From positions 1 through 64,000 of the forward strand of contig OZ024755.1 in assembly GCA_964016885.1 (NCBI GenBank): a DNA stretch of 64,000 nucleotides, read 5' to 3'. Position numbers and translations under genes: made by a program. Below are positions 1-64,000 of the stretch, one piece after another (positions within the stretch are counted from its first letter, which is position 1; each line of letters starts with the position of its first letter). The notes beneath the pieces are model-generated. The model had not been told where the DNA came from and did not search any database. It saw only the letters and a list, made by a program, of their open reading frames with translations. Source of the stretch: Eledone cirrhosa. Lineage: Eukaryota.

Positions 1-45
1 CATATGTATGTGTATATATATACTAATATATATATATATATATAT

Positions 46-384
46 CAACTTCATCATACGTCCGCTTTTCCATGCTTGCAAGGGTGGGGTGGGAGCTGAT
101 TCTGGATTGGTTTCTACAGCTGGGTGCCCTTCCTGACGCCAACCCAGTTTGCAGTGAGTGCTGGGTGCTTTTCTTTTTTACGTGGCACCTCCACGTCAGC
201 TTTACAGAGCGGGCTGGGTGCTTTTTTGCCGTGGCGCCTCCACGACCACTTTACGGTGGGGTGGTGGGGTGGTATGTGTATACCCAGCCCATTGTCATTT
301 CCCACCCAGAAAAGTTCATAGCACCGTTCTTTACCCACGATGAATCTAGCAGACCCACCCCTCCACCTGGTCTCTTGAATACAA
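46..384 (-). mobile_element. Internally deleted RTE-clade LINE (endonuclease N-terminal piece fused to 3' UTR/tail), copy 1
   Basis: Minus strand encodes CIQETRW..GSARFIVGKERCYELFWVGNDNGLG (APE endonuclease N-terminus), joined directly to the RTE 3' tail seen in the LINEs at 1538 and 50100; closely matches 24601-24928. Confidence 0.75.
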
Positions 385-1536
385 CAGTGGTTTCACTAAA
401 ATAAAAATTAAATTAAATTAAATTAAATTAATTATATTAGATAAATAGACATTGGGGTTCTCACCAAAGATTTTCAGTTATTTCTAAGAGATGTAAAAGG
501 AAAATTTAAAAAAGATTAATAGGACACATTAGACATGTCTCCAAGCAAGAATTGAACTTACAGACAAGGATCTCACCATCTCTGGTACTTCCCACTAAGC
601 CACCAAGACTGCTACAAAGGTCTATTGAAAATTAATATTTATAAACCTACTTTCAAAATATAACTAATTTAATTAAAAATAAAATAAAATAAATAGACAT
701 TGGCGTTCTCACAAAACTTTTTCAGTTCTTTTTTCTAAGAAATGTCAAAGGAATATATATATATATATATTTTATTTTTAATTTTATTTTGAAAGTAGGT
801 TTATAAATATTAAATTTCAGTACATCTTTGTATCAGTCTCGGTAGCTTAGTGGGAAGTACCAGAGATGGTGAGATCCTGTTCTGGGTGTTCAATCCTGGT
901 CTGAGGGTTGAATTGGGGACTCAGGTTCAATCCTGGTCCATGAGATACATGTAAGGTGTCATGTTAATCTTTTATAATTTTCTTTCTATATCTCTTTGAA
1001 AAAGAGAACCCCTATTTATTTAATTATATTGAATTGAATTTTTTATTTTAGTTAAATTGTCGAAAACACTGAAGATCTAAAGGTTGAGGAGACAATATGT
1101 CTATTTTATCTGTCTCCTCTAACTTTAGATCACCAGTGGTTTTGACAATTTAACTAAAGTAAAATAAAATAAAATAAATTAAATTATATTAGATAAATAG
1201 ACATTGGGGTTCTCACCAAAGATTTTCAGTTTTTTCTGAGGAAAATTTAAAAAAAGATTAACAGGACACATTACAGCAATGATTGAACTCCCAGACCAGG
1301 ATTGAACCTACAGACAAGGACCTCACCATCTCTGGTACTTCCCACTAAGCCGCCAAGACTGCTACAAAGGTCTGCTGATAATTAATATTTATAAACCTAA
1401 TTTCAAAATAAAATTAATGTTATTAATTTTATTTAAAAATAAAATAAAATAAATAAACATTGGGGTTCTCACAAAACTTTTTCATTTTTTTTCTAAGAAA
1501 TGTCAAAGGAATATATATATATATATATATATATAT
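385..1536. repeat. Direct-inverted-direct triplication of a ~370-400 bp unit with a tRNA-like (A box/B box) segment
   Basis: 431-770 recurs at 1181-1536; ~790-1030 is the reverse complement; imperfect hairpin at 1041-1165; gcttagtgg and gttcaatcc boxes at 845-897. Confidence 0.7.
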
Positions 1537-1537
1537 C

Positions 1538-3463
1538 TCATCATCATCATCATCATCATCGTTTAACGTCCATATTCCACGCTTGCATGGGTTTGGACGG
1601 GAATTTTCCCACTTGAGGCAAGAGTGGTTGTCTTGCTCGCATAGGACTGTCTGGCGGGTTTTCTACAGCTGGATGCCCTTCCTAACACCAACCGCATTTA
1701 CAGTGTGGGACTGGGAGGTTTTTACCGTGTTACCTACACGGCCACATTACTGCGTGGACTGTGTTTTTTTTTTTTGTCGTGACACCTACACGACCTCATT
1801 TGTTTCGGCCTGGATGTTGTGGCACCAACATAACTTTACATTGAAAGGGGCGGTGTGGATGGGGTGGGGGTGTATTTTGTTAGAGGTGCCTACTGACTGT
1901 AGTAGGTTTTACTTTGTATCTAGGTAAGGCGGGTCTTCTCTATTACTGAGTACCGCCAAAGATCTCGGTCCAGTGACATTGTCTTGGAGAGGTGTAAGTG
2001 TGTGAGGTCGGAATTTATCAAGTCGTCCCAGGTTTTTCTGGGTCTGCCTACTCCGTGGCTACCGTCTATCTTTATTGCCCTGCATTTTTTTTATACAGCT
2101 GTCGTCTTTCATCCGCATCACGTGGACCATACCAACGTAGTCTTCTCTCGAGTACACAACATCTGATCCCTCTTATTTCTAATTTTTCCCTTAGTTCGTT
2201 TATGCTTTGCCGTTCACATATATTACTATTACACATCCAGCGAAGCATGCAAGCTTCGTTCCTCTCTAGTCTGCGTATATCCTCTGCACACAATGCCCAG
2301 GTCTCACTGCCATGCAACATTGCTGTTCATATGCAGGCATCATACAACCTGCCTTTCATTTTTAGGGAGAACCCTTTAGCGGCTAATAGTGGTATAAGCT
2401 CTCTGAACTTTTTCCATCCAGTTCTGACTCTAGCTACTGTACTTTCAGAGCACCCTCCCCCACTGCTGATTTTGTCACCCAGGTAACGGAAGCTGTCCAC
2501 TATTTCTATAGAACCCTCTGCGCAATTGAAAGAGCTAGTATTTTGTGGGCACTTGCTGCTACTTATTGCACCAGAGCACCGGCCACATGTAAAATCTATG
2601 TTCTTAGTTAGCTTACCTGTGATCCCACTACATCTTTTATGAACCCATACTTTGCATTTGGGACATAAAATGGAGTTTCTACCTACGCCTTTCCTACACA
2701 CTGAGCATGGCCATTTCCCGGAAGGGACCGGCGCCTTATTTTCTTTCCTACAAACTAGAACTTTAGTCTTAGCCAGGTTAATTTTAAGGCCTTCTGATTC
2801 TAGGCCTTGCTTCCATGTTTGGAATTTCTTCTCTAGCTCGGCCATTGATTCAGCTATGAGCGTTAGATCATCTGCGTATAGGAGTTCCCATGGGCAGCCG
2901 GTCTTGAACTCCACTGTTATAGCCTGAAGGGCAATAATAAATAGTAGGGGGCTAAGGACGGAGCCCTGATGAACACCAACTTTTACGCTAAACTCTTCAC
3001 TATATTCGTTGTTAATTCTAACCTTGCTGACTGTTTCTTTATACATGGCTCGTATAGCTCTCACAAGCCATTCCTCAACACCTAGTTTTCTAAGAGCCCA
3101 CCAGATAATGGAACGGGGGACTCTGTCGAAGGCTTTCTCCAAGTCAACAAAAGCTAAGTATAGGGGTTTACTTTTAACTAGGTACTTCTCCTGTAGTTGT
3201 CGTACAATGAAAAGAGCGTCTGTGGTACTTTTACCTGACACAAACCCGAACTGCATTTCATCTAGATCAATTCTCTCTCTGATTAGTTGCGCTATTACTT
3301 TTTCCGTGACCTTCATGACCTGGTCGATTAATTTAATGCCTCTATAGTTACTCCTATCTAGGGCATCTCCTTTACCCTTGTAACAGTTAATGATGATGCT
3401 GCTACGCCAGTCCTTCAGAACAACCCCATTCTGTATGACTTGGTTTACTATCCGGGTGACCAT
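1538..3463 (-). mobile_element. 5'-truncated RTE-clade LINE (RT, 3' UTR, (TGA)n tail)
   Basis: ORF with NYRGIKL, QFGF, FVDLEKAFDRVP, GVHQGSVLSPLLF, YADD and FRYLG; in-frame stop at 2327; (tca)n at 1538-1560. Confidence 0.95.
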
Positions 3464-4289
3464 TACGTGTATACATCTGAAAATGTATATATGTATGCAA
3501 AGATATAAGTAAACATACATGTATACATATAGATGGACAGTTATGCATATACAATAACTTATTTCTATACATACATATACCACAAGTAAGGCATGGTGCT
3601 GCCAACTAACCAGACCTCCCTCATAATGGACCAGCTAGATCCCAAAATACAGGCCTGCTTGCCAACACACAGTCCCAATAAGTGTAAGTTACAGCGCAGC
3701 TATCTGGACAGACTTGTCTTAAGACTACACACTATCCCACTACATCTTTTGTATACTATATATATACTGTTTATATATATATATACTATATATATATATA
3801 CTGTTTATATATATATATACTATATATATATATACTGTTTATATATATATACACACATATAATTGTGTATTCACACATTATCTTAGTAATGAAATAATTA
3901 ATAATTTTAGTAAATTGTTCAAAATTCTTCATTAACCCTTTTGGTAGAAACCCAGCCAAAATTAGTTCTCGTACTATGGAAATGGTTCCTATCTAAATTA
4001 AAGTCTTCCAACAAAATTCTATATAACAACCATATGGTAAGTTACTATGTTAGTAATTAACTAACAATTGTGATAAATAGCTCAAAATTATTCATAATTA
4101 ATTGAATTATAAGGTTCATAATTATAATAAAATCTTCAAATAGGCTACGAAACCGGTAAACCTGAAAGGTACACAACACACACACATTGCTATAGCGTTT
4201 CACCAGCCCCTTCCTTCCTGAATTATTACAGAGATGTGTGTGTATGTAATAATTATTTGTATAATGTGTGTCTATTTATGAATATGTAT

Positions 4290-5030
4290 GAGTAGATGTG
4301 TGTGTGTGTATCACAGTAGATGTGTATGTAACACAGTAGATGTGTATATGTAACAGAGTAGATGTGTGTTTGCATGTAACTCAGTATATGTGTATGTAAC
4401 TCAGTAGATGTGTGTGTGTAACACAGTAGATGTGTGTGTGTAACACGGTAGATGTGTGTGTGTAACACGGTAGATGTGTGTGTGTAACACGGTAGATGTG
4501 TGTATGTAACAGTAGATGTGTATGTATGTAACACAGTAGATGTGTATGTATGTAACACAGTAGATGTGTGTATGTAACACAGTACATGTGTGTGTATGTA
4601 ACTCAGTAGATGTGTGTGTATGTAACTCAGTAGATGTGTGTATGTAACACAGTAGATTGTGTGTATGTAACATAGAAGATGTGTGTAACACAGTAGATGT
4701 GTGTGTATGTAACACAGTAGATCTGTGTGTATGTAACTCAGTAGATGTGTGTGTATGTAACACAGGTGTGTGTATGTAACACAGTAGATGTGTGTATGTA
4801 ACATAGTAGATGTGTGTATGTAACACAGAAGATGTGTGTGTATGTAACACAGTAGATGTGTGTGTATGTAACTCAGTAGATGTGTGTGTATGTAACACAG
4901 TAGATGTGTGTGTAACACAGTAGATGTGTATGTAACGCAGTAGATGTGTGTGTATGTAACCCAGTTGATGTGTGTGTATGTAACACAGTAGATGTGTGTA
5001 TGTAACATAGTATATGTGTATGTAACTAAA
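4290..5030. repeat. Minisatellite, ~19-23 bp unit GTAACACAGTAGAT(GT)nAT
   Basis: About 30 visible tandem units varying in GT count. Confidence 0.95.
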
Positions 5031-5399
5031 GTGTAACGTACGTTACAAATGGACGACAAAATGATTTTAACTTGTTTTTTAACAATTGATGGTGGAAAAG
5101 ATTTTAAATTGTCTTAACTCAGACCATAAAGGGCCGCAACACATGGAGTCTGACACTCTTACCGGCTACATAGCCTGGGCGTCTATTTTACCGCGACCGG
5201 CTACATAGCATCTTCCTAAAATCTTCCAACATAATTTTATACAAGAACCACATGTTAAGTTACTAATAAAATAATTAATAAATAAAAACATTAGTAAGTC
5301 CTTCAAATGATATCTCAGTAATGAAATAATTAATAATTGTTATAAATACCTCAAAATTCCTCATTAATTAAACCTCATTAATTAATTAAGCCGCTGAAA

Positions 5400-5505
5400 A
5401 GTGCAACAGATGCCCTCTTCTTAGTGAGACAACTACAAAAGAGGTTCTTAGAGAAAAATAAGCCACTATACTTAGCTTTGGACATAGAGAAGGCTTTTGA
5501 TAGAG
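5400..5505 (+). mobile_element. Small RTE RT fragment
   Basis: Near-identical to 8510-8615 (TDALFL.RQLQ.RFLEKNKPLYLA..EKAFDR). Confidence 0.8.
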
Positions 5506-5599
5506 AACTCTTATAAATGACAACATATATATATGTGTGTGTATATATATGTTTTTTTTTAAACTATATATTTATTACTCCCTTAAGCAGAAGAAATAT

Positions 5600-5875
5600 A
5601 TTCCCAGATATCGAAGATTACCACAATAACTAGGGAGCGGAAATCAATAGATGCTGGACATTGCTGCTGAGGGTAGGATGACCTGATGAGCTGGCTCCTG
5701 TGGTGGATACCTAAACATAGTAAGACCCTAGTGGGATGACTGAGGTTCACCTACATACATCAGATGTCTCTGGATCTCCAGCTGGAGATTAATGATCTCA
5801 GGAATGCCATGAAAAATCGTGACATCTAAAAAAGAAGAGTAGAATTGTTCTGGCCAATCCACCTGACCTAATAAA
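5600..5875 (+). mobile_element. Degenerate 3' end of a second LINE family
   Basis: Decayed AGHC..LLWIPKH..RP..TYI..LEINDLRNAMKNRD C-terminal motif followed by (aat)n. Confidence 0.5.
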
Positions 5876-5994
5876 CAATAATAATATTAATATATATTGA
5901 TGAAAATTAATTATGGTGAAATATCTTAGAAATCATTCTCAGAGGTTTTGTATTGTAATCCACACTTGCTCCTTGTGGCTTCTGATGCAGACAT

Positions 5995-7540
5995 CATGTC
6001 CGCCATCAGGTCCTTCCCAGCTAGCAGCTGCGGAGATGTTGATGGTCTCTGACCAGGCCTCCTCAAGGAGTTGATATCTCCCCTCTCCGCTGAGGCCGGG
6101 CGCCGCCTTCTGAGTGCAATTGTGGCGCTCACCAATAGGCTCATCCATGGCGCCCTGGACTCTTATGCTCGAGGCCTCTTTTTTTCGGCCAGCCTCACCG
6201 CTCTCAGGAAGAAAGAGGATGGCATACGCCCCATTGCTGTGGGCAATGTCTTCCGGAGGCTGGCTGCCAAGGTAATCTGCAAGTCCGTAACACTCGGAAC
6301 CGGCATCCAGGGCCTCCAGCCACCTCATTGTCAAGTTTGACATGAGGAATGCCTTCAACTCTTTACGCTGGGATCATCTGCTCGAGGCCTGCCTCAGCCG
6401 AGCCCCCTCTGCCTACCTGTCATATGGAGCCCCAAGCATGCGCCATGCTGCTGATACGGTCATACCCTTGGCTACTGGGATCCAACAGGGCAACCCTTTG
6501 GGACCCCTCCTGTTCACCCTTGGTATTGACCACATCGCCTGGAGTATAACAGCCCCTCTCAACGTTTGGTATCTGGATGATGCTACTTTGGGTGGGCCCG
6601 TACAGGCGGTCTGCCATGACCTTCAATCGGTGGTTCCTGCCCTGGCGGGAATCGACCTCCAGGTCAACTCAGCCAAGTCGGAGGTGGTGAATGTCAGCCT
6701 CGATGCTGCAAGCTTTGCAGTCTCCGTCTTGGACGTGCGGTCCATTCTCCGCCAGGTTCAGGTGACCCCCAAAGAGGATGCCCTCACCGATCCACCCGCC
6801 GGCCATCCGCTCCTCCATCAAGTCCAGACTCTCACGAGCCGACTGGGCTTGATTGATGGCCACCCAGTTCTCTTTCTGCTGAGGAACTGCTACGCCATGC
6901 CGAAGCTCCTCTATACACTCTGTGCTACACCTAAACTTGTATCCGAGCAGCAGCCGATGAGATATGCAACTTTACCTGTCAGGTATGGCGGCCTTCGCCT
7001 CCAGTCCCCGATCTCACTAGCTTTGCCGGCATATCTTTCGTCGGTAACCTCGTACCACGTCCTCCTCAGCAGGGTTCTTCAAAACACAACAGAACCCTCT
7101 GTGTTCAGAGAACGCGTGGCCGCCTGTGAGACGTGGGACCGGCTGGGACTTAGCCCAGTAGACGTTCCTCCTCCTTCTCCCCCTGTTGACGTCAAGTCCC
7201 CCCCAACACACTTGGGATGCCATCCAGTGCAGCCTGGCCTCAGACAGGCTCACGCGCCAAATCGACCAGCACCGCCTTGTTTGTTTTCGTGCAGCCTCCA
7301 AACCCCACAGTGGGGCCTGGCTCCATGCCCTGCCCTCCTTCTCCACTCGCACGCAGCTAGACAACAATAGCTTGCGCATCGGCGTTTCCCTGAGGCTCGG
7401 CCTCACACCAATGTCGCTGCCGTTCCACCATGGACTCTTTCGGCCTCCACCCGCTTTCCTGTCGCCACAGTGCCAGCCGCAATCCACGCCATGCTGCCCT
7501 CAACGAAGTCATTAAGCATGGCTTGGACGCTGCAGGCCCA
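5995..7540 (+). mobile_element. CRE-clade (RLE-type) non-LTR retrotransposon RT pseudogene
   Basis: LTALRKKEDGIRPIAVGNVFRRLAAK, NAFNSL, GIQQGNPLGPLLF, WYLDDATL, LPVRYGGL, HSGAWLHALP..LRIGVSLRLG; frameshifted; GC-rich island. Confidence 0.85.
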
Positions 7541-7860
7541 TCATAATGCAAACTCACAACACCCTTCTTATGCAACCTCACCAAGCAACCCCACAACACA
7601 ACCTCACGTTCACAATTCACAACACTCAACAAGGCATTCGTTATCTAGGGTTTACAGTAAACATAGCGAGGTAAAACACACCCAGTACACTCTGTAAAGT
7701 GGTCATTAGGTTAAGATTAAACTGAAATCATACCTCCATTGTCGTTGGCGTATATTTTCTCTAAAACTTAATTTCATTGCTTTCATTTCTCTTCTTTTTC
7801 TTCTATTCCATCTAAATATGAAAAAAATTATACAGGTCATTTCGTCTTATCAAGAGGTCC

Positions 7861-7891
<31 letters not shown>

Positions 7892-8134
7892 CCGAGATAA
7901 TACCTTAAAATAATGGTAAAAAAAGTGTTTAATTACGAAAATCCTTTGAAATAACTTCCTCGCTCTTACTGGTCATACCTGCAAAACACAAAACACTAGC
8001 GTTAGAGTGAACAGTGCAGTGCAGTGCAGTGCAGTGCAATTTAGTATGGTGCAGTTTAGTGGCACAGTACACTGTAAAACATTTAGCCAATCTCTCAGAC
8101 ATTTACAAATCTTTCAAGATATATATATATATGG

Positions 8135-9128
8135 GAGAGAGAGAAATTACCCTCAGTAGATCAGACAGAGGGACCAGCTATTGAGATTAACGAATATAGG
8201 GTCCAAGAGGCGATTAAGGAAATGAAAAATGGTGAGGCTGCTGGACCATCGGAGATAGTTGCTGAGATGCTGAAGGCCTAAGGGGACGTAGGCACTAAAC
8301 TGGTTGCACACATCATCAATCAGGCTATATATGGCAGTGTCATACCCAAAGACTAGTGCAAAAGTAAAGGGGACGCTCTTGAGAGGAGAAATTATAGGGA
8401 TATAAAACTGATGGATCAGGTTATGAAAGTGGCAGAAAGGATATTAGCACAACTAATTAGAGAAAGGGTCAAACTAGATGAGATGCAATTTGGTTTTGTG
8501 CCTGGGAATAGTACAACAGATGCCCTCTTCTTGATGAGACAATTACAAGAGAGGTTCTTAGAGAAAAATAAGCCACTATACTTAGCCTTTGTTGACCTAG
8601 AGAAGGCCTTTGATAGGGTACGCCGATCTGTCATCTTATTATTTAACCTATAAATGGGGCCCCAACAGGTACTACTACACCAGGCCAGAGCAGACCTGGG
8701 AGTTATGACAACTAAGGGGGTAACTCCACGTTCCCCACAGTTCCTCCTGAACTTGAGCCTTGCCACTGGATGTAGTTTAATGTCATACCCAGGACAAATA
8801 TATACATATACACACATATATATATATATCAAAATTGATGGAAGTTACGGAGTAGGCAGACCCAGAAAAACCTGGGAAGATCTGATAAATTCCGACCTTA
8901 CATACATCTCTCCAAGACAATGTCACTGGACAGAGATCTTTGGCACTACGCAGTAATACAGAAGACCTGATTTGTCTATGTACAACGCGAAACCTCGTCA
9001 GTAGGCACCTCTTAACCAAAAATACACCCGCATCCCACTACCCTTTCCTCCAACCTCTTTCTCTGTAAAGTTATGTTGGTACCACAACATCCAGCCCTAA
9101 ATAAATGAGGTCGTGTAGATGTCACGAC

Positions 9129-9160
<32 letters not shown>

Positions 9161-9365
9161 CCACGCTGTAATGTGCCCGTGTAGGTAACACGGTAAAAAC
9201 CTCCCAGTCCACACTAAACGTGGTTGGTGTTAGGAAGGGCACCCAACCGTAGAAAACCTGCCAGACAGTCCTATACGAGCGAGAAAAACCAATCTTGCCT
9301 CAAGTGGGACATCTCCCGTCTAAACCCATGCTAGCGTGGAAGATAGACTTTAAACGATGATGATG
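8135..9365 (+). mobile_element. Internally deleted/interrupted RTE LINE
   Basis: RT N-half at 8135-8630 with stops, an inserted repeat, then GRPRKTW C-terminus, 3' UTR and (tga)n at 8830-9365; the 3' part resembles the reverse complement of 1540-2070. Confidence 0.85.
8630..8797 (+). mobile_element. Short interspersed repeat fragment interrupting the RTE
   Basis: Non-RT sequence (ccaggccagagcagacctggg...cccaggaca) ending in TA-rich DNA; recalled as a cephalopod SINE-type repeat. Confidence 0.5.
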
Positions 9366-9530
9366 ATATATACACATGGGATAACAAGTTATCGTTTTAG
9401 GTAATCAAGTGAGAGGTTTCCTTACTTAAGTAGCGAGTTTGCAATAATTCCCATGCAGGTCGATCTTGGAGTAATAGTAGTGAAAGAATGAAGAGTAAGA
9501 TGGTCGGCTGTATAAAAAGGGTTTTATTTA

Positions 9531-9630
9531 CAGTACTAACAATTGTTTCATTGAACAGGTGAGTCTAAAAGTCGCTAATCACTCGACCTTAAATACAGTG
9601 TGTGGCTCTGATAAAATCATCGGAATACTG
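9531..9630 (-). ncRNA. Decayed type I hammerhead ribozyme (Penelope-like pLTR remnant)
   Basis: Minus: CAGUAUU CCGAUGA U ~65 nt U GAAACAAUUGUU AGUACUG then AAUAAA; 7-bp helix I, palindromic ACAAUUGU, U4C core change. Confidence 0.5.
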
Positions 9631-10054
9631 GAGGGTGTAACACATGGCATTAGCATTTATAGATACATCAGAGAATCGAGTGAATGAAAACGAAAACATC
9701 AATAATAAAAGATAAACAATAATAAAAGTATAAAGAAGAAAGAATGACGATGTAAAAAATAAGTACAAAATACGGTTTCTGATAATAGTAGAAGTTATAG
9801 TGGTGAGTAAGTGGATGTGTAAAATAGTGATGACATGAAAAGGAATACGATATATGTTTTGAGTTTATAAATCAGCAAAATAAAAAGGCAAGTTGTATAA
9901 TAAAATATCAAAGGATTAAATAAATAATAAAAAGTAAGAGATAGAGAGATAAGGAATAGGAGACAGGGACTGAGAATATGGATTCGAGGATGAGACATAA
10001 AGGGTAGGAATAAGGAGAGGGACTAAAAGTTATGTTTTTCTTAACGATGATAAT

Positions 10055-10440
10055 ACAAAATTAGAGGAATCAAAAGAGAATTACAGTACTATTCACATGT
10101 AGTGCAACTGGTGAAAAGTTTAAACCCCTTTTTACTGAAAAAAAGCCTTAAACCTCGTTGTTTCAAGAATATTGACATTTCTAAACAGGAATTTTATTAT
10201 AAAAAGAACATTACGGATGGATGACAGACAATATATTTTCATTTTACCTAAAAGAAATCAATTACGAATTTTTTAAACAATAGAGAAAAGTATTATTGCT
10301 CCTTGATAATGCAGCATGCCACAAACAAAGCTTTTAAAATATAAAACTTTTTTTTTCTACCCTCGAACACAACTACAAAATTACAACCTTTAGACCAAGG
10401 AATAATTTGGTCATTCAAATGCAACTACAATACGATTTTT
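10055..10440 (+). mobile_element. pogo/Tigger (DDE_1) transposase remnant
   Basis: RITVLFTCSATGEK, KPRCFKN, WMT, LLLLDNAACH, NTTTKLQPLDQGIIWSFKCNY. Confidence 0.85.
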
Positions 10441-10514
10441 ATTAATAAAGTTGGTTAATAAAGATGTGAAAGTGTCAATTTAAAAGGAACGTCATGAGTT
10501 ACGCCCCTTTATTT

Positions 10515-10580
10515 TCCGAGTTCAACTTGGCCTTTCATCCTTATAGGGTCGATAAATAAAGTACCAGTGATGCACTGGAA
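10515..10580 (+). mobile_element. SINE body fragment
   Basis: gcctttcatccttatagggtcgataaataaagtaccagt; same family as 22075-22470. Confidence 0.65.
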
Positions 10581-10993
10581 TAATTGCTGGCAAAAGTAAA
10601 AACAGTTATTGCATGGTAATTTTGGTCAGTCCAGGCATGGGATTCGGTTGTAAAAGAGACAATTGTAAATTGCTGGGAAAAAAATCAGGTCTACGAATAC
10701 AAAATTCAATGAGTGAAGATTCGCTTGCAAAAACATCAGTTGCATTGTGTTTAGAAAATGGGGAATACGAGCTGAAATACGCACTTAAGGAACTCAAGGA
10801 GCTAAAATATGATAATGTTACTTTTACAATTAAAACTTAAATTTAAATTTTTAGGTCTTGTTTTTAGTTTGGGGAGGGGGGGGGGGTGTCAAAATAACCA
10901 ACTTTTCTTTTAAAATATTAATTAAGGTAAACATGACAACTTAAATTCAAGTTTGTCAAAAAAAAAAAAAAAAAGGTCATTATTGACATTTTT

Positions 10994-11026
<33 letters not shown>

Positions 11027-11076
11027 CATACATACTTATATATACATACATATATACTTATATATACATACATACA

Positions 11077-12150
11077 CTAGCAGAAGTACCCGGCGTTGCC
11101 CGGGTGTAAGTCGACCTTTGGTCTGTTAGAATGTGTGAAAGTAACTTCCCTCGCATCACAGGTTCAAAACTTCGAACTTCAATGAAAAAAAAATAGGTTA
11201 GTAGACGCAGGTGTGTAATTTATTAATTGTAGTTACACAGTGTATCGTTGAAATTGTTCTCTGCACGACTGACGGAAGTCAAAATCGCTTGATATTGAAT
11301 GTTCAGTTAATTTAAAGCAGGGTGAAAATGTCGATTTTTTACAGGTTTTTTTTTATTTTTTTTTTACAATTTTTGCGCTCACATGTGCAGAAGAAGAATT
11401 AAAAGGGCCTTTATCTTAACCGCGGCACAATGGCGAGTCTCTTGTGACAGTTTTCAAGAATATCGGACGTTCCTGTAAAAAGTTTTTCCATGTGTAACTT
11501 TGCCTTGTTTTTTTGCGCAAAGTCGAGCCCCGCTTCAGTTTTATTGATTTTTTACATCAATGCGTGATGTCTTAAGTAGATTTGAGTAGCTAAAAACCTG
11601 TCACGGTAAATTTGCTATAGGTGAAAAAAAGTTGATCAAAATTGTATCTAGGGTTATTGCCCTTTGCAACAGCCTCAACGTGTCTTCAAGTATGGTTTGT
11701 TAATTTGCTGTGGAACTAAATCTACTTTCGTCAAATCGGACCGAGGAATCAATGTTTCCATTTCTCTTTCTAGCTAGTGTACCCGGATACACACGGGTTT
11801 ATAAGGCGCTGGATTTAACTAAATGAAGAACAAACGTTTCCTTTTGTGCTCCAATCTGTGATATTGGTATTTTGAAAAAAATAGTCCACAAACATCCATG
11901 GAGCATGTGTAACGCATGTATCAGGTTATGAGAAAAAGGGTTTTCGATTCTCCATACATAAGATACAAAACAATTGCACGCAAATAAAACGGGATTTTAA
12001 GGCACTGCCCAATTCATAGCTGAAAGGTAAGAATCAACTAAGAGTTCTTGTGTTCGAATTCACATAAAATTTCATTGGAATCGAAAAACATTGTCATAGG
12101 GCCCGATTATCGATTTTTCGAAAATTTCAAGTAGCCTATTCCACTCTACG
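11077..12150 (-). mobile_element. Non-autonomous Helitron
   Basis: 3' CTAG at 11077-11080 preceded by hairpin ACCCGGGCAACGCCGGGT; second CTAG plus hairpin at 11774-11798; 5' boundary approximate. Confidence 0.65.
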
Positions 12151-12549
12151 CTATATATATATATACTACGGGTGGTTTTCTGCTAGCATGTGTAGTGTGT
12201 ATATTGATATTATACGCAAGTATATATACATGTAGATATGATACGTCAAATAAAATCGCAATTGACAATATACACATTAGTTGAACGAAGACTGTGTTAC
12301 ACTGTCTTATGTGATAAATGATACATTTATAGATAAGGATGAGGGGCTAAATATTATCTATATGATTTTACATTGTTGTTATAGGTCTTCGAAGGATATT
12401 AGTTATAAGTGATATAATTGAAATACCTTAATCGAAGAGTTGGTAGCTTCTTATCGGTAGTAACTGCTTCTGACTTCCAGGATATAAATAAATAGCTCTT
12501 CAATGCTCACTCCTCTATAAATATAATTTTATTTGTCGAAAAGGATTGT

Positions 12550-14113
12550 AGGAGTCATTTTACAATAAATTTTCGCGCGTTTGTATCATCTGCAAGTCAG
12601 TTCGGTCTGTCATACGCAACTTCCAATTGGTCAGTTTGATGTATGTTGAAAGTAAAGGAGTGTTTGAATGTGATTGTGGTGGTGCTTGTATTGACACATT
12701 GTAGCAGAGGGGAGTATGAGGCTCTGGTGTGAGAGCATCTGTGTAGGCCCGCTTTAGTCTGTCAATAGAGTGTGTCTTTATGTCCATTAAAGTCAAAGGT
12801 GAAATGTTTATCTCTACGTGCAAGTACACGATAGGGTCCAGAATAAGGTGGAGTGAGAGGACTTCTCACTGCGTCATTTCTGACAAAAACATGGGTCCAC
12901 GAGGAAAGTCCCTCGGAACAGAAGATTTAAAGGTTTGTTGCCTAGTTTTCATATGAGGCAGGACTTGAAAATACGCACGCAAACGGGTCACATATAGTGT
13001 AGAGTCCTGAGTAGCATTAGATGCAGGGTGGTAACTGGTAGTCCTAATCAGCTATGGTCAAAATCCATGAGAAATCTCTACGTAAATCCAGGTCCAAAGA
13101 GCGAGAGATTTGTCCATACGTAGGGATAGCTGAATGATTTATAGCTTGTAGTGATATGTGTGAGAGAGGAGGTTTTTCTTTCAAGAGTGTTAACGGCCAA
13201 ATGCTGCAAGACGCACCCGTGTCGATGAGGCAGCGTGCGTGCGAGAAGGAATCCGTAATGAAAAATGCACGACTTTCAGTACTGAATTATGGAGAAGACG
13301 TCGTGCTTAATTCTCTGTTACTTCGTTGGAGATACATTTATGAGCAGAAGCTCCGAAACGGTTATGGTAAAAGCATGCTCGCGATGGTGAAGGTTAGAAA
13401 CGACGACGTGAATAATTCGAACCATTCCGCGACCGTTGTCGGGGAGATCTCGATCTGGATAAACGAAGAAGTTGTACCTCCTTCGTAAGGTCAAGGATGG
13501 CCTTTAGTGTTGCTTCGTTTATCGAAGTGGCGCTGGCCGAAACTGATGCGACAGGAAAAGGTGAAGCATTTGTTGCAAGTCGTGAAGGCGTAGTAGTGGT
13601 CGAATTGCCGGAGTACTCCAAAATGTTATCAGCATAAGAGCTGTGTAGGTGTATAGTCGCCAAGGTGTACATCAAAGACGTTCGTAAACTTTAACAAAAT
13701 AGTTGCGAACAAAACATTTAAAAATTATTTTTTAAAGTCCATAGTATCCTTGAAACAGTAAAGAGTGCGCTTATGTTGGCCAAAGTAAAAGCGCGAGAAT
13801 AAGTGATGAAGAAATAGGAGGTGAGTCGCCACATTGGACAAAAATGCCATGTGCAAACAAAATATTGTGTTATTGTAAACTCGACATTTTTTTATGTGTG
13901 TGAAGGATGTATTCTTTACAGCCATGTCACCATTTTTATAGATACGTCTTCACGCGTTAACTGTGTCGATCTGTCTGGCACCCGACGACTGTCTCGGGTT
14001 TTTAACAAGAGAGTGAGATTGCCCATGTATTCATACGCAACCTCCCATTGGTCAGTTTGACATTATTGCGTATGCAAATGTTGGTATTGCGAGGTGCGAC
14101 GTAGTTCCACTAC
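12550..14113 (-). mobile_element. Internally deleted Ty3/Gypsy LTR retrotransposon
   Basis: Gag end (ADNILE..RSRSPR..CFYHNRFGASAHKC), protease FFITD..LIDTGASCSI (13200-13275), integrase C-terminus HVFVRNDAVRSPLTPPYSGPYRV..SIDRLKRAY (12740-12900), PBS-like TGGCGAC near 13825-13831, diverged LTR similarity 12555-12645 vs 13925-14065. Confidence 0.85.
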
Positions 14114-14164
14114 GACGATATTATATATAAACTGCATTAGAACAACTACATTTTTTTCGAAACA

Positions 14165-14680
14165 TTTACCTTCACCAGTTGGATACGTGACATTGCCACT
14201 CAAACTGCCTTAAATACGACTGAAATATTGGTCGGCTGGTACCATTGATGCGTTTTAGTTTCTTGTTGGCATCAGACCACACCCCCCTCAATATTTTGCG
14301 TGTATGTACTTGATATGGGATCAACGAAATGCTTTTTGAACGATTGACAGTGAGATGTGTATAACGACCAGGCAAATTTGGCATACCCGCCACTCATCTG
14401 TATGGATCATAGATCCATTTGCACAGTGCCTTTCAATGAGAGGCAGCAGTCTCAGCAGCCTGATCAGGGATTTCATGGAGAAAAATATTGCGGGAATTAT
14501 TAGTATCAATTGCGCCAATGACACAATGTCCTTCATGCCAGAGCCCACGAGCATATTTACGATGAAAATATTTGCTCTCCTCAATTTGTACAGTTATTCG
14601 TATTCCGTTAGAATCAAGACCACCGAGTATCGCCAGATTTTGCTCAACCCATTCACTACATACATCACGCATACAATTGC
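14165..14680 (-). mobile_element. Merlin/IS1595-like transposase remnant
   Basis: Across frameshifts: VQIEESKYFHRKYARG, AETLLPLIERHCANGSMIHTDEWR, YTHLTVN, HTQNIEGVW, SYLRQFEW. Confidence 0.85.
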
Positions 14681-15699
14681 ACAGGTAAAAAAATATATTG
14701 TTTAAAGAATTTTTTTTTCTGTTAAAAACTGTAAATCTGTTAAAAAAAAAATGTATTTCGCAGCAATATTTTTTCTGTTAAAAACTGTAAATAAATATTC
14801 ATGTAAAAATGAAGCATAGTTTTTCTGTGAAAAACTGTAAATAAATATTTATTTTGTTAAAAAATTAAATCAAAAATCTAATTTTCTCTGTTAATATTTT
14901 AATAAATATTTATTCTAAAAATTCAATGTTTTTTCGTGTAAAATTAACATGTAAAAATCAAGCAGCAGCAGCTGATGACGTGTCGTGTAGTGCGTGGAGC
15001 TAATAACTGAATGTCGATGATAATTTAAGACACTAAAACCAAGTATTGCCCCAACCATAACCGTAAATATATTACATTTGTTTTAATCTTTAGTCACTTT
15101 ACGGATATAAACGACGGGTGTAACTTTGGTTGGGGTTCACCGGGTGAAATTAATTCTGCACCCCTCTCAGGCACGCGCTAGCTCGTATCTAAAAAAAAAC
15201 TCGTATGTCGGTTCACTCGTATCTCAAGGTATCACTGTATTTAAAACATATTTGTTATTCTACTGTAAATTTATTTATATGCTCTGTTTATATTTTCATT
15301 CTGAAAGAATTGCAAACGATTTCTAATGTTATTTATACAACTGTGAATAAAAGAAATTTGATAGTTTGTTATCAACTAAATACATTTGGAACAATTATTT
15401 ACATCTTACAATTTGAAATGTTATTATATATTAAATAAAGTACCAGTAATACACTGAATATTTGCCGGCCTTGTGCCAAAAGTAGAAACAATTATTATAT
15501 ATTAAATAACGTTACAAATGGGAGTGAAAATATAAACACATATGATATATACAAAGCATATAAATAAATTTACAGTAGAATAACATAAATATGTTTTAAA
15601 TATATACATAACACTACAAATGCTTAAGTAACATTATAAATTGAAGGGGTGCAAAACGGAGCCAACACCAGAGCAAAAGACAGCAGCCAAGGGTACTGG

Positions 15700-15830
15700 G
15701 CAACCTCTCTAAAAAAATTTGAGGCAAGCCAGCACACTGGCAGTGTTAGCTCGAGTGATGGCGAGGCTGAGGTGCTGGAAGAAACAAGCGCCCTCGCCAG
15801 TTACCTCTATTAGGCGAGCCGCCAGTGAAG
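15700..15830 (-). mobile_element. CRE-clade 3'-terminal fragment
   Basis: Matches the FQHLSLAITR.N.ASVLAC end of the 19991-20410 and 29245-29375 copies. Confidence 0.65.
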
Positions 15831-16889
15831 AGAGGAACCTCGCAGTCAGCGGCCCGACTCTGTGGAGATGGTGACACCACATCTTGTGACACGTTCTCCG
15901 CCAGCCTCACAAAAAAAAAAAAAAAATAACGGAAAATAAACAAATACGAGGGAAGGTCACCACCGCCGACACCTCACTCGTACTTCGACCCCGTACAGCC
16001 GAGCTCCAAAACAACGTCGGAACGTTGTTGGCTGGCTGTTGCAGCGGGTGTCGCTGGCCATTGTCCGAGAGGCACGGCTCTTAGGCCTTTACGCCCGAAG
16101 CCCCATCATCCTCTCCCTTCACCTCTACCCTCTCTTTTGCGACACTAGTTTTTCCTACCACCCTCCTCTTCCCGTTTCTTAATTTTTGCAGTTGTAGTAT
16201 GTATGTGAGTGTGTGTAACATCACCACCATACCATCAACATAAACACCACCACCACCAAAACTACCATCATGGTGGTGTTGTTGTTGTTGAAAATTGCCG
16301 ATGGTGTCGGAAAATATATGCATCTGTGTACACGTCTCACCACGGTTGTGTATTTTCTTTCGTATCGTTTATTTATTTCATCAAGGCTAAGTCATGTCGG
16401 CTTGAGTAAATGGAGGGTGGGTGCAGGTTCGTTTCAAAAAGTCTGTTAAACAGTAATAACAATGATAAAACATTTCTGACCTGCCTGACCTTAAAAACAA
16501 CTTAAATTGGCGCCATAAGGCTAGAGGGTTGAAAATTAAAATGTAGGATCGAACCTAATGCTAATCAGATAGGAAACTATTGCAAAACATGTTATAGGTT
16601 TAGGTTATCTAGGTAAGAGAATATGTATTATATATACATCATACCACGTGGACCATACCGCACCGGAGTACTCGATATTTACGGTCGTATAGAGGGTCAT
16701 AAGGAACAGAGTCAAGACCCCGACGGCTGAGTTCCGGCTGTTTAGACACCTACAACCGAACGGAGCAACGTGTGACACAAACAACCCTGGCCAGACGACC
16801 CGTCCAACCCATGCAAGCATAGTGTAGAAACAGGTCATAATTACATGTTAAATGTTTCATATGTTTATCTTTTCAGGTATAGAAATGGC

Positions 16890-17260
16890 ATTCACTCAAA
16901 GTGATGAGGCCACATTTCATAGGAATGGCAAGTCACCGGCCATGTTTATCTGCAAATGCTTCAGAACTGGCTAATGGATCAGCTCATTGCAAATGAACAT
17001 GAAGACTTCATTTTTCAACAGGACGTGGCTCCACCTCACTGGAAGCTCACTGTGCAGGCTTATCTCAATGACAATCTGCGAGGGATATGGATCGGGCATG
17101 CTGGTGATGAAGACAATGTGCTGTTGAAATGGCCGCCATGCTCACCTCACCTGACACCTTGCGATTTTTTTCTATGGGGCTGGTCTATGTCCTCCCTCTT
17201 CCTGCAAACGGGAGATGGAGCTCAAACAGAGAATCAATACCGCACTGGAGACTGTTACCC
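16890..17260 (+). mobile_element. Tc1/mariner-superfamily transposase fragment (rosa/DD41D-like)
   Basis: SDEATFH, YLQML, FQQDVAPPH, WIG, WPPCSPHLTPCDFFLWG; 46 residues between the 2nd and 3rd catalytic D in this copy. Confidence 0.8.
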
Positions 17261-17889
17261 AATACATAGAAAGCTTACCAAAGAAGGTGTTTGAGGACCC
17301 TTCAGTTGTGTTAAGGATATGACAACCTCCATAGTCTTAGGATCTACATAAATGCTCCTAGTGTATGATGTTAAGTTGTTGGTGATAGGAAGGGAACCCA
17401 GCCACAGAAAATTTGCCAAACAAAAAGATGGGAGGACCGTTCAGTTGTGTTGAAGACATGACAACATCTGAAGTAATGGTGCCACAATACAATACACTCA
17501 GGAGAATGTGGGACAGTATGTAAACGAGATGTGGACCCTGACTCCACTCTGGTTTGTGAAGACCTGACCAATCCTTGCTAGCAGGGAAAGTGGGTGTTAA
17601 ATGATGATGATGAGCTGTGACGTTACTGGTAACAAGCTGTTTCAGACTTTACATTGCACGATGTATATAGTGTGTGTATATAGATATATATATGGCGGGT
17701 AAAATTCTTGAGATCCATATATATATACAAATATATATATATATACAAACAATGAATCAAAACATCAAATATGTTTAGGATTTTTTGTTTCTCAATAAGG
17801 AAGCTCAATAGACAATATCTAGAGCCATAATAACCAAATGAAGAAGATATATATATATATAGACACATTTATCTGTATATATATAACAT

Positions 17890-18430
17890 TATGTGTGTGT
17901 GTATTACCTATAGGGGCCTACATCTTACGACCGATTTTCGTGAAACTTTACAGGCTCATAGATTAGTCATCGGGGAGTGTTTTCTATATATCAGCGTATC
18001 GTTTTTTTTTCATTCCGGGGTCATTCTGCAGATAAAAATCTATAGGGGGGGGGGGGGGGGTCACCTTTTTTTTAGGTATCGAAAAATACGATTTTTGGCT
18101 CTAACTCCCACATTTTGCCACCGATTTCGTTCAAATTTTAAAGCAAAATAGAATTTATCATTGCACATCCTGTAATGGCTTTATATTTTGCATTTGTTGT
18201 TCAGGGACGGCGTGTCAGCCACTTAAATATTAAAATATACCACTTTTAGACTCAAATTTCCACTTTTTCGGCTCTAGCTACCACATTAATCAACCTACTT
18301 TGTTCAAATTTTACACTACGCTAGATCTGATTATTTCACGTCTTAAAGTGGCTTTACATTTTGGATATTTTCTTCGGGAACGGCGTGGCAGCCGCTTAAA
18401 TATTCGAAAATACCACCTTTTCGCCTCAGG
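17890..18430. mobile_element. Probable non-autonomous rolling-circle/DNA element fragment
   Basis: (GT)n start, ccgattttcgtgaaacttt motif and a ~180 bp internal direct repeat (18090-18250 vs 18262-18422). Confidence 0.4.
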
Positions 18431-18593
18431 AGGTTAGCCGAAGATGACCTGGTGGAACACATTCCAAAATGACCCACAAACTGTCAACATCAGCTGGCAT
18501 GGATGTCAACAAGCTGTCACGAAATGAAATCACTGGTCATATATTCCGGATGAAACAATCTGCACTAAGAACTAAAGAGCAATACATACCATG

Positions 18594-18642
<49 letters not shown>

Positions 18643-19990
18643 GTACACAGAATATATATAGACTATATGTTGTTGTCCAAAGGAAAGTCAAAGGCCGATA
18701 TAACTTGGAACAAGAGTTGTCACAACTAATTTTTTTTTACAGCTGATTGGACTGAAGCAACATGAAATATATTGTCTTATTGTACAACACATGCTGACAG
18801 CCCAGGAATTGAACTCACAAATCTATCATTGAGTCCAAGATCCTAACCAATACTCTATTACCTTTTACTCATGACTTCAAGGGACCTTGTGAAAACAAAG
18901 GCAATAATACACCACTGAAATGATCAATCTATCAAATAAAATGACCATTTACTGTCCACTATCACTAAAACGTAGGAAGACATGTAGCTTAGTGGTAAGA
19001 GTTGGATTGACAACCATGAGGTTCTGAGTTAAGTCCTTCAGCAAGACACTTTATTTCACCTTGCTCTATCTGCCAGGAGTTTATATCATCAATTGGAAAG
19101 ACCAATGGAAATATTTTCTTTGGTCCAATCTGATGAGTTCCACTCCGCTTGGTAAGTAAGGTCTGAGATGTTGAGATTTGTTACAAAAAAAAAAAAGAAA
19201 TCACTAAAATCAAGATTCTGGGTTGGTATAACTAACTGGTTTAGATGTGTGTCTGTTGTGTGGGATGGGGTTGTATTGTGGTGTATGCAGAGTGATGTGG
19301 GCGTGAAGTGTATAGAGGAAATGTACACCACAATAGGACCTAGAAGGGGTGTGTGAGGAGTCTACCCTTTACAACCCTCTCAGAAATAAATGGGTGAAGA
19401 AAAAGAAAAGAAAGTTGTAAAGTATTTTCAAATGTGATTTAAAAAAAATTTAAATCATAATTTGAACTGTCATGAAAGTACCATCCAACAAATATTAAAG
19501 TTATAAAATTGTTTTTATTTACACGTGTGGATATTTTTTCAGAAATGTAAATCAGTTAGTTTATAAAATAAACACATATAAACACATCGATCATTTTTTT
19601 TTTTATGATGTAGTCATAAGGGTGCCACTGTGGGCATTTGAAGCTTGGTGGAGCCCTTCACTGATCAGGTTTCAACAGTTGATTTCTTCCAGACAAGGAG
19701 AGAGAAAGAAATAGAGAACAACCCCCTCACAGACATACATTTACACAAACACACTCATGATATTGTTCAGTGAATTAAAAATGGGAGGGTAAAACAAGTA
19801 TAACGTTTTATTTATTTATATAATTAGAAGGAAAACACAAACAAATATAATATATACGAAGGAAAGGAAAAAAAAGAAAGAAAAATACACAAGCAGGTAA
19901 TACCCACATCTTAGACCATAGAACAATATGCAGACGAAAGAATGGAAAACGTGCCGCTACCAATATAGAGAGGAGCACTGGGAAACCTCT

Positions 19991-20410
19991 CTAATAATAT
20001 TTGTGGCAGGCCAGCACGCTCGCAGCGTTACCTGGAGTAATGGCGAGGCTGAGGTGCTGGAATAACCAAGTGCCCTCACGAGAATCACCAGTTACCTCTG
20101 TTTGGTGAGCCACCAGTGAAGATAAGAAGCTCACTGTCAGTAGCCCGACTCCCCCAGGCTGGATATTGTAGTTAGCTGACAGAACACGATATTTTAGGAT
20201 TTTGTTCCATTCAGCTGCGGATGCTGTAGCTCTCGCCCTTACCGCTGCATCCAGAATGTGGGAAGAAGCAAAAGAATCACTAACTGTGACGTCCCAGGTA
20301 AGGCACCTGCCTCTTGACCAGGAGCACAGAGTAAGACCGTGAAGTCTTTTCCCATCAATTCTGGACAACCCAGACGGTTTCAAAATTGAGGGGATGTATG
20401 CCCGGGCCAA
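19991..20410 (-). mobile_element. CRE-clade restriction-like endonuclease C-terminus
   Basis: PSGLSRIDGKR..GLTLCSWSRGRCLTWDVTVSDS..AAEWNKILKY..EVTGDSREGTWLFQHLSLAITPGNAASVLAC. Confidence 0.85.
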
Positions 20411-20574
20411 AGCTCATGAGTGGTAATAGGACAGTGTGTGTATGTGAACGTGCGAGTTTGTCGGCGTTCTTAAATTAGAGACGTGTGTGTGTGTCACTGT
20501 TTTTAAGTTAGACATATGTGTGTATCCCTTTCCTTCCTTTTACACACACATACACATTGTGTGATGGACGGGTG

Positions 20575-21240
20575 GACAGAAGTCCCTCAAATTTATATAG
20601 ATGTGAATGAAGTTCTACTGAAGCAGGTAGAGAGGTTCAAGTATCTTGGAGCTGTGTTCATGAGTGATGGAATGCAGGATGCTAAATTAAGTGCAAGAAC
20701 TGCAAAAGCTGATGCAGTAATGCCTCAGCATTCAGCAATCAGAAGAAAGGGGGTAGGTGTAAAAGCCAAACTCGATGTCTTCCTGGCACTCCTGCCAACT
20801 CTTACCGAGGATCATGAATCTGGAGTAATGACCAAAAGAATACAATTGCAAATAAATGTGGCAGAAATGGGATTCCTCCGAAGGTTCTTTGGAGTAACGT
20901 TACTCGATAAAGTGCATAACCCAGAGAACAGAGTCACTCCTGGTAGAGCTACTAATTCTCTGAATTGAGAGATCCCAACTCTGATATTATGAGTATGTGG
21001 TTAGAATGTCTCAGTAAAGAATCGCTGGACACATTTTTACAGGCAAAACCAACCGTCAAGAGACTCAGAGGTAGACCCTGAGCAAGATAGTTGGATAACA
21101 TCCATGAGCTTAGCTGGTCACGCTTTGGGATCCAGCTGCATCAGTTAGAGATGTTTGCTACTGACAGACTCGCTGGAAGAGTGTTTGAGAAGGACTCTGC
21201 CCCCACGACCCTATCAGAAATAAGTGGGCGAAGAAAAAGA
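20575..21240 (+). mobile_element. RTE (Expander/Rex3-like) LINE 3' fragment
   Basis: LKQVERFKYLG, PTLT..HES.VMT, AEMGFLRR..GVTLLDKV, RGRP..W.DNI; the 3' end recurs at 57125-57320. Confidence 0.85.
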
Positions 21241-21961
21241 TATTGTCAATTTACTTTTCAATTTACATATATATATATTTGCTTATATATATTTACATAT
21301 ATATATATATTTGCACACTACACATGCTAGCAGATATATCGATATATAAAAAACAGAAACAATAACAAATATATATACTCTTAAAAATAAAATTAAAATT
21401 AAATTACTTAATTAGCTTTCTATATCCTGTTACGACAAACACGTGTCTCGTCGGAAATATCTAAGAGACCTAAAATAAATCCCGTAAACGAGAAAATTGT
21501 AAAATTATCACGTCTAAATATATGTACTTACCTTTTACAGGTGTTGTTGATGAAGGTGAGTTCACTCCGGTAAAAATACAAGATTTGTGTCGATTAGAAT
21601 TTTACTTTGGCAGAGAGAAAGGAATGCAGTCTGTGTATCTAAGTAATACATATATTTATGTCTCTCTCTCATATATATGAGAGATACCCTAACCCTACTC
21701 AGGTAAATAACTACAAATGGAAATTCTATAAAAAAAATTATAATTTCAAGGGAGATAACTATATTTTACCATTTGGTTCTCTCCCTTTGTGAGTGTGTTT
21801 TATTTACGTATTCAGACAGTCAGCCATACAGACACATAATATGAGTGCGCGACGTTGTATCTATTTATCTATCTAATTACTTGTCAGTTAAAACATTGCC
21901 TTTCTTTTCATATATTAGAGAGAGCCGCAATGTTGAATTTCTTTACCTTATGTAAGTGTAT

Positions 21962-22001
<40 letters not shown>

Positions 22002-22074
22002 ATGTATGGAAGAGAGAGACAGAGAGAGAATGGTTGCTGTTATATATATACATTTCTGTCTCTATCTTTATATA

Positions 22075-22470
22075 TATAAAGAATAATTGTTTCTACTTTT
22101 GGCACAAGGCCAGCAATTATCCCAGTGTATTACTTGTACTTTATTTTATCGATCCTGTAAGGATGAAAGGCAAAGTTAACCTCGGCGGCATTTGAACTCA
22201 GATCATAAAGGGAGGTAACTCTATGCTTCAAATCATGGCGTTCGACCCTCTACCGATACTGCCAATCCACATATATAAAGAATAATTGTTTCTACTTTAG
22301 GCACAAGGTCAGCAATTACCCAGTGCATTACTGGTACTTTATTTTATCGACCCCGTAAGGATGAAAGGCAAAGTCAACCTCGGCGGGATTTGAACTCAGA
22401 TCGTAAAGGGACGTAACTATGCTGGAAAGCATGGCGTCCGACCCTCTACCGATACTGCCAATCCATATAT
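22075..22470 (-). mobile_element. Two tandem copies (~199 bp) of a tRNA-derived SINE
   Basis: Minus: tggcagtatcggtagagg A box, gagttcaaatccc B box, gcctttcatccttacggggtcgataaaataaagtaccagt body. Confidence 0.85.
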
Positions 22471-23040
22471 AAAGAATTTCAACCGACAGCGATTCATCCC
22501 GAGAGTGTGGGGGCTCTAGAATCAGGAATCTTAAAAATTTCTGAAGAAGAGTCTTTATGGAAAAACGATATCTATATAACAACCCCACCGTAAAACTACT
22601 CTTCCCCACTTTACAAACACTTTATATTATTTGTCATTAAGGTTTCTTAAAATAAATATATATACGTATGTGTAGTAATTAGTACGGGGGGCTAAGAGAA
22701 GGGACGAGTGTGTCTTGATAGAGGGCACATGGGACCAGCAAAGTCCGAAAAGTAGAGACCAGTAAATGAGATAAGGTCCTAGCTATGTTAAGAATATAAA
22801 TAAGAAACATGTTCTATACATTTAAGAAATAATTATTTACCTCTTTCATGTCGGTAATATAGCGGTGTTATAAAACTAATTATAACGACCGGTGTTAAAA
22901 TAGAGAGAGATAGACAGATAAATGTGTGTCACACTCTCACCCTCTCTTTAAATCTTTTACACTATCTAACTCGTCCTTCTCCCACTCTCTTTACATCTTT
23001 TACTCTATCTCCCTCTTATTTCTATCTGTGTATGTATAAT

Positions 23041-23300
23041 AATAATAATAATAATGAAATTATTGTGTACAGTGCTCAGGTGCACTACAACTCATCAAAG
23101 GTGCATGTATAGTACATAGAATAATGTACAAATGTCAGGAAAATGAACAGTGTACGAGTCATGATATAATAATAATAACAATAATGAAATATTGTGTACA
23201 GTGCCCAGGTGCACCACAACTCATCAAAAAAGTGCATGTACAGTACATAGGGCAATGCACAAACATCAGTAAAATGAACAGTGCACGAGTCATGATACAC
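23041..23300. repeat. ~130 bp direct duplication with (AAT)n (SINE-tail-like)
   Basis: 23041-23166 closely resembles 23168-23297. Confidence 0.75.
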
Positions 23301-24443
23301 ACATGTGTATGTATCTGTCTATGTGCAACTAGGTGTACTGGAGCAATATGAAATGAAGTGTCTTGCTCAAGAACACATTTTGTGGAGTTATATCATCGTT
23401 TCTTGTTATAAAGCTACTTATACTACCGGCGTAACAGTCGCTATAGGTGATAGATGTAGAAATAAAAGGCTGTAACAGCGATATAAATATAGATGAAATA
23501 GTTTACCACGAGACCAAGAATGAATGTTTAATGGAATTAAGTGTAATCTAATAGGAAATAAGAGGCTAGAGCAGCGAAATGTTTACGTAAAATAAAAGAA
23601 CAAACAAAAGTGCAACATGGAAATTTTTGTTTTTTTTGTCGATATAAGCGTCATTTTATGCGCGATTTGCCTTGCTGCCGGCGTTGCTCAGTCAGTAGCA
23701 GCCCCGCTTACGAACTTCAGGAGTCAACGACTTTACATGGTTCGAATCTCACCCTCTCCGCTCTTGTCGAGTTATCTCCTACTCTTTTTACTTAATTCCA
23801 GGTCATTGAAAAAGAGCAAAGAGGGCGCGGCGATCGGCATATGCACTGGCTACAATGTTGAACTTTGGTACTGACTGCGTAGTTGAACGTTCCATATACC
23901 AACCGCCCAACAGGCCAGTCAACCGCAAATACGGCTGGCTGGCCGGTTGGGTAGTTGGCATATGTACTGGCTACCATGCTGAACATTGGTGCCGACTGTC
24001 AAGTTGAACGTTCTAACCCTCTCTTTACATCTATTACTCTATCTACCGCTTATTTCTCCCTCTCTCTTTACTTCTATAACTCTATCTCCCACTCTCTTTA
24101 CATCTATTACAGTGTCTCCCTGTATATATACACGTATATATGCACTAGATTTTATAAGAAATCTACGTAATAATATAATTAACAATAGTTGATGAATTAG
24201 ACCAGAGTTAATTAAACAATAAATATGAATGAAATGGCAGTAGATGGCGAAACTTGAGTGTTGTGTGTGCATGAGGTAAACTGATTCAAATACTGTCAGG
24301 ATTATATTGGATCAAAGACTGTATTAAATAGAAAGTAAAAAATGAAGTGAAAATATAAAAACAAACTGAAAATTTCCCCATCCCTAGAAAAATTCATATC
24401 TTGTTATATATAGATAATTGGCGCTTTAAATTGAATAAATATC

Positions 24444-24489
<46 letters not shown>

Positions 24490-24600
24490 TGATATATATG
24501 TGTGTATATATATATGTGTATATATATGTACATATATGTATGTGTATATGTGTACATATGTATGTGTATATATATACTAATATATATATATATATATATA

Positions 24601-24985
24601 TCAACTTCATCATACGTCCGCTTTTCCATGCTTGCAAGGGTGGGATGGGAGCTGATTCTGGATTGGTTTCTACAGCTGGGTGCCCTTCCTGACGCCAATC
24701 CCGTTTGCAGTGACTGGTGGGTGCTTTTTTTTCCGTGGCACCTCCACGTCAGCTTTACAGTGTGGGCTGGGTGCTTTTTTGCCGTGGCGCCTCCGCGTCC
24801 ACTTTGCGGTGGGGTGGTATGTGTATACCCAGCCCATTGTGATTTCCCAACCAGAAAAGCTTATAGCATCGTTCTTTACCCACGATGAATCTAGCAGACC
24901 CACGCCTCCACCTGGTCTCTTGAATACAAAAAACATCGACCTCCTTACGTTCAAGCATTTCTACAACCTCGTTAGAGCGACCCTG
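24601..24985 (-). mobile_element. Internally deleted RTE LINE, copy 2
   Basis: [47 protein letters not shown] fused to RTE 3' tail. Confidence 0.8.
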
Positions 24986-25012
24986 ATGTTTTGGATTGCG
25001 GGTGAATTTGTC

Positions 25013-25071
<59 letters not shown>

Positions 25072-25123
25072 GTAAGTATGTATGTATACGTACATACATA
25101 TATGTATACAGACGTACAGTAGC

Positions 25124-25174
<51 letters not shown>

Positions 25175-25328
25175 CATGCAGGTACACATACATATATGCA
25201 CGCATCAGTTTAGCAGACGCTTATTATAGCGCTTGCTTTGTTCGTTTGTCAACAAACTGAACAGCCTGAATTTATGCCATACGGTGTTAAGGCAACCACG
25301 TCACCTTTTTGTTCAACACTGACACAGG

Positions 25329-25373
25329 AACGATGTACTAGTTTCAAGCTTGTTAGCTATCATCAGCACCGTT
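25329..25373 (-). ncRNA. Type I hammerhead ribozyme, copy 1
   Basis: AACGGUG CUGAUGA U AGCU AACA AGCU U GAAA CUAG UA^CAUCGUU; extended helix I spans 25311-25397. Confidence 0.85.
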
Positions 25374-25614
25374 TACCCATCTGCCAGATAGTTGAACGTT
25401 CGAAAGTACATACTTTCCTTATGAAAAATTAACGGCTGAGCAGCCTAATTTGCATATTGAGTGAGTTAAATCGGTCAGGCATACCGAAAACGATAAGTTG
25501 AAAAAAATGAAAACGAAAAACGAAATTTCATTTCTCACTCTTAGTATGGCACTTACTTAAATGTAAGTATGTATGTATACGTACATACATATATGTATAC
25601 AGACGTACAGTAGC

Positions 25615-25671
<57 letters not shown>

Positions 25672-25825
25672 CATGCAGGTACACATACATATATGCACGC
25701 ATCAGTTTAGCAGACGCTTATTATAGCGCTTGCTTTGTTCGTTTGTCAACAAACTGAACAGCCTGAATTTATGCCATACGGTGTTAAGGCAACCACGTCA
25801 CCTTTTTGTTCAACACTGACACAGG

Positions 25826-25870
25826 AACGATGTACTAGTTTCAAGCTTGTTAGCTATCATCAGCACCGTT
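25826..25870 (-). ncRNA. Type I hammerhead ribozyme, copy 2
   Basis: Identical to copy 1. Confidence 0.85.
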
Positions 25871-26111
25871 TACCCATCTGCCAGATAGTTGAACGTTCGA
25901 AAGTATATACTTTCCTTATGAAAAATTAACGGCTGAGCAGCCTAATTTGCATATTGAGTGAGTTAAATCGGTCAGGCATACCGAAAACGATAAGTTGAAA
26001 AAAATGAAAACGAAAAACGAAATTTCATTTCTCACTCTTAGTATGGCACTTACTTAAATGTAAGTATGTATGTATACGTACATACATATATGTATACAGA
26101 CGTACAGTAGC

Positions 26112-26158
<47 letters not shown>

Positions 26159-26312
26159 CATGCAGGTACACATACATATATGCACGCATCAGTTTAGCAG
26201 ACGCTTATTATAGCGCTTGCTTTGTTCGTTTGTCAACAAACTGAACAGCCTGAATTTATGCCATACGGTGTTAAGGCAACCACGTCACCTTTTTGTTCAA
26301 CACTGACACAGG

Positions 26313-26357
26313 AACGATGTACTAGTTTCAAGCTTGTTAGCTATCATCAGCACCGTT
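26313..26357 (-). ncRNA. Type I hammerhead ribozyme, copy 3
   Basis: Identical to copy 1. Confidence 0.85.
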
Positions 26358-26598
26358 TACCCATCTGCCAGATAGTTGAACGTTCGAAAGTATATACTTT
26401 CCTTATGAAAAATTAACGGCTGAGCAGCCTAATTTGCATATTGAGTGAGTTAAATCGGTCAGGCATACCGAAAACGATAAGTTGAAAAAAATGAAAACGA
26501 AAAACGAAATTTCATTTCTCACTCTTAGTATGGCACTTACTTAAATGTAAGTATGTATGTATACGTACATACATATATGTATACAGACGTACAGTAGC

Positions 26599-26643
<45 letters not shown>

Positions 26644-26797
26644 CATGCAGGTACACATACATATATGCACGCATCAGTTTAGCAGACGCTTATTATAGCG
26701 CTTGCTTTGTTCGTTTGTCAACAAACTGAACAGCCTGAATTTATGCCATACGGTGTTAAGGCAACCACGTCACCTTTTTGTTCAACACTGACACAGG

Positions 26798-26842
26798 AAC
26801 GATGTACTAGTTTCAAGCTTGTTAGCTATCATCAGCACCGTT
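26798..26842 (-). ncRNA. Type I hammerhead ribozyme, copy 4
   Basis: Identical to copy 1. Confidence 0.85.
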
Positions 26843-26982
26843 TACCCATCTGCCAGATAGTTGAACGTTCGAAAGTATATACTTTCCTTATGAAAATTAA
26901 CGGCTGAGCAGCCTAATTTGCATATTGAGTGAGTTAAATCGGTCAGGCATACCGAAACGTTCAACTATCTGGCAGATGGGTA

Positions 26983-27027
26983 AACGGTGCTGATGATAGC
27001 TAACAAGCTTGAAACTAGTACATCGTT
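26983..27027 (+). ncRNA. Type I hammerhead ribozyme, copy 5 (inverted arm)
   Basis: CTGATGA 26990-26996, GAAA 27011-27014, predicted cleavage after GTA (A27020); extended helix I 26959-27045. Confidence 0.85.
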
Positions 27028-27181
27028 CCTGTGTCAGTGTTGAACAAAAAGGTGACGTGGTTGCCTTAACACCGTATGGCATAAATTCAGGCTGTTCAGT
27101 TTGTTGACAAACGAACAAAGCAAGCGCTATAATAAGCGTCTGCTAAACTGATGCGTGCATATATGTATGTGTACCTGCATG

Positions 27182-27222
<41 letters not shown>

Positions 27223-27462
27223 GCTACTGTACGTCTGTATACATATATGTATGTACGTATACATACATACTTACATTTAAGTAAGTGCCATACTAAGAGT
27301 GAGAAATGAAATTTCGTTTTTCGTTTTCATTTTTTTCAACTTATCGTTTTCGGTATGCCTGACCGATTTAACTCACTCAATATGCAAATTAGGCTGCTCA
27401 GCCGTTAATTTTCATAAGGAAAGTATATACTTTCGAACGTTCAACTATCTGGCAGATGGGTA

Positions 27463-27507
27463 AACGGTGCTGATGATAGCTAACAAGCTTGAAACTAGTA
27501 CATCGTT
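27463..27507 (+). ncRNA. Type I hammerhead ribozyme, copy 6 (inverted arm)
   Basis: Identical; predicted cleavage after A27500. Confidence 0.85.
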
Positions 27508-27660
27508 CCTGTGTCAGTGTTGAACAAAAAGGTGACGTGGTTGCCTTAACACCGTATGGCATAAATTCAGGCTGTTCAGTTTGTTGACAAACGAACAAGC
27601 AAGCGCTATAATAAGCGTCTGCTAAACTGATGCGTGCATATATGTATGTGTACCTGCATG

Positions 27661-27713
<53 letters not shown>

Positions 27714-27830
27714 GCTACTGTACGTCTGTATACATATATGTATGTACGTATACATACATACTTACATTTAAGTAAGTGCCATACTAAGAGTGAGAAATGA
27801 AATTTCGTTTTTCGTTTTCATTTTTTTCAA

Positions 27831-27867
<37 letters not shown>

Positions 27868-27939
27868 GCATAGGAGCCACCATATGTATATATATATGTA
27901 TATATATATATGTATGTATATGTATGTGTATGTATATGT

Positions 27940-28270
27940 AGGCACATGGCTTAGTGGTTAGAGCATTGGCCTGGCAATCGAAAGGTTGTGAGTTCAATTC
28001 TCAGACCGGGTGATGTGTTGTTTCCTTGAGCAAGACACTTTATTTCACATTGCTCCAGTTTACTCAGCTGTAGAAATGAGATGATAGGGACTGGGGTCCA
28101 TATCATTCCACTGCAAAGTGGTTGTGGAGGTGCCACGGCAAAAAAGCACGCAGCACTCACTGTAAATGAGGTTGGTGTTAGGAAGGGCATCCAGCTGTAG
28201 AAATCTAGCCAGAATCAGTTCCCGTCGCACCCTTGCAAGCAGGGAAAAAGCGGACTTAAAATGATGATGA
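27940..28270 (+). mobile_element. Full-length tRNA-derived SINE with RTE-derived 3' tail
   Basis: tggcttagtggttagagc A box, gagttcaattc B box, ccttgagcaagacactt body; tail matches LINE 3' UTR at 50120-50210 and ends (tga)n. Confidence 0.85.
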
Positions 28271-28374
28271 TTAAATGCGTGTCTGTAGAGCCTTTCCCGA
28301 ACGGGCAGGACCCCTCGGTATAATTGTAAGTATTAGTGGTTGTAATAAAAATGCTATCAAAATGTAATAAATAC

Positions 28375-28510
28375 CTTCACTGATTTCTTTCCTTATATTA
28401 TCAACAGAAGTTGGTATGTCACCCAAAGTTCGCTTTGTATGTTCCCGAATAGCAGTGAATTTTGATAAAACTGTTTCTAATTCCTTCTCCACTGTAAGAC
28501 AAATATCCAT
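28375..28510 (-). CDS. RMND5: First coding exon of an RMND5/GID2 homologue (CTLH E3 ligase subunit); no further exons recognised in the window
   Basis: MDICLTVEKELETVLSKFTAIREHTKRTLGDIPTSVDNIRKEISE resembles the recalled RMND5A N-terminus (MDQCVTVERELEKVLHKF); ends at a G|GTATTT donor, phase 1. Confidence 0.7.
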
Positions 28511-29244
28511 GTGTAGTTGAAGAGGATAAGTATGAAAGAACGAGGAAACTGTGGGGATATGTCGCCGGCCAACAAATGGTTTGTACAGGTAAGAGAAGGG
28601 AGCACCCCCCCCCCTCTCCGTGCTCCCTGGCAGAAAGGTCGCAAAAAAACAAACAAACAAACAAAAACGTGGCAACAAATAAATAGCAAAAAAAAACCCA
28701 ATAAATAAATCTATATTTCTTTTAACGGCTAAAAAAAGGGAATGTAAATATGTTGGAATAGCCTCATACATTGAAGTAAGCAGCAACTACAGCAAGTAAG
28801 CGGCATTTAGGCCGCTAAAATTGGATATCGCCTCTCCGGGTAACAGAATCCGGTGGTAAGAGGAAATGATGGATGAGACGAAGAGTGATTGAAGTTGTCC
28901 CTTTATCTATCTGTCTGTATGCCTGCTGTCGTACACGACCTAACGACCATGTTGTGGTAACTTGTCTTGCTAGAAATGACAGCAAAATAAACTTAGTTTC
29001 TACAACACACACACACATTGATTTGTAGCTCTATTTATAACTCTGTATCTATCTATAGTACGTCGCTGTGGCAAATAAAGAAAGATATCTATATACCTAC
29101 CTACCTATCTATCTATCTATCTATCTATCTATCAGGGCAAACACCTTTCTCTCCGGACAAAAACTCATCCCCTTCTTTAAGTACCATTTCAGAAGGAAGG
29201 TGAGAGTGGATAGAGTCGCTACACCCCAGTAAATTCGCAAATAA

Positions 29245-29375
29245 ACAGAGGTAACTGGCGAATCTGGCGAGGGCGCATGGTTGTTCCAGCACCTAAGCCT
29301 CGCCATCACCCGAGGTAACACTGCCAATGTGCTGGCTTGCCTCAAAAATCATTAGAGAGATTGCCCAGTACTCCT
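29245..29375 (+). mobile_element. CRE-clade 3'-terminal fragment
   Basis: EVTGESGEGAWLFQHLSLAITRGNTANVLACLKNH*. Confidence 0.75.
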
Positions 29376-30414
29376 CGCTGAATCCTTCCTTTGCATTTTC
29401 ATAAATAAATTGTGAGAGTTTTTCAAAGCTAGAAATCAAATAGAGATATTTTTATACACATTGTATTATATGTGTTTTTATTTTCATTCTGAAAGAAATG
29501 TGAACAATTTGTAATGTTATTTAAACACCTGTAAATAAAACCAATTAAATATTTAACAGAACTACGCATTTTAGCATACCTTCGTCTTCGTCTTACTTCA
29601 TTGTGAGAAATTCTAGTTTCCTCTCTTAATTCATTTCTTCTGTTAAATTTCCTCTGAACTCTTTTTCCTTATATCATTAATATTATTGTTCTTTAAGTTA
29701 GTTGTTGCATTGAAATGGTTATCACTATTATGCGTTGTATCAATATTGATAACGCAATTTTCTGAAGTGACTCTCTTGTAAAATAAATGTCTTATTTGCT
29801 TCCATTGACGAGAAAGGAGGGTAAGAAGAAATTAAAAAAAGTTTGGAGAATACAGTGGTCCATTTGTTCAAACAATGAAACACAACTTAGTAAACAATTG
29901 TTACGTTGACGCTTATCAAACTTTCACCGCCGTTCGTCTACCATTGCTGCATATGGGTGTATCTAGGTTTGTTTGGGTGTGTACGCACGTGTCATAAAGT
30001 CAATCATGTAATTATCTCCCCTTGGTAAACATGCATCTTATGGAGGAAGAGAGTGTGTGACATCTCAAGATAGACGTTGCAAAAGGTTTTGAGATAGATA
30101 AATAGATATGTAGGTAGATAGATAGATATATTTCTTTATTGAACAACTTAGAATCAAATAATTGTTTATACTTTTGGTAATTCGCTGGTAATTCCCTAAC
30201 AGCACCAACCGAAATGGAAGAGTACTGAGAGACAGCCTGCTGCAGGCCAACTTGATAGCAACCAACCTAAGGGTTAGGATGAATCCGGGGAAGATGTGGA
30301 CCTACATCTCAGATATGCACCTGTCCAAGTCCCAGATTGTCATTCTGGTGAGGAAAAAGTGGCAGAATAGTGTTCTGAACACAGAACCATACAACTATTT
30401 CAGTACACTGGGGC

Positions 30415-30745
30415 AGTGGCTTGGATGTTGCAGCACCTCACCCGAGGTAACAGGAGATGTTCTTCGGGGGGCGCTTGGCTGCTGCCGGATCTAACCCTCG
30501 CCATCACCTGAGGTAACTGGTGATGTTCCTTGTGAGGGCGCTTGGCTGTTGCCGGATCTCACCCTTGCCATCAAAGAGGTAACTGGTGATGCTCTTCATG
30601 AGAGCGCTTGGCTATTCCAGCACCTCAGCCTTGCCTCACACGAGGTAACTGGTGATGGGCGTGAGGGCACTTGACTATGCCAGCACCCCAACACCTGAGG
30701 TAACAGGTGATGTTCCTCGTGAGGGCGCTTGGCTGTTGCCAGATC
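30415..30745 (+). repeat. 66-bp minisatellite derived from CRE endonuclease coding sequence
   Basis: GAGGTAAC at 30444, 30510, 30576, 30642 and 30697; unit matches 29248-29311. Confidence 0.8.
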
Positions 30746-30769
30746 ATTCACTGGGAATAGTCGGCTGTG

Positions 30770-31414
30770 GTTGAGTTCATGTACTTTTGCATGGCGTTTG
30801 AGCCCTCCTGCTGATTTATATTCTCTACCACATGCTTGGCAGGCATGATGAGTAGCATCTCCAACAGCAGTCTGGTCTCACTTTATGACTGCGAAGATGA
30901 CTTTCAAGTCCAGCTTTACTGAGGCAGAGCCTTGCAGACGCTGCACGTCATAGGAGGACCTTCGCTGTCTGGATATGCAACAGTAATGCCCTTCCTCACA
31001 TCCCTCTTTACTTTCTCATATGCGATTCGAGATGCCCCAAAGGCAACTTTCCCCTCATATAGTCTTTCTCCCTTTATTACGATCAGCAGCAACATTTTCC
31101 CATGAATCAGCAGAGATGTTAGCGTCTATCAACCAATCCTTATACCTCTTTTTTGGTTTATGTGGAGGTCACTTTCCTTTAACTAACTCACCATAAGAGT
31201 TGTTTTGGTATTCTCGACTCCTTCATCCTGGCAAGGTGACCACTCCAACGGAGTCTTTGCTTAAGCACAAGAGCTTCTATACTGTCACACAGAGAGTTTT
31301 CCAAAATCTCAACATCACTGATGCGGTCCCTCCAGTGAACGCCATGGATCCATCTGAGACACATCTGATGTAAATGCTCCAATTGTTTTTAAGGTGGTGT
31401 CGATATGTGACCCA
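30770..31414 (-). mobile_element. RTE (BovB-like) LINE 3' fragment with C2H2 finger
   Basis: HQMCLRWI.GVHWRDRISD.EIL..SIEA...QRLRWSGHLARM..SRIPKQLL, PKKRYKD, CQACGREYKSAGGLKRHAKVH. Confidence 0.85.
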
Positions 31415-32834
31415 GGTCACATATCAACACCACCTTAAAAAACGTTTTTTTTCCATTTCAGGTAGACACGCTCCATCATCCACTTTTCTAAAAGATAAAT
31501 CATACACAAAATGCCAGCATGTAGCATGAAGAATAAACAAACAAAAAGAACAAGTCAATGAATACAATAATCTCTAAGTGAGCAATTTATTCACATTTTT
31601 GAACAACTTTTTTTTTTTTTTTTTTTAAACCAGGTTTAATAAAGGGTTACAAGGAAACTGAACAATCAAAGATGAAGGGATTTGTTAAAGTTTAAGTCAA
31701 ATATGAAGTAGAACCTAGACTTCTTGTTTGAGATGTTGAGATCTGTGGCCTGAGTTTTCGAACCAAGTTTGTCTATACTCATTAATTGTTACAGAAACAA
31801 AATGTGCAAAACAAAGTCTTTTGACATAGCATAAGTTTTTTTTTTGTTTTTGTTGAGTTTCTCTATCAGTGTTGCATTGGTCTTAGGTTGTACTAATCCA
31901 TGAAGTTCTTAGGATAGGGAGAAACGATCACAATTACAGAATCTGCCTGCAAAATTATAACTGTCTAAAGATTAATTAAAAAAACATTTATATATATATA
32001 TATATTTTTAACTAAGAAATTTTATTAGTTAAACAAGACTTCTTTGATGCAGAAAAGTCTTAGTAAAGGGTTTTAAAACTGACAGAAGCTGCAAGAGAAA
32101 GGAGCCATTTTGAAAGGCCTTGTATAGTCTCCTACATGAACAAGTACAACCTTCGTAGAAGGTAGAGGATCACAGATCATATCACTTATATACAATGGCC
32201 ACAAGAACAACACTCACTGTTTATAAAATGAAGGGGGAAACTTGCCATGGAGATGAACTATGGCAGGTGTATAAGTAAGTAGTCAGAAGTAGATCTCTGG
32301 GAACATCTAACTATTGAATCACACATATGTAGTAAGTTATACAACACAATTTTAATCTTACACGTAAGCAAATGAAACAGTTGTTTGAATTTGATGCCAA
32401 ACATATCATTTGCTGAGCAGAACATTTCTGCTTAAGAATCAGCAAAAAAAAAAAAAAAAAAACCATAAGGGGAGGGGTGCTGGACATATATTAACTTGTA
32501 TGGGTGCATTGATAGAGGAAAAAAGAAGCAGTTGGGAGAAAATATTAAAGCAAAATAAAATAATTTGAAATAAGTAAATAAAGATCTCCCTTTCAAATAA
32601 ATAAACAAATAATACTGCTTCCCATTATTTTCAGTGGAACTAATTTATTTCTAAAGCTAACTAGGGTTTAACTGCTTAAGAGCTGGTACCTTTTAGAGCA
32701 TGCATCTGATTCAGTTTATGTCTTAGGAAGATCAGTTACACAACAGGATGTAAATTTTTGTTGCTTTAGTAGTCCTGGTGCAGCATGATCACAGTCTCAC
32801 AACCAATGTCTATATACATGTGTAGGTTGCTCTG

Positions 32835-32876
<42 letters not shown>

Positions 32877-33283
32877 TGGGGATATCAGTATCTGTCTTGT
32901 TGGAATCAACATGTACACATACACACATACAAACAAAATGCAAGATAGGATAGGATAGGATACCTTTCTTTAATATCAAATTATTGATATAGTCTTACGT
33001 TGATGCAATTGAGCATGGTAGGCAAAAATTATAGATTATTTTTTTAAAGCTAAAAAAGCATCTTCAGTTTAAAAAGAGCTTAATTTTAAACAATGATCAC
33101 AGAATTAAAAGCTAACATATTAAGGTCTTACCAAAAATGGTTGCTAGTTTGAGCATATAACCTAGTCTGCAATGATAAATGTATATTCAGACAAAGTTAA
33201 AACGGGAACCAAAAAACTTTATACATCAACTAAAATTGCTGGAAGCTTTAAATGCTTATGATGGTTTCTCTTTCTCTCTCTCT

Positions 33284-33334
<51 letters not shown>

Positions 33335-34739
33335 TTTGTGAAGCTAGCCGAAGAGAATTGGTACATCTTTGGCCGTCTATTACTCACTCAATGGTATAAT
33401 AAGGTTTGTATGTTAGAAATACAAACCCATTACTCTGAATGCACACACACACACACATATATATATTGTAGTACAGACTTTGTTTAAAATTAAGTACCTA
33501 TATATGTCACTGTTGAAATTAACTATAATATATATATATATACCTCCTAAGCAATATGTACCTCATAGTCTATATTTATCTCAAATGACTATATGTACTT
33601 CAATTGTTAAATAAGTCTTAATTTTAGTTCCCTAAAATAGACACTGTAAATTTTTAAGAGCTTCTATACAAGCAAATAGAGACTTATAATCCAGTCAAAA
33701 TAAAAATGTCTATATTTTCATGAAATAAATTAGTTAGAGTACAGTGTAATGTTATCGAAATTACATGTTGATAAGCTAACTAGAAATACGAAAGTGAGAG
33801 AAGCCTTAGCTAAACTTCTTTTGATCTAATAGTAATATCTAAAATAAAGGACAATCTTTCTATGTAATAAAAAAAAATATCATTGAGATTTTTAAATAAA
33901 TAAAACAGTTGAATGTTAGAGAATTATAAAAACTTTCTAACAAATATTCTAAAATATTCTTTCATATTAAACAAACACAAATAAAGCCTGATTAAGTTTG
34001 TGATATACACAAGGGAAATTTAGGCATATCAGCTAAAAAATATACTTAATTGGATTAAAGAGATAACCCTTTTCATACTAATTCAGCCGAACTAGCTCCA
34101 GTTCCTATTTAAATTAAAATATCCCAACATAATTTTAAATAAGACCCATATGTTAAGCTGTAATCTTAATAATGGAATAATAATAATTTTAGTAAATTCC
34201 TAAAAATTCTTAATTAATTAAATGAAATAGAGCATATTTCATTAGAAATATTATCACGTAAGAGTTAAACAACAGTTTTTAGTTTAGAATGTTTTTAATA
34301 ATTAAAAAACTTAAAATTAAAAATAACAAGAATAGCTAATCTAATTACAATCTAATCAATTTTAATTAATTGTAAATCAAAATCACACTGGCATTAAAAC
34401 AGAATTAAGCAGGATTGGAAGCCTGTAGAATTTAATTTTGCTTATTTGTGTCACAAAAAACAAACAAAACAATTAGATTCAAGTATACATAGATTAACGA
34501 ATATGTGTGTGACTGTATCTGTTATATCTGTCAAAAATGTTCAGGGTATAGTTCTTTTAGTTTTAGTCCAATAAGATTATAAATTGCTCAATCATAATGA
34601 TAATCAATCACTATTGATTACATCATCATCATCATTCTCATCTTGATTATTATTATCATTATTAATGATTTCTTTCTTAGATATGAGGTCAATAATTAAA
34701 TTTTTTATTTTTTTTTTATTTGGTAAGGAAGGAAATAGA

Positions 34740-35166
34740 GTAAATTGAGGAATTCGGTATATTATTGGTACTTATTTTATTAACATGCCCACAAAAGAGA
34801 ATAAAAGACAAAGTTGACTCTCAGGGTGAGGTATTTGAACTCTGAATATATATAGAGAGGTGAGACTAGATACAGTCAGGCATTTAGTCTGACATGCTAC
34901 CATTTCTGCCAACACACCACCCTCTTATGATTATCATTAGTAATAATAATAATGGTTTCTGATTTAAGCTCAAGGTCAACAATTTTGTGGGGAGGAGAAA
35001 GTTGATTAAATCGATCTAATGTGTTACTGGTACTTTATTTTATCAATCCTGTAAGGATAAAAGGATGAGCTAACCTGGAGGTGGGGATTTGAACTCAGAA
35101 CAGAAAATTGTAACTAAACACTGCAAAGAATGTTCAAAGCTCTACCATTATTGCCAATCCACCACC
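34740..35166 (-). mobile_element. Two adjacent decayed tRNA-derived SINEs
   Basis: Same body as 22075-22470 (ggtactttattttatc, atttgaactc). Confidence 0.75.
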
Positions 35167-36224
35167 CTTAAATAATAATAATAATAACGAAAGCATAAAG
35201 GTAAAAGTTGCCTAAATTTCTTTAGTGTTATTTGTAAAGTCAAATAATATGTGACTTATCTATCTTTTCCTACAAATATGTAATTATGTAATACATTCTA
35301 TACACTCTATTCATCCATCCATACATATGTACATAGAAAAATTTAACTTTCTGCATACTAAGAAGAATTTATTTTAGATGAGCAAACCTTTCAAACAGAG
35401 ACATGAGGGAACAAAGCTCCAGTCAGCAGTGACAACATACAGTTCCTCAGAAGGCTACTGTAATTTGGGGCTCAAATATATATATAGCAAAATAAAATTA
35501 ACATGAAGGGGTAATTGTATCTATATGTTCTAGACAGGGTTGTTTTATTCTTTAAAATCATTTGATTATTGAATTTCCTAGTTATTTGATTATTTTGTAA
35601 ATTAGTTCTCAACAGATGTAAATATTTCTGTATTAGAAAACTGACAGTGTCAAGGAATATTTCCTTAGGATAACTGAATTTTAAATACTTTTCCGTATGT
35701 ATGTGTGTATGTGTGATATATTTGATGAGCTTTTCCAATTTCAAATAAAATATGCATTCTTTTGGCTTCATAAGTAATTAATTATATATTGTTGTTGTTT
35801 TTTTTAAATGGAAATTAACTTGAAATTAAAATGAAAATATAAATTGCAAGATTATAATCATATAAAGTTTAACACTACCCCCAGGGTAGTTTGTAGTTGG
35901 AAACAGTTTTATAATGAAGAGGGATTTGCAGAAGATCTTACATTGATAATCTCTAATCTAATCCAAGAAACAAAGTTGAGAGATCCTCAGATACGGGGCG
36001 GGGGCCAGGGGCAGTTAAAAACTATATTGACTGAGTGAGTGAGTGCAAAGGGAGTTTTGCCATTGAAGGTTTTTTTGTGCATATTTGTAAATATTTATCA
36101 TATATGCCAGCACACATGAAAAAAAAGGTGCATTTGGAATGTAGATATGTATTTACATATGTATTTACTAAAAACAAATTTGGTGGTAGTGGGTGGGGCA
36201 GGTCTGTATATGTATATACATGTA

Positions 36225-36255
<31 letters not shown>

Positions 36256-36341
36256 GTACATATATACTTATAATATATATATTATATATTATAATAAATA
36301 TAGATGTATTATAATATATTATAATATATATATATTTACAT

Positions 36342-36374
<33 letters not shown>

Positions 36375-37084
36375 CATATACATACATACACATGCATACA
36401 TATATAAATTCATGAGTCTATTCATATAGCTATAAAAACTAGTCAGAATGTGTATGTATATTAGCATAAATCAATATGAGGGCATTATTCTTTTCCAGTT
36501 GTAAGACAAGTCAAAATCAAAGCTCTCAGTATTTAATGCTCTAGAAATGATAAATAAGACATAATGGGGGAAAAGATGGATGTTCTGAGAGTTCTTAGGT
36601 AAATGTCACCTTGGTGGTCATCAACATCAGCAGCAACAGCAGAACAGCTGGTCATTTTTTTAAAAATCTTTTTTAAAACTTTTTTTTTAATTTTTTGAAT
36701 ACAAATTGATCCCTTCCACTTTAGAAGCTAACAAACAGAATCAAAAGAGAAATAGATGAGGAGTTGGAGGAAGATGACCATTTTTATGGTAAATAGATTA
36801 AAAGAATGAAATTGGTCAATTTATAATACATAGCTTAGTGCCAAAAGAACAATAAACCAAATACAAAAAATAAAAGATTAAAAAAACAAACAACTAAATA
36901 CCAGCATTGTTCGTAGTAATGAGGATGATCTAGATAAGCAACAAACATAATTTCATCTACAGTTACTATTGGTAACAAACAGACAATAAAATAAAAATGA
37001 TATTAACATTTTCTAAGCTTCTTCATAGTGAGATGATTTATTAAAAAAGCATCTGACTGGTTGCTAAATATTATAAATCATCAT

Positions 37085-39930
<2,846 letters not shown>

Positions 39931-39933
<3 letters not shown>

Positions 39934-40511
39934 GGTTTGAGGTTCACCACTGTATAGAGCTGGTCTATTCCGTAATGTAATAATATAGAGAGTACTCAAC
40001 GTAAAGCAGTTCAACCGTCTTTGCTTTTGTAGTTGGTGGTGCTAGTACGGAGTTAAATATTATAATGAAATGACAGGAGGCTGGATTTGTGTAAATCCTT
40101 GAAAGGTTTATTATACTATGATCATTTCAATGACCGGGTTCCGTATGAATCCGGTGATATCATCAGGTATTCGAAATATAATACGTGAATGTAATAGATA
40201 AAATCCATGGGGCTGAAAATCGAGGACCCGAGGGCGACCGCTATTCTGTTCCTTCAACCTCAGCCGGTCGCCCTCGAGTGACGTGGCTAAAGTTTACAGT
40301 GTACTACTACCGGTCAGATAAACGACAACAGAAAAGGATGGGAACATAAGTTAGCGTCAATCTCATGCCACAAGCTGAAAAGAAAGAAAGGAAGGAGAGA
40401 GAAGGGGGAAGGAAGAAGAGAAGCCAGGGTTAATGTCAGCTATAAGAAATGATCATAGTATAATAAACCTTTCAAGGATTTACACAAATCCAGCCTCCTG
40501 TCATTTCATTA
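39931..40511 (-). mobile_element. Penelope-like pLTR remnant with hammerhead and inverted 66-bp copy
   Basis: 40063-40128 is the exact reverse complement of 40446-40511; hammerhead plus AATAAA on minus; both ends abut (TA)n. Confidence 0.7.
40113..40170 (-). ncRNA. Type I hammerhead ribozyme (second family)
   Basis: AUAC CUGAUGA U AUCACCGG (13 nt) CCGGUCAU U GAAA UGAUCA UA^GUAU AAUAAA; palindromic AUGAUCAU helix III. Confidence 0.75.
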
Positions 40512-42687
<2,176 letters not shown>

Positions 42688-43959
42688 CGAGAGGGGATCA
42701 AAAGGTTCGCGGAATTTTATCGTAGCAAGAAAAAAATCAGGTTAAAACAATATTAAACATGTCAGAACATTGTCACTGGGTGTTTACCTAGCACTCACTT
42801 GCAGTCAGTTATGCGCGGGCTATTGTACAGTACTGACACTCTTTAAAAAACCTCTTTTTGGAACAATGGAAAATAGTTATTTTGAGATAAGATCGAATAT
42901 CAAGTTTCTGGTGAAACTCAAATGGAAAGGGACACAGCTTATGGAGGCTTTAGTTAAAGTTTACGGTACTACTGCTGTCTACAAGTGGATTCAGCGATTC
43001 AAACAAGGGAGAGACGACCATCGCATTGGAAGACCAGGAACATCAAAAAATGACCAAAACGTTGAGGCTGCTCAGACTTTAATTGAAAAAGATTGAAGAA
43101 TAACAGTTAATCAGTTAGCTAATTCCCTAGACATTTCATATGGTTCGGCAAATTCAATTCTGCACGATAATTTGGGACTAAGCAAGCTTCCAGCGCGATG
43201 GGTCCCAAAAGCGTTGCGCCCTGATTAGCTGATTCTTCAAAGTGATCTGTCTTTGGCGATATTAAACAAAATTGAAGTTGATGAAGAGCATTTCTTGACC
43301 AGAATCATCACCGGAGATGAAACCTGGATCTACCAGTATGATCCTGAATCCAAACAGCAGTCAAAACAGTGGCTCTCACGTGGATCATCGGGGCCAATCA
43401 AGTTGAAATCTCAAAAGTCGGATCAAACTGTGATGGCCACCATTTTCTGGGATTCAGATGAGGTGATACTAATAGATTATCTTGAAGGTCAAAGAACTGT
43501 GACAGGAGCTTACTATGCAAATGTTTTAAGGAAGCTGAAAGAGGCATTAGTGAAGAAACGAAAAGAGAAACTTCATGGTGGGATCTTGATTCACCATGAC
43601 AATGCACCAGTGCATTCTGCGCGGGTTGCAAAAGAAGTTCTTCGAGAATTTCGATGGGAAGTGCTTCCTCACCCGCCTTATAGTCCAGATTTAGCCCCAT
43701 CAGACTTTTTCCTCTTTCCAAAACTCAAAGAAATGCTAAAAGGAACCTGTTTTGAAGAAGATAAAAACACTGCCAACACATGGCTTCAAACAAGGCCTTC
43801 AACTTTCTTTAGAGACGGCTTATGAAGCTGGAAGCATTGCCTTGTGAAGTGTATTGACCTGGATGGCAACTATGTAGAAAAATAAATTGAAGGTAAATCA
43901 TATTTTTTGAAAAATAGATTATTTTCTGAAAATTCCGCGAACTTTTTGATCCCCTCTCA
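42688..43959 (+). mobile_element. Near full-length defective mariner (DD34D) transposon
   Basis: ~30-bp TIRs GAGAGGGGATCAAAA(G/A)GTTCGCGGAATTTT; ATG at 42866; WVPKAL, TGDETW, HHDNAPVH, HPPYSPDLAPSD with D34D spacing; internal stops. Confidence 0.95.
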
Positions 43960-44508
43960 CACATATACATATAGATACACATACATACATATATACACAT
44001 ATACATATATATACACATATACATATATATACACATATATATATATATACACATATACATATATATACATATATACACACACATATATATATATATATAC
44101 ATATATATATACATACACATATATATATACATACACATATATACACATATATATATATATATACACATATACATATATATACATATATACACACACATAT
44201 ATATATATATATACATATATATATACATACACATATATATATACATACACATATATACACATATATATATATATATACACATATACATATATATATATAC
44301 ACATATATACATATATATATACACATATATACATATATATATATACATATATATATACACATATATACACATATATACATATATATATATATACATATAT
44401 ATATATTTATACATATATATACATATACATACACATATATACATACACATATATACATATATATATACATACACATATATATATATGTGTATATATATAT
44501 ATATATAT

Positions 44509-44548
<40 letters not shown>

Positions 44549-44775
44549 TATTCATACACATGTATATACATACATACATATATATACATACATATATACA
44601 CACACATATATATATATATATATACATATATACATACACATATAAATACATACATACATATATATATATATATACATATATGTGCATATATACATGCATA
44701 CATATATGTGTATATATATATATACACACCTATATATACATACATATATATATATACATGTGTGTATATATATAA
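43960..44775. repeat. (TA)n/(CA) compound microsatellite
   Basis: Direct reading. Confidence 0.97.
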
Positions 44776-45364
44776 ATGATATGTCTTCTGCAGTTGTCAC
44801 TGCCGTTCAAACATAGCTGTCAGCAGCAGTACAACTGAGTGAAAGGGGTTTGCTCCATGAGCAAGCTTAAAAAGTAACAACAACTATGCATAAACTGTGA
44901 TAACACTATGAGCAGGAGTGTAGGTAAGGATGGAGTGGTGGGGGACAAGCCTACATATATAATTCTAAAGTTAATAAAATTATGATACATCTCAAGAAAA
45001 TGAAACCAACCAACCAAATATATATATATAATAAAAAATAATAATAATAAATAAGATTCTAACGTGGTTTATTTTCCACTTTAGTTAACTAAAGAAATTT
45101 TTTCAGCAACATTGATAGTTCTTTTAACATATTTGTTTTTTTTATATATATCATTAATAATAATAATATTTAAATGAGACACAATACATTTATGCCAATG
45201 TTCTCAAAATAAGATGTCCCTCCCTGCCTCCATAATTTCAATACCCCCATGTAAATAATTCAAAAGATAAATTAGGATTGTAATAAGGGGATATAAGGTT
45301 CAGGGAGGCTCTTTGCTCCTGCATATAAAAAAGCAAGAACTCAGTAGTAGTAGTAATAATAATA

Positions 45365-45797
45365 ATAGTTTCTGATTTAGGCACAAGGCCAACAATTTTC
45401 GGGGGGAAGGGGCAAGTCGATTAATTCAACCCCAGTGCATTACTGGTACTTTATTTTATCGACCCTCATAAGGATGAAAGGCATAGCTAACCTCAGCGGG
45501 ATTTGAACTCAGAATGTAAAGAGCCATAACTACATTCTGCAAAGCATGGTGACTGATGCTCTACCGACTCAGCCATTCCACAATAATGATAATAATGATA
45601 ATAATTTCTGATTTAGGCACAAGGCCAACAATTTTTGAGAGAGGGAAAGGTGATTAAATCGATCCCAGTGTGTTATTTTATCAACCCCTATAAGGATGAA
45701 AGGCAAAGTTAACCTTGGTGGGATTAGAATCCAGAACATAAAGGGTCATAACTATATGCTGGAAAACATGTCTGACGCTCTACCAATACTGTCAATC
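45365..45797 (-). mobile_element. Two tandem tRNA-derived SINEs with (TTA)n tails
   Basis: Same family as 22075 and 34950. Confidence 0.8.
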
Positions 45798-46072
45798 TAC
45801 AATAATAATAATCTCTTTAAATATTGATGGTAGTAATAATAAACAGCAACAACAGAAACAAACAAAGAAAAAGATTCTCTTTCGAAAGGGAATAGAATCA
45901 GATTGTATGATTAGCCTTCTATGATGATTAATATGTGAAAGGGGAGAAAGAGCCCAGTGGGAAGAAAACAGCAATATTAACATTAACAGCAATAACAGAG
46001 CCACCTGATGAATCTAATTTAAAAAATAAATATTAGTAAAAAAAAAATAATAATAATAGAAAGAGTATAATC

Positions 46073-46109
<37 letters not shown>

Positions 46110-46635
46110 GGGGGAGAGAAAGAGAGAGAGAGAGAGAAAGAAGCGTGTCTGCTAAATAAGAGTCATTGGTCCGTTTCTCTCACCTCTTAAGCAGAGCAAA
46201 GAAGTGAATTTATGACAGGAAATATTGAAATATTTTTCCTTTCTTCCTGTGATTATTGAATGCAGCCTCCCCATTTGAGAAATCATTCTAAAAATCTCGA
46301 CAATCAAAGTTGTTTACCTCACTTTATCAGGTGTATAAGGTAAAAGACGTTTTTGAAATAACCATTACTGTTATATAGTTGCAGATGTTGTTTGTTGTCG
46401 TCGTTGTTGTTGTCATCAGTCAGTCATCTTTGTTATCATTGCTGCTGGTGTGGTGGTGGTAGTAGTAGTGGTGGTGGTGGTGGTGGTGGTAGTTGTTTTA
46501 AATAGCATATGGCACACTTGATGGTGACAGAGACATGGTATATATATATATATATATATATATAATAGAAAGAGCTGGGTTAGTTAGACAAAAGGTGAAA
46601 TGGGGAGGAGCTGAAGAGAACAGGGAAGAAGATGG

Positions 46636-47006
46636 TTATTTTCGCTTGGCAGAACTTGCAGAAGTTGGCCGCATGAAGGAAGATGGCGATGTGCCAGTTG
46701 TAGATGACAAAGATGAAGATGTGGTCCCATTGCCAGTTGTACCAACTGAGGCGGCAGCAGCAGCAGCAGCAGCAGCAGCAGAAAGATTTGAGCTGGAACG
46801 TGACAGTGGAATGGAACCAGTAACAGCTGTTAGGCTTCCAAGACTTCGTCGGTTGCCAGCATGGTAGCTGCTCAAGCCTGACAGATTAGTTTTTTTTGTG
46901 CCACGACGCCGTTTGTCCCAGATTAGTTTATCATGTCGCACAAAAATTCCATGTTTTGAACGACACTTGAAATAACGAGAACCATTCACTGAGCCATCGT
47001 TTTTAC
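46636..47006 (-). CDS. KIF13B: KIF13B/Khc-73-like kinesin-3, terminal coding exon (second half of CAP-Gly and tail)
   Basis: ttAG acceptor at 47008-47007; (G)KNDGSVNGSRYFKCRSKHGIFVRHDKL CAP-Gly motif; TAA at 46636-46638. Confidence 0.85.
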
Positions 47007-47043
47007 CTAAAAAAAACAAAAAGAAAAGGTTATTCATAAAATT

Positions 47044-47790
47044 ATTAGCAGAAAATATCTAAAAACAGTTTTATTAATATTAATTCAAATGTTTATAGTA
47101 TTTTTTACTAATAGGTCATCATCATCATTTAACGTCCATTTTCCAAGCTAGCATAGATTAGACAAGCAGTCCTATCAGGTGACCATGTCTTGCTCACACA
47201 GAACTGTTTCTGGCTTGGTTTCTATGGCTGGATGCCTGTGAAAATTTACAGTTTTAGAGTAAGGGCTTGAATTTTTAATGTGATGCAGCTTTAGTACTGT
47301 TTTGTACTTTTCAATAATATTTTGTTAATATAATTTCATACTGTCTAACCTGTGCAAGCATGGAAAAAAAGATGATGATGACTGTACAGGAGGACATTAA
47401 CTTTTAACATCCTATAACAAATTAGCAGAAAATATCTAAAATGGTTTGTTAATACAAATGTTTATAGTAGCTTTCCTAGGGGGCAAATCAATGTGAAAAT
47501 TTACAGTTCTTGAGTAATGACTTGAATTTAGAATGTGATGCAGCAATTGTTCTATTTTGTACTTTTCAATAATTTTTGCTTATATAGTTTCATTTTAACA
47601 TCATGTAACAATTTAGGAGAAAATATCTAAAACAAGTTTGTTAATTCAAATGCTTATAGTATCTTTACTAGTGGGCAGATCATTGTGAAAATGTACAGTA
47701 TTAGAGTCAAGACTTGAATTTTTAATCAGATGCAGCCATAGGGTTGTATACTTTCCAAGAATGTCTTGCTAATACGGTTTCATGCAGTAC
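47044..47790. repeat. Three diverged ~190-bp intronic tandem copies, the first interrupted by RTE-tail fragments
   Basis: attagcagaaaatatctaaa..gtgaaaatttacagt..cttgaattt..gatgcagc at 47044, 47421 and 47611. Confidence 0.75.
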
Positions 47791-47949
47791 AGTATATTTA
47801 TTATGAGTTAATAATTGCGTATATGAAAGCAGACAATATGTTTATGTATAATAAAGCATACTATGGGTGTTTCAAGCTATGATCATCAGCTTAAAAAAAT
47901 GCATAGGGAAACATGTATGTTTATTATACATGAATTATACATTAATTTA

Positions 47950-50323
47950 CTAGAGGCGACGGATGAGGTCTGTGGCTGGAGTAAGACCTCAAGCAGGAGG
48001 AGAGTGACTTGGTGATGGAACAATAAGGTAGATGAAGCAGTTAAGGCCAAGAGACAGGCATGGAAAGAATGGAAGAATGGGGGGAGCAGGGTACATTACA
48101 TAGAGACCAAGAGGGAAGCTAGGCGACATGTATACTTAGCTAGGAGGGAAGCAGAGAATAGAAAATTCAAGCATGTTTTGCAACGTCAGGACCAGAAACA
48201 GGACGTATTCAAGATTGCGAGGCAGTGTGTCAGAGATAGTTGTGATGTCATTGGAGAGAAGTGTATCCGGAATGATAAAGGTGAGCTTGCCCTCACAAGT
48301 GCTGAGAAGAAAGATGCATGGAAGAGTCATTATGATAGATTACTAAATGAGGAGAATGTATGGGGAAGAAGAGACCCTTCCCCAAGTAGACCCTATAGAG
48401 GGGCCAGCAGTACAAGTCAGCAGCAACGTAGTAAGTAAGGCAATCAAAGATATGAAGATGGGGAAGGCAACCGGTCCATCGGGTATAGCTGCCGAGATGC
48501 TGAAGGCATCTGGGTCTGTAGGTCACACTATAACCACACGTATTGTTAACCAGGTAATACTAGAAGGTGTCATACCAAAAGATTGGTGCAGTAGCATCAT
48601 TGTCAACTGCTACAAAGGTAAAGGCGATGCACTAGATAGAGGAAACTATAGAGGTATAAAGTTGATGGACCAGGTCATGAAAGTAACAGAAAGAGTTATA
48701 GCACAGTTGATTAGGGACCGGGTGGAAATAGACGAGATGCAATTTGGGTTTGTACCAGGAAGAGGCACCACTGATGCCCTCTTCCTTGTGAGGCAATTAC
48801 AGGAAAAGTACCTAGCTAAAAGTAAGCCACTCTACTTGGCATTTGTCGACCTTGAGAAAGCCTTTGACAGAGTTCCACGTGCTGTAATCTGGTGGGCTCT
48901 TAGAAAACTAGGAGTAGATGAATGGCTTGTGAAAGCGGTACAAGCCATGTATAGGGGATCAGTCAGCAAAGTTAGGATTAGCAATGAGTATAGCGAGGAA
49001 TTTAGCGTACAGGTTGGGGTCCACCAGGGCTCTGTTCTTAGCCCCCTCCTGTTCATCATAGTCCTGCAGGCAATAACGGAGGAGTTTAAGACCGGATGCC
49101 CATGGGAACTCCTGTATGCTGATGACCTCGCACTCATAGCTGAATCTATGGTAGAACTAGAGAATAAATTCCAAACTTGGAAGCAGGGACTAGAAAGAAA
49201 GGGTCTCAAAGTCAACATGACAAAGACTAAGGTCCTTGTAAGTAGACAAGAAAACAGAACCCAGATCCCCTCAGGAAAATGGTCTTGCTCAGTATGTAGG
49301 AAAGGTGTAGGTAGGAACTCCATTCTCTGCCGCAAATGCAAACAATGGGTACACAAGAGATGTAGGGGGATCTCAGGAAGCTTAATTAAGAATGTAGGCT
49401 TCACATGCAGCAGCTGTGATGAGACAGCAAGCAGCAAACAGCCACAGGAAACAAGTACCACCAATCTCTGGGAGGGCTCTGTAGAAACAGTAGACAGCTT
49501 CTGCTACCTAGGTGACCGAATTAGCAGCGGAGGTGGGTGTTCACAAAGTACAATAACTAGGGTAAGAATGGGATGGAAGAAGTTTAGGGAACTACTACCA
49601 CTGCTAGCTGCAAAAGGCTTCTCCCTCAGAATGAAAGGCAGACTGTATGATGCGTGTATCCGAACAGCGATGTTGCATGGTAGTGAGACCTGGGCACTGA
49701 AGGTGGAAGACTTACATAGATTAGAGAGAAACGAAGCCTGCATGTTCCGATGGATGTGTAACAGTATATACATGAACGACAAAGCATAAATGAATTGAGA
49801 GAGAGACTGAGCATAAGAGGAATCAAATGCTGTGTGCAGGAGAGGCGGTTGCGCTGGTATGGACATGTGATGCGTATAAAGGATGACAGCTGCATAAAAA
49901 GGTGCAGAGCACTAGAAGTTGATGGAAACCGCGAGTGGGGAGACCCAAGATGACCTGGGATGAGGTGATAAAAGCCGACCTTACCCAATTACACCTCTCA
50001 AAGGCAATGACACACGACCGTGACTTCTGGCGTCACGCAGTAATACAGAGTACCCGACCTCCCATGGGTACAAGCTGAAGCATATGCCCCCACTCCCCCC
50101 ACCGCAAGGTGGACGTGTAGGCGCCACAAAAAAGCACCCAGCACTCACTGTAAATGAGGTTGGTGTTAGGAAGGGCATCCAGCTGTAGAAATCAAGCCAA
50201 ATCAGTTCCTGTATGAGCAAGGCATGGTCAGCCGACCAGACACTGCCCACAACAGGACAACCCGTCTAACCCATGCTAGCGGGGAAGAAAGGAGGTAAAA
50301 CGGTGATGATGATGATGATGATG
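47950..50323 (+). mobile_element. 5'-truncated RTE LINE, antisense in the last KIF13 intron
   Basis: RT ORF 48347-49789 with YADD and a PHD-like insert; frameshifts; 3' UTR and (gat)n tail. Confidence 0.95.
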
Positions 50324-50624
50324 AACATATTGTCTATCCCAGGTACCTTTTTCAAACAGTGAGCCACATAGGATGTGGCTCATCATAAGGTGGGCTGCAC
50401 TACTAAAAAGTTCAAGGCAATTTGAAATTAGGTAACCAAACAGGTCCATGACTGGTCTGTTTTCATATATGCCTCTATTAACTGATAATATCCTTTACTG
50501 CATGAAACTACATTAGCAAGACATACTTGTAAAGTATTGTACATGTTTTCACATGCACCTCTATTATAAATGTTAGTGATACTGCTAATTAAAGAGTTTG
50601 TTTTGAGCCTGGAGAGTCATCAGG

Positions 50625-50870
50625 CCTGTGTGTCGCAATTTCTATGGTATTAAGCAACTGAGAGTACAAAGCTCCCTGCTGAACAGGAGGCCAATCTATC
50701 ACATGGCTAAACCTCCAGCTATTACTGGTACTCATTTTCAGTTGACTCTACTGGAGCAACATGAAATTAAATGTTTTGCTCAAGAACACAACCCACAACC
50801 CAATAAAGGAACCAAAACCATAACATTATGATCGTAAGTCCAACACCCTTTCCACAAGGCAACATGCGTC
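50625..50870 (-). mobile_element. SINE between two copies of a ~125 bp local duplication
   Basis: ctggagcaacatgaaattaaatgttttgctcaagaacac body; 50461-50585 resembles 50879-51010. Confidence 0.65.
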
Positions 50871-51203
50871 TATTTTGCTTTCATATATGCCTCTTTTAAC
50901 TCATAATATCCTTTACTGCATGAAACTACAATAGCAAGATATGCTTGTGAAGTATTGTACATGTTTTCATATACACCTCTATTATGAATCACACTATGTT
51001 AGTGATACTTAGATAGCTGTGACATGATCACAACTTAAAACATTTGAACATTTGTAGTGAGACTCAATATATGTTTATTTCAACACAAACATATTGTACA
51101 TGCTTTCATATACACTTCTATTATGTATGAACCATACTATGCTAGTGTTACTGCTTATTAAGAATTAAGTATAATTTAATAAAATAAAAGAAATTGAACA
51201 TAC

Positions 51204-51416
51204 CTTCAGGATTGTCTAGTTCAATTCCGATCCAGATTCCACTGGCAAAGTGAACTGGACCAATAAACTGAACAATCCCAGGCTTAGAGTATCCCTTAGA
51301 GGACGTGACGATTACACCTTCTCCTTGTTGGATCCAAGTGGGTAGAGGGCCTTCATGGAGACGGTCCAGGTCAGCACGGCTTCCAAACGAACATAAACTC
51401 ATACTGTCTTCTCCAC
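51204..51416 (-). CDS. KIF13B: KIF13B-like exon (first half of CAP-Gly)
   Basis: AG/GT bounded, 213 nt, phase 1-1; LPTWIQQGEGV..GIVQFIGPVHFASGIWIGIELDNPE joins in frame to GKNDG. Confidence 0.88.
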
Positions 51417-52930
51417 CTTTGAAAGAAGAGAAAGAATAAACCAAAGCAATACATAAGAAATGGAAGAAGGTAACAGATTTTATGGCAAGCTACAAGATAG
51501 TAACATATGTAAGGGAGAGGGAAAAAGATATATATATATATATATATAAAGGCACAGTTCTAATCACTAACCATGTACCTTTAATAATCTAATAAAACAA
51601 AGTACCTGGACATGAACTTATTGCCTTGGTCCAATTGGTTATTTTATCTCCATAACAACAGCAATAAAAAAAAGGAAAAAGAGAGGGAAAGAAAGGGAGA
51701 GAGAATGAGGGAGAAATAAATATATATATATATATGAGAGAGAGAGACTGGAAATATTCTTAGATTTAGAACATCAATACCTACATATTTTCATAAAAAT
51801 TTGTTACATTTTAAAACTACCACTGTACTAGTGGATAGTAGATTTATCTATGCAATCAGTTTTGGCTGGAAAATTTGCAGCATGACTTTTTACAAACAGA
51901 TCTATAATCTTAAGTGCTATCAAAGATCTTGTCAGAAATGTAAAACTGGTTTATTTTTAACTAAAATTTAAAAGAAAAATTCATGTTTCTTAGATTCATT
52001 TTTGGATATAACGAGTAAAATTTAATCAATTCATGGAGGACACATTTCCTATATTTATTAAAAGTAAAATTGAACAGCTGTCATAGATAAGAGCCTTAAC
52101 AGTAAATAAAATAAATAAAAGTGCCTGTACATTGATTTTGCTTGTGAATGGCAACATGTTTCAAAAGAGATTTCTTCAAATATTAACTTTTCAAAAATGT
52201 GGTTAATATTTTGAAGTATGTAATAAATGATCATAAATTTCAGAAAGCTGGTTCAATGTAGTAGAAATATATAAAGGGTAAAGAATAGCAAATAAAACAA
52301 AGTGATGTTTTACCCAATATATTTCAACATGACATTTCAGGGCTAATATCCTCTTTTCATATGTAAAAATGAAAACGGTTCAAAACAAAAACAATCGATT
52401 TGTTCTTCCTTAACTGGTCTAAGGGTCTAGAATACGCATGTGTGGAGCAGTTATGATAGCCACTTTACTCTGTGCAGTTATCTATTATTCGTTTGAAGTA
52501 TGTACATGTTTGGCAAGTGACTTAATCTGAGTAAGACCATGTTTTGTAAATGAGGAAATTTTACTGTGGCATGAGCATTTTACTCATTTCTTATTATTAG
52601 TCACTTATAGATATGTGCATGTGTGTTTGTACTATAAATAAATGTAATTTATAATAACAATAATATAGTGTTGTCTCAGGTTCCTATGAAAACACAGACA
52701 ATTCTAAATAACAAAAAAGCATTTTGGTATTTTAACACCTCTAATATATATTTTGAGCCCTAGATTCAGCTGGATTTGAGCTAAGAGCACAGAGAGCTGG
52801 AATAACAACTGAGGCATTCAATCCAACACTAACAACTCTGCCAATTCATTGCCTATAAATAAAAATCAATTTAGAATACAAAGAAATCATTTAAAAATAC
52901 AAGTTGAGAATTTCAGTGAAATCAACATAC

Positions 52931-54296
52931 CTGACAAAGTCTCGTTTGATGTAGACATATTCATGTTTTGATAGGAAAGGTCTTTCATGGAGGAGGATGA
53001 TGTCATTTCACTGCCACTTGGCAGAGAACATGAAACGGGGCGTCTTTTATGGGCAGAACCATGACTAAGATTCCTCTTTAGATGTCCCTCTACAGTCCGT
53101 TTATCGGAGTTATTCTTGCGTTCAAGGCTATTTGCAGAGTAGGATTTGGAGTCACTTCTTGGTGTGTTCTTCTTTGGATTGTCAGTCATGTTGCTATTAA
53201 TATTGGTAGAGGAATCAGTAAGTAGTTTTCTGTTGATGGGCTGATTGGAATTACCTTTGGCAACAATTTGCTTGCATTGTTTACTATCTGTTGTCAAATC
53301 AGGGTGTGTATTATTTAGTTTATTGAGATCATCCATAGTAGTCTCATTATAAGAATCTTCCCAGTCACAGCTGTGTGAGATGGAAGTATTGGAGTCCTGT
53401 TCGTTATCGTCAACTGATTGGGTCTTTTTTAGGGGTGTACTTTGGCCCTGAGGTGATGACATCTCATAGTCCATATCCTGCAAACTGTTGCTACCTTCAT
53501 CTTCCAACAGTGAGTTATGTGAATGTAACATTTCAGAAGTATTGACAAAATCCGACAGATTTAAGTTTTTGGTGGCGTTTGCAAGTGCCTGGCTGTTGTA
53601 ATCTACATCTTTGTAACTGAACTCTTGGTCCTGACTCGGATGTGAGACTGGATTCATAGTAGCATCATTGACTGAGGAGCTATCCAGATCCATTAAAGTT
53701 GACTTTGAAGATCTGTGGTTGTCCATTGATGCTTGTAAAGTATCACTGAAATCATTGCTTTGATTTAGTATGTAGGAAAAATCAGAATCATCTTGTTCAT
53801 TGTTGTCTGAAACAATATTACCATTAATTAGATCAGCCAGGCGGGCAGCAGAAACAGCTTGGTCAGCAATGGAATCAAGGGAAAAGCTTTTCATAGGGGC
53901 CTTATCAGGGATACTTTCCAAACCTTGGTCACTAAGTGGTGTTGGAAATGTTTTTGGAGGACTGTTCTTCCCTTCGGCAGAGGCTTCATCAAGGTTGATA
54001 CTCCGAATACTAACAGAGTCCTCAGATGATAAGGTGAGAGTAGAAACTGCTTGTGAACCATAGCCACTAGAAGTCATGCTGGGAGTAAAACTTTTTGTTT
54101 GAATCTCCATCAAACTATCAGCAGTCACAGAATGGGATATAGTTGTGGGCCTCTGAGCCACAAACTTTTCAGCAAAAGGAGATGAATGCTGGCTCTGATA
54201 AGACTCGAATTCCTGAAAATCATCGCTGTCAACACTATTGGGATCCTTGTTAAAAATACTGTGCTTGTGTGCCATATCAAAATCCTCATCAAAATC
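52931..54296 (-). CDS. KIF13B: KIF13B-like large Ser/Asp-rich tail exon
   Basis: 1366 nt open frame, phase 0-1, tattcgtAG acceptor and G|GTATG donor; SMTSSGYGSQAVS motif recalled from invertebrate Khc-73 tails. Confidence 0.85.
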
Positions 54297-54932
54297 CTAC
54301 GAATAAAAAATATGAGACCCACTTAAAATTAGAATTTATGAAGGATTAAATTTAGAAAAAAAGAAAAAGAAAAAAGATTGAGTCAAAATTTAGAGAATGC
54401 AATATTTGAACAAATTCAAAAATTCAAAAATTATTTTGGACCAATGTTGTTTATACATTTATACAGGGGTAATGCTATACATTTTATAGCTTTTTGAAAC
54501 AGCTTTGAGCTAAATTTGAATAATTGAGTTGCAAATTGTTCTCTATGACTACATTACTAATTAATTAAATCAATTTAAACATCTGTATAGATCTAGTAAG
54601 CCATTACAGAATAGGGGGAAATATCAAGCACTCCTTACAGCTGAGAAACACAAAAAAAACAAAACAAGATAGACAGAGATAAGTGAAACTAAAAATAAAA
54701 TTAACAAAACCTTCATAATCTAATGTCTTAATATCTTTTAAATATGAACATATTGAGATATTGAAGTATATCTTTGAATTTTACATAAGTTGGTGGTGTT
54801 TTAGCTTTTAGTGAGGGGAAGATATAGTAAGAATATTCAGAAGAGCTTTATTATTTTAAAAATGAATGAGATTGAAGAAAGACCCATCTAAATTATGGAT
54901 TAAGCATTCATTTGTAAAGTGAGATTATTTAC

Positions 54933-55051
54933 CTCTTCGGTGTCCTGCTGTAGAAGAGGCTTCCGTTCTCGTTGCTGTTGCTCTTCTTGGAGAGTTCTCA
55001 ATGGTTTTACTGCTTTCGACGCATGAGGGCTAATTGTGGATTTTGGTGTCG
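54933..55051 (-). CDS. KIF13B: KIF13B-like exon
   Basis: 119 nt, phase 1-0, tttAG acceptor and GAG|GTAAAT donor; TPKSTISPHASKAVKPLRTLQEEQQQRERKPLLQQDTEE is in frame with the next exon. Confidence 0.75.
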
Positions 55052-55479
55052 CTAAAGTGAACAATTGGAGAATAGAAAAGGTCACAAAACAGAAACTTCA
55101 ATAAATTTATCTTAAAAAATATATAAAAACAAGGCAGAGTACACAGAAATTATTTAAATGTTTAACCTTTTGATATGAAATTGACTGAAACTGGCTCTAT
55201 GATATGAAACTGCCCCTGGTTCTATGATACAAAGCTGTCTATTGTAAATTGTTTATATTTATCTAAAACCTTCCACCATAATTTAACCTTTGTTAAACTA
55301 TGTTCCAAAAAACAATAGTTATATTACTAAATCCTCCCCAAATTCTTGATTAATTTCAAAATGATCTGAAAATTATAGGCAGTGTTTTTTTTTAGAAATA
55401 TGGTAACAAAAGGGTTAGATTTCCAATTTTATCTATTTACAACCAAATATTAAAACAATATTCAAATATTTTATCCATT

Positions 55480-55865
55480 GATATAATCACAGTATGTGCC
55501 TGTGTACAAAGTGTGATGCTGAATAATGAGATATGGGCATTGAATACAGAGGATGTGTGAAAGTTAGAAAGAAATGAGACCAGTAATATCCAATGGATGT
55601 ACATGAGTAATGAAACAGACAAGTTGAAGGTAAAACTGGGTAATAAATGTAGTGTGCAAGAGAGAAGATTGTACTGGTATGGACATGTGATGTATATGGA
55701 TGATGATCATAAAGGGGAAGGAAGCTACAGAAGAGGAAGACTGAAGAAAAACTGGGCAGAAGTGGTGAGAGCTGATCTCAATACTGAGGAGATGACAAAG
55801 GAAAATGATAAGTGGAAGAAAACTGTGCTGGAGAAGACGTGTATTATCTATCCAAGCATGAGAAA
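55480..55865 (+). mobile_element. Highly decayed RTE 3' fragment
   Basis: VQERRLYWYGHVM..RRGRLKKNWAEVVRADL. Confidence 0.7.
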
Positions 55866-56234
55866 AGTGAACATAAGTATAAAGAGTGAGTTGCTTCATG
55901 GTAATGAGACATCAGCCAAGAATATGGATGATCTGGAGAATAAATGCGGTATGTATGATCCATGGGATGTGTTAGTCTACTTGAAAGGCAAAGGACAAGT
56001 GAATTGAGAATTATAGAGCATTAACCCTTTTAATAGCAACCTTAGTTTTATGACACATAACTGCTTTTTTTAAAGTGTTTTCAATTAAACCTTCCATCAT
56101 AATTTTATGAAAAGAACATTTGATTAAACACTAGCTTAATAATGATAAAGTTAAGCTAAATACCTTCAATTTTTTTTTATTCAAAATAAATTGAAACATA
56201 TGGGCTATAACATTTTGGTGTTGTTGTTCTGTTC

Positions 56235-56470
56235 TAAGTGGAAGGCTCATCAGGCTTTTTCTTGATCAGAGTACAAGACTCTCTCTGGACAGGATGCTGG
56301 TCTATTGCAGGATTAACTCACCAGCTATTTCTGGTACTCACTTTCAGCTGAGTGTACTGGAGCAAGGTGAAATGTTTTCCTCAAGAACACAACACAGCAG
56401 CCTGTCCAGGAATCAAACCGATGGCATTACGATCTTACGTTAAGCATCCTAACCATTAGGTCATGCACCT
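56235..56470 (-). mobile_element. tRNA-derived SINE
   Basis: Same body as 50625-50870 and 27940-28080, reversed. Confidence 0.65.
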
Positions 56471-57124
56471 ATACATTTCATTGGTAACAAAAAGGTTAAA
56501 GACATTAGCTGAAGTGTGCAAGAAACACAACTGTGTTGGTATGTATATGTTATGCATATGGATAATAATGAATGATGAGTGAAAAAGTGCTGTAACAAGA
56601 GAGACAAAAAATAAAAAGACAAAGGAAGCAGTTGTGATGTCAGATATCAAGGTACTGAGCTTCACATAAAAGAACAATGAAGACTGTGATAATTGCTACA
56701 ATGATTGTTAAAACACTGAGCCTTACAAAAGAGATGACAACAGATTGTGAGTATTGGAAATATGGTGTATAATAGAGTGAGACCAACATGAAAAAAGAGA
56801 CATAAAAATGTTGTTGATCGATAATGGTTTGAACTGTTTCTATAAAAAGAAATCTGTGATACTTAGGTATAATCAACACCTTCATATACATACATTGAAG
56901 TAAACAGAAAGAAAAACATGCTGCTTATGTCTACACTAAAAATCAAAGAATTCAATTCTTTTTTAGGGCATCATTCTCAAGACACATCTGTGGGCTTATG
57001 AGTATGAGTGGTGTGCAAGAAGTAACAAGAGAAGCAATGTCTAGTGAGCAGAAGGGCAAAACAACAGGGTTGCTTTTCTAATGGAGATTTGTAGTTAGAG
57101 AATGTGGGCCTATGAGCTCGCAAA

Positions 57125-57320
57125 AGCCACTGTTAGGAGACCCAGGAGTAGACCCTGAGTAAGATGGTTGGATAACATTTGTGAGCTTGGCCGGTCTCGC
57201 TTGGGGACCCAGTCGGATCAATTGGAAATAGTTGCTTCTGACTGGACCCGATGGAAGGAGTATTTGAGGACACTTCCCCCACTGACCCTCTCAGGAATAA
57301 GTGGGCAAAGAAAAAAGATC
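57125..57320 (+). mobile_element. RTE (Expander-like) 3' end fragment
   Basis: Similar to 21050-21240. Confidence 0.7.
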
Positions 57321-59240
57321 TACAAGCTTATGTGAAACATGGAATTTCACATTGATAGATTACACAGCTAGACAACAGTGTTATTTAGGGTAGGATTGGC
57401 AAGGTAAGCAATTGTATGTGTCCCACCTACAAGCTATTCTGGGTTTTGCATGAGCTTGTAGATTCATGTGCACTAACTGGATCTCTTTCCCCATGAGGAA
57501 AGAGTTCCTGCCGTTTTGCCTTTCCATTCTTACATGATGTTGTTTCTCTTGTTATTTGTTGCATGTCACCTATAACCTCCCAAACATCAAACATACAACA
57601 AATCATTTTTACAAATAAAAACAATTATTGTTCTAATACAAATAATCAATGAATGAAAAATACAACACAGATATTTCTAATGATACAAGACAAAGATCTT
57701 GGGTTGGAAAACAATCCAATAGGGGACTCAATGTAGACATGCAAAATATCTGAAAAGAAGAAAAATTACAAAAATTGTGCTTCTATTAGAAAATGTTGAA
57801 GCCACTAAAAATTTGAATATGTTTGTGTGGTGCCTACTTCCAGACAGGTGGACTGGTCGACAAACAATTAACTGAATATAAAATATTACTGGTAACAAGA
57901 CAATCTACTAACTCATTGGTTGACTGACAATAATTTATCAGCCTGGCAATCTCTGGCTCTTAGAGAACTTTATTGTTAGTTCAAAACTTTCTTTCTCCCC
58001 CACCTCTCTCACATACAGACATACACCTCTGAGTTGGACCTCCATCAGTTCTAATGATGTGTGCTTCAGTTGTTGAAACAACAAAACAGTCCGCATATAA
58101 AATTAACATGCAAGTGACTGAGATTCCACAAATAGATGTACACTTACCATAGTTCATAGGGAGATTCAGTGTGAATGTATGAACATGAAATAAAGTGTCT
58201 TGCTCAAGGACACAATACAGCGTTGGAAATCGAACTGATAGCATTACACCCTAATCAGAAAGCTACATGCCTTTACTGTATTCTAATAATGTATATAATT
58301 CTGTTTTTGCTTTTGATACACCTAGGTTAATTGTGGCAGGAAATGTGTAATTACTTTTTTTTTTTTTTTAGAACAAAGTCTATCTGTGGTGGCAGAGGTG
58401 GATGTGATGACTATGTTGGTGCTGGTGGTGTAATAACTTACAATGCACCATCGTAAATTGAACTGATAACCTAATGATCATAAGCCAAATACCCTAACCA
58501 CTAATCGCATGCCTTCACGCATGCACATACATATGATAGTTAGAATCAGTCCACACTTCTAAATTTGTGTCGTGGTTGAGATGATAATGGACTGAGAAGA
58601 GTGGAAATTTGTCCCACTTCACTCCTTATCCAACCCAGCATGAAAAAAAAACAATTGTTCTTATAATGATGATATGGATGATGACAATAGTGAGTTATAG
58701 TATACCCAATATAGAACTGCAAAAATTAGCTGTGGTAGTAAGCATAAGATCATTGGTGAAATCACATGAGTAAATATTAAATATTAAGCTTCTTTATTTG
58801 TTAAAATATTATGGGTGGATGGTATATAACCCCTCTCCTGATAGAGTTGTAGGGATGCTGTAGTGGTATACAGTGTTTCTTGGACATTTTATAGCTTGGT
58901 GGAGACCATCTCTCTCCAGGTCTGAATACACAAAATTTCTTCCAGAGAAGGATAGAGTGAGAGAATGAGAGATATAGATGAAGACTCGACTGGTACCCTT
59001 TTTTTTTATCTTTAAGAAACTCCAATGCCATGATAAGAGTAAAACTATAATTTGCTGATATTAACAATCCCTTCTAACCATGCATTATCATATATGATAA
59101 AGAGGTGACTGTACATAAGAGAGATGCAGATCCCTTGCCTGTTCGGGAGATCAGTATCACAACTGACTTGGTCTATGTAGACCCATTAAACCCTTGATAG
59201 CATGGAAAGTGGATGTTATGATGATGATAATAAGAAAATA

Positions 59241-59527
59241 CAGTGGGACCTTGGTTCACGAACGCCTTTCATCACAAATGGTGTCTTGAGTAAATAAACA
59301 CGCAAGCTGGCAACAAGGGTTGGTGACAAGCTTGGTGTATCAGTGGGAAAGCATCACTTGTTGTGTAGTTAGTTACTATGGTGATATCTGTCTTTCACAA
59401 ACAGTCTCTCTCTTACTGTATTTCTCTTTCAACATTTCGTATGGGAAAAATAGTTTCGGTTTACAAACATTTTGGACAATGAATGGCCTTCAGGAATGAA
59501 TTAAGTTTGTGAACTGAGGTTCCACTG
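59241..59527. mobile_element. Tigger-like MITE
   Basis: TIRs cagtgggaccttggttcacgaac / gtttgtgaactgaggttccactg with TA on both sides. Confidence 0.8.
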
Positions 59528-59782
59528 TATTTCTTTGATAATAAATTAGAAAGGAAATGACTTTTTTATGTAAGTGAAGCAACATTTCTTTTGATAATCA
59601 AGCAGCATGCTCAATATAAAAATACCATACCTGTCAATTAGATTAAATATACATAATATATAGCATACACATATTTTTTAATGATTTAATAAAAATGGAA
59701 ATAAAAGTGAATATGTCGAGACTAACAGAGAAAGGAATTGGAGGATGCATTTGGTAAAAAAAAAAATGCGAGAACCACTCAC

Positions 59783-59830
59783 GTTCTGGGGGTTTAGATA
59801 TCCACTGTCCAAGTTGTCCTAGCAGAGCGT
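59783..59830 (-). CDS. Candidate 48-nt KIF13B-like exon
   Basis: tcacAG acceptor and C|GTGAGT donor; open in phase 1-1 (ALLGQLGQWISKPPE), compatible with the exon at 55051. Confidence 0.5.
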
Positions 59831-60456
59831 CTGTGATAACAAATATATATTTGTAGGCAGTTCTCTAATAGCTATACTAAATAATTTACTTGATGGCAAA
59901 AAACTGTTTATAAAGGAACTTTATACTGAAACCAAAACCAATAATGATTTTAAGGTTCATATTAATATATAATGATAAATGTACCAAGATGGATGTAACT
60001 GGATGTAAATTTATCAATGAGGATAGATTTACTCAGAAATCTTAAATATAATCAAGGCCAAACTCAGGTTTAGCAACGTGTGTGGTGACCATTTCATCTG
60101 CAATTGCATTTGTGATGAAAACACATCGCAAATAATAAAATTCTCTAATGTGTAAAAATGAAGTTAATGTGTTAAAAGAAAAAAAATGAAAAGGTTAAGT
60201 TATTAAAACATTAATAGAATAATAACAATGTTGTATGTATTAAAACATTCATGTAATTTTTTTAGAAATAGAAATAACAAAAATGATCATAATTATATTA
60301 AACATTAATGAGTAAAAAAAGAAACAACATTTTACAACTGACTTAACAACTTGAGATGGAGACAAAAGAACATTCCATGCTTGTTAGAGAAGTGGTAAGA
60401 AAAAATCACATCAAAATATATATCACTAATTTGATACAAAACACTTTTATAGTAAA

Positions 60457-61315
60457 CTAGCACTGGTACCCGGCGTTGCACGGGATAAGGTATTTTGGAA
60501 GGCGGGCCGCCAACAGACCTAATCGTGGAAAAACTGCATGCCTGGACAATATATAAAGAAAATAAACCAAATACTCTGATGGCTGGATAATCTTTAAGAT
60601 TTTCCTCGATGAAGCAGGAAAAATGCAGGTTTTCACTTGAAAATGAATTTTTTTTATGTGCATAATATTGCCTTGAAATTTCGGGAAAATCGGCTAGACG
60701 TAATGCCTCAAAAAAGCCCTAAAAAGCTGAAAAAATGAAGTTTTTCAACTAATGCCGGCCCTAGGCCATAAAAAGTTGGATTTTCTTTGCTCACGGTATG
60801 AAGAAGAGACTGACAAATACATAGTTACAATTTCAAGGAAATCGGTCTGACGTAACACCTCAAAAAAACCCTAAAAAGCTTACAAAAACGCAGTTTTTCA
60901 CCTAATGTGGGCCCTAGGGGATAAAAAAGTTGAATTTTTTTATGTGCACAACACTCCCTGAAACATAATACACATGTAAAGTTTGAAAAAATGGATTGGG
61001 TACTTCTCGAGTTTTAGGGATTCAAACTCAGAGACAGACATCCTCAGGGAAGTGACGTAATGCAGAGTCAGACATACAGACATATTATATGTATGTATCT
61101 AAAAAGAGAAAGACTAAGAATTATAGAGAGAGATCGCTAAATCGCCTAATGTGGTCCCTAGGACATCGAAAATTTGAAATTTCTTTTGCTCAGAACACTC
61201 CCCGAAACATAAGTATTACATGTGTAAAGTTTGAAAACAGTCGGTTGGGTGGTTCTCGAGTTTTAGGGATTCAAACTCACACACACACAGACATCCTCAG
61301 TTTTATATATATAGA
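60457..61315 (-). mobile_element. Complete non-autonomous Helitron
   Basis: 5' TCTATATATATAAAA, 3' hairpin CCCGTGCAACGCCGGG then CTAG, inserted between A and T, internal direct repeats. Confidence 0.85.
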
Positions 61316-61624
61316 TAAGTAAAAGGTAAATTAATAATGTTTATACAGATACAGAAATGTGATAAGAATATGAATTAATAAATTGTGAATTAAAAGAACA
61401 GAAAGATGTTGGTTGGGGAAGGGGGAGAGATGGCTCAACTAGAAAAGTAATTTTCAGAAAACATCACCTTGAGATGAGAGAAAAAAAAATCACTGAAATT
61501 GTTTTTGAGAAACAAAAATAATTTAGTGATATGTTCTTATCTATAATTCTTTATTTTTATATCATATACTGAAGAATATGAATGAGGAGAGTCTTTTGAT
61601 TTCTTTATATCTAAATACCAATGT

Positions 61625-61827
61625 ACGATTTATACTTGAATATAAGCTGACTCCTCTCTATTTTATATCTGAGAAATGGGCAAAAATCCTAACCTTGTTT
61701 ATAAGTCAAAGCAGCTAATCAACACATTATGTTTAAACAGTGAATATAAGTTGACCTCACCCACCATTTTACCATTGATTTTTTTTTGGTTACATATTCC
61801 TCGGCTTATATTCAAGTATATATGGTA
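61625..61827. mobile_element. Small pogo/Tc2-like MITE
   Basis: Inverted ends tatacttgaatataagctga / tcggcttatattcaagtata. Confidence 0.55.
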
Positions 61828-62899
61828 AGTAATTCTTTTTGAGAGAGAGAATAGTTTGTTTAATCCCCCCACCCCATTGACTTGACTCTTACCTCATTCT
61901 GCAAAAACTGTGATGATGTTCATCCATTGTTTCCAATCATATTATCAAAATAAATATATACCAACAAAACAAAGCAGGCAAAGAAATGTAGTTTCATTGC
62001 AAGTGAACTATAAACCAGGACAGATCAAAAACAAAGATGCTATTTGCAAAAGATTATATATATAAGAATCCAATCCCCCCTCTAAAGTGGGCAAGCTGGT
62101 GACACAATAAAAAGTGCCCAGTCTATCCTGTTAGGTGGGCGCTGTGGTGCATTCAATCATTACATTCAATCATAACATAAAACAAAAGAGAGTCCAATGG
62201 TTCAGACATGGCACATAACCAACCAACCAACATGGATTTTTGGCTGCAAGGCCAACCTAGGAAAAATGGATTAATGGCATCAAGGAAACCGTGACATTAT
62301 ATAGCATCATGCTAAGACAGGTCTCTTAACATGCCACAGAATGACGACAGTTTCTTCTTATAACACCACCAAAGATACAAACAAATAGATAACATTTCTA
62401 AAATAAAATAGGTTTCTCTCAGTGGAAAGGAAGAAAACCCATTATACTATGAAGCAAGTAAATCCAAACAGGGTTTATTTCTTTCTTTAAGTTGATCAAC
62501 TACCAATGAACTGGCCATTCACTGAAAACACACTGATTGCAAAACTGGCTGCAGAAATGTGAACCAATTTGAATTTACTGATAGATTTGAGAATAAGGTT
62601 TTATGATGTAGTTTTATATGAGACTAATTGAATAAATCAAAGACACCCAGATCAATCAAGACCAAATATTTGGCTGGAATCATTTTTACTGAATCATAGA
62701 AAACAAAAACACAGCAACATTATTCAAAAACTATCAGACAAGCTCTAATGGAAAAAAAAAAAAAGAAATTGGCCAAACCCTGATATATTGTGTATCTATT
62801 TCTTAAGATAAAGTCTATATTTGACAAAGTTCACTGATTAGTGTAAAACTTTGAGATGGTATATAAATTACTTTTAGATGATAATAATAAAGATATTTT

Positions 62900-63235
62900 T
62901 TTCTTCTACTGGTTCGAGTTATTAGATTGAGGTCATAATGGAGGCACTACATTGAAGGGATTTAGTAAACCATATTAATCCCAGGACTTAACTTTTTCAA
63001 GTCAGGTACGTATTTTATCTTTTTTTTGTTAAACAGCTAAGTTTCAGGACATATACACATAGTAAATGTGTGCACATACACATACAGACACATAACAGGC
63101 TTCCATGGTTTTAGTCTACCAAGTTTTCACTCACAAGGCATTGGTCAACCCGTGGCTAAAGGTACCATGCAGTGGGACTGAACCTGAAACCATGTGGTTA
63201 TGAAATAAAATCCCTTAACCATGCAGCCATGCCTG
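62900..63235 (-). mobile_element. Decayed tRNA-derived SINE
   Basis: Minus: gcatggctgcatggttaag A box and ggttcagtccc B box. Confidence 0.55.
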
Positions 63236-64000
63236 CTAATATTAGGATAACATTTTATTTGATCAATTGAACATTTGGAAAATGATTTTATATACATATA
63301 TATGTGGCTTGTACCTCGGATCACTTAGCAGTAATACTTATTGCAAAAATGCAATGACATCACCTTGGACTATAACAATTTTTCTCTTTCTGATCAAGTG
63401 CAATAATTTATTATGTAATGCATGTGATTAAGCATGGGATTTTGCAGTGAGCGTATGTAAACAGTTATTGTATAGAATCATATATTAAGGAATGAACTCT
63501 CAAGAAATTTCTCTATCTGACCAATTCTTCCTCTTTTTCTTGGTACCATACTTATTATTATTATTATATATATATATCATGTTTCTAAAGAATATGTCAA
63601 TTCAGTTATCTCTTTCACTGCTTTACTTAAAGAGGTAAGGCATTTTAAGAAAGATATACATAAAAAGACATGAAAAATGGCCAAAATATTTTTGCCAAGA
63701 TTAATCTGCTATGAATGGTGTTTTTTGTTTAACTTGTCAAACCATAAGATGGTACTTTATCTTTTCACTAAAAGCAGCATAATGTATACATACGTTTGTG
63801 TATCTCTTTATTAGGAACCATACATACACACACATATGCATATATATATGTATGTACATGTGTATGTTTGTATATATATATACATATACTTGTACATGTA
63901 AGCATTGTGCATATATTTGATCATATTAAAACATAACAGTGACTATATACACACACATTTATATAAATATATTCATTGGGCTATACAGAAGATAACCAAA

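What the first reader, a model, noticed from the sequence alone, without database searches (positions are those of the whole stretch)
25068..27835. Six-hammerhead tandem array: a young retrozyme-like element predicted to make ~0.49-kb self-cleaved or circular RNAs
Seen: every unit contains AACGGUG-CUGAUGA-U-AGCU(AACA)AGCU-U-GAAACUAGUA^CAUCGUU. That gives an intact catalytic core, a 7-bp helix I extended by three more paired blocks (UGGG/CCUG, CUGGCA/UGUCAG, GUUCAAC/GUUGAAC; 87 nt in total), a 4-bp helix II and a minimal palindromic helix III (ACUAGU). Units are nearly identical, have no credible ORF and sit in (TA)n. Established: minimal type I hammerheads with palindromic helix III occur in tandem in Penelope-like pseudo-LTRs, newt satellite 2 and metazoan non-LTR retrozymes, cleave as dimers and can yield circular RNAs. 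Inference: this is a recently active non-autonomous family releasing 497/487/485-nt (minus) and 480-nt (plus, 27021-27500) monomers, each with a variable internal (UA)n hairpin. I do not recognise it as a described family.
Basis: partly seen in the sequence, partly recalled or inferred. Interest (0 to 1): 0.9.

Follow-up and report, generated by a model that had tools for sequence, protein, structure and literature searches.

The report
Octopus retrozyme with Penelope insertion signature
A 0.48-kb non-coding repeat carrying a hammerhead (self-cutting RNA) motif sits in thousands of copies in an octopus-type genome, inserted into TA microsatellites as two back-to-back arms in the same pattern as the genome's intact Penelope-like jumping genes, so it is likely their parasite (a retrozyme, a known class), and its self-cutting and RNA circles are predicted but not shown.

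Summary
The six hammerheads, cut sites and monomer lengths are confirmed. The locus is not a plain tandem array: four units on the minus strand and two on the plus strand meet head to head, with (TA)n on both sides.

The exact 44-nt ribozyme occurs 8,284 times in the genome. Insertions end at two fixed points 64-70 nt apart, far from the ribozyme cut. One arm takes each end in 12 of 14 inverted copies from a position-ordered sample. This is the Penelope-like element (PLE) "inverted arm plus tail" signature. Two young Neptune/Nematis-type PLE families with intact 775-aa RT-endonuclease frames show the same anatomy, but neither is homologous to the unit.

Verdict: a non-autonomous PLE passenger, i.e. 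a metazoan non-LTR retrozyme, and a new member of a known kind. Both arms of an insertion carry the same monomer variant, which fits rolling-circle copying but also an uncut uniform multimer. No RNA data were found. Helix II lacks the usual G10.1-C11.1 pair. The scan has already noted this kind of element on other DNA.

The parts
25017..25066 (.). Left (TA)n target microsatellite
   Evidence: Sequence; tandem repeat scan
25067..26957 (-). Minus arm: 5' partial unit (unit positions 328-480), full monomers of 485, 487 and 497 nt, and a 3' partial unit ending at the short (S) end, unit position 259
26956..26957 (.). Inversion junction with a 2-nt overlap between the 5' ends of the two arms
26956..27835 (+). 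Plus arm: 5' partial unit (416-480), full 480-nt monomer (27021-27500), and a 3' partial unit ending at the tail (T) end, unit position 323-324
27771..27834 (+). PLE-type tail, present at this end only; 64 nt here, 64-70 nt across copies; includes a predicted hairpin and a pyrimidine tract
   Evidence: tail concept from PMC11167929
27760..27775 (+). Small predicted hairpin that holds the S ends (unit positions 253, 256, 259); the homologous hairpin holds them in the older subfamilies and in sister family E
26959..27045 (+). Type I hammerhead motif with extended helix I; predicted cut between 27020 and 27021
27439..27525 (+). Type I hammerhead motif; predicted cut between 27500 and 27501
26780..26866 (-). 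Type I hammerhead motif; first base after the predicted cut 26804
26295..26381 (-). Type I hammerhead motif; first base after the predicted cut 26319
25808..25894 (-). Type I hammerhead motif; first base after the predicted cut 25832
25311..25397 (-). Type I hammerhead motif; first base after the predicted cut 25335
27182..27219 (.). Internal variable (TA)n tract of one unit (each unit has one); the main source of the monomer length differences
27836..27864 (.). Right (TA)n target microsatellite

Best explanation
This is one insertion of a high-copy, non-coding, hammerhead-bearing repeat that is likely mobilised in trans by a Penelope-like (Neptune/Nematis-type) RT-endonuclease, probably copying a self-cut, circularised monomer RNA. 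Shown: head-to-head arms in (TA)n, two fixed 3' ends 64-70 nt apart with one at each arm, thousands of young copies, a covarying fold, and intact PLE frames with the same anatomy in the same genome. Inferred steps: (1) an array is transcribed, probably by read-through, since no promoter was identified; (2) neighbouring hammerheads pair through the palindromic helix III and cut as a dimer, and monomers are ligated into circles (about 50% likely); (3) a PLE protein nicks both strands of a (TA)n tract and starts reverse transcription at two internal sites, S and T; (4) each cDNA runs a variable number of units; (5) the two cDNAs are joined by short microhomology or a small insertion.
For: End rule, counted among inverted copies: 28 of 32 in a score-selected sample (one read by eye), 12 of 14 in a position-ordered sample, where all 7 single-orientation copies also end at S or T, 8 of 9 in older subfamilies and 6 of 8 in sister family E. 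Internal control: autonomous PLE family F4 shows one S and one T end in 8 of 8 inverted loci with both ends read, and family F3 in 7 of 8; their tails are about 61-63 nt. Both have many intact 775-aa frames at 98-100% identity and RT plus GIY-YIG domains. Frangieh 2024 (PMC11167929, parts 1-2 of 4) showed in vitro that a PLE protein cuts and extends both strands of AT-rich DNA and starts at two internal RNA sites that bound the tail. One template per insertion: substitutions between monomers average 0.84 within an arm, 1.0 across arms and 7.7 between loci; one family-E locus has 18 identical full monomers (6 minus, 12 plus) in the stretch fetched. 141 of 143 ribozyme junctions are exact. Junctions: 15 of 27 resolved have 1-7 nt overlap, 2 are blunt, 10 have unmatched bases. 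Structure: 29 of 125 pairs change on both sides against 7.4 in shuffles; helix I pair 3 occurs as G-U, U-G, U-A and A-U.
Against: No homology links the unit to F3 or F4; best hits are at chance level, and none of 50 GIY-YIG loci was continuous with it, so the partner is not identified. Against the circle step: Frangieh 2024 found hammerhead cleavage unnecessary and uncut RNA the dominant template in vitro; only 1 of 9 Xenopus retrozyme dimers cleaved; helix II lacks the G10.1-C11.1 pair that Cervera 2014 calls highly conserved. Some arrays show two-, three- or four-unit periodicity (L222, L234, L096, L104), which a monomer circle cannot give. Monomer lengths differ within the window array (480-497 nt). 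The covariation rests on 9 related sequences, with many double changes coming from the one family-E sequence, and the structure was derived from the same alignment. Target-site duplications cannot be read in (TA)n.
Confidence: 0.8

Rival explanations
1. Same PLE-driven insertion, but the template is an uncut linear multimeric transcript of a uniform parent array; the hammerhead is slow or acts at another step, and no circle is involved.
For: Uncut RNA was the dominant substrate for the anole PLE in vitro. Exact junctions and within-locus uniformity are equally expected. Variants shared by a subset of units in both arms (L234, L217) and higher-order periodicity (L222, L096, L104) fit multimeric templates. 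U opposite U at the base of helix II suggests weak cleavage.
Against: Copying linear templates with 5' truncation can only shorten arms, yet arms of 12-14 full units exist in very young insertions (L132, L232, L234). The catalytic core and the helices flanking the cut are kept across diverged families. Related animal retrozymes accumulate as circles (PMC7229834).
Confidence: 0.4
2. Solo PLE end fragments (pLTR stumps) were inserted once and then grew locally as satellite DNA by slippage or unequal crossover, as Li et al. 2026 discuss; the unit is not itself mobile.
For: Higher-order periodicity in older arrays shows that some local duplication or conversion occurs. Li 2026 proposes this route.
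Against: The unit-to-unit junction is not an insertion end. No copy joined to a PLE frame was seen among the loci fetched. Thousands of near-identical copies are dispersed over many chromosomes. Both arms of an inversion are multimeric and share one variant.
Confidence: 0.08
3. The array is an assembly expansion, or the hammerhead is a chance motif.
For: Identical tandem units can be mis-counted by assemblers; the copy number of this one array was not checked against long reads.
Against: Units in the window differ in TA length and by a point change. The reversed-pattern control has 0 matches. A short-read DNA run at about 21x single-copy depth holds the unit at very high summed depth (it may be the source sample). 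Compensatory changes are seen.
Confidence: 0.02

Closest known systems
Metazoan non-LTR retrozymes (Cervera and de la Pena 2020, PMC7229834: parts 2-3 of 6 and passages read, supplements not read; Li, Clavereau and Pollet 2026, 10.64898/2026.07.22.740005: parts 1-3 of 5 read, supplements closed)
   Same: Non-coding tandem units of a few hundred bases, one type I hammerhead each, low GC, thousands of copies, strongly self-paired predicted monomer, co-occurrence with PLEs. U-U at the base of helix II recalls axolotl HHR_Amex2.
   Different: The unit (480 nt) is slightly above the 150-450 bp range given in 2020 but inside the 51-972 bp range of 2026. Helix I is a long open stem, not a short looped one. 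Neither main text describes inverted arms or tails for retrozymes ('inverted' 0 hits in the 2020 paper; 'tail' 0 hits and 'inverted' only in a reference title in the 2026 paper). Circles are shown there, not here.
Insertions of endonuclease-bearing Penelope-like elements (Craig et al. 2021, passages; Frangieh et al. 2024, PMC11167929, parts 1-2 of 4)
   Same: Partial tandems, an inverted 5'-truncated arm, a tail at one end only, AT-rich or (TA)n targets, ends downstream of the hammerhead at internal start sites.
   Different: No ORF. The tail is 64-70 nt rather than the 30-40 nt cited, though autonomous families of this genome also have 61-63 nt tails. Both arms can be many units long.
Non-autonomous Chlamys PLEs such as MRC1 of Chlamydomonas (Craig et al. 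2021, passages)
   Same: [quoted passage not shown]
   Different: Those generally share 3' sequence with an autonomous family, and N-terminal-endonuclease PLEs are described there as lacking hammerheads. Here there is a hammerhead and no homologous autonomous family was found.
Minimal dimer-acting PLE hammerheads (Cervera and De la Pena 2014, PMC4209133, passages)
   Same: Palindromic vestigial helix III, predicted dimer cleavage.
   Different: Lacks the G10.1-C11.1 pair in this family (present in sister family E); much longer helix I.

Membership tests
Metazoan non-LTR retrozyme | Tandem non-coding units of a few hundred bases, each with a type I hammerhead | tested here: met
   longest ATG frame 54-56 aa
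Metazoan non-LTR retrozyme | Multi-copy and dispersed in an animal genome that also holds PLEs | tested here: met
   8,284 exact ribozymes; octopod host inferred from the neighbouring KIF13A exon; PLE frames
Metazoan non-LTR retrozyme | No LTR, PBS or PPT organisation | tested here: inconclusive
   No LTR-type direct terminal repeats around an internal region in the loci read; PBS and PPT were not searched for explicitly
Metazoan non-LTR retrozyme | Highly self-paired monomer | tested here: met
   Circular fold z -8.9 (A), -11.8 (B), -13.0 (E) against 25 shuffles each, inflated in A by the (TA)n tract; covariation
Metazoan non-LTR retrozyme | Self-cleavage of the transcript | not testable with these tools
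   Needs in vitro transcription; core present, G10.1-C11.1 absent
Metazoan non-LTR retrozyme | Accumulation as linear and circular monomer RNA | not testable with these tools
   No RNA holder listed; only contigs could be laid
Non-autonomous Penelope-like element | Inverted 5'-truncated arm | tested here: met
   32 of 37 fully seen score-selected loci; 14 of 21 position-ordered insertions
Non-autonomous Penelope-like element | Tail at one end only, bounded by two fixed 3' ends | tested here: met
   28 of 32 and 12 of 14 inverted copies
Non-autonomous Penelope-like element | Microsatellite or AT-rich target shared with autonomous PLEs | tested here: met
   (TA)n flanks in this family and in F3 and F4
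Non-autonomous Penelope-like element | Sequence similarity to the pLTR of an autonomous family | tested here: inconclusive
   Not found in 50 GIY-YIG loci or in the F3 and F4 units, but only 150 of 10,596 GIY-YIG candidates were scored
Autonomous Penelope-like element | RT plus GIY-YIG open reading frame | tested here: not met
   No frame above 56 aa in the array
Plant-type LTR retrozyme | Type III hammerhead in LTRs | tested here: not met
   Type I topology in tandem units

The most novel reading that the evidence does not exclude
A PLE protein copies a ribozyme-made monomer circle round and round from two structure-defined start sites, one on each strand of the nicked microsatellite, producing two multimeric arms. 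The passenger RNAs are recognised by a conserved fold (the S hairpin and the tail hairpin) without sequence homology to their carrier. This would be genomic evidence, with a ready-made enzyme and substrate pair, that PLE reverse transcriptases use circular templates and mobilise unrelated retrozymes in trans.
Probability: 0.3. Interest if true: 0.65.

Novelty: new member of a known kind. Interest (0 to 1): 0.4.

Why it matters
Which enzyme moves animal retrozymes, and whether the template is a circle, is still open. The 2020 paper names PLEs only as a strong candidate; the 2026 preprint adds co-occurrence and pLTR homology but leaves the mechanism open. Here the passengers' insertion scars match those of intact, young PLE families in the same genome, end for end. 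That gives a concrete protein and RNA pair for the in vitro assay already published for the anole element. The element is also a large recent source of palindromic insertions in an octopod genome (at least 24,591 ribozyme copies in this family group). The class itself is known, so the gain is mechanistic support and a test system, not a new kind of system.

Tried and rejected
Rfam: no match at gathering score. The miRNA hits come from the (TA)n hairpin and were rejected.

Partner search: a DNA search with the 196-base ribozyme-side part returned nothing, probably because its words are too common; this is not evidence of absence. Copies found near PLE frames (L071, L075, L055) are separate insertions divided from the frames by (TA)n or unrelated DNA. 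A pattern excluding the family's helix II returned mostly mutated older copies. F3 and F4 units show only chance similarity.

Expression: no RNA holder listed; this says nothing on expression. Run X1 proved to be genomic DNA, since contigs run through intron and exon at even depth. Runs X4, X5 and X6 gave too little cover to classify.

Literature: searches for hammerhead/retrozyme/octopus, penelope/hammerhead/cephalopod, octopus/penelope/non-autonomous/neptune, retrozyme/penelope/inverted/microsatellite and octopus/hammerhead ribozyme listed no paper describing this family. Repbase, Dfam, subscription journals and the supplements of the 2020 and 2026 papers were not seen and may list it. PMC10886601 (passages) was irrelevant.

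Priming by long base-pairing to the internal (UA)n tract was considered and rejected: none of the 35 outward 3' ends maps there.

Rows left out of counts: L114 (cut by the fetch); L234-L236 (picked for length) from the tally; five F4 loci and L249/250 without both inverted ends in view; L282/283, L289 and L290.

Full report
Observation. The 87-nt motif folds better than all 200 shuffles. Rfam does not recognise it at gathering score. There is no ATG frame above 56 aa. The array is a head-to-head inversion: a minus arm 25067-26957 and a plus arm 26956-27835 share two bases at the junction and run outwards into (TA)n. Unit positions below count from 27021.

Host and context. The neighbouring gene is KIF13A; its long exon is 89-90% identical to Octopus proteins and 85% to Argonauta, so the host is likely an octopod. 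The last coding exon ends at 46639 on the minus strand, about 19 kb from the array. The genome is 3.0 Gb.

Family size and age. The exact 44-nt ribozyme occurs 8,284 times, against 0 for the reversed control. A degenerate pattern covering older subfamilies gives 24,591. A pattern for a different helix II gives 5,467 matches, of which 97 of the first 100 listed belong to a diverged sister family, E, with a 466-468 nt unit. Score-selected monomers differ from their consensus by 1.9 substitutions in 432 columns (83 of 92 monomers aligned). A set that adds position-ordered loci differs by 7.7 between loci, so the young family has several close variants.

Insertion anatomy. Outward 3' ends fall at two places: S (unit 253-259, in a small hairpin) and T (unit 322-325). 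In 38 score-selected loci, one was cut by the fetch, 5 are single-orientation and 32 are inverted; 28 of the 32 have one S and one T end. In the first 20 regions along the largest chromosome (21 insertions), 14 are inverted, 12 of them S plus T, and all 7 single-orientation copies end at S or T. Older subfamilies give 8 of 9 and family E gives 6 of 8 at homologous positions. Either arm may be the longer one and either may carry the tail. Neither end is near the ribozyme cut. Of 27 resolved inversion junctions, 15 overlap by 1-7 nt, 2 are blunt and 10 have unmatched bases (many junctions were not resolved by the exact-match method).

What this signature is. Craig et al. 2021 describe PLE insertions as partial tandems with an inverted 5'-truncated copy and a tail at one end (passages). 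Frangieh et al. 2024 show that a PLE protein cuts and extends both strands of AT-rich DNA and starts reverse transcription at two internal RNA sites that bound the tail (parts 1-2 of 4). The genome supplies an internal control. GIY-YIG frames are abundant; most of the 50 examined carry the upstream cysteine motif that Craig assigns to Neptune and Nematis (no tree was built). Two families, F4 and F3, have many intact 775-aa RT-endonuclease frames at 98-100% identity. Their inverted insertions show one S and one T end in 8 of 8 and 7 of 8 loci with both ends read, with tails of about 61-63 nt, in (TA)n. They are candidate carriers. Neither is homologous to the unit, and copies lying near PLE frames are separate insertions.

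RNA structure. Across nine monomers of subfamilies A, B, D and E and four further older copies, 95.5% of cells pair and 29 of 125 pairs change on both sides, against 7.4 in shuffles. The structure was derived from this alignment and the sequences are related, so this is supportive and not a formal test. Helix I pair 3 is G-U, U-G, U-A or A-U in 365 of 370 ribozyme reads from partly overlapping loci. Helix III is a six-base palindrome that can only form between two ribozymes, as described for PLE hammerheads. This family lacks the G10.1-C11.1 pair; family E has it. Weak cleavage is therefore possible.

Template. Monomers differ by 0.84 substitutions within an arm, 1.0 across arms and 7.7 between loci. 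One E locus has 18 identical full monomers over both arms in the stretch fetched. 141 of 143 ribozyme junctions are exact. Arms reach 12-14 full units in young insertions. This fits rolling-circle copying of one monomer, the model proposed by Cervera and de la Pena. It also fits an uncut transcript of a uniform array, the dominant substrate in the anole assay. Two-, three- and four-unit periodicities in some arrays show that multimeric templates or later duplication also contribute. I put circle against linear at about even odds.

Expression. No RNA run was listed. Run X1 is genomic DNA and holds the unit at very high summed depth; the other runs could not be classified. Nothing here shows transcription, cleavage or circles.

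Comparison and novelty. The element meets the sequence-level definition of a metazoan non-LTR retrozyme (PMC7229834) and the insertion-level definition of a non-autonomous PLE. Li et al. 2026 already argue that these are one thing. Five literature searches listed no description of this family, but Repbase, Dfam and the supplements were not seen. The scan has noted the same kind of element in this genome and in others; a look-up by sequence found nothing. Verdict: new member of a known kind, interest 0.4.

Noticed in passing
L146:125-590 and loci: Sister family E: 466-468 nt unit, about 5,400 ribozyme copies, G-C at the base of helix II, GUU cut triplet, no internal (TA)n, arrays with about 20 ribozymes over two arms. 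A cleaner substrate for experiments than the window's family.
   Followed up: yes
L249 (G000:C4:322.58 Mb) and loci: Young autonomous PLE family F4: 4.2-kb unit with a 476-aa upstream frame overlapping a 775-aa RT-endonuclease frame, a minimal hammerhead, and tandem and inverted full-length copies, most over 99% identical.
   Followed up: partly
L061, L270-L290: Young autonomous PLE family F3 with intact 775-aa frames. Its hammerhead-like motif has an altered core (no canonical CUGA), as do families F1 and F2.
   Followed up: partly
L063, L066, L070, L073, L041, L076, L053: At least three further short hammerhead-bearing repeats lie beside PLE ends, one with a helix III long enough to fold as a monomer.
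   Followed up: no
L096, L104, L222: Older arrays show four-unit or two-unit higher-order periodicity of variants, pointing to multimeric templates or later segment duplication.
   Followed up: partly
L120, L121, L111, L131, L266: Copies of this family often sit in the (TA)n that flanks the end of an autonomous PLE insertion, giving nested clusters at shared targets.
   Followed up: partly
window 46639-59843 (minus strand): 3' exons of a KIF13A kinesin gene with a split CAP-Gly domain; an intron holds an RT fragment of a LINE (48347-49789) with a PHD-like zinc finger.
   Followed up: partly
window 37086-42687 and 43963-44774: Very long degenerate (TA)n/(TACA)n tracts, the first about 5.6 kb.
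   Followed up: no
window 27938-28260 and 24602-24960: Interspersed repeat fragments flank the array beyond the (TA)n tracts; the right one begins with a tRNA-like head typical of a SINE (my reading from recalled consensus, not tested).
   Followed up: no
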